Positions 1 to 64,000 of a DNA stretch of 64,000 bases are shown one piece after another; the stretch's first letter is position 1, and every line of letters begins with the position of its first letter. Location: positions 192,001 through 256,000 of the forward strand of contig CAXXGO010000003.1 in NCBI GenBank assembly GCA_963666835.2, read 5' to 3'. The notes beneath the pieces are model-generated. The model was not told the origin of the DNA. It did not search any database and saw nothing but the letters and a program-made list of their open reading frames with translations. Source of the stretch: Phycisphaerae bacterium (GTDB lineage Bacteria > Planctomycetota > Phycisphaerae > UBA1845). A program made the position numbers and the translations under genes.

Positions 1-2428
1 CCGACAGGAAGACCTCCAGGAAACGTTCCAGGTACCCCCGGCTTTCCACTTCCTGGAGAGCCAGTACGTCGGCGTTAATGTCCCGGATCGCCTGGGCGAC
101 TCGCTCGAGCTCACGGCGCGGTTTGGTCGGAGTGGAGTCGTCGTTGCGGTACGGATCATCGACGTCATCGAAGAGATTCAGGATGTTGAAGGTCGCCACC
201 GTGATGGTATCGCCCAACTGGACCTCGTGATCCGCAAGCGGAGGCACCGACGGCAAATCCTGGAGAAACTCGATCTGGTCGGGCGTCGTCACGTAAATTT
301 GCGGCCGGCCCCCGTAGGTGCTAACCCCGCCGCGAACGCGGACCAACTTGCCCTGGTACATCTCGCGAAGCGGCATTGGGAAATTGGCTGCGAACTGTTG
401 GAAGACCACCACGGAGAACCCTTCGGGCCCTGAGCTGGGGCCGAAGTTCAGCAAGGTCACGCGCCCTTTGGTCAGAACCTCGCGGATCTGGCCATGTACG
501 AAGGCCGTACGCCCGATGATTTTGCCGGCGTCCTGCCAGCTTACGTGCGGTCGTCCCTCGTCCGGACCGATCGCGGGCTGGTCCGCGAAGGCCCCGGCCG
601 TAAGGAGGGTCCAGGCCAGGAACGTCCCCGTAAGGACCCGAACGCTTTGCGTCCTCTGTCCTGCCTTTGGGCGAACGAACGCATGCGACCGGCCGTTACG
701 AATAATAATCACGGTGCACGTCGCGACCATACCCAGAAGCATGACGACAAGGCCCCATGTGGAGACCGTGGGCACGGTGGGGGCGCACTCGTCGGGAATC
801 CCGTCTCCATTGGTATCCAACGACGTTCCGGATTCGATATCGCACTCGTCGGGGATCCCGTTAGTGTTGCAGTCTTCGCTTGTTGAGGCGTCCAGGTCGC
901 AGAGATCCTCAATACCGTTACCGTTGCAGTCGTCAGTCAAAACCTGCGTGCAAGTACCCTCGGGGGTGCAGTACGGGCTGCCATTGCACCAGTCGCCGTC
1001 TTCGCAGTGGCTGTTCTGCAGGCAATCCACGCATCGATCGTCGCTCTCTCGGCAGTAGGGTGTCAGGCACGGCGATTCTCCGGCTTGGCAATCCAACTCC
1101 GGGTCGCACGTCTCCAATCCGTCGCAGAACAACCCATTATCGCAAAGATCATCATCCGGAGTATTCTCGCAAACGGGTGCTACGCAGGTGTCTACGGTGC
1201 AGGCGACGAAGTCATCGCAGTCTTCGTCGTTTTCGCATCCGGCAGTACTGAGAATGAAATCGGCGATGACGGGACGATGATCGGAGGCCATCTGGCTTGC
1301 CCCGCTGGGCCAGAAGTACCCGTCGAGTTCGGACGGGAGCGAATCGGCGGGGGTGCTGCCGCCGGTGTAGAAAACGAAGGCTTGCCGCAGGACAGCGATA
1401 CTGTCCTGCCAAGCGATGTAATCCAGTTTGTTGGTGCTTCCGCTACCGGAGCCCTGGGTACGGCGATAACCGTTGAAGTAGTCTACTGCCGTGTCATAGG
1501 TCATGTCCGAGCGGTCGCGATCGGTCCCGTCGGGAGCCCCGGTGATCTCCGCCATGGTCAACCAATCGGCCGGCCCTTTTCGTCCGTTAGTCTGCTCATC
1601 CTCGTTCCAATCACCGCCGATGATCACGGCTGTCTCGGCTCCTAGAATCTGTTGGGCCGCGGGACTGTCCCAGATCTTGCCGTGCGGGTCCGGGATTCCC
1701 TCACCTGCCCCGTTGTACCAGTAGTCAATCACGTATGCGACTCGCTGAGCAGCTTCCAGACGCTGGGCCAAGTCGTCGGACGATCCCCCGGACTTAAGAT
1801 GAGCGTTGCCGACCACGACATCGCCGACATAGGTTTCATCCGGAAGGTCGATCTCGGCGAACTGGAATCCCCGGATACCGCCGTCACCAGGCTCGGTCAC
1901 ATACTCATCAGCAAAAACGGTAGGGATGTCGGCAAGAGTGTCTTTCGTATCCCCGTTCAGGTCGGCAAAGGGATACCGGCTGAGGATTGCATTGCGGTTG
2001 TATCCGTCCGATTCGCTGGGCACGAAGATATATGGTAAATCGTAATCCGGCGCGAATAACTGTACCCACGATTCCACAGTTGGATTGCCCGTTATGAACG
2101 GGTCCTCCCCGCCGTAGAGGAACAGCTCCAGCACCGTGGTAAGCTCCGCAACGGAGTCAAGGCAGCCGCTGCAGTCGTTGTCCCCCGCCTCCTGAATGAT
2201 GAGCACATCCGGACGCATTCCCGCCACGATCCGGACCAGAGCATCCCAGGTAGAATTCGCGGTCTTGCTGATCTCGGTGCGAATGTCGTCCTCTACGTTC
2301 CAGGTCATTACCCGCAAGTCAGTAGTCTCGGACTTCGACCAGTCCCCGTTGGGTGGGTCCCAGGCGTTTACGTCAAGTGCGATAGTGCCGAACGCGATAA
2401 GCGCGACAACCGTTATGACCTTGTTCAT
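1..2428 (-). CDS. Partial (runs off left edge) secreted multidomain protein: EEP (endonuclease/exonuclease/phosphatase) domain, Cys/Asp-rich stalk, internal IPTL-CTERM-like segment, OB-fold-like region, second EEP domain
   Basis: Absent from the ORF track, consistent with having no stop in the window. Manual translation from ATG 2428 (GAGG RBS upstream) gives signal peptide [22 protein letters not shown] and EEP motifs [34 protein letters not shown]. Later come [14 protein letters not shown] and the second-EEP motifs [12 protein letters not shown] and DVLALQEVE. Confidence 0.85.
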
Positions 2429-2653
2429 GGCCGTTGATTCCTCAATTGCGCTTGATCCGCAGCTTGCGGTGGCTTATTCGCCCGACACGATCGGACTTTA
2501 GGCTCGAAACCAGCGAGGTCCCTGACGGCCCCGACGGCCTGACAAGACGTTCCGGGGTGGAGCAAGCATGTGCGGCAGATTCTACTCACACAAGGCTCCA
2601 TCCCGGTACTCGTCTCGACAGACCGCGGGGTCCAAATCCGTCCTCCGAAGTAC

Positions 2654-4741
2654 CTAGATCAACTGCCGTTTGCGGCCACGCATGACCACTGTTCCAACCG
2701 CCATCACGAGGAGAGTCATGACGATCATTCCCCACTCGGATACGGCGGGCACGTTGCCCGATCCGCCCGGAGCTACGGACCCGATATACAACAGCACGTT
2801 GTAGTCTTGGTCCTGTTCGCCCGTTGCTCCGGTGCAAGGCTGCTCGAAGTCACCGTCCTGGTCCGCGTCATAGACGATCTCTGCGGCCAACACGATTCCA
2901 CCAAGGGTGCGCGGATCCGCCGGTTCGATAGTCGCCGGATCAAGGCCCAGGTGGGCGCTCTCGCTGATATTCTGTGACCACATCGTTTCGGACGCGACCG
3001 AGTTGGAGTCCGCGATACCCACGAACGTCACCATGTAGTCGCGGTCGGAGTTCTGTCCATGGAAGACATCGCCGAGTTTGAAGACCAGTTCCAGCTCGTA
3101 CCCGAAGGTAGCAGGATCATAGACGGCTCGTAACAGGCCGGTGGTTAAGTCGCTGGGGTCACCGAAGAGCTCGATGGCCGAGAAGAACCAGACATTGCCG
3201 GCTGAGTCGATCATGGGCGCCGAAACGCTCGGGCCGAACGGCGTGCTCTCCGTAGTCACCTTATCCAGGCCGACCATCCGCCCGATTATGCTTCCGCCCG
3301 GACCGTCCAAGATTGGCTTGCCGCCTCCCGACGTTCCCTCGGTGCCATCGGAGTAGCCGGCCATAGTCCAAGACTGCGTTCCGGTAGTGCAATCCACCCG
3401 AGCTACCGCGATGTAGTTAACCGGCCAGTCAGTCCCACCGTCCGCGGGGTGGTCGACTTGGGCGGCTGCGAGCAGGTTTCCAGCCGGATCGACCCCGAGA
3501 GCAATCTGACCGTTACCACCCCGGTAAGCCACCTGGCTATGGTAGTGATCAAACTCGTTTGTCCCGGCGATGTTGGTTGCCCCGGTGGTCGGGTCGGTGA
3601 TTACTGCTGGAAGCCGCAGCGCGAGTGTTCCAGTGACGTTCCCAGACGCCCCCAGACCCCAGAGGTTCATGAAGATACCCAAGGCGCTGGGATCATCAGT
3701 CGCGGCGTCGCGCCCAATAATCGCGGCGATGCCGTGCGTACTGCTCAGTTGGCTGCAATTGGCGCTTGTGTAGCTGATATTGCCGCGGGTCGAAAGCACG
3801 CCTGTGCCCCAGTGAGTCTGATCGCAGGTAACCGCACCGAAGTCGGTTCCCCGGCAGTACTGTCCATCGAAGTTGACGCCGATGTAGAGCGGAGCGCCAC
3901 CGACGATCGGACCGGGGATCATTCCGGGGGTGCTGTGCACCGTGGCGGAGTTTCGGACGACCCAGTCGGTCACCGCCGAGTCGAACTGGCCACCGGGATA
4001 GTCGTTGCTGATGACATTCAACGATGTCGTATTGCGGTTCGCGGCATCGACCCGGAACACGTTATCAGCGGTTAGGGCGGTCAGCCCACAACCGGCGGAA
4101 GTGCCGTACGCGTCGGCGCGAAGGTGGAGTACTCCCGCAGGATCGATTGACCCGGTTCCGAACCCGGACAGGTTTGATGTGTTATCGCACGAGTTCGTCG
4201 CGGCAACGATTCGTGATACGTACAACCGCGTCGGCGCCGAAGGTTCATACTGCACCAATCCGGCGATCGTGCCGTTGTAGTTGGCCTCATTATCCGTGGT
4301 GGAGTACTCGGCGAAATCCACCGCGAACTTGTTCCCGAGACGCCCGGTCAGATCGATCTGCGTAGTGGGGGCGTCGTTCTGGACGGTATTGACCCCGTAG
4401 CCCGGGGCGTTCCAATAGTCAAACGACCCATCGAGAGTCTGTCCGAACAGTTGAACTCGACTTATAGCTTGAGCACTCATCAAGCTGCCGAAGTAATCGG
4501 AGCTGGTCTTGCTGGACTTGACCAGCGGGGCGATTCCAAACGCGGTACCCCACGACGTATTGAAAGCCGTCAGATCCACGACATAGTCATTCCGCTGTTC
4601 CGTGGTGTCCCAGGGATCTAATGCATCGCCCGGCAGGCAGGCGGTGTTCGAAACACTGTCCGTGGCGAACGCCGGGGATGCCAGAATCAGAATCAGTGCT
4701 AACCCTCTCAAACGACTGCCCATGTCTCCGTACCCAATCAT
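2654..4741 (-). CDS. Secreted protein of unknown function with C-terminal IPTL-CTERM-like sorting signal
   Basis: Start reassigned to ATG 4741 (AAAGGAG RBS). Signal peptide LALILILASPAFA; C-terminus VPAVSEWGMIVMTLLVMAVGTVVMRGRKR. Confidence 0.8.
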   Translation of the reverse strand: MIGYGDMGSRLRGLALILILASPAFATDSVSNTACLPGDALDPWDTTEQRNDYVVDLTAFNTSWGTAFGIAPLVKSSKTSSDYFGSLMSAQAISRVQLFGQTLDGSFDYWNAPGYGVNTVQNDAPTTQIDLTGRLGNKFAVDFAEYSTTDNEANYNGTIAGLVQYEPSAPTRLYVSRIVAATNSCDNTSNLSGFGTGSIDPAGVLHLRADAYGTSAGCGLTALTADNVFRVDAANRNTTSLNVISNDYPGGQFDSAVTDWVVRNSATVHSTPGMIPGPIVGGAPLYIGVNFDGQYCRGTDFGAVTCDQTHWGTGVLSTRGNISYTSANCSQLSSTHGIAAIIGRDAATDDPSALGIFMNLWGLGASGNVTGTLALRLPAVITDPTTGATNIAGTNEFDHYHSQVAYRGGNGQIALGVDPAGNLLAAAQVDHPADGGTDWPVNYIAVARVDCTTGTQSWTMAGYSDGTEGTSGGGKPILDGPGGSIIGRMVGLDKVTTESTPFGPSVSAPMIDSAGNVWFFSAIELFGDPSDLTTGLLRAVYDPATFGYELELVFKLGDVFHGQNSDRDYMVTFVGIADSNSVASETMWSQNISESAHLGLDPATIEPADPRTLGGIVLAAEIVYDADQDGDFEQPCTGATGEQDQDYNVLLYIGSVAPGGSGNVPAVSEWGMIVMTLLVMAVGTVVMRGRKRQLI

Positions 4742-4898
4742 GCCTGATGCTCCTTTCCGTTGTCCATGGTTTTGTTCAAAGACGGCCGGCCTCTCGAATC
4801 GAGAAGTCCGCCGCCAGACCCGTTCGATAAACTCCATACCCGTTAGGCGTCTATGCTCTGCGTCACCGGGCTGTATACCTGCCTCGCTCGCCCGCGGC

Positions 4899-5984
4899 CT
4901 ACGGTATTTCCCACTCCTGCTCAACTGCGGTCATGCCTTCGAGCGCGTTCTCGACCACCGCGCCCCGCGGATACCAATACTCGATCTTCCGCGAATCGCG
5001 ATCGTTCAGCAGCTCGACGTGGCCGTCGAAAAACAAGATGTTCATCAAGCCGGCGTTGTCTTTGGCGTGTCCAGTACCACTACTGTGAACACTATGCCGG
5101 TACGACAGTGCCAGATTCTTGCCGTTACTGGGGGAACCACCCGCACCTGAGCCGGCCCCGTCCCAATTCAACGAGTCCTTGTGTACGCCGTAAGCAGTGG
5201 ATCCTCGCCACCACGCTCCGGATGACGTAAACGACCCGAAGTAGTTCGGGAACGGGCTAACGTCATGATCCAGTAAGAGGTTGTCCGGGAGATAGCGGGT
5301 CCCGTCAGCCAGAAAGACCTTCCTTCCCGGAGTCCCGATGCGATTGAGGCGAGAGACATAGTCGGTAACGCGGACATTATCCCAATCATCCGGTGCCGCC
5401 TTGGCGACGACCTTCATTTGCGGAAAGAACTCCAAGGGGCTGAGCTCTCTGCCCGCCTGGCGCTCGCCCCAATACTGAAAATAGGCGGGCATGAGGTAAC
5501 TGACGGCCGCCCACGAGCCGACCTTCTCGAACTCGGATTTCTCGGATCCGCTGCCGTTGTAATAGGCGGCCGAGTTATACGTCTTTGCGCAGGGGCAGGC
5601 ATAGTAGTTCATCAAGTGGGCGAACCGGTCTGCGCGCCTGACCGGGAGGTTCGGCTCATCCAGAATCGGCGACAGCCAATCGAAGGACTGCACCGGTAGG
5701 AAAGACTCCTGCAAGGCCTCCCCGTCCATTCCCTTACGCGCCCGCAGCGCTACTCCCGACGTATTCAAACCGGGCAGCCAGTCGTTATTGACGTAGGTAT
5801 AGTCCGCAAGACCCGTCGCGAAGCCGTGAAGATGGGCTCCGCACACCACTTCCTTGGCGTGGTCCCGGGCCTTTCGCAGGCTAGGCAGCAGGATCGCCAT
5901 CAGGGCAGCGATGATCGCAATGACGACCAGTAATTCGATAATTGTGAACGCGCTCGAGACGTTTCTTGATCGGCGCGCAAACAA
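4899..5984 (-). CDS. Prepilin-type N-terminal cleavage/methylation domain protein (DUF1559-like, H-X9-DG-type C-terminus)
   Basis: AFTIIELLVVIAIIAALMAILLPSLRKAR...VC N-terminus and RH...NILFFDGHV C-terminal motif. Start uncertain (TTG 5984 chosen; ORF is open to 6101). Confidence 0.85.
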   Translation of the reverse strand: MFARRSRNVSSAFTIIELLVVIAIIAALMAILLPSLRKARDHAKEVVCGAHLHGFATGLADYTYVNNDWLPGLNTSGVALRARKGMDGEALQESFLPVQSFDWLSPILDEPNLPVRRADRFAHLMNYYACPCAKTYNSAAYYNGSGSEKSEFEKVGSWAAVSYLMPAYFQYWGERQAGRELSPLEFFPQMKVVAKAAPDDWDNVRVTDYVSRLNRIGTPGRKVFLADGTRYLPDNLLLDHDVSPFPNYFGSFTSSGAWWRGSTAYGVHKDSLNWDGAGSGAGGSPSNGKNLALSYRHSVHSSGTGHAKDNAGLMNILFFDGHVELLNDRDSRKIEYWYPRGAVVENALEGMTAVEQEWEIP

Positions 5985-5991
5985 CTGGATG

Positions 5992-6342
5992 CTAACGGCT
6001 GTTTCTGATCGCGAGGGTCCCGAGGTCAACATACTGGTTCTTATCCTTGAGATCTTGGACGGTAGTACGATAGCGATCCGGAACGTACCGAGCGCCATCA
6101 CGGGTTTCGAAGGGGATCAACGTGCGTTCGCCCGTTTCGGGGTTCTCCATTGGGAGCATGTTCACGCGTTCACGCGGGATGTTAAAAGTCTCCCCGGTAG
6201 CAGCGCAGACTAATGGCATCCTGTTGGGTAGCTCGAGCGGCGACGAATGAACGAAGGACCAACCGATCACCACGGCAATACCGACTACCGCGATCGCCAG
6301 CAGCAGGTTACGTTGAGTTTGGATGAAGTCGAACAATAACAA
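5992..6342 (-). CDS. Small membrane-anchored hypothetical protein
   Basis: N-terminal TM helix, then LVCAATGETF...PMENPETGERTLIP. AAGGA RBS before TTG; abuts the prepilin-like gene. Confidence 0.7.
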   Translation of the reverse strand: MLLFDFIQTQRNLLLAIAVVGIAVVIGWSFVHSSPLELPNRMPLVCAATGETFNIPRERVNMLPMENPETGERTLIPFETRDGARYVPDRYRTTVQDLKDKNQYVDLGTLAIRNSR

Positions 6343-6363
6343 CGCCAGGGTCCTTTCTTTGTT

Positions 6364-7907
6364 GCCTCCTCAGCAGAATTTGTGGTGGATTTTCGGTTCG
6401 GGTAGTTTGCCAAGTGCGTGATATAGGGCGACTTCCGCGGCCTTTAGCTCTCGAAAGCCGTAGGCTCTTCTGATGGTCAGTTTGACCTTGTTGTTGAGTC
6501 CCTCCACGATCCCGGACGAATACTGCTTTCTCGCCGCAAACCAATTCAAGATCAGGTTCTCATGAGCACGCAGACTGCGCGCGACTTTCTTAATCGGTTC
6601 AAGCCGGCTGCGCATGGCCCGTTGAATCCACCCCTTCAGAAATCGTCCTGCCCAGTGGTATGACTCGTAATCCCAGAGCGCCTGGAAGCTGTCCTTGAGC
6701 AGGTAGGCCCGGATGCTCTTGAGGTTGTATCGCATCAGTTCGCTGAGCTTGGCTCCCTGTTTGTTCGTCAGGTTCGCGGGACGCTTCAGCAGGCACCACC
6801 GGCTGTGCTTCAGCACCGGGTCGAAACCTTCGCGTGCCAGTTCCTTCGCCTCGGCCGCCCGGACCTCGTCAACCGCCTTGTTCAGCCTGGCCACGATGTG
6901 GAACCGATCCAGAATGTGAATCGCGTCGGGGATCTTCTTCCGGATCACGCGCAGGTAGGGCTGCCACATATCGCTGCAGACGTAACGGATTCCGGCTGAT
7001 CGCGGCTTGCCCATCATGCGAAAGAAACGCAGGAAGCTCTTGGCGGTGCGATCCTGCCCGATCCACAGCAGACGCCGGCACGAGTTCTCAATCTGGTAGA
7101 CCAACGTCAGATACCGATGTCCTTTTTGGAACTGAATCTCATCGACGCCGATGGCGGCGACGTTGTCCAAATCCCGGTGTTTCAGGCCGTATTCGACGAC
7201 CCAGGCAACCGAGCGGTAGACCGTGTCCCAGCTGGTCTTGAACACCGTGGCCACCTCTTTCCAACTCAGGCGGCGCGCCCACCGAGCGAGGAACAGCGCG
7301 TGAGCGTTGGTGATTCGCTTCTTACCGTCCGCCCAAGGCAACAGTTCGACCTTCACGCCGCAATCCTCGCACTTGACGCGGCGGGGTGCGTAGAGCATCA
7401 CAACCGGCAAGGCCCACAGCGGAATGAACGAGAACGATCGTCTCGGCATTCGGTCGTAGGCCTTGCCTCGGCGGCCGCAACCCGAGCAGAACGGACGGCT
7501 GCCGCGTCGCGGCCGGATTTCGACTTCCAGCGTCATGGGATCCGAATCACGGAATCGAACGTCTCCGTAGACGAAGCCCTTGACTTTGTGGACGCGATTG
7601 AGGATGGTCTTCACTTGCATCGTTCGTTTTCTCCGGGTTGATGTCTTCGCAAACACCAATTTACCGGATTCTCGAACGATGCACTTCTTTTGTCCCGGAC
7701 ACAAGCCGGCCTCTGCCCGTTCCGTCACGTAAACCAAACGCTGCCTCCAGGCCCCTGTAGCTCCGTCACCCTCGGCGTCGGTCTCACCCGACTAGGGCCG
7801 ACGCCGAGGGGGACGGTGCGGAAGGGGCCGCCCCGGACAGCTCCCGAGCCGGAGGCCGAGGATCACCTCAACCTATGAAATCCTTCCACAGATTCGGCGG
7901 AAGAACC
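6364..7907 (-). mobile_element. ISL3-family insertion sequence (1544 bp)
   Basis: Imperfect terminal IRs GCCTCCTCAGCAGAATTTGTGG (6364-6385) and the reverse complement of CCACAGATTCGGCGGAAGAACC (7886-7907), 16/22 match. Perfect 8-bp direct repeat TCTTTGTT at 6356-6363 and 7908-7915. Confidence 0.93.
6370..7620 (-). CDS. ISL3-family transposase
   Basis: Zn-finger CSGC...CEDC, IGVDE, CSDMWQPY, LDRFHIV and SSGIVEGLNNKVK motifs. Start reassigned to ATG 7620 (GGAG RBS). Confidence 0.93.
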   Translation of the reverse strand: MQVKTILNRVHKVKGFVYGDVRFRDSDPMTLEVEIRPRRGSRPFCSGCGRRGKAYDRMPRRSFSFIPLWALPVVMLYAPRRVKCEDCGVKVELLPWADGKKRITNAHALFLARWARRLSWKEVATVFKTSWDTVYRSVAWVVEYGLKHRDLDNVAAIGVDEIQFQKGHRYLTLVYQIENSCRRLLWIGQDRTAKSFLRFFRMMGKPRSAGIRYVCSDMWQPYLRVIRKKIPDAIHILDRFHIVARLNKAVDEVRAAEAKELAREGFDPVLKHSRWCLLKRPANLTNKQGAKLSELMRYNLKSIRAYLLKDSFQALWDYESYHWAGRFLKGWIQRAMRSRLEPIKKVARSLRAHENLILNWFAARKQYSSGIVEGLNNKVKLTIRRAYGFRELKAAEVALYHALGKLPEPKIHHKFC

Positions 7908-7913
7908 TCTTTG

Positions 7914-9035
7914 TTAGACGGCGGCGCGGGCAGCGCCGTCCTTTGCCTGCCGCGCGTCGTCAAGAAACGCCAGCACTTGAGTGGTCGTGCGGAATAGTCT
8001 GGAGGCCGTCTCCGTGATAAACGGACTGGGAGGGCGTTCGGGCTTCCACACCACATACACCTGACGGCCGTGCTCGTACGCGTGGTGCAGTTCCCGCTCC
8101 ACTCCGCTCGATATCGCCGGGGTGCCGTCGGGAAGCTCAGGAACCAAGCTGATGATCATGTCCGACTGGTCGATCAACTGAAAATCACGCGCGTAGATCT
8201 GCCCGTCAATGTCGCCGGCAAGCTCGAGTAGTTGCTTGGCGGACACTTGATAATTCTGGGTTGCCCCGTCCGGCCCGGACATTTGGCTTTCAACGAAGTC
8301 GCGGCCCTCCTTGGTAGCGGCGATCGCAGCGTCCACCAGGTGCTTCTCATCAACGTCCACCGGATCGAACACAATAAGCCGGTCAGCTAGTTCAAGCCGA
8401 AACGCATCGATTTCCGCGATGACCTCGGGCATCCCGACCACGTGGGTCATGGGGTACGAAACATAAGCCTTGGGGAGGTGCGGTTGAGTAATGAGGCGAA
8501 AGCACGTTCGCATGGTTCCGCCGGTTTTCCCGCGAGGCAGAACATAGCAGGAATTGGCACAACCCAGAGCCAAGGCCAGCAGCTCTGTCGCGAGTATCTC
8601 CTCCTCCCGCCAGACCAAAGTGTCCTTGAGCGTGGCGTCCACCTTGTGTTTGCACATCAGCCGGTGGTGTACCGCATCAACCGAGTCCACCAGACAGATG
8701 AACATGTCAGGGCGGAGTCGCTCAATCTGGTCGAAGTCAAAGGCGCGAAAGAGGCTGTGACGCCACCGGAATGTGGCATGCGTATTGACGATGATGTTAG
8801 GACGCCCCTCTGCCTCCCTGAGAATATCCTTGAATACGGAACGGCGAAGGGTGTGCAAACGACTCAACGGTAAATCGAGGATTCGGCCCGGCGGTACGTC
8901 CGGAGCATCCGCATACATGCGATCGCCGACGTGAAAAGCAGCTAATCCGCTCCGAGAATCCCGGGTGATGCGCTCGACGCCACGCAGATACTCCTGCTTG
9001 TCGAGTCCTACCTGGCCGGTCAAAACTGCTCGCAT
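7914..9035 (-). CDS. P-loop nucleotide-kinase-like domain fused to nucleoside 2-deoxyribosyltransferase-like domain
   Basis: N-terminal VLTGQVGLDK (variant Walker A) and IIVNTHATF resemble archaeal adenylate kinase-like proteins. C-terminal YVSYPM...RDFQLIDQSD...SSGVERELHHA resembles the NDT/TIR-like pattern. Confidence 0.6.
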   Translation of the reverse strand: MRAVLTGQVGLDKQEYLRGVERITRDSRSGLAAFHVGDRMYADAPDVPPGRILDLPLSRLHTLRRSVFKDILREAEGRPNIIVNTHATFRWRHSLFRAFDFDQIERLRPDMFICLVDSVDAVHHRLMCKHKVDATLKDTLVWREEEILATELLALALGCANSCYVLPRGKTGGTMRTCFRLITQPHLPKAYVSYPMTHVVGMPEVIAEIDAFRLELADRLIVFDPVDVDEKHLVDAAIAATKEGRDFVESQMSGPDGATQNYQVSAKQLLELAGDIDGQIYARDFQLIDQSDMIISLVPELPDGTPAISSGVERELHHAYEHGRQVYVVWKPERPPSPFITETASRLFRTTTQVLAFLDDARQAKDGAARAAV

Positions 9036-9155
9036 TGGGTTGAAGCCTTCTTTTTATTCGAGCGCCAACGCTGCGGCCCGGGGGTGGACGCTCATCAACG
9101 TCCGAGTCAGCCGCAGCAAACGCCCGAGAGTATAACGATCGCGATTACCGGCATG

Positions 9156-9240
9156 ATGAAGTCCGCATGAATCTACTATGAAGATTCCGTAAAGGTCGGG
9201 GCGTGGCGCATCTTAACGAGAAGTTAACATTGCTCTTATC
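9156..9240. promoter_or_regulatory. Divergent promoter region with 11-bp-periodic direct repeats (OmpR/PhoB-type boxes)
   Basis: ATGAAG 9156, ATGAAT 9167, ATGAAG 9178, GTAAAG 9189 (period 11); TTAAC at 9213 and 9224. Confidence 0.55.
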
Positions 9241-9261
9241 TGATCCTCACAATTCTGTGTT

Positions 9262-10038
9262 ATGAGCATGTCTGAGGAGGTGAGGCAAGTGAGGCACAAC
9301 GGGGTACGGATGATACGAACGGAACTGGAAACGCCGCGTCAGAGGGCGAATCGGGCGCGGCTTGTCATCGTGGCCGAGAAGGAAGCGGAATCCCCGTTGG
9401 ATCTGAACCGGCACCTTGAGGAGGCGGGCTACTCTTGTTGTCAGGTGGTCGATGAAGACCGTCTGGTTCTGTCGGTGAGACGACGGGTCCCCGATCTGGT
9501 CATTCTAAACCGCACCCAGGCGGTGAACGAGGGTCGGAATCTCATCGCGGAACTCAGGCAGGATCCCCTTACCGCGGATATCCCGATCGTCGTGGTGATT
9601 CCCCGCGGCGGCACAACCGAGACCCTGATTGCGTTCGCTCTGGGGGCGGATGAGTGTCTTAGCCGCCCATTTTCCGCGCGGCTTTTCGTGGCCCGCGTAA
9701 CCGCCCTGTTGCGGCGCGCTCAGCCCGTTAGGGCTATCAGTGACGAAACGCACATCGGTCCTATATACGTGGATCCGGCGGCATGCACGGTCGAAGTTGA
9801 AGGCGAGCCCGTGCGGCTCACTCCGACGGAATTCAATCTGCTCTGGGCGGTGACGTCCAACGGTGATCGGGTGACCCGAAGGGGCGACCTGCTTAGAACC
9901 GTCTTTGCGACGACGGATCCTACCGATCGGCGGATCGATGTTCACATGGCCAGCCTGCGCAAGAAGCTGGGAGATGCCGGTGAGTGGCTCCAGACTATAC
10001 GCGGCGCCGGCTATGCATACCGCGCCCCGCAGGAGTGA
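9262..10038 (+). CDS. OmpR/PhoB-family response regulator with atypical receiver domain
   Basis: wHTH motifs LTPTEFNLL, RIDVHMASLRKKLG, QTIRGAGY. Receiver has DLVILN in place of DLxxLD. Start uncertain. Confidence 0.85.
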   Translation: MSMSEEVRQVRHNGVRMIRTELETPRQRANRARLVIVAEKEAESPLDLNRHLEEAGYSCCQVVDEDRLVLSVRRRVPDLVILNRTQAVNEGRNLIAELRQDPLTADIPIVVVIPRGGTTETLIAFALGADECLSRPFSARLFVARVTALLRRAQPVRAISDETHIGPIYVDPAACTVEVEGEPVRLTPTEFNLLWAVTSNGDRVTRRGDLLRTVFATTDPTDRRIDVHMASLRKKLGDAGEWLQTIRGAGYAYRAPQE

Positions 10039-10141
10039 ATGGTCTTTCATTAGTCCCCGGTATCGGGCCGTGCAGGCCCGTTGTCACCAACGATTCAGGA
10101 AACGGCGGTTTTGCCTGCGAACGAGTTCTGGTTTGCGCATT

Positions 10142-10171
10142 CTTAATCCGGTTTTAACTGCGCCTTAGTTG
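10142..10171 (+). promoter_or_regulatory. Triple 11-bp-periodic YTTAA box upstream of surface protein gene
   Basis: CTTAATCC-ggt-TTTAACTG-cgc-CTTAGTTG; TTAA/TTAG at 10143, 10154, 10165. Confidence 0.5.
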
Positions 10172-10300
10172 TATCTTTACGGCCCGCGATCGAAGATCTT
10201 GCGCGTTGCGAAAAAAGCGGCCTGGTGGCGGCTTGAGCGTAGTATCCAGGAGCGGAGCGGACAAATGGCTGAAGAACAGAGGAAAGGAGCACGGGGAATC

Positions 10301-13285
10301 ATGAGCGTTAATCGCGGAATTCGCGGGCTTTCGGGGAGGATCCTGCTAAGTGTGATCCTGGCCGGGGCATTGCTGGCACCGGCCTACGCGCAGGTGGCAA
10401 TCAACGAGGTCCGGATCGATCAGACGAGCACGGATAACGATGAGTATATGGAGCTTGCAGGCGGGAGCGGCACGGCGCTCGATGGGCTGACCTACTTGGT
10501 AATCGGCGATGGCAGCGGCGGAAGCGGCGTTATTGAGGCCGTGGTCGACCTCACCGGATTCGCCATCCCGACTGGTGGGTTCTTCGTTGCCGCGGAATCG
10601 ACCTTCACGGCGGGTACCGCCGACATGGTGACCAGTCTCAATTTCGAAAACAGCGACAACGTCACGCACATGGTCGTAAGCGGGTTTAGCGGAGCCGATG
10701 GCGACGACCTGGACACGGACGATGACGGCGTGCTCGACGTTACCCCTTGGACTGCGATCGTCGATTGTGTTGCCTTGATCGAGACGGTCGGCTCGGGCGA
10801 TTTGGTGTACTGCAGCGAGACCGTCGGACCGGACGGCTCCTATGTGCCCGGACACGCGTATCGGTGTCCGGATCAGAGCGGCAGTTGGGTGATTGGTTCC
10901 TTCGATCTGGGTGTTGACGATACGCCCGGGGCTGCGAATGCCTGTGTAGTCCCGACCGGAGCCTGCTGTGATGAGACCAGCGGCGATTGCACTGAGGATG
11001 TGACCGAGGCAAGCTGCACCGGAGCCGGCAACCGCTACGGTGGTGACGACTCGACTTGTGCTACTATCGACCCGCCGTGTGTGGGGATTGCCACGGGGGC
11101 CTGTTGCGTGGCCCACGCATGTATCGACGACCTTACCGAGGCCGATTGCACTCCTCAGGGCGGCGTGTTCCAGGGCGGCGGAAGCACTTGCGCTTCCACA
11201 ACCTGCCCGACCCCGCCGTCGGTCATCATCAGTGAGATCATGTACAACCCCAACAGTAACGAAGGCAGCAGCCCGGATTACATCAATCTCGTCGAATGGG
11301 TCGAAATCTACAACAATGGAGACACAACTGTCGACATCACCGGTTGGGGATTGATGGATGAGGACCCCAGCGGCGATTGGCTGGCAGCGGGCCCCATTCC
11401 GGCGGCTACGATTGCTGCAGGTGAGGCCGTTGTGCTTATCCCCGGCCCGGATACTCAGGGAGGGGCATCGCCTGGTCTGAGCGTTGCCGATTTCCAGGCC
11501 GCGTGGGGTGCGGGCTATCAGGTGGTCCCCATCGATAACTGGGGCGACAACCTCTACAGCTTGTCCAACAGTCCCGACCTGACCAGTGAGATCGTGACTC
11601 TGACGGACGCATCGGGTGTGGCCGTCGACGTCGCCAACTACGACGACTCCTACCCCACGGACAACGGCTGGCCCAATCCCTTCCCCGGGGGCCCGAGCAT
11701 CTACGTTAAGTGTTTCGCCCTCGATGGTGCTCAGAACGACCTGGGCACCAGTTGGGATCTGTCGACGGACGGCGTCGACGGGGCCTTCATCGTAACGCCC
11801 ACCGCCGTCTTTGACGGAGTGGACGTCGGTTCGCCTGGGTTCGTCTTCGAGTGTTCCGGGTTGGTCGGGGCATGTTGCGACTGGGCCACCTACACTTGTA
11901 CTGACGACGTGGCAGCCGTCGATTGCCAGGGAGACGATCAGGAATGGACTGCAAGCACGCTATGCTCGGAACTCGATCCGCCGTGCCTGCCGCCGGTGTA
12001 CACCGGAGCGTGCTGCTTCGCGGGTTTCTGTGCCGATGATCTCGAGCAGGCCGATTGCGAGGCCGGCGGCGGTGTATACCAGGGCGATGACAGTCTCTGC
12101 AGCGGCGTCACCTGTCCGGCAGGTCCCGCGGTTGTGATCAACGAGGTCCGGATCGATCAGTCCTCGGCGGATGACGACGAGTACTTCGAGCTGGCCGGCG
12201 ATGCCGGGGCGTCCTTGGATGGGCTCACCTATCTCGTCATCGGTGACGGCGACGGGGATGGCGGGACGGTCGAGGCGGTGATTCCGCTGACTGGTTCGGC
12301 AATCCCGGGTAGCGGCTTCTTCGTGGCGGCCGAGAGCACTTTCACGCTGGGTACCGCGGACTTGGTCACGAATATCAACTTCGAAAACAGCGACAACGTG
12401 ACTCACCTGCTGGTTGCCGGGTTCAGCGGCGCGGACGGTGATGATCTCGATACCGATGACGATTGTGTGTTGGACGTCATGCCGTGGGCCGGGGAGTATG
12501 ATCGGGTTGCGTTGGTTGAGACGGACAACCCGCCCGTGGACACTGAATGCCACTATGGTCCGGCGCAAGTCGGTCCGGACGGCACCTATGTGCCGGGGCA
12601 CGCCTACCGCTGTGCGGATCTTTCCGGTACCTGGCGCCTTGGCGGCTTCACCCTGGGTGAAGATGATACGCCCGGCGCCGCGAACGCTTGTGGCGCTTGC
12701 TGTGCGGACGGGGCTTGCAGCGAAGGCTCCTGCGGCGAGTGCGCCGGTGCCTTCCAGGGCACGGGGTCGGTTTGCACCACCGAGCAGGCCTGCTGTCTGC
12801 CCGATGGCACCTGCACGATGGCGGATGTTCTCTGTTGCGAAAACGAGCTCGGCGGTACTCCGCAGGGTGACGGTTCCGAGTGCGGCGGGATGGAAGCGTG
12901 CTGCCTGGGCGACGGCACTTGCACGATGGCCGACGCTCTGTGCTGCGTCAACGAGCTTGGCGGCACCCCGCAAGGTCCGAGCAGCATCTGCGAAGGTGAT
13001 ACCGATTCCGACGGCCTTGACGGAGCCTGTGGCGACGAATGCCCGCTTGACGCCGACAAGTACGTGCCCGGCCTGTGTGGATGCGGGACTCCCGACGTCG
13101 ACACCGACGGCGACGGAGTGCCGGACTGCAACGACTTGTGCCCGGGTGTGGATGACGACGCTTTTGGTCCTGGATGTGCCGATGCGATTCCGACGGTTTC
13201 GCAGTGGGGTCTCGTAGTCCTGGCCCTTTTGCTGCTGACCGTGAGTAAGGTCCGTTTTGCCGGTCGTTCTACAACGGCTGCGTAG
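10301..13285 (+). CDS. Large secreted surface protein: lamin-tail-like domains, Cys-rich GACC repeats, thrombospondin-3-like Asp/Cys stalk, IPTL-CTERM-like anchor
   Basis: Start ATG 10301 with AAAGGAG upstream; signal peptide ...APAYA. Duplicated INEVRIDQ...DDTPGAANAC domain; IISEIMYNP...EWVEIYN lamin-tail-like domain; IPTVSQWGLVVLALLLL end. Confidence 0.85.
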   Translation: MSVNRGIRGLSGRILLSVILAGALLAPAYAQVAINEVRIDQTSTDNDEYMELAGGSGTALDGLTYLVIGDGSGGSGVIEAVVDLTGFAIPTGGFFVAAESTFTAGTADMVTSLNFENSDNVTHMVVSGFSGADGDDLDTDDDGVLDVTPWTAIVDCVALIETVGSGDLVYCSETVGPDGSYVPGHAYRCPDQSGSWVIGSFDLGVDDTPGAANACVVPTGACCDETSGDCTEDVTEASCTGAGNRYGGDDSTCATIDPPCVGIATGACCVAHACIDDLTEADCTPQGGVFQGGGSTCASTTCPTPPSVIISEIMYNPNSNEGSSPDYINLVEWVEIYNNGDTTVDITGWGLMDEDPSGDWLAAGPIPAATIAAGEAVVLIPGPDTQGGASPGLSVADFQAAWGAGYQVVPIDNWGDNLYSLSNSPDLTSEIVTLTDASGVAVDVANYDDSYPTDNGWPNPFPGGPSIYVKCFALDGAQNDLGTSWDLSTDGVDGAFIVTPTAVFDGVDVGSPGFVFECSGLVGACCDWATYTCTDDVAAVDCQGDDQEWTASTLCSELDPPCLPPVYTGACCFAGFCADDLEQADCEAGGGVYQGDDSLCSGVTCPAGPAVVINEVRIDQSSADDDEYFELAGDAGASLDGLTYLVIGDGDGDGGTVEAVIPLTGSAIPGSGFFVAAESTFTLGTADLVTNINFENSDNVTHLLVAGFSGADGDDLDTDDDCVLDVMPWAGEYDRVALVETDNPPVDTECHYGPAQVGPDGTYVPGHAYRCADLSGTWRLGGFTLGEDDTPGAANACGACCADGACSEGSCGECAGAFQGTGSVCTTEQACCLPDGTCTMADVLCCENELGGTPQGDGSECGGMEACCLGDGTCTMADALCCVNELGGTPQGPSSICEGDTDSDGLDGACGDECPLDADKYVPGLCGCGTPDVDTDGDGVPDCNDLCPGVDDDAFGPGCADAIPTVSQWGLVVLALLLLTVSKVRFAGRSTTAA

Positions 13286-13310
13286 AAACTCGCGGACGAT
13301 AACCTGACTG

Positions 13311-13341
13311 GCGGCCGGGGGCTTCGCTCGCTCCCGGCCGC
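13311..13341. terminator. Hairpin between convergent genes, possible terminator
   Basis: Stem GCGGCCGGG/CCCGGCCGC just downstream of the stop at 13285; weak U-tract. Confidence 0.45.
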
Positions 13342-13511
13342 TATTGTATAGGTGCAGGCGATGACGCCGCGGGTGCATAGTCTGTTAAGGCTGCGATCGA
13401 CGCGGGAAACGCCGGGAATGTGATGACCATGGCACCCGGCGCATACCTTACCGCCGTCACTTACTCAGGCGGGGACAACGCTCGATGATCCGAGTATCCA
13501 ACCGTTTTCGG

Positions 13512-14798
13512 TTAGCCGCGGCTCCTTTTCCGTACCAGGCGAGCGTAGGACCGGTCGAGCATCCGCTCATACTGTTTGGACCCTGCCAAGTCGTAGTACT
13601 TTGGCCCACGACATTGCGCCGTCGATCCCTGACTCGGTCCGCTGCCGCTCCGCTCCGTAACGTTCACGATGCAGCGAAGAGCCCCGCCTCTGGTGTATAC
13701 GCGGGATACATCGATAGTCTCTACGTCAAACCCTAAGCCGAGGTAGATAGCCGCGGCAGCACGATCCAAATCCGGAATGTCATAGGTCGGCATATACAAA
13801 GTTCTTCTGCCGCCTCGGTGGTCCATCAGAACGTTGTTGTACGTGATCATCCAGCCTTCGCTCGAGTTCACCAGTGCGGGCAGGCGGATCACCTTGTATC
13901 CGCGGTTCAGGGCAAGCGAAGCTATATCATCCAGCCGATCCTGTGTCGTATCGGATTCGCAGGCGTTGAATCCTGCAACAACATCGTCTGAATCGTCATC
14001 CGAATACCGCGTCAGGATCAGCTCGGCCATTCGCGGATTCGCAATAAGAACGGTGTCATCGGAAACTGGTGTCAAATACATGTCGACGTGGCACCAAGGT
14101 ACGTCGCCGTCCTTGCCGGCCACAGGGATGTACGTGCGCCCGAACACGGTGCTCAGCTCATTAGCGACAGCCGACCTTCCGATAGCGATATTCTCATTCA
14201 GGACATTCGCGCCCACAAAGACATGCCTTAGGTTGGAGACAACATTGCCGCCCTCCAGGTGAAGGTGCGTATCCAACGTGCGGGGCAGCAGTTGTGCCTC
14301 GGTCAGTAGCTCCAAGGCCAGAAGGTCGTTCCGTTTCTCGGGCTCGTAGGAGTCGTTACCGGCCGGAACGAAGCTGGAGACTTCCTGCGAGGACTGCTCC
14401 TGCTGCCGCGCGATGTATCGATCGCGAGCCCAGATGGATATCGGGAAGCCGACGTTTACGACGTCTACCGCCCAATGCTCGGTTGCCGTTCCCCACGTGT
14501 CGGAAAAGTCTTCGGCGGCCGAGGCGGAGGGGCAGATTACGGTCACCTGGACGCCCGTTGGCAAAACCCGGAAGAGATCCTCGTAAACCGGGGCCAGCTC
14601 ACTACTCAGCCCCGGATCGTAGTGCAGGAGAATAGCGGCGATGGCTCCCTCTGAGTCCGCCAGTACATTTGCCCCGGCCTCAGCGGGTACCTGCAAGGTC
14701 TGCCCGTTAACCTCCCCGGTGGTTGCCAAGAGGGCGACGAACAGTACGGCAGTCGTGAAGACGTACCACTGCCTGAACCCCGATAACCTAACCTTCAC
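13512..14798 (-). CDS. Secreted agmatine/peptidylarginine deiminase-like (pentein superfamily) enzyme
   Basis: Motifs IWARD, LEGGN, WCHVDMY, ITYNN, GGALRCIV; N-terminal hydrophobic signal. Confidence 0.8.
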   Translation of the reverse strand: MKVRLSGFRQWYVFTTAVLFVALLATTGEVNGQTLQVPAEAGANVLADSEGAIAAILLHYDPGLSSELAPVYEDLFRVLPTGVQVTVICPSASAAEDFSDTWGTATEHWAVDVVNVGFPISIWARDRYIARQQEQSSQEVSSFVPAGNDSYEPEKRNDLLALELLTEAQLLPRTLDTHLHLEGGNVVSNLRHVFVGANVLNENIAIGRSAVANELSTVFGRTYIPVAGKDGDVPWCHVDMYLTPVSDDTVLIANPRMAELILTRYSDDDSDDVVAGFNACESDTTQDRLDDIASLALNRGYKVIRLPALVNSSEGWMITYNNVLMDHRGGRRTLYMPTYDIPDLDRAAAAIYLGLGFDVETIDVSRVYTRGGALRCIVNVTERSGSGPSQGSTAQCRGPKYYDLAGSKQYERMLDRSYARLVRKRSRG

Positions 14799-15112
14799 GC
14801 TTGTTCTCCGCGACGAACGCAGTACGCGGCCTGCCGTGCCCGGCTTCCGGTCGCAAGACGATTCCCCGGTGGGATCGCACCTTGCGCCCGGGGGCGGTGA
14901 TTACCCGCGCGCTCTATCTTGAGATTGTCGGCCGCCACTCTGAGCGCAGGATGAACCCGGCATTAAAACGCCTTAATCTTCGCAACGTAGACCTCAATCC
15001 ACTGTTGCCGGACGAAATAAGCGTCGGATAATGGCGTTCTGGATGTGCCGGTTCCGTGGTCTAGTTGCGTTGCCTTTGGGGGCGACATCAGAACAACCAT
15101 CGAGGGACGGGG

Positions 15113-15814
15113 ATGCGAGTCTTGGTGATCGAAGACAATCCGAAGATGGCCGGGCTGCTCCGGCAGGGGTTGACCGAGAACGGATACGCCGTTGATGTCG
15201 TTACCTCCGGTCGCGAAGGCGAGGAGCTGGCGGCGGGCCACCCCTATGACGCCGTCGTCCTTGACGTCATGCTGCCCGACCTTGACGGGCTTCAGATATG
15301 CGCCAACCTGCGGCGGCAACGTGTGGCCACCCCCATTCTGATGCTCACCGCTCTTTCCACGACGGGTGACAAGGTCAAAGGCCTCGATGCCGGTGCCGAC
15401 GACTATCTGACCAAGCCTTTTGAGCTCGAGGAACTACTCGCTCGTCTCCGGGCTCTGCTGCGCCGCGGCAAGGGGCAGGGGGCCACAAGGCTGAAGTTTG
15501 CGGATCTCAAACTCGACCTGCTGACGCGAAGGGTCACGCGGAGCGGCATGCAGATCAAGCTCTCGTCACGGGAGTTTGCCCTGCTGGAGTATTTCATGCG
15601 AAATCCCGATCGCGTGCTGAGTCGAACGGCGATTGCCGAGCACGTCTGGGACATGAATTTCGATAGCGACAGCAACGTCATTGACGTCTACGTCAGCATG
15701 TTGAGACGAAAGATGGATCGCGGTTTCGAGCAACGACTGATCCATACAATCATCGGCTCCGGATATGTTCTTCGAGCAGAGAACGATGCCGGCCGTTCAG
15801 GGCCGAGTGAGTAG
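15113..15814 (+). CDS. OmpR-family response regulator (CusR/CopR-like)
   Basis: MRVLVIED, VVLDVMLP, GADDYLTKPF, NVIDVYVSMLRRK, IHTIIGSGY; start ATG 15113. Confidence 0.92.
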   Translation: MRVLVIEDNPKMAGLLRQGLTENGYAVDVVTSGREGEELAAGHPYDAVVLDVMLPDLDGLQICANLRRQRVATPILMLTALSTTGDKVKGLDAGADDYLTKPFELEELLARLRALLRRGKGQGATRLKFADLKLDLLTRRVTRSGMQIKLSSREFALLEYFMRNPDRVLSRTAIAEHVWDMNFDSDSNVIDVYVSMLRRKMDRGFEQRLIHTIIGSGYVLRAENDAGRSGPSE

Positions 15815-15820
15815 CGCAAC

Positions 15821-17332
15821 ATGATTCGCAAGCTTCAGACATTACGCGCCAGGCTTGCGGTTCTTCTGCTGATTGTGTTCGGTGTGATCCTGAGCGGATT
15901 GAGCGCTTCGGTACTCAAACTGAGAGAACGCTATCTGCGGGAGGATTTCGACGACCGGCTGAATGATCGCGCTGAGGCCGTCATCGATACCGTTTCCGCA
16001 ACGACTGGTGACGCAGCAATGTCAGAATGGAGCGAGCCGCTCCGGAATCGCCTCAGTCGTTATCGGTTTCCAGGATACTTCATTCAAGTCCGATTGCCGG
16101 ATCACACCGTTGTCGCCCGGTCGCCGCGGCTTGAGGACAATGATCTGGTGTTGAGTTCCCAGGCAAGCACCGCCGGAGAGTCACCGCCCGTAACATACGA
16201 GACGGTTACCGGTCAGGTAGCGGGCGACCTGCTCGGTCCCGGCGGACAACTCCGTGTTCTGACACGTTACCACCGCGAACCGGGTGAGCCGGAGTTCTGC
16301 GTCCAAGTCGCTGCGGACCTCAGTCGGGTCAATCAATCTCTGAGCAACCTCCGGCGTGTGTTTCTCTTTGTTATTGCGATCGGTCTGGTCTTAACCGGCG
16401 TGGCCTCGTGGCTGATCGCGAAACGCTCCCTTGCGCCGCTGAACGCGATCACGACGATAGCGGATAAGCTGAGCGCAGACGATCTCTCGCATAGGCTCCA
16501 GCAACCCAAAGGACGGGATGAAGTTGCTGTTATGGTTGCGACGATCAACCGGATGCTCGATCGGCTCGGCAGCGCCTTCGGAGCGCAGGAGAAGTTCATT
16601 GCTGACGTGGCCCACGAGTTGAAGACGCCGCTGGCCATCCTGCTTGGCGAAGCTCAGGTGCTTTCGCAGCAGGAGCGCTCCGAGCAACAGTATGGGCGTT
16701 TCATTGCAAGCGTTCAGGACGAAGTCCGAACCTTGGCCCAGACGGTTGACAGCCTCTTGACCCTTGCGCGCGCGGAGGCGGGGCTTCCGATGGCTGGGGC
16801 CGACGACGTTTCCATTAACGAATCCGTTACCGATGCGGTTGAACGCTGCAATACGTTGGCTGAGCAGCGATCTGTCCGGGTGATACCAGTCCTTGCGGTG
16901 GCAACGGCAACTGAAGCGGAGCCGACCGTGACGGGAGACGGACCATTGTTGCGGCTTATGTTCTCGAATCTGCTGAGGAATGCGATTCGGCACTCTCCCT
17001 CGGGCGAAACGGTCAATGTTACCGTTACGCAGAACGAAGACATCAAGGTGAGTGTTCGTGACCGGGGTCCCGGGATCCCCGACGAATACCTTGACAAAGT
17101 CTTTGATCGGTTCTTCCGGGTGCCGGACCGTGCGACTACATTCCAAAGCACCGGGCTGGGCCTGACGTTGGTTCGCGGTATCGCTCGCCTGCACGGTGGG
17201 GGGGTGTCCGTGTCGAATCGCGCCGACGGGGGCTGTGAGTTCGTGGTCCGGTTGCCACCGGCCGAGCAAGAGATGACCCGGCAAGATCGAGCAGCCGTTA
17301 ACGGGAATGACACGGCGAGAACGGCGGATTAG
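15821..17332 (+). CDS. Sensor histidine kinase (2 TM, HAMP, HisKA, HATPase)
   Basis: H-box ADVAHELKTPL, N-box NLLRNAIRHS, DRGPGI, GLGL. Confidence 0.93.
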   Translation: MIRKLQTLRARLAVLLLIVFGVILSGLSASVLKLRERYLREDFDDRLNDRAEAVIDTVSATTGDAAMSEWSEPLRNRLSRYRFPGYFIQVRLPDHTVVARSPRLEDNDLVLSSQASTAGESPPVTYETVTGQVAGDLLGPGGQLRVLTRYHREPGEPEFCVQVAADLSRVNQSLSNLRRVFLFVIAIGLVLTGVASWLIAKRSLAPLNAITTIADKLSADDLSHRLQQPKGRDEVAVMVATINRMLDRLGSAFGAQEKFIADVAHELKTPLAILLGEAQVLSQQERSEQQYGRFIASVQDEVRTLAQTVDSLLTLARAEAGLPMAGADDVSINESVTDAVERCNTLAEQRSVRVIPVLAVATATEAEPTVTGDGPLLRLMFSNLLRNAIRHSPSGETVNVTVTQNEDIKVSVRDRGPGIPDEYLDKVFDRFFRVPDRATTFQSTGLGLTLVRGIARLHGGGVSVSNRADGGCEFVVRLPPAEQEMTRQDRAAVNGNDTARTAD

Positions 17333-17776
17333 CGTCTGAGAGCAGTGATTGTCGGCAACCGCGAGAGCCGAAGAGCAATCACTCACTTCGGCACTCCGAA
17401 TCGCGAGAGGATCGGTCTGACGACGCTTCCGCGGATGGCGAATCCCCACACACCGTTGTCTCGCAAGACGCCGCAAGTAGCGAACGCACCGTCCGCCCGA
17501 TGCGGCTTCATGTCCACAGAAACCAGCCTGCGCGGGCAGAAAACCAGGCCATGACGCTTCTGAGTGGGTCGTCGAGTCCAGCAGTACTTTATGGGGTTGC
17601 ATTTACGAAGCGCGTCCGGTATTATGACAGCATAGTCAATACGCGAATTGGGAGGCGGCATCGCCTCTATGGTCGCGTAAGCCTGATCTTCCGGAGGACA
17701 GAGCCATGTCACGAATCGGATTCGGTCTGGCGTTGGGGTTGGTTGCGCTTTGCACGCCGACCGCGCAGGCGGAGCT

Positions 17777-18392
17777 GGGTGGCCCATGGCTTTAGCCGTG
17801 CGGGACAGACAGTCTGTTGCCGGGTGGCCCATGGCTTTAGCCGTGGGGGACAGATGATCTGCTGGGCCGTGGAGTGTCATTGTATGGGCACTGGCGTCGC
17901 GAAGTTCGGATCATCGGGTCCCCCACCTCTAAAGGGGCGGGCCACCCCCTGGGAATGTAGGCGGGTCTACGCGCGAAAGTCGCCGATGCGGCAGGAGTCT
18001 GGGCAACGGTCGCCATTGCGGCAGGTCTCGTGCCTCGACCTGCCCTACGAAGGGTGTCGCGTGGGTGTCATGGGCCAACTTGTTGGCCCGTGGCGTCGCG
18101 TGATGCCGATATGCAGGCGGGGCCGGCGATGCGCGGCCTGGTAGTCTGGCAGCGTCGGGTAGCAAGACGAGGTTGCGGCAGGTCTCGTGCCTCGACCTGC
18201 CCTACGAAGGGTGTCGCGTGGGTGTCATGGGCCAACTTGTTGGCCCGTGGCGTCGCGTGATGCCGGCCCGGTGGCCCATGGCTTCAGCGGATTGCGGTAT
18301 TAGCCCGTCAGGGCGGAAGATCTTCAAAGCCCGTGGCGTGAGCCACGGGAATGCGGGTGTTGGACGAAGGAAGCCCCGCCAGGGGCGGCACT
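17777..18392. repeat. Mosaic REP/REPIN cluster
   Basis: GGGTGGCCCATGGCTTTAGCCGTG copies at 17777 and 17822 with an inverted partner at 17919-17947. Exact 93-bp direct repeat at 18016-18108 and 18173-18265. Three-hairpin arm at 18301-18392. Confidence 0.85.
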
Positions 18393-18447
18393 TAGTCGGG
18401 ATGGCGTTGAGTTTCGAAGGACCACATGCCGGATGGAGGTAGTGAAG

Positions 18448-20238
18448 ATGAACACGAGCTCTCGAAGACTATGGATGTTGGTGGTCGCGGCGGCGCTGGT
18501 TGTTTCGGGTCACTCTTGGGAGGTTTGCGGTCAGGAATTGCGGTACCAGCCGGTCAGCACGACGGGGGCCGGTACGATCATCGACAATTCGGCAACGGAG
18601 GGCGTGCCGTCGGAGATCATCCTAGAGGCCCCAGGTTGCCAGGTGACTTTCGAACTGAAGGTCCGTGGCTGGGGCTTGGCGCCGGGTAGCCCGCTTCTGG
18701 GGGCGTATCAGGCCACGTCGGACAACCCGGCCTCGTACGAGAACGGGATTGGTGAGCCGCTGAGTACGTGGGATTGGCCCGCGATTGACGGTTGCTTCAT
18801 CGATTATACCCGCCCGGACTACGTGTACGCCGGGTTAACGCCCCTGACGGGGCCGTGGGATGATTGTGAGCTAGGCAGCACCTGTATGGGCGCTTTCCCG
18901 ACGGATCCCGGCACGACTTTGTACGGCGGTACGTACATCGTGGATGTGCCGATCGGGGCGAAGGGCACGTACGAAATCCAGATGATGGCGGACACGGCCA
19001 GGACGTTCATGAACGACGACATTGCGCAGCTCATCCCGGGCCTGGTCCGCACCTCGGCCTTGTTGACTGTCGTTACAGGCCGGTGCTGCTACGACACCGG
19101 CAGCGGGGGCGGTTGTGCCGACGGCGTCATAGAGACGGAGTGTGCCGCGCTGGCAGAGGGCGGCATGTATGCATTCTATACCGATGGAACCACCTGCGCG
19201 ACGCATTCGTGCGAGCCCTGCACGACCTGCAACGACTGGAACGCCTGCACGGACGACTGGTGCAACCCGGAGACGGGTTGGTGTCACTTCGATCCAACTT
19301 ACGAGGTCGGTACGGAGTGCTGCGATCCGGATAACGGCACGGTGACTCTAATAGATGACGGTATCGAGTGTACGGACGATGTCTGCGATCCGTTGACCGG
19401 AGTTGTTACGCATAACGCGCGCATGTTGGGGGCGTATTGCGATGACGGCAACCCGTGCACCGTTGACGACGAGTGCGACGGTACGGCCACGGGCGGGGCG
19501 TGCGCGGGCGGGCTCCCGGCGGACGAAATGATCGCCTGCCCCGGAGGCGACGTCGATTGCCCGGACGATTGGATATGCGAGTTGGACCCGGCGGAGATGA
19601 TGTACGGGTATTGCGTGTGCTCCTTTGAGGTCGAGGCCCCGGTGGCGGCCGGGGCGCCGGACGACGTGCCCACCAATCGCTATGTGTCTTTCGTTCCCCA
19701 GAACGCCGGTACGCCGGTGGCCTTCGAGGTTGTGCTGACTTCCAGCGAGCTGTTCCCTGATTCGGTCGGCGCGGTCGGCTGGGCCGGTGCGCCGGTAGAG
19801 ACGGAGTCCGGGGACTTCGCGTCTTCGGTAGTGAGTTATCCGGTAGTGCGGCTCTGGCCGGAGGGCGTGATCCAGCTTCGCGGCTGTATGATCGTGCCGG
19901 GCTCCGCTTACGACGTTCGGGCAACGCTCGCAGGTGCGGGGACGAGCGATTCCATTGAACTGACGTCGACGGCGATACCGGCACCGAAGTACTGGTGTGA
20001 CGTTGTGGGCTCGTTTACCGGCGGGTCGTGGTCGGCTCCGAACGGGATCGTGAGCATGGACGACGTCATGGCGGCCGTACAGGTCTTCCAGCGAAACCCG
20101 AGTGCCCCACGTTGGAGCTGGTCGGACGTCGACCCCGAGGTTCCCAACGCGGTGGTCAACATGACGGACATCATGCGAATCGGTCAAGGCTTCCGGGGGC
20201 TGGCGTATCCGTTCAGCGCCCCGGCGGATTGCCCGTAG
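18448..20238 (+). CDS. Secreted Cys-rich protein with C-terminal dockerin/EF-hand-like module
   Basis: GGAGG RBS and signal peptide; C(N/D)DxxxCTxDxC repeats; C-terminal DVVG...PNGIVSMDDVMAAV...DVDPEVPNAVVNMTDI...YPFSAPADCP. Confidence 0.8.
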   Translation: MNTSSRRLWMLVVAAALVVSGHSWEVCGQELRYQPVSTTGAGTIIDNSATEGVPSEIILEAPGCQVTFELKVRGWGLAPGSPLLGAYQATSDNPASYENGIGEPLSTWDWPAIDGCFIDYTRPDYVYAGLTPLTGPWDDCELGSTCMGAFPTDPGTTLYGGTYIVDVPIGAKGTYEIQMMADTARTFMNDDIAQLIPGLVRTSALLTVVTGRCCYDTGSGGGCADGVIETECAALAEGGMYAFYTDGTTCATHSCEPCTTCNDWNACTDDWCNPETGWCHFDPTYEVGTECCDPDNGTVTLIDDGIECTDDVCDPLTGVVTHNARMLGAYCDDGNPCTVDDECDGTATGGACAGGLPADEMIACPGGDVDCPDDWICELDPAEMMYGYCVCSFEVEAPVAAGAPDDVPTNRYVSFVPQNAGTPVAFEVVLTSSELFPDSVGAVGWAGAPVETESGDFASSVVSYPVVRLWPEGVIQLRGCMIVPGSAYDVRATLAGAGTSDSIELTSTAIPAPKYWCDVVGSFTGGSWSAPNGIVSMDDVMAAVQVFQRNPSAPRWSWSDVDPEVPNAVVNMTDIMRIGQGFRGLAYPFSAPADCP

Positions 20239-20247
20239 GGGCAAGCC

Positions 20248-20495
20248 GGGTGGCCCATGGCTTCAGCCGTGGGGAAGAAGGACTCGACGGTGGGTGGCAT
20301 GGGCCAACTTGTTGGCCCGTGGAGTGTCATTGTATGGTCACTTGCGTCACGAAGTTCGGATCATCGGCCGGGTGGCCCATGGCTTTAGCCGTGGGGGACA
20401 GGCAATCTGTTGGTCGGTGGAGTGCCATTGTATGGACACTGACGTCTTGGAGTCCGGATCATCGGGTCCCCCACCTCTAAAGAGGCGGGCCACCC
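20248..20495. repeat. REP/REPIN cluster
   Basis: 20370-20495 is a direct copy of 17822-17947 (about 112/126 identical by manual alignment); further partial copies from 20248. Confidence 0.85.
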
Positions 20496-20809
20496 GAATG
20501 GCACTGCCGTCCGGAAGGTCCGCTCTGGCTGGCACTTAGGTTTTTCGCTCCGTTGCGCGTAGGTTGTTTCTTGGTTCATGCAAGTATGGGTAGCGGTCCT
20601 TGCATCGTTTGATGGCTCTCGGCTCGGTCCTTCCGGGACGGGTTGTTTCTGACGTTCGCACAAATGCGCATAACCTACTGTAGCGCCACCCCTTGTGGGT
20701 GACGCCATTGAAGACCTGCGTGCTTACACGCCACGGACAAGCCCTGGTGCTACATTGGTCTACGGCCATATCTTCGTTTACGTGAACAATCCGGGATCGT
20801 TGGATTGGC

Positions 20810-21355
20810 TCAACGCACGAATTTGGCGATCAGTTTGCCCAACGGGGCGATACCGCGTCGGCCGGCCTTGGCTACCGAGTTAAAAAGCGTGTTCATCACG
20901 TCGCAGAACTCATAGATGTCGCGGAAACGCTTGCGATACGTGGCCACTTCCTCTGGTGCAGGGGCATCGCTGGTGGCTCGGGCATCGTCCAGCATCTCTA
21001 AGCAGCGCTCGAGCGTCTCCATAATAGGGAGGACCTCACGTCGGCGCCGTTCACGAGTTATGGTCTCGAACATCTGCCAGACGTCCGTTTCCGCTTCGAA
21101 ATACTCCTTCCGATCACCGCGTTGATGCACCCGTTGGATTAGGCCCCAGTTGACCAGCTCGCGGAGGTTCATGCTGGCGCTGCCGCGCGAGACGGCCAAG
21201 TGATCCATGATATCGTCTGTGCATAACGGTTTAGTGGCCAGGTAGAGCAGGGCGTGGATCTCCGCCATCGTCCGACTGATGCCCCAAGTTGCCCCCATCT
21301 CTCCCCAACGACGAATGAACAGGCTCCGGGCCTGCTCGATCGGCATCGGCTCCAT
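20810..21355 (-). CDS. GbsR/MarR-family transcriptional regulator
   Basis: FIRRWGEMGATWGISRTMAEIHALLY...SRGSASMNLRELVNWGLI...RKEYFEAE. Confidence 0.88.
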   Translation of the reverse strand: MEPMPIEQARSLFIRRWGEMGATWGISRTMAEIHALLYLATKPLCTDDIMDHLAVSRGSASMNLRELVNWGLIQRVHQRGDRKEYFEAETDVWQMFETITRERRRREVLPIMETLERCLEMLDDARATSDAPAPEEVATYRKRFRDIYEFCDVMNTLFNSVAKAGRRGIAPLGKLIAKFVR

Positions 21356-22474
21356 ACCGGATCTCCTTCAATGCTTTCTGAAAACAATCGTACTCTGGAG
21401 TGCGGCCACTGGCAAACGGGATAGGTGGGGCTTGGGTGTTGCAGGCTGAACGATAGGTCCATAATCATCGCCGTCGACGAGATGCCCCGTAAAGGGCTCC
21501 CGTCGACGGCGACGTCAGGAGGATGGAAGCGAGGTTCATATCTTCGCGAGCGCCGGCAGCTCAGGTTCGGTCGAGTCCGCTTGCCCCCATTCGCCAAGCG
21601 GCTACGCCAATTGCCCGGCTTGCCTGTGCCGGAACTCGCGCTGTTTTCTCCAAGAAGGCCCTGTTGTTTGTCCGGTATCGCGACAATCGCCACCGGGCCA
21701 CAACGGCCATAGTCTCAAAACGAGAGACGAGTGAGCACCACCCAACACGCAAACACTGCAGGAACGCGGCTAACGCCAAAAACCCCCAAGGCCGAAGCCA
21801 ACCGTTGTCTCCATCAACGCGGGCCAGTTGCAGTTGGTACCCTTGCCAGTGGACCCATGGTCGGTTCGCTAGTACTCCCCTACAGGATGACGCTCACTCG
21901 ACTCACCGGGGCAAAGCTGCGTCCTCAGCAATAACCCCAGCGCGCCACGCTCCTAGTTCTTCAACAAACCACATCAGCGTCAGGATCGCCCAACACTGCA
22001 TAACGCGATTCCCGCGAGAACTACCGCCGAAAACTGGGCAGAACACCGCGCAAAACGGCCTACAGCGGGAAAGCAAGTGTGAGTAGAACTGCGCAGCGGA
22101 GAAAAAACACGCAAAGCACAAAACCGAGCGCAAAAACGACTACACACCGCGGGTATGCGGAAAACAGGAGGCTTTGATGCCGGAGGCGATTGTTATGAGC
22201 AGAAGGATTGCAGAACTAGCTTAAGTATATACTCGGGTATAATTATAAGTCGAGTGTATGTATGCTATAGTATTCCGCTCACCAAAAACGCCCTGCTAAC
22301 GCTTACCTTCCCTACAAACCAACTGAAGTCTACAGGCGTTAGCCGATAAAGTCAACCATATTTCTGAGTTTTTTTCGGCCGGAGAAAACCGGATTGCACG
22401 GGGGTGAGCTGAGAGCCCCTGCGCAAGGACTACCGACCTAACGTGGCTGCGGAACCTGCGAATATCGGACAGGA

Positions 22475-22909
22475 CTACCGGCGACCACCGCTGGAGCTAG
22501 TGGAATCGTCCGTTGAACTTGAGTCGTCCGAATCGGATTGAGTGTTCGATGAATCGCTCGAATCGTCGCCCAACTGGGCCAGCCAGAGATCTTCGAAGAG
22601 CACCAGAGTCTGATTGAGCGCCTGGAACACGATCTCCAACGAATCGGCGATAGCCTGGGCGCGGATGGATGTCGGCTGAGAGGTCTCGGTAATCTGGACT
22701 CCGGCGTTGGCTGCATCAGAAAACGCTACGGCCCGGGCGACGCCCGCGGTGACGAGGTCCCCAGGGACGCGAGCCCGCACAGAGCTGCCGCTCGCATTAT
22801 CCAAGGCCGTCTGGCTGTAATCCGGGATCTGCGCGCCGGCTTGGCTTTGCCACCCAAGACCAGCTATGAGCCCCAGCAAGATGATTCGAGTTGCGTGCGT
22901 CTTCACCAT
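22475..22909 (-). CDS. Secreted hypothetical protein with Ser/Asp-rich tail
   Basis: Signal peptide ...QAGA-QIP; low-complexity DDSSDSS tail; lies downstream of gyrA. Confidence 0.65.
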   Translation of the reverse strand: MVKTHATRIILLGLIAGLGWQSQAGAQIPDYSQTALDNASGSSVRARVPGDLVTAGVARAVAFSDAANAGVQITETSQPTSIRAQAIADSLEIVFQALNQTLVLFEDLWLAQLGDDSSDSSNTQSDSDDSSSTDDSTSSSGGRR

Positions 22910-23141
22910 GATAACACCCCTACAAATCGAGGAAGCTGCCTCTGACCCGACCGGATCCGGTACGCCGCCTCCCCAGGCGACCTTTCAATCCTTGTATATG
23001 CCTATTCTTCGGCAAATGATGCAGCACGGCAAGCGGAAAACCCGTTTAGTGCCCGGCCTTTTCGGGCGTTGAGGCGATATGCCGGTCGGCCTTGCCCAAC
23101 GAAGCTCCCCAGTGGGTATCATCTTCGACCGTCTGGTGCCG

Positions 23142-25745
23142 CTAATCGACATCGTCCGATGTGCCGTCCGGCGGCGTGTCGGAATCGGACACTGGCGGCG
23201 GCTGGACGGTGTTTACCTCGCTGTCTTGGCTCTCCTCACGGGCGACTTTGGCGACGGCGACAACCTTGTCGTTTTCGCTGAGCCGGATCAATCGAACACC
23301 TTGCGTGGCCCGCCCAATCTCGCGAACCGCCGTCAGATCGGTGCGCAGCGACATTCCGTCGGCGGTAATCAGCATCAACTCGTCGTTGGCGGTCACGGCT
23401 TGGATAGCTACTACGTCACCGTTACGTTCGGTGGTTTTGATGTTGATCACCCCTTTGGCACCGCGGCGCGTCTTGCGGTATTCCTCGATTCCGGTTCGCT
23501 TGCCGTAGCCGTTCTCGCACACGGTCAGCAATGAGGCATCCGGATCCAAGGCGACCATCGAGACCACCTCGTCGTCCCCGGTGAGCATCATGCCACGGAC
23601 TCCGCGCGCGCTACGCCCCATCGCTCGGGCATCGCTTTCGTGGAACCGGATCGCCATGCCCTTACGGGTCCCCATGACGATCTCGTTCAGGCCGGTAGTA
23701 CGTTCCACATTGATCAGCTCGTCGTCGGCATCGAGAGTAATCGCAATGATCCCGTTTGCCCGTGGCCGGCTGAACGCCGCGATAGGGGTCTTCTTGACCG
23801 TGCCCCGCGCCGTTGCGAATAGCAGATAAGACTCCTCGAACTCCTTAACCGGCAGTACCACCCGGAAGGACTCGCCGGGCTGCATCTGCAGAAGATTAGC
23901 AATCGACCGCCCCCGCGCGGTGCGGCTCTGTGCCGGAACATCGTAGACTCGTACCCAATAGACCCGGCCGCGATTGGTGAAAACCAGCAGATGGTCGTGA
24001 GTCGATACCGCGAACAGCCATTCCAGGAAGTCGCCCTCTTTCGTGGTTCCGCCCCGTACTCCTTTTCCACCGCGGCCCTGTTTGCGGTAGGAATCGACGT
24101 CGGTTCGTTTGATATAGCCACCATGGGAAATGGTCACGATGACCTGTTCATCCGGGATGAGTTCCTCGATGCAAAATTCGCCGACCGCGGCAACGATTTC
24201 GGTCCGTCGCTTCTGCGTGAATCGGCCCTTCATTTCATGGAGGTCCTCTCGAATAATATCGATTAGGAGGCGCTCTTCGCGGAGGATCGCCTCGTATCCC
24301 TCGATTTCCTCAACGAGCTTGCTGTACTCGCCGGCCAGTTTCTCTATTTCAAGGCCGGTGAGACGCTGAAGCTGCATGGCTAGGATGGCGCCGGCTTGCA
24401 CCGCGGTCAGGTGATGATCGCGCGACGAAGACGACTCGACAAACCGCTCGGGGAGCAGGCCACGCAGGGTGGCGTGCTCCATCAGCCGCAATGGCCGCTC
24501 CATCAGCCACGTCTTGGCGGTAGCCGGATCCGGAGCCTTCTTAATCAGTTCAATAATGGCATCAATATCTCCGACGGCCAGAATCAGGCCTTCGAGAACG
24601 TGGGCGCGCTGTTTGGCCCGACGCAGCAGATACGAAGTCCGGCGACGAATGACATCCTTGCGATGGTCGATGTAGCAACCCAGCATCTGCTTGAGCGTCA
24701 GGGTGCGAGGCTGGCGATCAACCAGAGCAATATTGATAATGTGGTAGTTCGTTTGCAGAGGGGTGTACTTAAAGAGTTGATTGATAACAACATCCTCGTT
24801 CGCGTCCTTCCGCAGATCAACCTCGATACGAACGGCGTGCTTGCGGTCGGAGGCGTCGTTGACGCCGGCAACGTCCTTGATCAGTCCGGACTTAACGCCA
24901 TCGGCGATCTTCTCGGTTATGGTGCTCCGCAGCACCCCGTAGGGCAGCTCGTCGATTACGATGGTCTTTCTTCCGCCCCGCCCCTCTTCAACATGGCAGC
25001 GCCCGCGAAGGGTGATGCCACCCCGACCCGTGCTGTACGCATCGTGTATCCCGGTCCGGCCGCAGATCTGCCCGCCGGTGGGGAAGTCCGGCCCCGGCAT
25101 TACCTGCATGAGTTCCGCGAGAGAGACGTTCGGGTTATCCAGGCATGCCAACAAGGCATCGCATACCTCGCCGACGTTGTGCGGGGGGGAGTTCGTGGCC
25201 ATTCCGACCGCGATTCCCGTGGTGCCGTTTACCAACAGGTTCGGGAACTTCCCGGGGAGGACCGTCGGCTCTTCCCGGGAGTTGTCGTAGTTGGGCACGA
25301 AATCCACCGTGTCCAGGTCAATATCGCTCAACAGCTCGGTGGCGGCATGCGTCATTCGGGCTTCGGTGTATCGCATAGCCGCGGGGGGATCGCCGTCGAC
25401 GGAGCCGAAGTTGCCCTGACCGTCGACGAGCGGCTGGCTGAGGTTCCAGTCCTGTGCCATGCGCACCAACGTCGGGTAGATCACCGCGTCGCCGTGCGGG
25501 TGGTAGTTACCGCTGGTATCACCGCTGATCTTTGAGCATTTCTTGGTTTGGGCACGCGGGCCCAAGTTGAGGTCATTCATCGCCACCAGGATGCGACGCT
25601 GTGACGGTTTGAGCCCGTCACGAACGTCCGGGAGGGCGCGCGCCATTATTACGCTCATCGAATACGTGAGGTAAGAATCCTGCATCTCGTGGATGAGCGG
25701 ATGGTCGACGATCTTGTCAGACGACGTTGGAGCTGATTCAGACAT
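23142..25745 (-). CDS. gyrA: DNA gyrase subunit A
   Basis: [27 protein letters not shown], GyrA box QGRGGKG, C-terminal beta-pinwheel repeats. Confidence 0.97.
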
Positions 25746-25986
25746 AAACCCTACTCTCTGGGAAAAAGTCCGGCAGGCCGGGGGAGCTAGTCACCACCTG
25801 CTATTGTACGCATCGTGCCGGACTCGACAACGGATCGCGGGTGCGGATCGAGCTTTGCTGCCCCTGGGCAACGGGGCTTCTGACGGTACGATGTATGTTC
25901 CGGGCTGGGCGATTCGACCGTCGCGGGTGGTACCAGACTGTTGAACGGCCGGCGGTCACTGTCGTAGTGTATCGGGAGCATCATCT

Positions 25987-27195
25987 TTGGGTCGTCGTCC
26001 ACCATCTCCGGAGCCTGTCCTCGTTGAGCGGCAAGAGCAGGTTGAGGCACTCTGTGCGCAGTGCCGCGCGGACGGGGCCTTCGCATTCGATACCGAGTTC
26101 GTCATGGAGGATCGGTACGAGTCGGATATCTGTTTGCTCCAGGTTGCCACGGCGGGGATGATCGCGGTGATCGATCCGTTTCTGGAGGTCGATTTGCGTC
26201 CGGTCTGGAACCTGGTCATCGATGAGGACGTCGAGACCGTCGTACATGCGGGGCAGGAGGATCTGGCTCTGGCGGTCCAGCACACCGGTACGGTGCCTCA
26301 TAACGTGTTCGATGTGCAGATTGCCGCGGGGTTGGTCGGCTGTGATTATCCGATGAGCTTACAGCGTCTCGTGCAGAGCACGATGCACATTCGTCTCCAC
26401 AAATCCAAGACTCTCACGGATTGGCGACGGCGACCCCTGACGCCCGCCCAGATCGACTACGGCGCCGAGGATGTGGTGTATCTGCTCCGAATACGCCGGA
26501 TGTTGGGGGAGAGATTGCAGAGCTTGTCACGGGTTGATTGGGCTCGCGAGGAGTTCCGGCGATTCGAGAACATAACCTTCTACCGTCGGGCCGAGGAAGA
26601 CAAGATTGCCCGCGTTAAGGGGGCGGGTTCCCTTAGCGGGCAACAATTGGCCGTGGCGTACGAACTGCTCCGCTGGCGGGAAGCGTTTGCGCAACGAGTC
26701 AATCGCCCGGCGCGCGTGGTCTTCAAAGACCATCTTCTGGTGGAGATTGCCAAGCATGCAATGGTGGATTTCTCCGAAATCCGTGCCCTTCGGGGCCTGA
26801 CGCTGCCCGATCGGGATGTTCGCGCCCTTTGCCGGATTGTGAAGAGTGCCCTGGAGATCCCCAGCGAACGCTGGCCCACCCCAAAGCCGCGCGAGCACGA
26901 GAGTCCCTCTGAAGTAGCAGTAGTGTCATTGGCATCCGCGGTGGCCCGGAGTTATTGCATGGAGAACGAGCTGGCGTACGGCCTGGTCGCAACGCAGAAG
27001 TCGATTCGCGATCTGGTCCGGCACCGCAGCGGGCAGATCTTGTCCGCTGACGCTGTGGAGCTTCTCAATGGATGGCGCGGCGCTTCTGTCGGGGCAGTAC
27101 TCGATGAAGTCCTCTCCGGCTCCCGGTCCGTCGGCGTAGCGCGCGTTGACGGTGAGATGGCCGTACGCGTCCACGGTCCGACAAACGCCGGTTGA
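25987..27195 (+). CDS. rnd: Ribonuclease D (DEDD exonuclease + HRDC)
   Basis: FAFDTEF, VHAGQEDL, FDVQIAA, TDWRRRPLT, YGAEDV; HRDC region WRE..A..VNRP. Start uncertain. Confidence 0.9.
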   Translation: MGRRPPSPEPVLVERQEQVEALCAQCRADGAFAFDTEFVMEDRYESDICLLQVATAGMIAVIDPFLEVDLRPVWNLVIDEDVETVVHAGQEDLALAVQHTGTVPHNVFDVQIAAGLVGCDYPMSLQRLVQSTMHIRLHKSKTLTDWRRRPLTPAQIDYGAEDVVYLLRIRRMLGERLQSLSRVDWAREEFRRFENITFYRRAEEDKIARVKGAGSLSGQQLAVAYELLRWREAFAQRVNRPARVVFKDHLLVEIAKHAMVDFSEIRALRGLTLPDRDVRALCRIVKSALEIPSERWPTPKPREHESPSEVAVVSLASAVARSYCMENELAYGLVATQKSIRDLVRHRSGQILSADAVELLNGWRGASVGAVLDEVLSGSRSVGVARVDGEMAVRVHGPTNAG

Positions 27196-27223
27196 ATGCG
27201 GGTCTGTGCGCGGTATTCCGACG

Positions 27224-29155
27224 TTACTTGGTGCCGTCTGCCGTTGCGGTTGCCGGCAACGCCTCGTCGGTAGGCGGTCCTTTGAAGGTGACAACTCGCT
27301 CGGTGCGAACCACGCTTCCTTTGATGGTCGTCGCGGTGGATTCGGAGCTGTAGAAGTCCAGCTTCCGCAACACCGGTCCGAGCTTCATCATGGAGGCCAC
27401 CAAACGCTGTACCACCGGCTTGATCTTGGCAGCTTCGGGCTTGTCGTCCGGCAGCCCGGCCGTGAACATCTGGGCGATCATCCCAGCCATTCCCAGCCCC
27501 TTGGCTAATTCCTGCCCAAAGTCTGAGGTGTCGGCAAAGGACAAGGCGTAGACCGGTCCCGCCGGAATGATACCCTCATTGCGAAACTGTGGGTTTTCCA
27601 TGATCGAAGGGGCTTTCCCCGCGGCCACCGCCAAGCACTTATTGATCGCTCCGCCGGTTGCTCCGACGATAAGCCACTCGTCTTTCACGCCGATTACGGG
27701 TCGGCTCGCCATAGCCAGCATCGGGTGGGTTATTTCGCGGAATCCCTCCGCGTCGACTTTGGCGGGCGTGAGCACGAGCATCTGTCCCTTGGCCTGCATC
27801 AGCAGTGAGACGAAATCGAGGGCGGCATTGACCTTACTTGCTGCGAGCGCGCTGTCTTTCACGCGGATCATAATCACGCCGGTGCCCCCGGCGTTCATTG
27901 GTGAAACCATCTCGGCGGGCAGCGTTACTTTGATGATCTCACCGCTCCACCAGGCAAACAGGTCTCGCTGAGGGTCAAAGCCGACGGAGGCCAGCCATGC
28001 CTTCCACTTGTCAGTCAGCTCCGGTCCGCTCGGAACATGGTCGCGAACCAAGTCGAGAACCGTATCGTATAGTTTCTCCAGGTCGACGAAGGTGCTGACG
28101 CTGAAGTCTGTGGCGTCCGCCGGGATGTACCGGTCAAAGCGATCGAAGGGTCGGCGGCTCACGAAGGACTGTACGATGGGGCTTTCGAGCTTGGGCTCTT
28201 GGATGCGTGCCACTGTGTGGATCAGCTCCCTACGTCCGTCCATCTCGGTAGACACGATCGTGTAGTCGAGGAAATCGGTGAGCCCTACAACCGCGTTAAG
28301 CAGCCGCCTGATCTTGGCTTCATCCTCCGGGTCGCCGCCCTTTACCTCGATGACTTTGTTCATCAGCACGCTCACATCCTTGAGCAAATGCTTGACGTCA
28401 AAGAACATCAGAGACGTTTCGGGCGCGTTTATCTCGGCAAGAGCTGCCTGGAACCGTGCGGAGGAGACGATCGACTTAGCCGTTCCTCGGCCGGACATAA
28501 GCCCAAGGACGTCTTTAGCAGTCCCATGGGTCCCCATAAGCACGCCAATGATGTCGTTCTTACGAAAGACTGAGACGCTGATCGGGTATTTTGAGTCTTC
28601 GTCGGACTCTGCGTCTGCCGAAGCAGACCAGACCTTGACTCCGTGAACGGTCCGGCTGGCGACCTCGATCTCGTCGCCCAGTTCGCCCAGCCCCTGGAGG
28701 ATCTCAACCAGATGCCTCATGTTGGACTCGGCGCTTCCGTCGGCCCCGCGGGCGAGGAAGATGTACTCATATCCGGGTAGCCCGTTCCCAATTCGCTCGG
28801 CGAAGACGTACTCCCGAGAGAACAGGTCCTGCCAGTCAACGCCGTTAACCAGCGAAGACAACTTGTCGAGAGATGCTTCAACCTCGGTCCTCTGTTCGTC
28901 GTCCTGGATCATGGACAACACGAGGGAGATCATGTCCCGATCGATACCGCTGGCCTTGAGCGCATCGAACACGTCGGCGGTTTGGGCGTCTACCCATTCC
29001 CGCTCAGGATTCTGGACGGTGTTGATAAACAGCCACGCATTGTCGGGGACGAATCGCCCGAGCGTAAACTGCTTAGGTAATTCTCCGGCTAGCGTCGTCG
29101 CGGAGATGAGCCCTCCGGCGATTACTGCCGTCAGTTTGGTGGTGAAACGCATCAC
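27224..29155 (-). CDS. Secreted/periplasmic hypothetical protein (DUF3352-like character)
   Basis: Long ORF with GGAG RBS and signal peptide; RFVPDNA and RYIPADA segments suggest an internal duplication. Confidence 0.7.
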   Translation of the reverse strand: MMRFTTKLTAVIAGGLISATTLAGELPKQFTLGRFVPDNAWLFINTVQNPEREWVDAQTADVFDALKASGIDRDMISLVLSMIQDDEQRTEVEASLDKLSSLVNGVDWQDLFSREYVFAERIGNGLPGYEYIFLARGADGSAESNMRHLVEILQGLGELGDEIEVASRTVHGVKVWSASADAESDEDSKYPISVSVFRKNDIIGVLMGTHGTAKDVLGLMSGRGTAKSIVSSARFQAALAEINAPETSLMFFDVKHLLKDVSVLMNKVIEVKGGDPEDEAKIRRLLNAVVGLTDFLDYTIVSTEMDGRRELIHTVARIQEPKLESPIVQSFVSRRPFDRFDRYIPADATDFSVSTFVDLEKLYDTVLDLVRDHVPSGPELTDKWKAWLASVGFDPQRDLFAWWSGEIIKVTLPAEMVSPMNAGGTGVIMIRVKDSALAASKVNAALDFVSLLMQAKGQMLVLTPAKVDAEGFREITHPMLAMASRPVIGVKDEWLIVGATGGAINKCLAVAAGKAPSIMENPQFRNEGIIPAGPVYALSFADTSDFGQELAKGLGMAGMIAQMFTAGLPDDKPEAAKIKPVVQRLVASMMKLGPVLRKLDFYSSESTATTIKGSVVRTERVVTFKGPPTDEALPATATADGTK

Positions 29156-29373
29156 TTCGCTCCCTAGGGGTCACGGGCGCCGATCGCTCCGGGTGCCCAG
29201 CCCGGATCCACGCCGCCTCCGCTCCGGTGTGCCCGCACCGGAGTGCCTGATCTCGTGTCTATTACTTAAGCATACTTGTCTCGTCGTTATTAGACCAGCG
29301 CGAGTGTGTCTTTAGTTGTGCGAACAAGTCGCTGGCAGCGGTTATAGGCAGCACCAAAGGTGCGAATTAGTAC

Positions 29374-32300
29374 GTGTTTGGCAGTTACAGGACCGTCTAC
29401 TATCATGACTTCACGGTGATGGTGATCCACTCGATCGCCGACGATCCTCGTCTAAAAAGCCTGAGTGATCAACTGGACTCGCTGCGCGGCGGGGTGATCC
29501 ACGTTTCAGGCTTGTGGGGGTCCGCTGCGCCCATGGCGACCGCGCTGGTCGCGGCACGGTTGCCACGCACTTTCCTCTACATAACGGCACACCTTGAAGA
29601 GGCGGACAACGCTCGTGACGATCTCGAGCTGTTCCTGGGCCGGGCGTGCCCTTTGTTCGCCGCGTGGGAGGCCTTGCCGGGCGAAGGTGCGGCCGTGGGC
29701 GAGATCCAGGCGGAACGCCTTCGCCTGTGCGGTGGACTTGTTGGCCGCGGAGCCACGGGGCAGGGGGATGACTGTTCGACCGTAATCGTCGCCCCAATCC
29801 AGGCTCTGATGCAGGCCACTCCAACGCCGGAAGTTCTGGAAAGGAACACGATCAACCTGACGCGCGGGGAAGCCGGCGGAGTTAAGGGTGCGGAGTCACC
29901 GGAGGCGCTGGTGCAATGGGCCGTCGACCGAGGCTATACTCGTTTGGATCTCGTCGAATCACCTGGAGATGTCGCATGTCGCGGGGATATTGTGGATCTC
30001 TTCGCACCCGGAGAGGACAATCCCTTGCGCATTCAGTTCTTCGACGATGAGGTGGAGTCCATTCGTCGGATCGACGCCGGCAGCCAGCGGTCGATAGAGA
30101 CGCTGCAGTCCGCTTCAATCACGGCAGTACCGGCGCAGCGGTCGCCATCCAGTGAAGGTGTGACTGATTTTCTATCCTATCTGCCAAGCGATGCTATAGT
30201 CGTTCTCGACAACCCCACGGCGATTCAGGAGATGGGGGAGACGCTCCGATCTCGGCTGGGCCCGAGCGAACGGATGTTCGGAGTGTCGGACGTTCTTGCT
30301 AGTGCCGGGCGTTTTCCGCAAGCGCATCTTTCGTTGTTCGGGGGGGCGGCGGTCGCAGGCGAGACCGCGGTCGATTTCGCCGTCACTTCCTCCACCCGCT
30401 TCGAGGGCGGTTCGTCGGAGGCTGTTGCGGAGCTGTGTCGAATTGCCGCCGACCACGAAGTACACGTTGTGTGCGACAATGAGGGCGAACGTCAACGCCT
30501 AAGAGAGATGATCGCCGAGCATTCCCCGGAAGGTGGATCGTCCATAACGCTATCGATAGGGGTCATGCACCGCGGGTTCACCTGGACGGCGTCACGAACC
30601 GTGGTGATTCCCCACCATGAGATCTTCCACCGCCACCGGCAGCGCCGGCGCATCCGTCGCATGCACGCGGGACGCCCGCTCGATTCCTGGACTGACCTGA
30701 AGCCCGGCGATCTGGTCGTGCATGTTGTACACGGGATCGCGCTGTATCGCGGGCTGGTGACCATGCGAAAGGGCAAATCGCAACAGGAAGGGGAGTTCCT
30801 CAGTCTGGAGTTTGCCGGACAGGCCATGGTCCATGTGCCGACCTCGCAAGTCGATTTGGTTCAGCAGTACATCGGGGTCGGCGGGCGAAAACCGTCCCTA
30901 TCCAAGCTGGGCGGCAAACGGTGGGGGCGGGTGAAGCAACAGGTTGAGGACTCGTTGGCGGATCTGGCCGAGTCGCTCCTTCGAGTGCAGGCGATTCGCG
31001 AAGAGGCGGACGGGACGGCTTATCCTGTCGACACGGAGTGGCAGCGCGAATTCGAGGCGGCCTTCCCTTACGAAGAGACCGAAGACCAGATCACTGTAGC
31101 CGGTGAGATTCGGGAAGACCTGATGCGTACGCGTCCTTTGGACCGGCTGGTTTGCGGTGACGTCGGATACGGCAAGACGGAACTAGCCATGCGGGCGGCA
31201 TTCAAGGTCATGGAATACGGCCGCCAGGTTGCGGTTCTGGTGCCGACTACGGTGCTTGCCGAACAGCACTACCGGACCTTCACGGAGCGGTTTGCGGATT
31301 ACCCGTTTAACGTGGAATGTCTGTCGCGCTTCCGCGGGGCGGCATCACAAAAGAAGATCATCGGTCTCGTGAAGAAGGGGCAGGTCGATGTGGTTGTGGG
31401 TACGCATCGACTGCTGAGCAAGGACGTAGGCTTCGCGGATTTGGGGCTAGTGATCATTGACGAAGAACAGCGGTTTGGAGTTGAACACAAAGAACGCCTC
31501 AAAGCGATGCGTGAGACGGTCGATGTGCTTACGCTGACGGCTACTCCGATTCCGCGGACTTTGCACATGGCCGTGATGGGCATCCGCGATATCAGTTCGT
31601 TGCAGACTCCTCCGGTCGATCGGCGAGCAATTGCAACCGAGGTCCGACCGTTCGACGAGCGTCTCATTCGCGATGCGATCCTCCGGGAGATGAACCGCGA
31701 TGGGCAGGTTTACTTTGTTCATAATCTTGTGCAGTCGATTGCCGCCATGGCGGACCGGGTCCAACGGATTGTGCCCGAGGCTCGGGTGGTCTTCGGTCAT
31801 GGGCAGATGAAGGCCGGTGAATTAGAGAAGGTGATGCACAAGTTTGTGTCTCGCGAGGCGGATGTCCTGGTAGCCACGACCATTATCGAGAGCGGGATCG
31901 ACATTCCCTCGGTCAACACGATCTTCATCAACCGGGCGGAACGGTTTGGGCTGGCGGACCTGCACCAGTTGCGTGGTCGAGTGGGCAGGTCCAGTCATCG
32001 TGCTTATTGCTATTTGTTATTGTCGCCCGGTCGACCTCCGACGGGCAAGGCGGCTAAGCGGCTCAAGACCATCGAGGAATTCAGCGAACTGGGGGCGGGT
32101 TTCCGTATCGCGATGCGCGACCTGGAGATTCGCGGAGCGGGAAACTTGCTGGGACGCGAGCAGAGCGGCTACATCGGAGCCGTCGGATACGAAATGTACT
32201 GCCGGCTGCTGGATCAGACCACCCGCCGCTTGAAGAACGAGCCGGACCCGCACCCGCCTCCCGTGCAGGTGGATCTTGACGTGGCCGCCCATATCCCGCG

Positions 32301-32703
32301 ACACTATATCCACGCGGAGCGATCGCGGATCGAGATATATCGGCGGATCGTCTCGTGCCGGAGCATCGGCGACCTCGAACAGTTGGAGCGGGACTTGCGT
32401 GACGCGTTCGGTCCGTTTCCCAGGCAGGTCGGGCGACTGCTGGAATTAGCCGAGGTTCGGGTGCGTGCCCGGCAGTTCGGAATACAGTCAATCAGCCTTC
32501 GCCGTCCTGATGTGGTATTCGGAATCAGCCGGCTTCCTGCGGCGGAGGCGTTGTTTGCGGAGGCTCCGGGCTCCGTGCGGATGCCGGATCCGAAGACCGT
32601 TCACTTGAGATTACCACCGAGGTACCTGGAACCCGACACCTTGACGGCGATCTTACGAAACATGCTGGTGAAGGCTGCGGAGAGATTGGAGACCATGTCA
32701 TGA
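29374..32703 (+). CDS. mfd: Transcription-repair coupling factor
   Basis: VVHVVHGIA (CarD-like), CGDVGYGKTE, IIDEEQRFGV, TATPIPRTL, QLRGRVGRS, DLEIRGAGNLLG. True start probably ATG 29419. Confidence 0.97.
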   Translation: MFGSYRTVYYHDFTVMVIHSIADDPRLKSLSDQLDSLRGGVIHVSGLWGSAAPMATALVAARLPRTFLYITAHLEEADNARDDLELFLGRACPLFAAWEALPGEGAAVGEIQAERLRLCGGLVGRGATGQGDDCSTVIVAPIQALMQATPTPEVLERNTINLTRGEAGGVKGAESPEALVQWAVDRGYTRLDLVESPGDVACRGDIVDLFAPGEDNPLRIQFFDDEVESIRRIDAGSQRSIETLQSASITAVPAQRSPSSEGVTDFLSYLPSDAIVVLDNPTAIQEMGETLRSRLGPSERMFGVSDVLASAGRFPQAHLSLFGGAAVAGETAVDFAVTSSTRFEGGSSEAVAELCRIAADHEVHVVCDNEGERQRLREMIAEHSPEGGSSITLSIGVMHRGFTWTASRTVVIPHHEIFHRHRQRRRIRRMHAGRPLDSWTDLKPGDLVVHVVHGIALYRGLVTMRKGKSQQEGEFLSLEFAGQAMVHVPTSQVDLVQQYIGVGGRKPSLSKLGGKRWGRVKQQVEDSLADLAESLLRVQAIREEADGTAYPVDTEWQREFEAAFPYEETEDQITVAGEIREDLMRTRPLDRLVCGDVGYGKTELAMRAAFKVMEYGRQVAVLVPTTVLAEQHYRTFTERFADYPFNVECLSRFRGAASQKKIIGLVKKGQVDVVVGTHRLLSKDVGFADLGLVIIDEEQRFGVEHKERLKAMRETVDVLTLTATPIPRTLHMAVMGIRDISSLQTPPVDRRAIATEVRPFDERLIRDAILREMNRDGQVYFVHNLVQSIAAMADRVQRIVPEARVVFGHGQMKAGELEKVMHKFVSREADVLVATTIIESGIDIPSVNTIFINRAERFGLADLHQLRGRVGRSSHRAYCYLLLSPGRPPTGKAAKRLKTIEEFSELGAGFRIAMRDLEIRGAGNLLGREQSGYIGAVGYEMYCRLLDQTTRRLKNEPDPHPPPVQVDLDVAAHIPRHYIHAERSRIEIYRRIVSCRSIGDLEQLERDLRDAFGPFPRQVGRLLELAEVRVRARQFGIQSISLRRPDVVFGISRLPAAEALFAEAPGSVRMPDPKTVHLRLPPRYLEPDTLTAILRNMLVKAAERLETMS

Positions 32704-33860
32704 GACAGGCCATCGTAGGGTTTATGGCTGCAGTTCTGCTATCACTGGGCGGTTGCTACATGCCGGTCGGAGCCGACCCTAAGACGGCATCCGACGCGCC
32801 AAGTGCGCAGGCGACGAGCGAACACACCGGATTAAGCGATGCTTCGGGCGGAGCGTCCTTGACGGTCTATGGAGAGTCGATCAAGGCGGCGGAGATCGCG
32901 ACCGAGTTGCGCGACGAGCTGTCGGTCAAGCGGCGTGAACTATCGCCTGGGGACTACTATGCGTACGTGCAGCAGCGTGCCGCACGTTGGATTAACGACC
33001 GTCTTGCGGACGCGCTGGTATATCACCAAGCCTCACTCCGCTTCCCACCCGAAGCCGACGGCAGGATAGATGCGTACGTTGACAGCGAGATCCGCAATCG
33101 GGTAACCGCCGAGTACGATGGGGTGCAACGCCGTTACGAACGGTACCTTGAGAGCAACGGGCAGACCCTCGAAGACGCCCGGGCCAAGCTGAAACGAGAG
33201 ATTATCATATCGGCCTATCTGGAATCTGACGTTAGACCGAAGATTGCCGAGCCGACTCGAGCTGACCTTTGGACGGTGTTTGAAGCCAATCGGGAAGCGT
33301 GGCGAAAACCGCCGCGCCGGAGCATGTCGCTGATTGACGTACGCGTGATAGACCATTTGCCAGAGGGTGTGAACGAGCCGACGCGGGAGCAGTTGGCTAC
33401 GGCACGAAGGGCGGCCCGCGCGATCATCGAGGAGTCGTTGGCGAGGATTGAGAAAGGCGAGGAGTTCGCGGAAGTTGCGCGCGACCACTCGGACGGACTG
33501 CACGCCTCGCACGGAGGCGCGTGGGGCTGGGTTAAGCCGGATGGAGTTAGAGCCCGGTTTGAGCCGGCCGTCACTGCTCTGTACGGCTTGAATGCCGGGG
33601 AGGTCAGCAAGGTCATCGAGGCTGAGGACGGCTTCTTCCTGGTGCGTTGCGATGAGGTAGACCCGGGCGTCGATCCGAGTTTCGAGGACGTACAACCGGA
33701 ACTCAAGAACCGCCACTTCGTCATGGAGTACAACCGGATCCTCGGCGAACAGGTTGCCGAGCTGCGCAAACGCGCTCAGTTCGATGCCGCCGACTTAGAC
33801 TCGTTTCACGCCGATGTCGTGAGGGTAGCGATGAATCTGCAGCCGGCTGCTACGCCTTGA
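32700..33860 (+). CDS. PpiC/parvulin-type peptidyl-prolyl isomerase lipoprotein (SurA-like)
   Basis: Lipobox LGGC; GEEFAEVARDHS...GGAWGW...GEVSKVIE; overlaps the mfd stop (ATGA). Confidence 0.85.
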   Translation: MRQAIVGFMAAVLLSLGGCYMPVGADPKTASDAPSAQATSEHTGLSDASGGASLTVYGESIKAAEIATELRDELSVKRRELSPGDYYAYVQQRAARWINDRLADALVYHQASLRFPPEADGRIDAYVDSEIRNRVTAEYDGVQRRYERYLESNGQTLEDARAKLKREIIISAYLESDVRPKIAEPTRADLWTVFEANREAWRKPPRRSMSLIDVRVIDHLPEGVNEPTREQLATARRAARAIIEESLARIEKGEEFAEVARDHSDGLHASHGGAWGWVKPDGVRARFEPAVTALYGLNAGEVSKVIEAEDGFFLVRCDEVDPGVDPSFEDVQPELKNRHFVMEYNRILGEQVAELRKRAQFDAADLDSFHADVVRVAMNLQPAATP

Positions 33861-34002
33861 TTCGGCGGACAATTGGCAGGCGCTCGGTTTCGAAATCGCC
33901 ACGACCCCCGGCCGACTATGCCGGACACGTGGTGCATGCGATAGATTCACCCGACAAGTGACATTGGTGCGGTGTTCGCGGCGAGTTTGGAAGGACCTTG
34001 CG

Positions 34003-34245
34003 ATGAGCCGGATAAGCAGTAGTCGTTGGTGGCGTCGGGTTGGTACGTTGGTTTCTGGTGGGGCAACGTTGTTCTCGGGTTGCGTTGCCTATGTCGACAT
34101 GCCGAGCGGCTACGTGGACATCTCTCCTGAGGGCGTTTTCGTTGATCTGCCGGGGGTCTCCGTGAACGTAACGGCCGGTGCGCTGGCAATCGACACTCCG
34201 GCCGTGGATGTCGATATCCGCGGCGATTCCGGCTGCGGGGTGTGA
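34003..34245 (+). CDS. Small putative lipoprotein with beta-hairpin repeats
   Basis: AAGGA RBS; LFSGC lipobox; repeated V-D-x-P-x-x-x-V units. Confidence 0.55.
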   Translation: MSRISSSRWWRRVGTLVSGGATLFSGCVAYVDMPSGYVDISPEGVFVDLPGVSVNVTAGALAIDTPAVDVDIRGDSGCGV

Positions 34246-34459
34246 ATCCGGTTCGATTGTGCGGGCTCGAATAGCCCATAACCCCGCCGAAAAGGCTCTG
34301 ACGCCAAGTCCGGGTGGCCTTTGCGCCCACCGTTTTGGGTAGTCTTTGGACGGCGGGCCGGATTACCCGAGTGGTTTATTCGGAGCGGGAGCGGACAGGA
34401 GCAGCGTGTGCGGATATAATGCTACCGACATTTTCCACGGAGGGTGAGCGGAGAACCTT

Positions 34460-35059
34460 GTGATGTCGGTGGGGGAGATGATTGGTTTGTTGTTAGCGAC
34501 CGGAGTCGTCGGTGGGGCCGTGGGAGCGGCCGTCACGACGGCGCTGGTGGGACGTCGGCGCGCGGCGGAGGACTGCAGTCGGCAGCAGGTCGACGTGCTG
34601 GGGCGATGGCTGGCGGCGCGGATTACGCTTGGCCGGGTCTCGGCGTCGTTTGTGGCGGCGTTTCGATCGCTGGCCGCCGAGCCCACCGACTCGGATTACT
34701 TCTCACTTCGAACGGAAGAAGCGCAGCGCGCCCGCACCCAATGGTGTGAGGCCGTGGGTGAGCTGGATCTTGCGGAAGCGTCATTGCGGGCGTGGATTCC
34801 CTCATCACTCGTAGATGGGCGAAATGAGTGCTTCGAACGGGTGAGCGCCGAGGTTCTGCGCGTTGCCATCGACGGCAAGGAACCCGAACTGGACCGGTTG
34901 ATGAAGGAGCTGCAGTCTGCGGATCGATCGGCGGCGAAGTTCGTAGAGGAAACGTCGGCTATCCTCAGACCACCGCCGCCCTGGATGACCGGAGAGAGGC
35001 TTCTCGGGCGACTAGCCCTGCAGGTGAGGCGTATCGTCGGTCATTGGGCTCGGGGGTGA
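34460..35059 (+). CDS. Membrane-anchored hypothetical protein
   Basis: N-terminal TM helix followed by a helical domain. Confidence 0.6.
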   Translation: MMSVGEMIGLLLATGVVGGAVGAAVTTALVGRRRAAEDCSRQQVDVLGRWLAARITLGRVSASFVAAFRSLAAEPTDSDYFSLRTEEAQRARTQWCEAVGELDLAEASLRAWIPSSLVDGRNECFERVSAEVLRVAIDGKEPELDRLMKELQSADRSAAKFVEETSAILRPPPPWMTGERLLGRLALQVRRIVGHWARG

Positions 35060-35103
35060 GGGACCGGGATGACCCGACACAGCCGTCGCACGCATATCGT
35101 ACA

Positions 35104-35874
35104 TCACGTAGTGCCGAGTACGCGGCGTATACGCCCCGTCTGAGGGTGACTGCGTTTGTACTGTCCGACGATCCGGGCGAGGCGATTGAGCGTACTCATT
35201 CCATCCGCGGTTGCGTCAAGACCCAGGAAGTGAAAACCGAGCGACGCTCGACCGCCTTCCGTTGCTTCCCGGTGCCGCAGGACTGCGTCGAGCATCAGTG
35301 CGGCGGCGCCGTGCCTCGGGGAGAATACGCATTTGTAGGAAGCGCCCACTTCAACGTCGGTGAGATCGGTTGTCTTAATTCTCAATCCACCGGCCGAGAT
35401 ATCCACCAACTGACCGTGACGGACATCTCGGCTCTCCGGAGTGGTTTCTACGTTGCCATCGGTCCGCCAGAATCTTACGGCGACAATCATGCCGGGGGGT
35501 GGGGTCGCTCGTTCAAAGACGCGACGCTGAAGCTGCTGCAGCCCTTCGGGCCAGGCGACGGTAACAACCAAGGACTCGTCTCCGGCTGACACCGACCTGA
35601 CAATGGACCGAAACATGCACTTCTTGTGGCTTAATCGAAAAGTAATGCCGACCGTGGCGCCGACCGGCGGCGCTTCGCTCAGGGATGCCTCGTTCAGATC
35701 TCTGGTCTTTATCCGTAGTATTCCGGATGCTCGGCTTCCTGAAAGGAAGTTCGCTCGATGAACACGCCAGCCGTCGGCATCCTGATGGCTTAGGCTCACG
35801 TGGTACTCGTGGCGAATCGAGTTCTCGATGATCCCGTCGCAACGTTCTTCGACGATTGTCTGTAGTCCTGCCAT
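35104..35874 (-). CDS. PilZ-domain (YcgR-like) c-di-GMP receptor
   Basis: QRRVFER (RxxxR) and DISAGG motifs; start ATG 35874 or TTG 35907. Confidence 0.85.
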   Translation of the reverse strand: MAGLQTIVEERCDGIIENSIRHEYHVSLSHQDADGWRVHRANFLSGSRASGILRIKTRDLNEASLSEAPPVGATVGITFRLSHKKCMFRSIVRSVSAGDESLVVTVAWPEGLQQLQRRVFERATPPPGMIVAVRFWRTDGNVETTPESRDVRHGQLVDISAGGLRIKTTDLTDVEVGASYKCVFSPRHGAAALMLDAVLRHREATEGGRASLGFHFLGLDATADGMSTLNRLARIVGQYKRSHPQTGRIRRVLGTT

Positions 35875-35897
35875 CGTGTAGAGCCTCGCCTGTTTTG

Positions 35898-36620
35898 CTA
35901 GTGGCAATCCTGTAACGTCGCCAGCAGGTGACCGCGTTGGGATCCCGAGTCTCCATTGTCCAGGAACTCGAGACCCAGGACCGCTTGGTCCGGAGTGCCG
36001 GCCTCGGTGCGGCCTGTTACGCGAGCCGCAAAGTCGAACTCCTGTGGGGGAGTCCCCAACTCAAATGCGGCTCTGACCATAGCCCCCTCGACAAGGTGAG
36101 TTGTTTCGCTTGCTCGAACTCGACACGCGAGACCGCCGGCGCTGAGGTTCAACAGGGTGGCCTCGAAAGACCGCTGCCCGGCTGCCGAATCGCTCTGTAG
36201 GGTCACTTTGGTGTGGGGTCTGAGGCGGCGTCGGCGGGTGCGTCGCCGGTCGACGGCGGAGATAGACTCGGGTCGCTGAACCAGAACGGTATTGTCTTCT
36301 CCGGGCTGTTCCAAGCCGACGAAGCGAGTGGCGAACAGATACGTGATGTCGTCAACGACCACTTCGGCCCAAAGGGCCGCATCCACCGGGATCGTCGATA
36401 CGCCCTGCATGCCAAGCCGGACATCGATGAGCAACTGTTCGCCGTCGGCTTTTCGCAGGGTGCCCGAGAGCACCTCCTCGTGTCCCGCGATCTCCAGACC
36501 GAGGGTTATCGGAACCTGCCGGGAAACGGCATTCTCTACGATGAGCGCGGAGTCGCTTGCAGTGAGCGCGCGAACCGGACTGACTGCCACGGTAGTGGGC
36601 ATCGTCATTCTCTCTGACAA
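35898..36620 (-). CDS. PilZ-domain (YcgR-like) c-di-GMP receptor
   Basis: DRRRTRR and NLSAGG motifs; LGLEF end. Confidence 0.85.
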   Translation of the reverse strand: MSERMTMPTTVAVSPVRALTASDSALIVENAVSRQVPITLGLEIAGHEEVLSGTLRKADGEQLLIDVRLGMQGVSTIPVDAALWAEVVVDDITYLFATRFVGLEQPGEDNTVLVQRPESISAVDRRRTRRRRLRPHTKVTLQSDSAAGQRSFEATLLNLSAGGLACRVRASETTHLVEGAMVRAAFELGTPPQEFDFAARVTGRTEAGTPDQAVLGLEFLDNGDSGSQRGHLLATLQDCH

Positions 36621-36907
36621 GTTGCCGGTCTCGCCCGATCGGTGTCAGTCTGCGGGGTCCCCGGCGGTCCATGCCGTCCGACCGAGTCGCACGTCCATTG
36701 CCCCGGGAGCCGGTACGGTAGGACATGCGCGTTGGTCATCTTCAATTCGGACACGGCGGGCGGCCACTTAAGGATGAAACGCCGGCCCCATAATCAACGC
36801 GGATGGAGCGAGTCAGCGATCGTGGGGTCGGGAGTCTGCTCGGCAGCAAACCCGTAACGCAGGCTTCCAGCCTGCCCACGGTTCACACGACGTGTCGAAC
36901 GAAGAGC

Positions 36908-38113
36908 CTACTCGGGGGCGAGCTCGTGCGACGAGGCGGCACGGTCACCCGTTGCCGCGGGCGGATCCGACTCCGCGGCGACCACGTCGCCCGGCTTATA
37001 GGAACCGGTAGCCGTAACGAGCAGGCCCGGCAGAGCGCAGGTCATTGCCACCAGCCGGATGAAAAACGCCACACAGACAATCTGGGACGGGCTGCCGAAG
37101 GGCGCGAGGAAGTAGCGATAAGTGAGTTCGACAGTTCCCAGACCTTGGGGAGGGCCGGGGAGGGTCTGCACGAGTATTCCGGTGAAGAATGACGCGTAGT
37201 ACTCCAGGACGTTGCCGAGATTGGCGTCGAGGGCCAGAGCCACCGCCACGGTGAAATACGCCCCCAAGGCCACGATCTGCAGGAGTATGGTCAGAAGCAT
37301 GGCACCGGTCAGAATGGCCTTGTGCTTGAACAACACGCGGGCCGTTTTGTCGACGCGCTGCAGTTGTTCGTATGCCGGAAGACGCGAGAGCCATTTACGC
37401 GGCAGAAGATGCTCGCGAACCACCGGTGACAGGTAGATCAGCCCGCCCACCACGCCGGCCCCTAAGAAGCTGAGAAAGTAAGGCGCAAGATCCGCCAGCC
37501 GGCTGCCGGCCGGGCAGAAGGTCGTTATCGTCGCGACGATTAGCAGTAGGCTGCTGAGCCCGACCACTCGGTCCAGAAGGACAGTGGTGACGGCCTCGGT
37601 TTTGTGCTCGGTGTGTAGCGATACGAAGTACGCTTTGAATACGTCCCCGGCGTTGGAGCCCAGTGGAGTCGCGAAGTTCAGGAAATTGCCGGCGAAAGAG
37701 AGCTTGAGGCACTCCCAATACCCTACGCGGATGTCCTGGGCGCGGAGTAACCACTGCAGTCTGAGCGATTGCGGGAGAATCACCGGGAAGTGAATCGCCA
37801 CCGCCAACAGCAGCAGCCACTTTGAGCTTTTCCGCCACGAGGTCTTGAGCCCGAATGAGACGCACGGAACTCCGTCGGAATCCGCCGCGATATCAACGGC
37901 CGCGACGGTCTGTTGTTCCCCGTTCGGAAGCACGACGACCAAATGACCGTCTGCCTGAAGGTCGCCGGTGACGCAACCGACGATGTCGGGGCTGCCGTCC
38001 GCCGGGACTACGTGGTCGTGGATAGTGACCCCCTGCACTACGATTGCCAGTGCCGCTACGCACAACGCAATGCGGATGACGTTCAACAGTCTTTTCTTGC
38101 TGAATGGCGTCAC
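36908..38113 (-). CDS. Lysylphosphatidylglycerol synthase TM / flippase-like (UPF0104) membrane protein
   Basis: GNFLNFATPLGSNAGDVFKAY, LLDRVVGL, PGPPQGLGTVE; multiple TM helices; GTG 38113 start. Confidence 0.85.
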   Translation of the reverse strand: MTPFSKKRLLNVIRIALCVAALAIVVQGVTIHDHVVPADGSPDIVGCVTGDLQADGHLVVVLPNGEQQTVAAVDIAADSDGVPCVSFGLKTSWRKSSKWLLLLAVAIHFPVILPQSLRLQWLLRAQDIRVGYWECLKLSFAGNFLNFATPLGSNAGDVFKAYFVSLHTEHKTEAVTTVLLDRVVGLSSLLLIVATITTFCPAGSRLADLAPYFLSFLGAGVVGGLIYLSPVVREHLLPRKWLSRLPAYEQLQRVDKTARVLFKHKAILTGAMLLTILLQIVALGAYFTVAVALALDANLGNVLEYYASFFTGILVQTLPGPPQGLGTVELTYRYFLAPFGSPSQIVCVAFFIRLVAMTCALPGLLVTATGSYKPGDVVAAESDPPAATGDRAASSHELAPE

Positions 38114-38141
38114 GGTCCGGCCTCTTGATACATCGACCCTA

Positions 38142-39698
38142 TTATCGGTCTGTCGACCCCCGCGGCTCCACGTAGCGTCCGCCATTGGTTTCCGGCCAGG
38201 AGGGCGTCGTAACACGGCCGGAGTTCTGTGAATCGAACCGATTCCGGCTCTCGGGGTTATCGGTCATGGTGCTTCGGACTGCCACTCGCCAGCGGGCCTC
38301 CAATTGGTCGAGTGTAATGCCGTCGTACTGCTCCGCCAGAGCATCCGCGAGAGTGCTGCCCATCTTGAGTCGCTTGACGAACCCCGCAAAACGGGTGGCG
38401 CCCAATGACCTGATGAAATCGACCACGCTTTGCGCAATCGCGTATTCGTGGACATCGATCGGGCCGGTGCTGCGGAGGAGTCGGCCGATAGGCCAATCGT
38501 AACGCACGTACTGCCGAGCCAAGAGCGCGGCATTCTCTCCGGCAGGGCACCGGTCGCCCAGCACGAGCTCGGCCATTGAATCGGCGCAGCCTTCGTTCAC
38601 CCAATGCGGGATCAATCGCGGAGTGTACAAGCGGTGGATGAAGGCGTGAGTGCCTTCGTGGACCAGCGTGCAGGCGAACCGGTCAAAATCCGCCGGAGTT
38701 CGCCCGCGGCGCAGTAAGACAAGGTGAACGTGTCCGTTGCTCGCGATGGAACGTGCGTAGCCGATCGCGTTGTCCCCACTGTAACCATCGAATTGTTGGG
38801 CAAATCTGCGGAAACGGGCCTTGGAACGAAAGCAGAATACCGGGCACTTTGCCAGGAAGATCGAATCTTCACCGGTGAGATCGAACTGGCGGCAAAGCGC
38901 CGCGTACATGGCCTCACACCACTCGGCCAGCTTTGGCCGATCCGGTTTGCGCCAATCGGTCCAGATAAGAAAATGGTCGGTTTCGACGAGAGTCATCTCC
39001 TCTCCGATGACCTCGCGGACCTTCTCTCCGAAGTCTCGGTAGATAGCCAGGACGCGCTCCCGCACCTCCCGGGGTGTTTCGATTGCAGTGAGCTGCAAGT
39101 CAGGCAGCTCGGCGCCAACCTGTTCGGTAAGACCGGATTGAAGAGAGTTGCTGTCGCCTTTCGTCGTACTATCCGGGACAGGATTCGTATGCTCTTCGCC
39201 CAGCGATTCACCGGAGTGGTGTTGCTCCTCCTGCCGAGTTCGATGGGCCTTAAGGGCTTCTCTGACCGGTTCGGAATACGACGGATCAAGCCTATTCGCT
39301 TGTCGAAACTCGGCTGCGGCGGCGCTGCCCCGAGAGTATTGCAGGGCGAAGCACCCCAAACCGAAATGATCCTCCGCGGTCAGATTGTCGTTGCCGCCGC
39401 GCTGGAACTCCAGCAACGCCCGTCGAGCAGCCAAGGCGGAGCCGGGTTCAAGCTCGCTCCAAGCGAAGACGTAGGGGGTAGACTCATGGGCGATCACAAG
39501 ACCGTGGTCCGTATGGTCGACGACAAGCCCGTCCAGGCCGCCTCCGGTCCGCAGTTTCACGTCGACCCGGATGGCCCGCGTCTCAGTCTCGGCGGCAGCC
39601 GGTTGCACAACCACGGCAGAGAACAGAACGACCGCCGCAAGTCGGCTCCACAGCGAACTTCGTATCAAACCCGTGATCAAAACCTCGCCGCGCCTCAC
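38142..39698 (-). CDS. Secreted gluzincin-type (peptidase MA-like) protein
   Basis: HExxH in LVHEGTHAF plus downstream PHWVNEGCA; signal peptide. Confidence 0.75.
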   Translation of the reverse strand: MRRGEVLITGLIRSSLWSRLAAVVLFSAVVVQPAAAETETRAIRVDVKLRTGGGLDGLVVDHTDHGLVIAHESTPYVFAWSELEPGSALAARRALLEFQRGGNDNLTAEDHFGLGCFALQYSRGSAAAAEFRQANRLDPSYSEPVREALKAHRTRQEEQHHSGESLGEEHTNPVPDSTTKGDSNSLQSGLTEQVGAELPDLQLTAIETPREVRERVLAIYRDFGEKVREVIGEEMTLVETDHFLIWTDWRKPDRPKLAEWCEAMYAALCRQFDLTGEDSIFLAKCPVFCFRSKARFRRFAQQFDGYSGDNAIGYARSIASNGHVHLVLLRRGRTPADFDRFACTLVHEGTHAFIHRLYTPRLIPHWVNEGCADSMAELVLGDRCPAGENAALLARQYVRYDWPIGRLLRSTGPIDVHEYAIAQSVVDFIRSLGATRFAGFVKRLKMGSTLADALAEQYDGITLDQLEARWRVAVRSTMTDNPESRNRFDSQNSGRVTTPSWPETNGGRYVEPRGSTDR

Positions 39699-41125
39699 TG
39701 GAGTTGATTCGGTTCACCGTCATGCGAACGCTCCAGGCATCCTCTGATGATAGATGCACTGGGGTGCCGACCGAGAAGTTGGCGGAGCTGCGCTCTGTTC
39801 ATACAAATATCCGCCTCCACGGCATCCGCAACATATCGGCGGTCCCGAACGTCGGCGTGGCGGTCGATCTCCGCGATGAGCCGTCCATCGCGTTGCGGGA
39901 TACGAATTGTCACCTCCGCCGTCTCGCCGGCCAGCTTCTTGTAGACCTCTTCAGCCAGCTTGTCGAGCCCCGCTCCGGTCTTTGCGGAGATCCGGAGCGA
40001 GGGTGTCTTGCGATGGATCAACAGCTCTGCAAGTGGCCCCGGGTCGGCTATGTCGGTCTTATTGAGCACGAGGATCTGCGGCAACTCGTCGCAACGCAGC
40101 CCGGCCAGCACCTCGTCCACCGCCTGCATCTGCCGGTATGCCGTTGGGGCGGCCGCATCAACGACGTGCAAGAGTAGATCGGCGTGGACGGCCTCCTCGA
40201 GAGTGGCCTTGAACGAGGCGATCAGGCGGTGCGGCAGATCTCGGATGAAGCCGACCGTATCACTGAGCAGGGCGGAGCGTCCCTCGCCCAGTTCCCATCG
40301 CACGGTCTTAGTTTCGAGAGTGGCGAACAGAAGGTCCGCGGCCAGGCGATTCGTGCCGGTCAGCGCGTTCATCAGCGTGCTCTTGCCGGAATTCGTATAC
40401 CCCACCAGGGAGACCGTGAACTGATCGCCGCGGGAGGTTACCTCTCGCCTCTTGCGATCGTCGATCTCCCGAATCTCGCGTTTCAGATGGCTGATCCGCT
40501 TCTGGGCTATTCTACGATCGATCTCGATCTGGCGTTCGCCGGGCCCGCGCGTTCCGACCCCGCCTACCGCGCCCGCCGCAGTCGCTCCGCCCGCTCCCGC
40601 GATCCGCTCCAGGTGAGTCCACAACCCCCGCAGCCGGGGGGCGGTGTACTCGAGCTGGGCCAGCTCGACCTGCAACTGGGACTCCCGGGTCTTGGCGTGG
40701 GAGGCGAAGATGTCCAGGATTAGCTCGGTCCGGTCGATGACCTTCCGATTCACCGCCCGTTCCAGCCCGCGAATCTGACGGGGAGTCAGGTCGTTGTCGA
40801 ATATGACCGTTTCGGCATCGTTGGCCTCAACCCGCTCGACCAGCTCTTGCAGCTTCCCCTTGCCGAGGGCGAACGCGGTCCCGAGGCTTTGGCGCTTCTG
40901 GGACATGGAGTCCACGACCTCGACTCCGGCGGTCTCGGCCAGGGCGCTCAGCTCGCCAAAAGGATTCTGGAAATCAGCCTTCGTGTCCGGTAGCAGAACA
41001 GTTACCAGGATCGCCCGTTCCTGTTGCTGCTCTGTTCCGTCCGCGCCCGGCTCCGGTACGGGTCTGGGCAGGTGGATTCGGGGGCGAAAGTCGTCGGGGG
41101 TGTTCGAGCGAGTTGTATGACGCAT
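39695..41125 (-). CDS. hflX: GTPase HflX
   Basis: DRTELILDIF, RGPGERQIEIDRR, VGYTNSGKST, LFATLE, DTVGFI, NKTD. Confidence 0.96.
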   Translation of the reverse strand: MRHTTRSNTPDDFRPRIHLPRPVPEPGADGTEQQQERAILVTVLLPDTKADFQNPFGELSALAETAGVEVVDSMSQKRQSLGTAFALGKGKLQELVERVEANDAETVIFDNDLTPRQIRGLERAVNRKVIDRTELILDIFASHAKTRESQLQVELAQLEYTAPRLRGLWTHLERIAGAGGATAAGAVGGVGTRGPGERQIEIDRRIAQKRISHLKREIREIDDRKRREVTSRGDQFTVSLVGYTNSGKSTLMNALTGTNRLAADLLFATLETKTVRWELGEGRSALLSDTVGFIRDLPHRLIASFKATLEEAVHADLLLHVVDAAAPTAYRQMQAVDEVLAGLRCDELPQILVLNKTDIADPGPLAELLIHRKTPSLRISAKTGAGLDKLAEEVYKKLAGETAEVTIRIPQRDGRLIAEIDRHADVRDRRYVADAVEADICMNRAQLRQLLGRHPSASIIRGCLERSHDGEPNQLQ

Positions 41126-41240
41126 CAGTATCTCGGATTTCCTTCAGGATCATATCGTCGGTATGTCCCGAAGGTCAACCGATGCGGGGGCGCACTTGCG
41201 ATGACGGACCGGGAGGTTCTGACGGGGGGGCGGCTGCCGG

Positions 41241-41915
41241 TTACAGTGCCCGGAGTACACAGAAGATGCTGGATTCGTCCACCTCCTCGATCTTCGCCGT
41301 CGCGCCGACGGCGGACGCCCATGCGGAGAACTCCGCGCGGGTTACGGTGGTCGCTCGGAAACCGTCTCTGCAGACTATCGCGCCTGCGCCCGTGCGGGAG
41401 GGGTCGATTGCCCCGATTAGCCCTTCCTGGGCCTGCAGCTCGAACCACGCCAGCCGATCTTCCCAGAAGCTCTCCGAGTAGCTCGACAGTAAGACCGCTC
41501 CGCCGGGTTTAGTTACCCGCAGGCTCTCACGAAGCAGGGTGGTCTGATCCGCGCCGAAGGCCGAAACGCCGTTTTGGATGCACACCACGACGTCGAAGAT
41601 CCGGTCTTTGAGCCCCAACGCCAGGGCGTCCATTACCAGAAGGTGGCAGTTCGGCCGATCGCCCAGACGGCGGTGAGCCAGAGCGACGCTTGCCGCCGAA
41701 GTGTCGATTCCGACGACGGTGCCCGCCTTTGCAGTCAGTCGGTCCAGCACTCGTCCGTAACCGCAGCCGAGTTCCAGGACGGAATCGCCGCCATGAATCT
41801 CGGTCAAAACGCGTTCGATCTCCGCCTGGAGGTACTGCCGGACTCGCGGCGGAGCAATCTCGTAGCATCTTTGAAGCCGGACGGCTGATAGATGATCTGC
41901 GTAGTAACCTGTCAT
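41241..41915 (-). CDS. Class I SAM-dependent methyltransferase
   Basis: VLELGCGYG, VGIDTS, RVTKPGG motifs. Confidence 0.9.
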   Translation of the reverse strand: MTGYYADHLSAVRLQRCYEIAPPRVRQYLQAEIERVLTEIHGGDSVLELGCGYGRVLDRLTAKAGTVVGIDTSAASVALAHRRLGDRPNCHLLVMDALALGLKDRIFDVVVCIQNGVSAFGADQTTLLRESLRVTKPGGAVLLSSYSESFWEDRLAWFELQAQEGLIGAIDPSRTGAGAIVCRDGFRATTVTRAEFSAWASAVGATAKIEEVDESSIFCVLRAL

Positions 41916-41969
41916 ATCGGCAGAAGGCTTCGCGGCAAGTGTCGGAACCGTGTCATTTTAAGCCTCTGA

Positions 41970-44900
41970 TTACTCCACCATGCGGGTGTTGTAGTTATGG
42001 CGGTAACGCTCGTGGAGTTCGTCGTCGGGGTAATGCTCGCTTGCCGGGTAGGGATAGCTGCTCATACTGCGGAAGGGGAGTGGTTCGATTCCATCCGGCG
42101 CGGCGGTGTAAAGGTCCATGTCTTTGCAGTATGCGTGCGAGACCAGGATGAAACTCCGAGTCATTCCGGGCTGCAGAGCAGGAGCACCGGCAGCGTCAAA
42201 CCGCAAGGCGATCTCGTCTCCGGTCCCGAGGATGACGTACCGGTCATCAAACTCGGCAAGAAGATCATCCACTGCACCGTATCGCGTGTATGCGCCCTGC
42301 GGAGTCTTGAATGACGAGGATGACTCGATGGTGTCATAAGAGTAGATGGTGGGGTGTCTTCCATCGGGGGAATACTCCAGGGGGAATCCGAGCCGCCGCA
42401 GCTCCGCGCCGGTTAGCGGCACCGGTGTGACGGTCAGTTCATCGACTCCACCGTTTCTTGCGATGAAGAGCTGGTCGAAGTAGATCTCCAGGTTCGTGGA
42501 GATGCGTAACCGGCAGTGATCCGGCCGCAGCTTGCCCGTAACGTCCACGGTTATCATGCGTCCCAGACCACCCGGGGCTCCGGCGTCGGGGACGATCGTC
42601 TCCCACGTGCCGTCGGCCGTAAGCTGCTCGATTCTCATGGGGTCCCAGCCGACTTCGGCTTGGCTGGCCGCGTAAGTGGTCTGCGAATACGGGTACTCGA
42701 TCCAGCCATTGATGAACAAAAACACCTCGTCTTCGGATCCAAGGTGGGCGAGACGGTCGGCGAAATCCAACTCCAGGGAGTGGGGGTGACAGAACCCGAC
42801 AAACCGGTGATCGAGGTCGGGCTGGTACGCATACAGCCGGTCGACCTTCTCGAGTTTGGCCGTGCAGATCTCTCCACCCGGAGCGATGCCGGTTACGGGA
42901 AAGACCGGATCATCCGGACGGAGCAGCCGGTGAGTGGGGGGCGGACCTGTTATCGCCAGCCGTTCGTCGGGAAACACCGTTGTCCCGACCGGATGGTCAA
43001 CGGCGAGGAGCTCGAGGCGATCGATATAGGCGACTTCTTCCATTGGCTCAGCCAGGCGGAGCTCGTATAAGCCGTTGCGCTCCACCAGTTGCTCCGGCTC
43101 GATCTTGACGTGTTCAAGCACCTGCGGCGGGGCGTACACTCCCGGTGCGGCCAGGTATCCGACCCCGCCGACCCCCGCGAAATCGCTAATGAACCCAAAG
43201 TGCGTGCCGTTCCAGGCAAACAACACCGGGCAACTCGACACCCGACGTTCCATCTCGCTAATCTGCACGTGAGTCGACGCCGCCAGTCGGGCCTCGTATT
43301 GCGTCACACCGTCAGGCCAGCGGAATCCGAGGAAGTCAGCCCGCGATGCCCCGTTTAGGCCGAACACCACCGGCACGCGCGACTGGCTGAGCCCTCCAGC
43401 CAGGCCGGTGTATGTAAAAACCTGGCGATGCACTCCGGAGTGCAGGGTCATCTTGGCTCCGAACCCGCTGGCCGGGCTGCGCATCCGGCGATCGTCTCCT
43501 CCTCGATCACCGCGCGGAGTGACCTTCAGCCAGTGGGCCGGCGGATCCAGCTTCGTCGTTACTATGTCGATCCGCCCGTCCGCCCCCGGGAGAATCCTAA
43601 GAACATCCGGCACGCCGTCTCCGCTCAGGTCCACCAGCTCACTTCCCAGGATGGCAGCACCCGCGCGGTTGGGCCAGACCTTGGTCTTGGGCGCGAAAAG
43701 CCCCCGGCCGTCGTTGAGCAGAACATGGCCGTCCGGAGTGAACACGGCGATGTCGAGATCGCCATCGAGGTCGATGTCCGCAACTCTGGTGGTCTGGACG
43801 TCGCCCCACGATGAAACCGCCGCGATGCAGCCGTCGAATTGCCCGCTTGGAGCAAGCGACTCCGTGCCGTCTGAGAGCAGAAGCTGCCCCGGCGATTCTT
43901 GTCCAGGCAGAAGCAACAGGTCCGGCTGCCCGTCGCCGTTGAAATCCTGTGCAACGCCGCCCCGGTGACCGGTGACCGGTTCGGCGGTGATCTTCCCTTC
44001 GTGGTATTCACCGAGTCGATCGTTGAAGAAGACCCGCGCCGGGGCGTTTTCGTAGAAGGCTATCAGGTCCGTGTCGCGATCGTCATCGAGGTCGATCGGC
44101 GCGAGCATAACCCCTGATTGGGTGGGCCGATTGGGGTCGGCGAGCGGAGCGAGGTCCGTGAAAGTCCCGTCGGCATTGTTGTTGAGCAATTGGTCGGCCG
44201 TCGGGGAGCCGTCGTCAACGGATAGGGCGTTGACTACGTAGACGTCCAAGTCGCCGTCGTGATCCGCATCCAGGAATACGGCGGACATTGTAATTGTGTT
44301 CGGACCGCCGGTTCCGGTGCTCTTGGTGACGTCCTCGAAGGTGCCGTCCCCGCGACCGCGATACAGTCGGTTCGGTCCGACACATGCTACGAACAGATCT
44401 ACGATGTTGTCATTGTCGTAATCGCCGAATGCTACGGCCATTACGTCGCGTACATCGAGCAACTCGGAGTTGGAGGTCGCGTCGGTAAACCCCTCATCCG
44501 GGTTGCCCAGAAGAAGCTGAAGCCCCTGATGCCCATCGCGGATCACGGCATTCGTTAGAAGATCGAGCACCCCGTCTCCGTTAACGTCCCCCAACGCAAC
44601 CTGCGCTTGGAAGTCGGAAGCTGCGATCGCGCCGGCGTTACCGAAGGGGGCGACGGGCGAGGCTTGGGCTATCGTGCGTACGGTGCCGCTGGACAGCTCC
44701 CCACCGGCTAAACCGTGCTCGGCCCGGACGGTGATCGGTTGGACGGTGGCGAGCGGGCCCATCTGGTTGTAGTTGGGCATCACCACCTTGTCGGCGAGGG
44801 GGCTCTCGCGAAGTCTGACGAAGCGCTCCTTGTAGGTTTGCGCTGTCTCCCGATCGCCCTCCTGACGCGCCACGCGCATCAGATCGTAGTATGCGCTAAC

Positions 44901-45434
44901 CAGCGCGGGGTTTTCCTGAACACTTCGTTCCAGATCTGCCCGGCAGGGTTGTCCCAGGTGCGATTTACTGCGGGCCAACAGGTACCACGCGCAGGCATCA
45001 TGGGGCACCTTCTGCAACGCTTGCTCAAAACAGCGAACGGCTTCCTCGTCTTGTCCCCGGTATTGGTGAGTGATACCTCTGAAATACAGAGCCCGAACGT
45101 TATCTGGTTCCTGTTTGAGGACGGCGTCCAGGAGTTCCTCGCCGCGTTCTAGATCGCCTTTGGCACTGCGGTTGTACATGGCGATGGCGAGGTTAATCTG
45201 CCCTTCCGGAGATCCCGGAGACAGCTTGTAAACCTGCTCAAAGACCTCAACCGCTTTGGCGTAGTCGTACTGCTCCATTAGGGCCACACCATGGTTGGTC
45301 AGGCGGACTACGGGGTCGGAAGTTCGCCAACCGTCGCTGGACTGGGGGACGGGTTCAGCGGCAGGTGCGAGAGTCACGGCCCAAGGCAGACAATAGGCCA
45401 AGACGATTATCAACATACATAATCCGAAACGCAC
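41970..45434 (-). CDS. TPR + FG-GAP/VCBS repeat + ASPIC/UnbV (CRTAC1-like) secreted protein
   Basis: N-terminal TPRs; repeated GDYDND/DADHDGDLD motifs; PVVFGL..WPDG; SSCPVLFAWNG C-terminal domain. GTG 45434 with GAGGAG RBS. Confidence 0.88.
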   Translation of the reverse strand: MRFGLCMLIIVLAYCLPWAVTLAPAAEPVPQSSDGWRTSDPVVRLTNHGVALMEQYDYAKAVEVFEQVYKLSPGSPEGQINLAIAMYNRSAKGDLERGEELLDAVLKQEPDNVRALYFRGITHQYRGQDEEAVRCFEQALQKVPHDACAWYLLARSKSHLGQPCRADLERSVQENPALVSAYYDLMRVARQEGDRETAQTYKERFVRLRESPLADKVVMPNYNQMGPLATVQPITVRAEHGLAGGELSSGTVRTIAQASPVAPFGNAGAIAASDFQAQVALGDVNGDGVLDLLTNAVIRDGHQGLQLLLGNPDEGFTDATSNSELLDVRDVMAVAFGDYDNDNIVDLFVACVGPNRLYRGRGDGTFEDVTKSTGTGGPNTITMSAVFLDADHDGDLDVYVVNALSVDDGSPTADQLLNNNADGTFTDLAPLADPNRPTQSGVMLAPIDLDDDRDTDLIAFYENAPARVFFNDRLGEYHEGKITAEPVTGHRGGVAQDFNGDGQPDLLLLPGQESPGQLLLSDGTESLAPSGQFDGCIAAVSSWGDVQTTRVADIDLDGDLDIAVFTPDGHVLLNDGRGLFAPKTKVWPNRAGAAILGSELVDLSGDGVPDVLRILPGADGRIDIVTTKLDPPAHWLKVTPRGDRGGDDRRMRSPASGFGAKMTLHSGVHRQVFTYTGLAGGLSQSRVPVVFGLNGASRADFLGFRWPDGVTQYEARLAASTHVQISEMERRVSSCPVLFAWNGTHFGFISDFAGVGGVGYLAAPGVYAPPQVLEHVKIEPEQLVERNGLYELRLAEPMEEVAYIDRLELLAVDHPVGTTVFPDERLAITGPPPTHRLLRPDDPVFPVTGIAPGGEICTAKLEKVDRLYAYQPDLDHRFVGFCHPHSLELDFADRLAHLGSEDEVFLFINGWIEYPYSQTTYAASQAEVGWDPMRIEQLTADGTWETIVPDAGAPGGLGRMITVDVTGKLRPDHCRLRISTNLEIYFDQLFIARNGGVDELTVTPVPLTGAELRRLGFPLEYSPDGRHPTIYSYDTIESSSSFKTPQGAYTRYGAVDDLLAEFDDRYVILGTGDEIALRFDAAGAPALQPGMTRSFILVSHAYCKDMDLYTAAPDGIEPLPFRSMSSYPYPASEHYPDDELHERYRHNYNTRMVE

Positions 45435-45564
45435 GGTTGCGGTCTCCTCACTAATGGTACGACAGCCCAAGGAACTTGCGCTTCGCATTGCCGGCCCAAA
45501 CCCGGACCCGATGGGCGGTGCGGGATGAAGCAGAGACTACATCCGGCGCTGATCCCAATCAGGA

Positions 45565-46203
45565 TCACCGGACCCGGACCGGACGCTGCGTTACGGGAGG
45601 CAGCGGGCCGAAGATACGGTCGATGTCGTGGATAATCCGGACAACCCGCCGGCGGTCGCGCACCGCGTGGAATTCGCCCGACAGTTCCGCCCGTTTGAAG
45701 AAATCACTGCTGGAAGTCAAACGGCGAGTCGGCTTGAGCAGGGCTGACTCCAACGTGCCGTTCAGCGTATCCTGTTGCGGGTTGTGCTTGAAGAAGACTG
45801 AGCCTCCACCTTCAAACGTCGCGCCGATCGGGCCGCTGACTACGCCGTACAGCACCTTTCCGTTGATCTGCGTGCGGTCCGCAACCGTGCTTCCGGGGAT
45901 GGAGTGCCACATGGTCCGAAGGTGGATTATCTGCGTGATTTCCTGATCGGCGTCGGTGATACTCGGCTCCGTGCGACGCAGGACGATGTCGACATTGTCA
46001 AGTTCGTCGATGCTGTAGTAGGCTTCTTCGAAGGACTCTTGATACTGTTTCGTCGGCCCGGATTCGCGATAGTCGACGATTGTGAATTCCGCTGTGCGCG
46101 TCGAACAGCCGCCCACCGCCAGAGTCAACGCGACGCCAACGCCGAGGGATCGCGTGCTCCAGGCGCAGATCGCGGTTCGCCTGACCGTGAAGGTTCGGAT
46201 CAC
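45565..46203 (-). CDS. Hypothetical lipoprotein
   Basis: AGGAG RBS before GTG 46203; lipobox VGGC. Confidence 0.65.
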   Translation of the reverse strand: MIRTFTVRRTAICAWSTRSLGVGVALTLAVGGCSTRTAEFTIVDYRESGPTKQYQESFEEAYYSIDELDNVDIVLRRTEPSITDADQEITQIIHLRTMWHSIPGSTVADRTQINGKVLYGVVSGPIGATFEGGGSVFFKHNPQQDTLNGTLESALLKPTRRLTSSSDFFKRAELSGEFHAVRDRRRVVRIIHDIDRIFGPLPPVTQRPVRVR

Positions 46204-46467
46204 CTTGGTTGCTCCTGAGTTGTGGGTTAAATCACCGCACCAACCCGGACGATAGCCCACGGCATGCACAGCGTCAATTCGGGGTCATGGCCTTCGCCGG
46301 TTACGCGGAGTAGCTTTCAAAAACGGTGAAACATCCCCGCCCAGACCTTGCGCGATCTGGAGAGTACGCCGCAGCGCGCTATAATCCCGGGCTCGACACA
46401 AGCGTGGGTCCGCGTTGCGGGCCAGCGGTTTCCTGAGCTTAAGAGAACATCGGTGGACGTGAAACCC

Positions 46468-47259
46468 ATGACATCGCCTTCGAAACGGCGGCTCGGTGTG
46501 GTCTCGTTTCTTAATGCCAGGCCTCTGATCGCCGGTATGGATCGCGCCGCAGATATCGAATTAGTGTTTGATGTGCCGGCGCGCTTGCCGGCCCTTGTGG
46601 ACGAGGATCGGGTCGACGCCGCCCTGGTGCCCGTCGTCGATCTTGTACGTGGTGATCGATCCTGGAAGATAATCTCCGACGCATGTATCGGAAGTGATGG
46701 TGAAACGCTGACCGTACGTGTTTTCTCTCGGGTACCGGCCGCGGACGTCCGAGTGCTGCGGGTGGACTGCGATTCACACACATCGGTCATCCTTGCCGCG
46801 ATACTCTGGCGGGAGCTGTACGGAGTCTCGTTGGACATGGTTACGTTTACCGAGGACGTGGCGGGTGGGGATTGCGAGGCCGTCTTGCTGATTGGAGACA
46901 AGGTCGTAAGCCACCGTCTCAGAGGCTACCCGTTCGAAACCGACCTGGGCGCGGCGTGGAAATCACTGACGGATCTGCCGTTCGTCTTTGCCGTGTGGGC
47001 GACGCGGCAGGCGGAGCTGCATGACGGATTGGCGGAACGTCTCTCGCGGGCTCGCGATGAGGGGGTCGGCATAGCGGATTCGCTCGCCGCCACATTTGGC
47101 CCCGAGAAAGGCTGGCCGGTTGAGTTGGCAAGGCAGTATCTTTCGGAGCGGATGAAGTATACGCTGGGTGAGCGACAGCGGGCCGGAATGGTACGCTTCA
47201 TCGAGCTGGCTAAGGCAGCCGACCTGATCGTCCCCGGAAGGGAGCTGATATTTGCATGA
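46468..47259 (+). CDS. mqnA: Chorismate dehydratase (futalosine menaquinone pathway)
   Basis: LGVVSFLNARPL, SHTSVIL, LLIGD, DLGAAW..LTDLPFVFAVW; coupled to mqnC. Confidence 0.9.
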   Translation: MTSPSKRRLGVVSFLNARPLIAGMDRAADIELVFDVPARLPALVDEDRVDAALVPVVDLVRGDRSWKIISDACIGSDGETLTVRVFSRVPAADVRVLRVDCDSHTSVILAAILWRELYGVSLDMVTFTEDVAGGDCEAVLLIGDKVVSHRLRGYPFETDLGAAWKSLTDLPFVFAVWATRQAELHDGLAERLSRARDEGVGIADSLAATFGPEKGWPVELARQYLSERMKYTLGERQRAGMVRFIELAKAADLIVPGRELIFA

Positions 47260-48428
47260 GTGGTCCGCTGGACATACCGGACGAAGCAGTTCTTGGGCGA
47301 GTAACGGATGCCGAAGCCCTGGCGATGCTCCAGGATTGCTCGATCCACGAGTTGGGACGTCGGGCGCATGAAATTACTATGCGGTTACACCCGGAGGAAT
47401 ACCGTACTTACGTGGTTGACCGCAACATCAACTACTCGAACTACTGCACCGCCGGCTGTACGTTCTGTAACTTCAGCGTGAATCCGTCGTCGCGCTCCGG
47501 TGAGCGGGACGATGGGGTGAAGGGCTACGTTCTTTCCACTGAGCAGATCGGTCGCAAGATTGAAGATCTGCTGGAGATTGGCGGGACGCAGATCTTGCTT
47601 CAAGGCGGGCTTGTTCCGGCGGAGATGCTGCCGTTTGAGTGGTATCTGGAGCTTCTTCGTTTCATCAAGCGCGAGTATCCCGGCATTCACGTTCATGCGT
47701 TCAGCCCGCCCGAGGTGCATGCGTTCCACCGGATCTTCGGGATGACGGTTCGCGATGTGCTGCGTCGACTACAGGATGCGGGGCTCGATACGATTCCCGG
47801 CGGCGGCGCGGAAATCCTGGTTGATCGGGTCCGACGCCGAACGGCGCCGGGGAAGGCATCGGTGGACGAGTATCTGGAGGTGATGCGGGAGGCCCACAAG
47901 ATCGGGATGCGTACGAGCATCACTATGATGTTCGGGCACCTCGAGACCATCCCCGAGCGGATTGAGCACCTGCGCAGGATCCGAGATCTTCAGGACGAAA
48001 CCGGTGGGTTTACGGCGTTTATCTGCTGGACCTTCCAGCCCGGTAACACCCTCCTCGGGCGGTTGGTACGAGCGGACGCGAGCGATAATGCGCTTGCGGA
48101 AGGCAGGCTGGGAGCCTGCGCTACAGAGGAACGCCTGGCTCTTGCAGATGCCCATGAGTACCTTCGCACGGTCTCGCTTGCTCGCATTTATCTTGACAAC
48201 GTGAAGAACATTCAGGCAAGCTGGGTAACTCAGGGGGTCGCGGTCGGCCAACTGGCTCTGTTCTTTGGCGCCAACGACATGGGCTCAGTAATGATGGAGG
48301 AGAATGTCGTCTCCGCTGCGGGGACGGTGTATTGCGCGTCCGAGCGGGAGATCAGGCGCGCGATTGAGGACGCCGGGTGGGCGCCGCGTAAGCGAGACTG
48401 CCTCTATCGAATTATTGAAGCAAATTAG
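47256..48428 (+). CDS. mqnC: Cyclic dehypoxanthinyl futalosine synthase (radical SAM)
   Basis: TYVVDRNINYSNYCTAGCTFC, ILLQGG, HAFSPPE, IPGGGAEIL, NIQASWVTQG, GSVMMEENVVSAAG. Confidence 0.92.
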   Translation: MSGPLDIPDEAVLGRVTDAEALAMLQDCSIHELGRRAHEITMRLHPEEYRTYVVDRNINYSNYCTAGCTFCNFSVNPSSRSGERDDGVKGYVLSTEQIGRKIEDLLEIGGTQILLQGGLVPAEMLPFEWYLELLRFIKREYPGIHVHAFSPPEVHAFHRIFGMTVRDVLRRLQDAGLDTIPGGGAEILVDRVRRRTAPGKASVDEYLEVMREAHKIGMRTSITMMFGHLETIPERIEHLRRIRDLQDETGGFTAFICWTFQPGNTLLGRLVRADASDNALAEGRLGACATEERLALADAHEYLRTVSLARIYLDNVKNIQASWVTQGVAVGQLALFFGANDMGSVMMEENVVSAAGTVYCASEREIRRAIEDAGWAPRKRDCLYRIIEAN

Positions 48429-48796
48429 AACCAAGAGCCGATGACGTAGGATTGTCGGTTTGGGCTGTTACGCCGACGAGAGCATAAGCAGCTCTTTTTT
48501 GTTGGCGTCCGGCCATGTTTATGTGCTAGATTATCGGCTATGGGCAGTTGGGCATGTGCCTGCGAGGTTAGTGCAGGGGGCGTCTAGGCCGTATCATCGG
48601 CTCAGGTAATGCTGCGTGCTGCGAAGACGCAGGCAGTTTGGAAGGTTTTAGGGAGGGGAGAGGACGGGATGTCCAGCGCGCCGGCGTTAATGTCGGCAGT
48701 GCGCTGAGCGGTTACCGGTTTTGCCGCCGTGGGTAGGGCCCTTCAGTGAAGGGGTCTGGTGCGGTGCCCCTTCTGTTTGGATACCGGCGTGTACCA

Positions 48797-49498
48797 ATGA
48801 CACATCTGGACACGATCTGGAATCAGGCTCGTGCGGACCTCGCTATTGTCACGGAACGTGGTGAGGAGGACATTTTCCTCTGGGAACATTCTGCACGGAT
48901 TGCGCGGATGGCATGCGCGATTTCCCGGCTTCCAGACGTCAAAAGGCTCTCGCCCGACGAGACGGCGGTAGGAGCGGCAGCACTCTATCACGAGGCGGCG
49001 TGGCGCCCCAGGATTCGGCAGGAAGAGGCGCGTCGTCAGGAGGTTCTCGTCCGGCAGACGCCTGACACGCACAGCGAGCAGAGTGCGATGATTATGGAGG
49101 CCAGCCTGGGCGGGATCGTAGATCGGGACTCGCTGGATCGCGCCGTGGTTGCGGTTCGTTCGCTCGGGGATCGGCATATCGAATCGCTCGAAGGTCAGAT
49201 TGTGGCGGAGGCGGACAATCTTGACGAGTTCGGGCTGGTCGGGCTCTGGACGGCCATTCGGCGCGGGGCGCTCGATGGCAAGGGCGTTCAGTCGGTTATT
49301 GATACCTGGCATCGCCGCAACGAGTATCAGTTCTGGACCGCACGGCTCAATGACTCGTTCCGGTTCGCGGCCGTTCGAAAGCTCGCCGAGGCGCGACTTG
49401 CCGAATACGAACGGCTCATGGAAGTGCTTGAGGATCAGCACCGAGGTGCCGATATAGAAGAAGCACTTTCGAAGGCTCTGCTGCATCCAGCGCCCTAG
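48797..49498 (+). CDS. HD-superfamily-like protein (HD replaced by HE)
   Basis: WEHSARI, AALYHEAAW, IVAEADNLDEFG pattern. Confidence 0.7.
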   Translation: MTHLDTIWNQARADLAIVTERGEEDIFLWEHSARIARMACAISRLPDVKRLSPDETAVGAAALYHEAAWRPRIRQEEARRQEVLVRQTPDTHSEQSAMIMEASLGGIVDRDSLDRAVVAVRSLGDRHIESLEGQIVAEADNLDEFGLVGLWTAIRRGALDGKGVQSVIDTWHRRNEYQFWTARLNDSFRFAAVRKLAEARLAEYERLMEVLEDQHRGADIEEALSKALLHPAP

Positions 49499-49568
49499 CT
49501 GACACGTCGGGGGCTTATCTAGGCAAGGGACGCATGAGCGGTGTGGCGAGTGCCGGGAGGTAGCGGTG

Positions 49569-49712
49569 ATGCATCATCATGATTGCGTAATACACTGGCG
49601 GACAACGTCGCACCGGCTGGATCGCCTTACTTGGGTCGTTGGCACTATGGTGTTCCTCCTCAGCCTGCTAACGGTCTACTGGATCGCCGTGGCGGCCTGC
49701 AGCCAGAACTGA
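49569..49712 (+). CDS. Small (47 aa) single-TM protein with His-rich N-terminus
   Basis: GGGAGG RBS; MHHHDCVIHWRTTSHRLDRLTWVVGTMVFLLSLLTVYWIAVAACSQN; below the ORF-track cutoff. Confidence 0.5.
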   Translation: MHHHDCVIHWRTTSHRLDRLTWVVGTMVFLLSLLTVYWIAVAACSQN

Positions 49713-49975
49713 GGCATTAGGCGCCGGGCCGTTTGTCCTCGCCGAGCCGACGGCAATCGTGCTCAGTTCCAGGGCACCCCCAGCCAAGCGTCGTTGATGG
49801 CCCACCCCAGAGAACAGAACTCCCCACGCCTTCCGGTAGGATGACCAACTTACTGCGACTCATCGGAAATGGGGCTGTAGCCCGATAAGGGATGTTGTCT
49901 AACGTGTAACGGCAGTGGTACCGCCTCGGTGCGGGGCGGGATAGCCATGTTGCCGGGTCCCGGAAAGGAGACGTT

Positions 49976-50065
49976 ATGTCGCAGCAGTTCATGTGGTTTC
50001 TTCTTGTCGCCGCGGTGTTCTACGGTTTCATCTTCACGTATGTGGTGGAGTGGCCGCTTACGTAG
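49976..50065 (+). CDS. Small (29 aa) hydrophobic protein
   Basis: Strong GAAAGGAG RBS 5 nt before ATG; MSQQFMWFLLVAAVFYGFIFTYVVEWPLT. Confidence 0.55.
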   Translation: MSQQFMWFLLVAAVFYGFIFTYVVEWPLT

Positions 50066-50188
50066 ATCCTCGATCCGCGGACGCACTGGAATCGCCTTAT
50101 CTGACGATTTCTGACATTTCGATGGCAGAATGTGTGGGTGGTTTGCGTCCCGGGCTGAGCTTTCGCCTTTGAATCGGTTCAGGAGGTC

Positions 50189-50225
50189 GGGCGTAGCGCC
50201 GGCTATAGTGGCCGGCGCTACGCCC
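50189..50225. terminator. Perfect 15-bp-stem hairpin between convergent transcription units
   Basis: GGGCGTAGCGCCGGC-tatagtg-GCCGGCGCTACGCCC; no U-tract. Confidence 0.45.
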
Positions 50226-50321
50226 TCGGTCTCGGAGGTACGGAAGACAGAGGCATCTCATCCCCTTATACGCGGTCGGGCCGTGAATGGCTGTATCTTG
50301 TTTGTAACGGTGGTAACGCCG

Positions 50322-50999
50322 TCAGGCTTTGCTGCGTTCGCGGGCTACGAGTCGATCCGCCAGCCGGGTGGGTTCCGGGAGCCGATACCGCCCGCAGCAC
50401 ATCAGCGTAATACGCACGGCTGCCTGCAAGGACAGGCGGTGGCCCACACTGACGAAAACCGGTTTGACACGATCGCGACTTCGCACGCACATGCCGATAG
50501 TCTCGCCGTTGTGCGTGATGACGGAGGTCGACCCCGAGGCCCTACCGGGCATTTGCGTTGTGCCGACCAGCAGGCTCTTGGCGCAACCCAAAGCCGGCCG
50601 ATCCAGAATGACCCCGACATGGCAGGCCAGACCGAACCGGCGGGGGTGGGCATACCCTTGGCCGTCAAACATGAAAACGTCGGGAACACTGCGCAGTCGG
50701 CGAATGACCGCCAGGATGGCGGGGGCTTCGCGAAACGAGAGAAGCCCGGGCACGTACGGAAAGCGCACGGGGCGCCGCACGACGTGTTGTTCAATCATCT
50801 TGGAGCTGGAAAGGTCCCACACGACCGCCCCGGCAATGCACTGCGTGCGGTCACGGGAGAAGGCCAAATCAGTTCCGGCAACCAATCTGACCTCGCTTGG
50901 GCTACCGGCGGCAATCACTTTGTCGGCCAGCTCGCGCTGGATGGCTATTGCCCGACGTGGGCTGACCGTCCAGCGGTGTGGTGAGCGGGGGACCTTCAC
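50322..50999 (-). CDS. nfi: Endonuclease V
   Basis: VAGTD, FPYVPGLLSFRE, DGQGYAHPRRFGLACH, GCAKS, KPVFVSVGH, RLPEPTRLAD. Confidence 0.96.
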   Translation of the reverse strand: MKVPRSPHRWTVSPRRAIAIQRELADKVIAAGSPSEVRLVAGTDLAFSRDRTQCIAGAVVWDLSSSKMIEQHVVRRPVRFPYVPGLLSFREAPAILAVIRRLRSVPDVFMFDGQGYAHPRRFGLACHVGVILDRPALGCAKSLLVGTTQMPGRASGSTSVITHNGETIGMCVRSRDRVKPVFVSVGHRLSLQAAVRITLMCCGRYRLPEPTRLADRLVARERSKA

Positions 51000-51058
51000 G
51001 TTACTACCTCGGTAATCTCGGACTGGACATCATAAGGGGCCGGCGCCGAGCGCCGACC

Positions 51059-52201
51059 CTATTCCGCGTCGAGCAGGCCCAGGAGTTCGTATCGATCTCC
51101 AAGCGTTACGACCGTCTTCCGCTTCACCGTTCTGCGAAGATAGGTCATCGCCACTTCCGAACCGGCGGGATAATACTGCACAAGGCGAATAAGGTGGTCG
51201 CGGCTTTCGACGGGGACGTCGTCAACGGTGAGGATGATGTCACCCGGTTTGAGCCCGGCTTTGGCTGCCGGCCCGTTGCGTACGCTCAGGTCGGTGATCT
51301 TGGCACCGCGGCAGACCCGTCCGTCAACCACGCGGCGGACTCGTCTGGTTCGAACATCCTCAATGGTGACCCCCATGAAACCGTAACGCGGGGTCTTTCC
51401 GGCTTGGAGGGTCTCGATGATCCCGCGCGTGTTCTTGTCAATCGGGATGGCGAAACCCGTGCCCTCATTCACCCCGGAGTTTGTTTCGATTGCTGTGATG
51501 ACCCCAATCACCTCGCCGTCGATATTGAACAGCGGGCCGCCGCTGTTGCCGGGATTAATAGCGCAAGTCGCCTCGATCAGGTATCCGTAATACTGGATGT
51601 CCGGATTCACCGCGAGCCGTTCCTGGAGAGACCGGCCGATGGCGCTTATGGTGCCGAAGGTCACGGACATGTGCCCGTTGTCGTTGGCCAGCCCGAAGGG
51701 ATTGCCGACCGCAAAGGTCCACTCGTTCACCTTGACATCGGCAAGATCGCCCCAGCACACGGTTGGCAAATCGGTTGCCTCGATCTTCAGCACGGCCAAG
51801 TCGCTCCGCAGATCGGCCTTGATCAAGTCGGCGTCGTACGAGCTACCATTGTCCAGGACGACGGTAAAGTGGTTCGCGTCCTCCAGGACGTGCCGGTTGG
51901 TGGCGATGTATCCGTCGGTACTGATTATCATCCCGCTGCCCTGGTTGATCGGTTCGCGCAGAAGGGTTCCGCTGTGATCCGCCCGTTCGTGGACGTAGTG
52001 CGTGCGGATGGCTACCACTTCCGGCCGCACCTGCTCCGCCAGTCGAACGAAGGCCTGTTCGAGGGCCTTGAGGTCCGCTAACTCGTATTTGGGGGGCAAT
52101 TGGGCGAACGCGACGTTTCCGACCACGACGCACAGCGCCAGGATCAAGGCCGGGAAACACCGCGTGAGGACCGGTTTCTGTGCTACGCACCGTGAGTTCA
52201 T
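51059..52201 (-). CDS. HtrA/DegQ-family serine protease with one PDZ domain
   Basis: GSGMII, TNRHV, SDLAVLK, INPGNSGGPL; PDZ GPAAKAGLKPGD; start ATG 52201. Confidence 0.92.
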   Translation of the reverse strand: MNSRCVAQKPVLTRCFPALILALCVVVGNVAFAQLPPKYELADLKALEQAFVRLAEQVRPEVVAIRTHYVHERADHSGTLLREPINQGSGMIISTDGYIATNRHVLEDANHFTVVLDNGSSYDADLIKADLRSDLAVLKIEATDLPTVCWGDLADVKVNEWTFAVGNPFGLANDNGHMSVTFGTISAIGRSLQERLAVNPDIQYYGYLIEATCAINPGNSGGPLFNIDGEVIGVITAIETNSGVNEGTGFAIPIDKNTRGIIETLQAGKTPRYGFMGVTIEDVRTRRVRRVVDGRVCRGAKITDLSVRNGPAAKAGLKPGDIILTVDDVPVESRDHLIRLVQYYPAGSEVAMTYLRRTVKRKTVVTLGDRYELLGLLDAE

Positions 52202-52350
52202 TAAGAAATCCTCGCCAGGAGCATCGGGGTCTGAAGGCTCGCCCATTTTATGTATTATAGGCGCAGTGTCCGCAACCGGATGAGTAAAATTGCCGGTGAA
52301 ATCGGACGTGCGGACGGGAAGCCTGTAGAAAGAGGATCGCGGAAGGCAAA

Positions 52351-54267
52351 GTGAACGAGGCAACATTTGAGAAGCTCGAGTTCGACGAAATCCGTAACAC
52401 GCTGGCCGACCACTGCGCCAGCGCTCTGGGGAAGCGGCTCGCGCGCACGATCTCGCCGGCCGTCAAGTCCCATCTTGTGCGAGAGTGGCTCGACCAGGTT
52501 CGCGAGCTGATCAGAGTTGCGGATGAACATTCAATGCCGCCGTTCGGGGGCATACACGATATTCGCGAGTCGGTACGGGCGTCGGCGTTTCCCACTCCGC
52601 TCGAGCCTGAGCAGCTTGCTGAGGTGGCCGAGACCCTGGCGGCCACCGCTGAGGTTTGTGTTTGGTTCGAGCGGATCGGTGATGACGCGCCGGCCATGCG
52701 GAAGCTCTCGCAACGAATCGATGACCTTAGTCCCTTGGCAGCCATCATCAATGAGGCGATTGATTCGCGGGGGTGCGTGCGCGACTACGCCAGCCAGAAG
52801 CTTAGCTCGATTCGCCGGACGATCGAGCATGCCCGGGATCGCACGAAACGCGTGTTCGACCGGATTCTCCGGCAGAATAGTCTGGCGCGGATGCTGCAGT
52901 ACTCCAGTACGACATTCCATGGTGATCGGATGGTGCTGCCGCTCAAGGCGGAGTATCGCGGGCGTATTCCGGGCATCGTCCATCGAACTTCCGACAGCGG
53001 TTCGACCCTGTTCGTGGAGCCATCCGAATCCGTCGAGCTCAATAACGCGATAGTTCGCCTTCGCGACGAGGAAAGCAAGGAGGTTACGCGGATCCTGCGC
53101 GAACTCAGCCAACGACTGCAGCGCAGCTCTCGGGCGATCCTGAGCACTATGCAGGCTATTGCCATACTCGATCTGATCGCGGCGAAGTGCCGCTACGCCA
53201 AGAAACGAAAGTGCGTATGCCCCGAGATCAACGACGAGGGCGTATTAGATCTGCACCAAGCTCGGCATCCCGTGTTGGTTGAGTTGTTCGAGCGGGAGGC
53301 TCGGGAAGAAGGGAGCGTAGCGCGTGAGGTCGTTCCGATCGACGTGCGGCTGGGGGACGATTTCGATGTTCTCGTGGTCACCGGACCCAATACGGGCGGA
53401 AAGACCGTTGCGATCAAAATGGTTGGGCTGATGGCGCTTATGACCCAATGCGGCATCCCCATCCCCGCCGAGGCAGGGGCGCGAATGCCCGTCTACAAGA
53501 ACATCTACATCGACATCGGGGACGAGCAGAGCCTCCAACAATCGCTCAGTACGTTCAGTTCACATCTGGCGACTCTGCTGGATGTGCTTCGCCGAAGCGG
53601 TCCGAAGTCGCTGGTGTTGATAGACGAGTTGGGCGCGGGAACCGATCCGGATGAAGGGGCGGCTATCGGTCAGACGATCATCACCGAACTGCTGGACCTT
53701 AAGGCCATGGCGATTGCGACCACGCACCTTTCCGTGCTGAAAGCTATCGCCTTCACGACCGCCCGGGTCGACAACGCGGCGGTCGAGTTTGACCCGGAAA
53801 CCCTCAAACCCACGTACCATCTGCGCGTGGGAGAGCCGGGCAACAGCAACGCCCTGATCATCGCTAAACGCCTGGGTATGCCGGCCAGAATGGTCAAGCG
53901 GGCTAAGCGCTGCCTGGCCGATCGGACCAGCGCGTTGAATCGCGCAATTGCCGGAACGTTGGACTCCCGTCGTCAGGCGGAAGCGGCGCGGAAGTCATCG
54001 CGCGAAACTCAGCTCGAAGCCGAACGTCAGCGCGAGAAATACGTCAGGGATCACGAAGAACTGAGTCAAACGAAGAAGGCGTTTGAGGCATGGACCACGT
54101 GGGTGGCTACCTTGGGCCCGGGTGACGACGTATACATTCAATCGTTGGACCGGCCGGCAAAGGTCGTGCGGATGCAACTCCACAAACAGCGGGCTCTGGT
54201 TTCCGCCGGAGCGATGGAGATAGAGGTTCCCCTGAAGGACATCCTAGTGCCTCCCGTCGAATCTTAG
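52351..54267 (+). CDS. mutS2: MutS2-family ATPase lacking C-terminal Smr domain
   Basis: KLEFDEI start, SGSTLFVEP, ARHP, TGPNTGGKT, DIGDEQS..QSLSTFS, DELGAGTDP; ends after a KOW-like segment. Confidence 0.9.
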   Translation: MNEATFEKLEFDEIRNTLADHCASALGKRLARTISPAVKSHLVREWLDQVRELIRVADEHSMPPFGGIHDIRESVRASAFPTPLEPEQLAEVAETLAATAEVCVWFERIGDDAPAMRKLSQRIDDLSPLAAIINEAIDSRGCVRDYASQKLSSIRRTIEHARDRTKRVFDRILRQNSLARMLQYSSTTFHGDRMVLPLKAEYRGRIPGIVHRTSDSGSTLFVEPSESVELNNAIVRLRDEESKEVTRILRELSQRLQRSSRAILSTMQAIAILDLIAAKCRYAKKRKCVCPEINDEGVLDLHQARHPVLVELFEREAREEGSVAREVVPIDVRLGDDFDVLVVTGPNTGGKTVAIKMVGLMALMTQCGIPIPAEAGARMPVYKNIYIDIGDEQSLQQSLSTFSSHLATLLDVLRRSGPKSLVLIDELGAGTDPDEGAAIGQTIITELLDLKAMAIATTHLSVLKAIAFTTARVDNAAVEFDPETLKPTYHLRVGEPGNSNALIIAKRLGMPARMVKRAKRCLADRTSALNRAIAGTLDSRRQAEAARKSSRETQLEAERQREKYVRDHEELSQTKKAFEAWTTWVATLGPGDDVYIQSLDRPAKVVRMQLHKQRALVSAGAMEIEVPLKDILVPPVES

Positions 54268-54319
54268 CCTGCGTGCGGGCGGTTAATCCTAGGGGCCGCC
54301 AACCGGGTCGGCGGATCAG

Positions 54320-54622
54320 TCATCCGGTTAGCGTCAACAGCTCGGCCACCTTTTCCTCGTAAGCATCTAAGGCAGTATTAGCGTTCTTGAGCTGGTGGTC
54401 CTTCTCCAGGATTTCCGGAGTGCGTCCGAGGTACCCGCCCACGGCACCGAACAGCGCTATTAGTGCCGAAAGGACCGTCTGTTGCAGTTTGTTGGTTTCT
54501 TTTGAAGGGCGGAAGATCGTAGCGACAATCACGACCGTGGCGCACACCAGAATCAGCGCCAAGATGAACCACGGCGCCCATGAGACGCCCGCCGGCAGGT
54601 TGAGGTTGTTGAGTTCACTCAT
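54320..54622 (-). CDS. Small two-TM membrane protein with coiled-coil tail
   Basis: GGAGGGAG RBS before ATG 54622; two hydrophobic helices, GGYLGR, heptad-like tail. Confidence 0.65.
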   Translation of the reverse strand: MSELNNLNLPAGVSWAPWFILALILVCATVVIVATIFRPSKETNKLQQTVLSALIALFGAVGGYLGRTPEILEKDHQLKNANTALDAYEEKVAELLTLTG

Positions 54623-54728
54623 TCGTGGCTCCCTCCAATCGATAGTGCCGTCCGATGACAATAGCGCGACATTGTAATTTGTGCCGCCGGCAAGCCGGTC
54701 GCTTGGATCATGCAGCCGCGCCGCCTGG

Positions 54729-55250
54729 TCACGCCCCGAGGAAGATCGCTTTAAGAGCGGTCCCTGCGATTTCCTTGGCCGCCTTCTTCAGCAGGTCCCC
54801 TAAGAGCCGTTCCTGCCACCCGGATTCGATCAGGCAGCCGTTGGAAACCTTCTGCCCGTCCCATACGGGTTTGTCTCGACAGCCCGGAGGTTCGTCATGC
54901 CAAGCCATGACGATATTCCCGTTATTGCTTTTGAAGAGGTGAATCACCCGCGTGAAAGTGTAACTTCCATGCGTTCCTCGATAGAACGCTACCCATTGTT
55001 CTTTGCCGTTCTTGGCAGTCCAAACGTCGATTTCGACGGCGTGATCCGTACGCTTCACGCTTTTGGCCGGGCAGTCCCAGTAGTTCTGCGGCATTTCGAC
55101 CCATGGCCTGAATTGGCCTCGGTCATGTACCCGCATTCGAAACTTCAGATCCGTCTGATTGTGGCATTTGAATGACACCGCCTGGGCTTCGTTTGTTACC
55201 CCCAACGAGCATGCCGCCAGCAATAACCCTCCGAGTAGGTTGACTCGCAT
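54729..55250 (-). CDS. Secreted hypothetical protein
   Basis: AAGGAG RBS; signal peptide ...EAQA; four Cys in the mature region; amphipathic C-terminal helix. Confidence 0.7.
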   Translation of the reverse strand: MRVNLLGGLLLAACSLGVTNEAQAVSFKCHNQTDLKFRMRVHDRGQFRPWVEMPQNYWDCPAKSVKRTDHAVEIDVWTAKNGKEQWVAFYRGTHGSYTFTRVIHLFKSNNGNIVMAWHDEPPGCRDKPVWDGQKVSNGCLIESGWQERLLGDLLKKAAKEIAGTALKAIFLGA

Positions 55251-55542
55251 TTGACACTCCTTGTCTTTGCCCTGAATCCGATTTGCAGTATCCGGCGCCG
55301 GAGACTTTCTACGCTGCGCTGCGCACTGTCAAGCTCCGTTCTCCGAAAACCGGGCACGCTGAGGGTGATGGTCGCGTGAGGCGGGATCGGATGCGTGGCG
55401 CTTCGTTTCATTGCGCATGCTTGTGGCACATGGCGCGTTGCGAACACGAACGTCATAGAGCCATAATAGAGACCGAATCGAGGCGTCGCATCGGATGGTC
55501 GAACGCAAGCGCGGAGCCTCGCCCGTAAGTTGCCTCTGTTGC

Positions 55543-56055
55543 CTATCGGCGGTGATTGAATCCGAGACGGCGGATCCACCCTATCGGAAGCACGGCTGGA
55601 GTGCGTCGGCGGTAGGCGCGGTACTCGTCGCCAAACCGCTCGGCGAGGTAATCTTCCTCCGTGCGAATCAGCAGCCTCATGACGACGTAGAGGACCACGG
55701 GTATCGCCAGGAAGATCCACGAATCGAGCAGAAGAGACAATCCCGGCAATATCAGGGTAATCCACGCGCCGTAGATTGGATGTCGACAGACGCGGAACGG
55801 CCCGGTGGTACACAGCCGCCCGCGCGTGAAAGCCCGCATGGCGGTTACGGCTCCGGTGACGTAGAGGATCAACCCGAGGACTGCCGCGATGATGCCGATG
55901 GCCAGACGGACCGAGGTCGGGAGAATGTCGATGCGAAATCGGTCAGGAGCGTAGATGCCCAGCCCGATCAACGGGGCGCAAAGAGCAGCGGAGTAGGCGG
56001 CCAGCTTCAGGCCTATACCCCAGCGGGTCATTGGCGTGTTTGAGTCGTCGGCCAT
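55543..56055 (-). CDS. Isoprenylcysteine carboxylmethyltransferase / PEMT family membrane protein
   Basis: LCTTGPFRVCRHPIY, EEDYLAERFGDEYRAYRRRTP. Confidence 0.9.
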   Translation of the reverse strand: MADDSNTPMTRWGIGLKLAAYSAALCAPLIGLGIYAPDRFRIDILPTSVRLAIGIIAAVLGLILYVTGAVTAMRAFTRGRLCTTGPFRVCRHPIYGAWITLILPGLSLLLDSWIFLAIPVVLYVVMRLLIRTEEDYLAERFGDEYRAYRRRTPAVLPIGWIRRLGFNHRR

Positions 56056-56091
56056 TGCTCCCTCGATCTCCTCCTCCGGCAGGTATGACGT

Positions 56092-57246
56092 TCAGCTTTC
56101 GCAGAAGTCGGCGACAATACGCTCCAGCAGCCGCGCGGCTTCGGCAAACTCCCGCTTGCCCAGCGATTCGTTCGGGCGGTGGGCTACTTCGATCGTCCCC
56201 GGGCCGAATAGCACGCAATCCAGGCCCAAGCGCTGAAGCGCGCCGGCATCCGTTGCGTAGGAAGCCCCGAACGACTCCGTCTGTCCGAGCATATCACACA
56301 AATGACGGTGGATCGGCGCATCGTCGCCGGTCAGCATCGGCGCGCTCTCGCTGATTACGTCGAACGAGCAGCCGTCAAGATCGCCGCAATCTCTGATGGC
56401 GGTCTCAATACGGGTGAGCAGTGGGCCCGACTCCATGCCGGGCATAAGCCGTGCTCCGAACCGTAACTCGCAGCGGTCGGGGACGATGTTCAAAGCGGTT
56501 CCGCCGGAGATCATGGCCTGGACCAGGGCGACGAAGGGGGTCTCGGGGAAGTATTCACTGTTTTCCGGGCGTTCGTTGCGAAGCTCGCGGGCCAGTTTGG
56601 ACAAAGCGGTGATCACCGGGCCGGCCGGCTCGATTGCGTTGATGCCGAGGTCGGGGAATCCGCTGTGGGCGCTTTTGCCGTGGAAGACGATCCGCATCTT
56701 CAGGTAACCCTTGTGCATACGGATCACTCGAAGCGAGGTCGGCTCTCCGATGATCGCGCTTTGCGGAAGGGGGAAGGGGGCCTGCCACGTATCTGCAACA
56801 TGCTGAGCTCCGAGCGTACCGAGTTCTTCATCGTACGTGAGGATCAAGACCAGCGGCCGGGCCAGGCCACGGCCGGCGGCGCGCCGAGCGGCGTTGATAG
56901 CGAGTGCGAGGAAGCCCTTCATGTCGGCCACGCCGCGACCTACGAAGGACTCTTCAGTTTCAAGCAAGTTGAACGGATCGCTCTGCCATTGGGGCTCGGC
57001 TGCGGGCACTACATCCATGTGCCCGGAAAGCACCAGCCCGTTGCGATTATCGTCGTTCCGCCCGCTAACCCGGATGATCAGATTGACCTTTGCGTGGTCG
57101 TCGTTTTCGTTGCGGCTAATCTCGATCGCGGATCCACCGAGGTAGTCGCAGATGAAATCGGCAATCGGAAGATTGCTCTTCTCGCTGGTGGAATCGAAGG
57201 CGACGAGCTTGCCGAGAAGCTGCGAATCTGTGAGTAACGTAGCCAT
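56092..57246 (-). CDS. argE: Acetylornithine deacetylase (M20 family)
   Basis: LSGHMDVVP, GRGVADMKGF, DEELG, IIGEPT, HKG, AHS, GPG...AHRPNE. Confidence 0.88.
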   Translation of the reverse strand: MATLLTDSQLLGKLVAFDSTSEKSNLPIADFICDYLGGSAIEISRNENDDHAKVNLIIRVSGRNDDNRNGLVLSGHMDVVPAAEPQWQSDPFNLLETEESFVGRGVADMKGFLALAINAARRAAGRGLARPLVLILTYDEELGTLGAQHVADTWQAPFPLPQSAIIGEPTSLRVIRMHKGYLKMRIVFHGKSAHSGFPDLGINAIEPAGPVITALSKLARELRNERPENSEYFPETPFVALVQAMISGGTALNIVPDRCELRFGARLMPGMESGPLLTRIETAIRDCGDLDGCSFDVISESAPMLTGDDAPIHRHLCDMLGQTESFGASYATDAGALQRLGLDCVLFGPGTIEVAHRPNESLGKREFAEAARLLERIVADFCES

Positions 57247-57389
57247 AATGGCGGGATGTTAGCCTGTTTGGAGGCATCTGTCTGCAGAAGACGGAGGAGC
57301 CTCCACGTTGCCGCATCCCGTGCCCCCGAGGGGCGCATGAATCTCACCTGGTCTCGGTGACGCTACGCGCAGCGGGGGCGAGCAGACCG

Positions 57390-57775
57390 CAATGATGCAG
57401 GTGCCCTACACCTGCCGACGCTGCCCGACAGAGAGGCCGCCGTACTGATAGGGCACCGCAGGCGGGTGTAGGGCATGGTCGAGGAACGAGACCTGCCGTT
57501 GGTCTTCGCGCTACGCGCGCTATTGTGGCAGGTCTCGTACCTCGACCGTGCCCTACGGGTGTGCCAACTGGGTGGCATCGGTCAACTTGGTGACCCGTGG
57601 AGTGTGGCGCGCTGCCGCGCATCAGTACCACGACCGTCAGGGAGTGGCCATCGTGCGTCGGTGCAGCACAACGGATCGGTCGAGGGCCGCTCGTTGACAC
57701 TCGCGGTACCGATTGCGTGGGTCTTCGCGCGATATGCATGGTTGCGGCAGGTCTCGTTCCTCGACCTGCCCTACA
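57390..57775. repeat. Mosaic REP/REPIN cluster
   Basis: Inverted doublet GTAGGGCATGGTCGAGGAACGAGACCTGCC (57468-57497) / 57527-57556; further REP-like hairpins to 57775. Confidence 0.85.
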
Positions 57776-57788
57776 AGTGGGCCACGCA

Positions 57789-59222
57789 TTACGGGGCCTT
57801 GCGCGTTGAGAAAGCCAGCTTGCTCAGGGTCATCAGCAGCAGGGTCAGTACGACTAGGCCCCAGGTTGAGACGGTGGGGATGTACTGGGTGCAGTCGGGG
57901 ATCCCGTTGTTGTCGTGGTCGTAGCGGTCGTCGAGGCCTTCGCATTGGTCGATGCAGTCCGGGACGGTATCATCGTCCGCATCGAGGTAGTCGCTTACTC
58001 CGCAGCCGCAGATTCCCGGTTCGATCTTGTCCGGGTCGTTCTTGCAGGCGTCGAGGCAGTCCAGGGTCCCGTCGTTGTCTGAATCGATGTCCGGGCTGCT
58101 GCACCCGCATACGCCCGGCTCGAATTTATCGCCGTTGCCGGGGCAGGCATCACCGCAGCTCCCGTCCACGCCGTCGCCGTCGGCATCGCCTTCACACGCG
58201 GTCAGCTCGCCTTGGGGGACGCCGCCGGCAGCCGTACAGTCTTCCGCCGTGAGGTTTGTGCAGCTACCGTCTGCCTGGCAACAGGCCTCCACGGTTCCGT
58301 AGGCGTACTGGACCACATTGACCGCTGCGCCGTCGTCGAAGGTGAACGTGGTGGTCTCGCCCCGAGTCAGTGGACGGTCCAGGACGACCTGCACGGTATC
58401 GACGTCGTATTCCTCCAGCCGCAGCACTTGGGTGACTACGGGCACGGGTCCGCCCGTAACCCCCACGGCGATCTCGTCAGTGTACACGCTGTTGGCCGAG
58501 TCGAAGGTCACGCTGAACCGATCGAGACCGGGATAGGTGGCGGGGTGAACCTCGCCGGCGGGTGGATCGGTCACAATGATCTGCTCTCCAAGCGAAACGG
58601 TCCCATACCTCAACGCGTCCCACTCGTGCGTCTTGTTGGTGGTCCAATCCCCGCAGGAGTTCCGCCCGGTGAGCTGCACGTATGCCATAGTCTCTGCGCA
58701 TTCTATGGCGCGCTCGACAAACACAATGCCGTCGACCGAATACCGGTAGTTGAAGCCGTCGAGACTCTCGAACCGGTAGGTGTGGAATCCGTCGATATCG
58801 AGGCCCGTAATCGAACCGGCTCCAGACGGCGAGAAGGCCGAATCACCGTAGATGTTGATGTAGTCGTGGCTCTTGCGGAAGACCACGGAGAGCTGCGCGT
58901 CGCATGACGTCCAGATGGGTCCGACTGCCGAATTGGACCGGAGACGCCACTCAACCCAAAGGCTCGGTGGCTGCACCTCGCCCATTCTGGTAATATAGCG
59001 GTGGTAATTGGCCAACCCGCAACAGCCTGCCCAATGAAGGATGAAATGGCCGCCCTCCAGGTTCTCGCTGCACGGATCTTCGCACTCCTGGAAGATCAAC
59101 CAGCCTTCCGAAGGATCGTACGGCAATACGTCGCCCTCGTAGCGGTATAAGACCTCGTCGGCAGGGACGGACGCGGATGAAAACACAAGAACAACAACTA
59201 ACAACGACGAACGCCAGGGCAT
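57789..59222 (-). CDS. Secreted protein with thrombospondin-3-like Asp/Cys stalk and IPTL-CTERM-like anchor
   Basis: GGAGG RBS; signal peptide; DxDxDG..DC.D.C repeats; [21 protein letters not shown] end. Confidence 0.85.
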   Translation of the reverse strand: MPWRSSLLVVVLVFSSASVPADEVLYRYEGDVLPYDPSEGWLIFQECEDPCSENLEGGHFILHWAGCCGLANYHRYITRMGEVQPPSLWVEWRLRSNSAVGPIWTSCDAQLSVVFRKSHDYINIYGDSAFSPSGAGSITGLDIDGFHTYRFESLDGFNYRYSVDGIVFVERAIECAETMAYVQLTGRNSCGDWTTNKTHEWDALRYGTVSLGEQIIVTDPPAGEVHPATYPGLDRFSVTFDSANSVYTDEIAVGVTGGPVPVVTQVLRLEEYDVDTVQVVLDRPLTRGETTTFTFDDGAAVNVVQYAYGTVEACCQADGSCTNLTAEDCTAAGGVPQGELTACEGDADGDGVDGSCGDACPGNGDKFEPGVCGCSSPDIDSDNDGTLDCLDACKNDPDKIEPGICGCGVSDYLDADDDTVPDCIDQCEGLDDRYDHDNNGIPDCTQYIPTVSTWGLVVLTLLLMTLSKLAFSTRKAP

Positions 59223-59319
59223 GACCTACCTCCCTCCATAGAAGACCACCCACCACGGTATCCGATTGCGACGCCCGCGTCAAGATAAACTGACAATTTG
59301 GTAGTGGGCAGATTGTTGC

Positions 59320-60255
59320 TCGGTCGGTACCGCGACCGCGAAGAACTGGCCACGGTGCGTTGGTAGGCGGCCGCGTATCGCTCGTGGGCGGGTTGCTTAC
59401 GCTCGCCGTACCGATGGGGCAGCGCAGGCGGGTGTAGGGCATGGTCGAGGAACGAGACCTGCCGTTGGTCTTCGCGCTACGCGCGCTATTGTGGCAGGTC
59501 TCGTGCCTCGACCGTGCCCTACGAGGTCTTCGCACGACGCAAGCCATCTCGGCAGGTCTCGTGCCTCGATTGGGCCGCGAGTCAAGCCCCTTGGGGCGAC
59601 AGGTCCTTTTAGCCCCATGGCGTAAGCCTGGGGGAACCGTGCGGCCGCCTCGCGCCAAGCCCCCTCGGGGGCGGCACAAGACATCGAGGTTTGGATCGGA
59701 CGCCGGTGATTCAACATCATAAGAGGAATACGTTGGCGCCGGCCGGGACCTCTTCGAATGCCGAAGTGCCGCCCCGGGGCGGGGCTGGGGTTGACGTACG
59801 ACGCGATCCCGCGGCTGACGCCACGGGCTGGGCAGAGCTGTCGCCCTGACGGGCTGGTTCCGCGGGCCACCCGCGTGGCACATATTCGTGCGACTCGAGC
59901 CATTGCGGCCTTGATGGCAGGTCTCCTTCCTCGACCGTGCCCTACGTGGTCCTCGCGCGACGCGCACCGTTGCGGCAGGTCTCGTTCCTCGACCGTGCCC
60001 TACGAGTTATGCCAACCGGGTGTCATGGGTCAACTTGTTGACCCATGGAAGTTCAGCGGCAGGTCTCGTTCCTCGACCGCGCCCTACGAGTTATGCCAAC
60101 CGGGTGTCATGGGTCAACTTGTTGACCCGTGGTAGTCCAGCGGCAGGTCTCGTGCCTCGACCGTGCCCTACGGGGGATGCCACCGGGGTGGCATGATGCA
60201 ACGTCTTGACCCGTGGAAGTTCAGCGGCACGTCTCGGGTCTCGGCCGTGGTCTAC
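59320..60255. repeat. Large mosaic REP/REPIN cluster with 84-bp tandem array
   Basis: 59404-59523 matches 57438-57557 (116/120). Two-armed palindromic element at 59584-59858. GGCAGGTCTCGTTCCTCGACCGTGCCCTAC-like copies at 59916, 59974, 60058, 60142, 60226. Confidence 0.88.
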
Positions 60256-60330
60256 GCATACCGGCGCCGGCACGCGCGCGTTAGCCTCGTCACGCGACCA
60301 TGCGGCGACGCGCGCATCTTCGGCGATACG

Positions 60331-61758
60331 TCAGCGACCAGCGGCGGCGGGGCATCTTTCGCGGATTTGCTCGAGCGTTGGGCTGTCCGGCCTCAACGGT
60401 TGCCACAGGTCGCACACGTGCTGCAGGCGGACCGGATCCAGATCGTGGTCGGTCCGAAGTCGGGCCGCCAGGGCGTTGAGGACCTCGTCCAACATGTCGC
60501 GGTGCGCCTGACTGTCGATGCCCGGAGGAAGATCGCGGGCGACTTCCACGGCGACCTCGGCGGCGTTTATAGGATCTTCTCGGGCGGCGGCGCGAAGAGC
60601 TTCCTGAAGGAGCGGCTGGACGAAAGCGACGCCGCGGGCGGAAGACTTCCAGGTTTCGACCAGGGTAGGCCAGTATCGCCGCTGCTCGGGCCAGGGCGTT
60701 GTCCGGAACTGCCCGCGAAGGTGAGATTGAGCCTTCGCCGCGAAGTCTTCGGCGATCATGGACTCCACTTCGTTGCTTGGTGTCGCGGGGCGGAGGGAGC
60801 CCCGTACGCGGACCAGCAGTTCATCGACGGTCGTTTTGTGAATCTCGTCGATGTTGTTGAAGAGTCGGCCGACCCGTTCACATCCTGCGGGAGTCACGTC
60901 GGGGAACGGGCGCGAGGTTCGTGCCGCCAGCGTGATGTTGTCGCCGCACTCCCAGAGCCGGTCAACGAAACGGACCCAGGCCGATTCCGCGATGAACGGC
61001 TCACTCGCGCCGTGCGGATCGATGTACTCCACCGGTTGACCCACGATGCGGGTCTTCGTGAAGTTGGTGGCATCAAAGAGCAGGTGCAGGTCGTGACACC
61101 GTCCGACGGAGAACTTCAAACCGGCCCCGAACGAGACCTTCGATCGTAACGGACCGGGCAGGCCCAATAGCAGAGTCTCGGCAGATTCGAGCCAGCCGTC
61201 TTCTATGTTGACGATAAGTCGGCGGTGTTCAAGAAGCCGCTGCAGAACTCGGCATCGCACCGGCGAGGCCAGCGCCGGATGTAAGGCTGCCTGCTGTTGT
61301 GGTCCGGCGGTGCCTTGTACAGACAGCTCAAGCTCCGGAAGCACCGCAGGTGGCTTGAGCTGGGGTGAAGCGGCGTCTGCCGCGACCATGGCACGTAAGA
61401 CGTTGAATGCGTTATAGCCGCAAGCGCAGAACTCGGCTTCATGAAAGACGACATTGTGGGTGTAGACCCGGTGTCCACCGCGCCCGGTGTGTTCGGCTCC
61501 GGCTAGGCAGGATAGCGCCACGCACAGGCGGCCGCTGGGCAACGCATAGAACGCCGCTCCCACGAGCAATCGATCAGCGTCCGCTCCGGTCGGCGCCGGC
61601 GCGCACATCCCCTCGTGGGAAGGGGAGTTTCGGGTAATGGACTGCTTCTCGTCCGCGCGGAGCCCGGGGCTGGCCGCGACTATGCGGTATCCTTCGCCCA
61701 TGGGCGTGCGGATGGACGTGAAGATGGCCTGGTCACAGGTTAGCGTGGTGGAGGACAT
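60331..61758 (-). CDS. GAP1-N2-like (GTPase-associated protein 1) domain protein
   Basis: Start ATG 61758. QAIFTS...GEGYRIVAASPGL...GAEHTGRGG.RVYTH and L..LP..LR.KVSF segments resemble GAP1 N/M regions; adjacent to a GTPase gene. Confidence 0.7.
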   Translation of the reverse strand: MSSTTLTCDQAIFTSIRTPMGEGYRIVAASPGLRADEKQSITRNSPSHEGMCAPAPTGADADRLLVGAAFYALPSGRLCVALSCLAGAEHTGRGGHRVYTHNVVFHEAEFCACGYNAFNVLRAMVAADAASPQLKPPAVLPELELSVQGTAGPQQQAALHPALASPVRCRVLQRLLEHRRLIVNIEDGWLESAETLLLGLPGPLRSKVSFGAGLKFSVGRCHDLHLLFDATNFTKTRIVGQPVEYIDPHGASEPFIAESAWVRFVDRLWECGDNITLAARTSRPFPDVTPAGCERVGRLFNNIDEIHKTTVDELLVRVRGSLRPATPSNEVESMIAEDFAAKAQSHLRGQFRTTPWPEQRRYWPTLVETWKSSARGVAFVQPLLQEALRAAAREDPINAAEVAVEVARDLPPGIDSQAHRDMLDEVLNALAARLRTDHDLDPVRLQHVCDLWQPLRPDSPTLEQIRERCPAAAGR

Positions 61759-61786
61759 TGGGGTCCCTCGCGTTTGAGCCCTCGAG

Positions 61787-62677
61787 CTAGAGTTTGCTGA
61801 GCACCCACTCAAACGGTTCCAGAATCCCGCGGGGTGCGACGTGCAGCGGGTGAGGAACCACGTTGTCGTATTCGTCCGTGCCGTATCCCAGACCACCGAC
61901 GACGCTGGTTGGGAAGAACTCGAAATTGGCGAACCGGCTATCGCAGATGTTCCACAGCCGGTTGAGGTTCGTCTCGGCGAACCCGCGCGGGTCGTCGAAA
62001 CAATCCGGCGAATAGTCGGCCTTCGAAAGTACGATGCCGATCGGAGTTTGCAGACGTTTCTCCTGATGATCGGTGAGGACGCCGTCAAGATAGCTCATCA
62101 GCTTGAGGGCGAAGAAGTCCGGTTGCGGCGATCCGGCTCCGGCGAGGGCTCCGTCAACCAGCAGAATCGCGGCCGCGCTCTTCTCGAGAAGAGACCTGAT
62201 AACCTTGAAGGTCCGCGGAGCGGCAACCTCGGCGGCGATGGCTTCCCCGGCCATGTCCGGCATGACCAGGTCGTAAATCCGCGACTTGCGTTCGCGTTTC
62301 GCAATCTGATAGTACGCCCAGTGCCACTGGTCGGCCTCAACGGCCGTTTTGGGCGGAAACTGCCGGCTGGCAAGATAGCTGATCACGGTGTGTTGGAGAT
62401 TGACCGAGTATGCTCCTTTGGGAACGGCGTTGAAGTCCTCGGCGCGCTTAGAGAGCATATCCAGCAGCATGCCCAGGTAGACCGTCTTGCCGACGTTGCT
62501 GTCGCCGATAACGGTGATGATGCAGGGGTCGCGTTCCTGGGCGACGGCCTCCTGGATCAGCGCCATCGGGGCATAGCAGCTCCCACAAACGATGGCGTCG
62601 GCCGGGTTCTGCTCCTCGCAGATCAGACACGGGAGAGTCGTGCTCTCTGGATAGGTCGATGTCGACATTGTAGTCAC
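61787..62677 (-). CDS. Zn-ribbon + TRAFAC-clade GTPase (double-GTPase-2-like)
   Basis: CLIC...N...CGSC ribbon; G1 GDSNVGKT, G3 DMAGE, G4 SKAD. Confidence 0.85.
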   Translation of the reverse strand: MTTMSTSTYPESTTLPCLICEEQNPADAIVCGSCYAPMALIQEAVAQERDPCIITVIGDSNVGKTVYLGMLLDMLSKRAEDFNAVPKGAYSVNLQHTVISYLASRQFPPKTAVEADQWHWAYYQIAKRERKSRIYDLVMPDMAGEAIAAEVAAPRTFKVIRSLLEKSAAAILLVDGALAGAGSPQPDFFALKLMSYLDGVLTDHQEKRLQTPIGIVLSKADYSPDCFDDPRGFAETNLNRLWNICDSRFANFEFFPTSVVGGLGYGTDEYDNVVPHPLHVAPRGILEPFEWVLSKL

Positions 62678-62694
62678 GAAGTCACTCCTTGCGA

Positions 62695-63741
62695 TCAGCT
62701 TCCGGTGATCCAGGTCGCGTCGTTGAGATCCATTGCGCAGCGAATTCCCGTGTTGTGGGTGCGGGCCAGGGCTATCTGCCCGGTTCGAAAGTGGGAGGTA
62801 GCCTGCGTCTCGAAATACGTGTCAAACGCGCCGCCGCGAACGGCGTGCATGGGCATCTCGCCGACGATGGTGCGACCCTCGTCGTCGGTAGTGGTGTACT
62901 CGGTGTCGGTCCACTCCCAGACGTTACCAACAAGTTGAAGCACCTGATTCGGTGCCGCCCCCTTCGGGTAACTGTCGACCGGGACGGTGGTGTGTACTCG
63001 CGAGGACCAGACATTGCACCGCCGCTTATCCATGGCGTCACCCCATGGGAAACGACGCATCAGGTCGGCGGAGCTATCGATGTGCCAGGAGGCGGCCATC
63101 TGCCACTCGGCCTCCGTCGGAAGCCGCTGACCGATCCACAGTGCAAAAGCCTGAGCCTCGTACCAACTCACTCCAACCACCGGGTGGTCCGCAAACCGCA
63201 CATCATGGCGTCCGTGCTGCCAGAACCGCGGTCCCGGCTCTCCGGTCTGGTCCTTCAGTTCGATCAGGTGAGGCCAGATCTCCTCCGGCCAGAGTTCGAG
63301 ATTGTCGTAGCCTTCATCGTCGACGAATTGCTGGAATCGGGCGTTGGTCACCACGTGTACGTCAAGCAGAAACGGTTCGACATCCAGGTCCACCTCCGGC
63401 GCGCCGGGGTGGGCGGACAGAGTCTGGGAAATGGAGACACTCCCGGCCGGTACCAGGGCCATCCGTCGTTCCAACTCACTGACGGCCTTTTTTATAGCGG
63501 TTTGGCCTCCCGGATGTTCCTTCAGCTTAGCCTGGTCGTGCAGGACGACGTTATGCCGGCCTTGCTGGAGGAGTCGCTGGACGGGGTCGGCGTCCCACGG
63601 CTGTCGCGGAGCCGGATGGTACGCAGGTGCCGGCGGTGGTGCCGGCGCTGCTTCGCTCTCGACGGTTTCGCGTTTACGTTTCGCGGGTGCTTCAGGTTTG
63701 GTCTTTGTGAACAGCTTCAGGCCCATGCTCTTGGCTCCCAT
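62695..63741 (-). CDS. FGE-sulfatase (SUMF1-like) domain protein
   Basis: VTNARFQQF, HPVVGVSWYEA, RLPTEAEW, FPWG, GNVWEW, RGGAF, GIRC. Confidence 0.9.
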   Translation of the reverse strand: MGAKSMGLKLFTKTKPEAPAKRKRETVESEAAPAPPPAPAYHPAPRQPWDADPVQRLLQQGRHNVVLHDQAKLKEHPGGQTAIKKAVSELERRMALVPAGSVSISQTLSAHPGAPEVDLDVEPFLLDVHVVTNARFQQFVDDEGYDNLELWPEEIWPHLIELKDQTGEPGPRFWQHGRHDVRFADHPVVGVSWYEAQAFALWIGQRLPTEAEWQMAASWHIDSSADLMRRFPWGDAMDKRRCNVWSSRVHTTVPVDSYPKGAAPNQVLQLVGNVWEWTDTEYTTTDDEGRTIVGEMPMHAVRGGAFDTYFETQATSHFRTGQIALARTHNTGIRCAMDLNDATWITGS

Positions 63742-63767
63742 GGGGATTAAGTGCGACCGTGCGGGGA

Positions 63768-64000
63768 TCAGACTCCTAGGGCTCTCCGTTTGGCATCGCG
63801 GCGGAGTTTACGGAACTGCTCGGCGGCAGCGCCCGCGGCGGGCTTGGGTCTCGGTGCTGCCGGGGTCTCTGGGGGTTCAGGGGTTGATGTTACCGGCTTT
63901 GGAGTCGGCACGGGGTCGACCTGGAGTTCCGGACTCGCCGTGGCGATAGGGGGAGCCGGTTCGGGGGCCATCCGGTCGACCGGAATCTCCCGGACGGCGC
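63768..64000 (-). CDS. C-terminal end of a protein entering from the right edge (Pro-rich linker, basic tail)
   Basis: Frame is open to the window edge (AVREIPVDRMAPEP...AAEQFRKLRRDAKRRALGV); 26 bp upstream of the FGE gene. Confidence 0.65.
   Translation of the reverse strand, partial: AVREIPVDRMAPEPAPPIATASPELQVDPVPTPKPVTSTPEPPETPAAPRPKPAAGAAAEQFRKLRRDAKRRALGV

Follow-up and report, generated by a model that had tools for sequence, protein, structure and literature searches.

A single open reading frame (ORF) of an uncultured Phycisphaerae bacterium (genome G000) codes for two phosphoesterase-type EEP domains, EEP1 and EEP2, separated by a sorting tag with its transmembrane helix, a basic loop and a second signal peptide. 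This layout, an internal tag followed by a second signal, is confirmed as a real feature. As to how it is used, we think it probable that two neighbouring genes for exported EEP proteins have fused, and that the resulting chain would be cut back into two exported proteins. The ORF encodes 1014 amino acids on the minus strand (G000:C3:191384-194428). It begins with the ATG at 2428 of the window (the whole stretch of 64,000 nucleotides that was analysed) and, as the original prediction had it, runs without interruption to the window edge, its stop lying only at -616. The order and placement of its parts that had been proposed, from the tag to the D-Q-P sequence at 583, stand as well (Table 1).

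Table 1. Parts of the dual-EEP protein, and the gene upstream of it, in window coordinates
Feature	Position	Strand	Basis
N-terminal signal peptide, residues 1-22 (…DVNA/WDP)	2363..2428	-	sequence; hydropathy peak 4-22
EEP1 (residues 23-395), a complete phosphoesterase domain of EEP fold	1244..2362	-	PF03372, AlphaFold, Foldseek, catalytic motifs
Cys/Asp-rich stalk, residues 396-551	776..1243	-	paralogous matches; no Pfam family
Internal IPTL-type sorting tag VPTVSTWG + transmembrane helix, residues 552-577	698..775	-	hydropathy, profile
Basic loop, residues 578-597, predicted cytoplasmic	638..697	-	6 K/R, zero D/E within 577-598
h/c region of the second signal peptide, with A-F-A at its end and the predicted cut ahead of Asp616	584..637	-	register with EEP2 orthologues
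OB-fold-like region of second unit, residues 616-735	224..583	-	PF01336 in orthologues
EEP2, ExeM/NucH-like EEP domain, residues 740-1014	1..211, onward to window -616	-	PF19580, PF03372, motifs
Upstream gene, ordinary terminal IPTL tag (context, control)	2654..4924	-	TIGR04174 over cut-off; stop right after tag

Contigs from all four runs considered (two samples, two studies) span the junction unchanged, with neither substitution nor indel nor stop there; these are assembled contigs, not raw reads, and one of the four runs may be the one from which the assembly was made. The sole listed difference among them, a G>C change confined to one sample, lies at window 404. A second assembly encodes the identical 1014-residue protein except for one substitution, P684S. 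Named homologues of the protein belong to Phycisphaerae or Planctomycetota. On either side of the region lies an ORF that by visual inspection resembles a transposase gene (window 6370-7737, minus strand, and L001:5531-6481, plus strand), the latter splitting a run of ABC-transporter genes downstream of the dual-EEP gene.

The presence of two EEP domains in one frame is well founded: PF03372 matches with 88.7 bits over two stretches, and six catalytic motifs are found in each half. The mature part begins at W-D-P in EEP1 orthologues too. The AlphaFold model of EEP1 (pLDDT 90.6) retrieves EEP enzymes in Foldseek, with a best E of 2e-12; at 10-18% identity, these matches of a predicted structure fix the fold, not the substrate. 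Sequence searches of solved structures with the dual-EEP protein returned weak EEP matches and nothing closer. The stalk (residues ~400-550) has many paralogous matches, and is common to many long ORFs of this family. An OB-fold-like region had also been proposed: PF01336 is indeed found in 9 of 23 EEP2 orthologues, but this protein itself has no Pfam match there. EEP2 scores 46.5 bits with the ExeM/NucH model NF033681, far below the cut-off of 300, and nuclease activity is only a guess suggested by the combination of OB and EEP. The domain is 51-63% identical to its orthologues and has no long branch in the tree.

The internal tag was described from the outset as IPTL-CTERM-like, which holds for its make-up but not for its score with the curated family. 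The I/V-P-T-x-x-x-W-G motif, the helix and the basic residues of an R/K-rich loop are all present, and the helix is the strongest 19-residue hydropathy peak of the protein (2.46). With a profile made from the terminal tags of G000 it obtains 36 bits, within the range of those tags (56 tags; leave-one-out 26-67 bits, median 54), yet it reaches 12.5 bits with TIGR04174, where the cut-off is 20.5. A search of the protein with PF18203 gave no match. Neither is its position terminal, 463 residues separating the motif from the stop. Three XrtH-like loci are found in G000 (C1:1743279-1746659; C6:2370426-2375787; C6:1045023-1048800), the best with 81.1 bits against a curated cut-off of 86, and none above it. 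The two XrtH-like proteins read from these three loci have the Cys, Arg and His, and one of the genes sits after a terminal-tag gene. A gene for a membrane protein weakly like an XrtH-associated family comes next after both XrtH-like genes read, and two of the three loci are at most 5 kb from signal peptidase I or peptidase-like genes. Signal peptidase I of G000 is above its cut-off. The exosortase step on the internal tag would be the weakest of the model, a prediction stacked on a prediction. Near-identical terminal-tag genes of about 477 codons are also present in at least four copies in G000, two of them in tandem (window 57881, minus strand; C1:3851-7453; C6:352342-353775).

The second signal occupies exactly the place of the signal peptide in stand-alone EEP2 orthologues. 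Its basic n-region, core and A-x-A site are in register with theirs, with a hydrophobicity at the low end: by Kyte-Doolittle (1.51) it is the least hydrophobic of the 11 compared, and it is mid-range among them on a biological hydrophobicity scale. After Val573 the frame contains no in-frame ATG, GTG or TTG that could start EEP2, so that its production as a separate enzyme probably requires the long chain and cleavage by signal peptidase I. An ACG at Thr593 (window 652-650), in the basic loop, is preceded by an AGGA-type site with an energy of -8.0, which 7% of 1657 randomly chosen internal codons also reach. Were it an ATG, it would give EEP2 a normal signal peptide; it may possibly be the relic of a decayed start.

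Where does this frame come from? In the family, 39 of 101 genomes match, and G000 alone has both EEP halves in one stop-free frame. Counting fused against split homologues, a check proposed with the original prediction, gives 1 fused in 101 and 11 other genomes where EEP1 and EEP2 are adjacent with a stop between them, which supports the view that the dual-EEP gene arose by fusion of two neighbouring genes. In two of the genomes (G031 and G449) the same tag closes EEP1, and the stop that comes next is separated from the ATG of EEP2 by about 40-65 bases. The length of the loop in the dual-EEP gene is that of such a tail plus spacer, and the loop is likely to be the former stop with its intergenic stretch. 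In the nine genomes where EEP1 ends otherwise than in a tag, the pair is never fused.

A recent fusion by stop loss had been suggested as one of two alternatives, a natural polyprotein being the other. The 11 adjacent split pairs agree with fusion, but recency is doubtful because a second fused protein, P0003 (Logan, 1038 residues; known from one contig, at the protein level only), aligns over its full length to the dual-EEP protein with 55% identity only and groups with it. This grouping has support of 84/82 when both domains are taken together, which is not firm, and single-domain trees leave it unresolved. P0003, the best non-self EEP1 match among the matches listed, has the same order of parts: tag, helix, RLRPR, a signal ending in VHA, and EEP2. 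Its loop, of 5-10 residues, is shorter than that of the dual-EEP protein, it has no Met after the helix, and both fused copies are intact. Either one old fusion would have survived a long divergence, or fusion would have occurred twice. Fused forms make 2 of the 120 long EEP1 homologues among the matches listed, one being this organism's own, and none was found among 64 metagenome loci. Two long EEP2 frames (G340, 842 residues, and G170, 794 residues) were rejected as fusions, their upstream part not being protein-like and a normal start preceding the signal. In P0007 (734 residues), a cytoplasmic RimK-like ATP-grasp domain continues in the same frame into a signal peptide and EEP2, an apparent stop-loss fusion.

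The junction is not a solitary case, which the original prediction had left as a possible objection. Three of the 68 tag-profile matches in G000 are internal, in the dual-EEP, repeat-LVIVD and M14 carboxypeptidase-ankyrin genes, each with a basic loop and then a signal-like segment behind the tag; an internal regular-expression match, APVASAVAG (G000, C3), was discarded as a tag with 1.5 bits on the profile. The second of these genes (G000 C1:489984-494543; L069:4985-9544, plus strand) fuses a repeat protein to an LVIVD protein in an ORF of 1520 residues, in the order repeat domain, internal tag, second signal and LVIVD repeats, without any in-frame canonical internal start. The ORF continues for some 50 residues beyond the usual ...GDCP terminus, which suggests that another stop was lost. 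A fused relative of this gene was sought in the 101 genomes, and none was found.

The carboxypeptidase-ankyrin fusion (G000 C1:194642-197599; L070:5643-8600, minus strand; also L096-L100 and L115) is, judged from these sequences, a better-conserved example of the junction than the EEP gene. It is fused without stops in seven genomes of five genera, at 46-57% identity to G000, and an in-frame ATG is kept at the second signal in all seven, some with good sites. In seven other genomes a tag-ended carboxypeptidase is split from the ankyrin protein, its stop overlapping the start of the partner (ATGA, GTGA or ATG-NN-TAA), so that gaining or losing one or two bases in the tail would bring both genes into one frame. 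Fusion is thus seen in 7 of 14 genomes where the upstream gene ends in a tag, and all 13 genomes whose carboxypeptidase closes with another domain have the genes split, a pattern confounded by spacing (tag-ended carboxypeptidase genes overlap the partner start, the others have spacers) and by kin that are not independent. These counts leave out G024, with its reversed gene order, G448, where the contig ends at the tag, and the partnerless loci of G473, G023 and G454. In a tree of 21 carboxypeptidase domains with six fused rows, the fused ones do not form one clade (p-AU 0.016); the fusion was gained or lost at least four times, and there are two supported fused pairs. G024 (L128:487-3858, plus strand), rejected as a fusion through the tag owing to that order, has signal, ankyrin and M14 carboxypeptidase in one chain without an internal anchor, suggesting that the two may be partners in one compartment.

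Outside these families, P0134 (1373 residues) carries two similar surface-protein units in tandem, the second with a terminal tag, around a minimal junction: tag, helix, KVRFRRRA and a signal ending in ALA, without Met. It was not part of the junction profile, which, in a search of long proteins, gave nine matches from 8000 candidates, namely five training sequences, three terminal-tag proteins and P0134. Over the 101 genomes, a profile of nine junctions put its own nine sequences on top. At the loci from the best 150 of 2246 matches, 53 tags were terminal, one had a 71-residue tail and none led into a second protein. Among the matches listed, junctions of tag plus signal look uncommon across the family.

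How would such a chain be handled? In the Sec pathway, transfer is halted by a hydrophobic helix with basic residues behind it and resumes at a subsequent signal peptide. Sec would thus export EEP1 and the stalk until the IPTL helix halts transfer, the basic loop remaining in the cytoplasm; the second signal would then restart export, now of OB-EEP2. Signal peptidase I would cut after A-F-A, freeing DQP-OB-EEP2, and this single cut would separate both units. EEP1 would either remain anchored by its helix, or an XrtH-like exosortase would cleave it at the tag, as it would the terminal-tag proteins of G000. Because the hairpin restores the topology of both proteins from the time when their genes were separate, a lost stop would cost little. 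By the same reasoning, only upstream proteins ending in an anchor could fuse to a downstream signal peptide without stranding the second protein in the cytoplasm, and fusions seen only after tag-ended genes fit this, with gene spacing and kinship as confounders. For the dual-EEP gene, we regard fusion by stop loss, with the product working as a polyprotein, as the likely route, so that both alternatives of the original prediction would hold. Accidental fusions of this kind have probably become fixed on several occasions within the family.

Other accounts of the frame deserve consideration. The hairpin might be exported with its second signal uncut or partly cut; the product would be a membrane protein with two heads or, once an exosortase had cut, EEP2 attached to a membrane stub. 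The low Kyte-Doolittle rank of the second signal speaks for this, but A-F-A falls at the predicted cut position of the free orthologues, and V-H-A in P0003 and A-L-A in P0134 stand at the same kind of site; we hold it to be unlikely. We give a somewhat smaller chance to tolerated read-through, where EEP2 would come mostly from internal initiation (at the ACG of Thr593, or at the ATG in carboxypeptidase-ankyrin), the fused tail being incidental. The site before the ACG, the in-frame ATG of all seven carboxypeptidase-ankyrin fusions and the repeated gain or loss of that fusion would fit. Against it, P0003 and P0134 have no Met and nearly no spacer, and each ribosome that makes EEP1 must, in the absence of a stop, continue into EEP2. 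Furthermore, non-canonical starts yield 0.01-2% of AUG in E. coli (10.1101/063800).

A harmful fusion would combine a defunct second signal with EEP2 misplaced in the cytoplasm or degraded, in a decaying gene. The weakness of the signal, the loss of a canonical start and the rarity of the EEP fusion in the family are what one would then expect, but the motifs of EEP2 are intact, it is 51-63% identical to orthologues, without a long branch, and the distant second fused copy is likewise intact, which makes this account very improbable. Even further down comes an assembly error that deleted a stop, which we scarcely credit: support does come from contigs alone, one run being possibly the source, yet four runs of two samples agree at the junction, the second assembly gives the same protein with its one substitution, and P0003 is fused too.

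Returning to the polyprotein reading, a wider version of it can be put forward tentatively. The hairpin of tag, helix, loop and signal may be a reusable linker that turns pairs of coupled exported genes into obligate polyproteins, selected for delivering partners 1:1 at one translocon. Its stages, conceivable with the same reserve, would be an overlapping start and stop; a fusion with the second ATG kept, as in carboxypeptidase-ankyrin; a fusion with a decayed start, as in the dual-EEP gene; and a trimmed junction, as in P0003 and P0134. In these last two, and this is just as speculative, the basic tail of the anchor might double as the n-region of the next signal.

Several known systems bear comparison. 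HVO_0405 of Haloferax volcanii is a substrate of archaeosortase A in which a gene fusion placed the tripartite tag mid-protein, and its cleavage was demonstrated (PMC6098224, PMC7157517). As far as the accessible text goes, it resembles the dual-EEP protein in the fusion of two once-separate genes, the mid-protein tag and the exosortase/archaeosortase family; it differs in being described as strain-specific and in having a NifU domain downstream, with no second signal peptide mentioned in that text. In the dual-EEP protein, the tag is followed by another signal and another enzyme for export, and cleavage is predicted from sequence. MXAN_5598 of Myxococcus xanthus has an internal sorting tag ascribed to gene fusion, for which processing was proposed (PMC11980579). 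According to what is accessible of that paper, it shares the internal tag with an exported unit on either side, but belongs to the MYXO-CTERM/myxosortase system and joins an adhesin to an outer-membrane barrel, a second signal peptide not being mentioned there. NF033207, named 'midcut-by-XrtH protein', implies by its name a mid-protein XrtH site, similar to the one predicted in the dual-EEP protein. Yet this model of 175 positions is unrelated to the EEP units: its positions 35-64 weakly match the tag, and it gives 11.8 and 15.3 bits against a cut-off of 45. A literature search on it found nothing among the matches listed. With the IPTL-CTERM/exosortase H system (TIGR04174, PF18203, TIGR04177) the protein shares motif, helix and basic cluster, and G000 has many terminal examples and XrtH-like genes. 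It departs from that system in carrying the tag within the chain and in scoring under the curated cut-off; the XrtH-like proteins of G000 also fall below theirs. In FbcH of Bradyrhizobium (the cytochrome b-c1 precursor) and at the anchor-plus-signal junctions of flaviviruses, signal peptidase splits a chain at an internal signal after a membrane segment; these have no sortase-type tag, and produce subunits of one complex or of a virus, not two free hydrolases. The literature search, from whose coverage most subscription journals were absent, found, among the matches listed, no bacterial polyprotein with a tag plus a second signal and nothing on FbcH, and the term IPTL-CTERM was likewise absent from those matches.

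The value of the finding is tempered by the printed precedents for internal tags. To our knowledge, processing by the IPTL/XrtH system has been untested to date, and polyproteins are thought to be rarely used for exported proteins in bacteria. A mid-protein tag yields two large fragments, hence a practical assay for this processing. It is with such fragments, from the tag of HVO_0405, that archaeosortase activity was reportedly proved. With HVO_0405 and MXAN_5598, other sorting systems already offer examples of internal tags that arose when genes fused. The dual-EEP locus contributes, as far as its sequences can be read, successive stages in a single family, together with two fused copies without a canonical second start. 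If the chain is cut as predicted, such genes would be mis-annotated as single multidomain proteins, and the family would illustrate a simple path from operon to polyprotein, akin to the anchor-plus-signal junctions of enveloped viruses.
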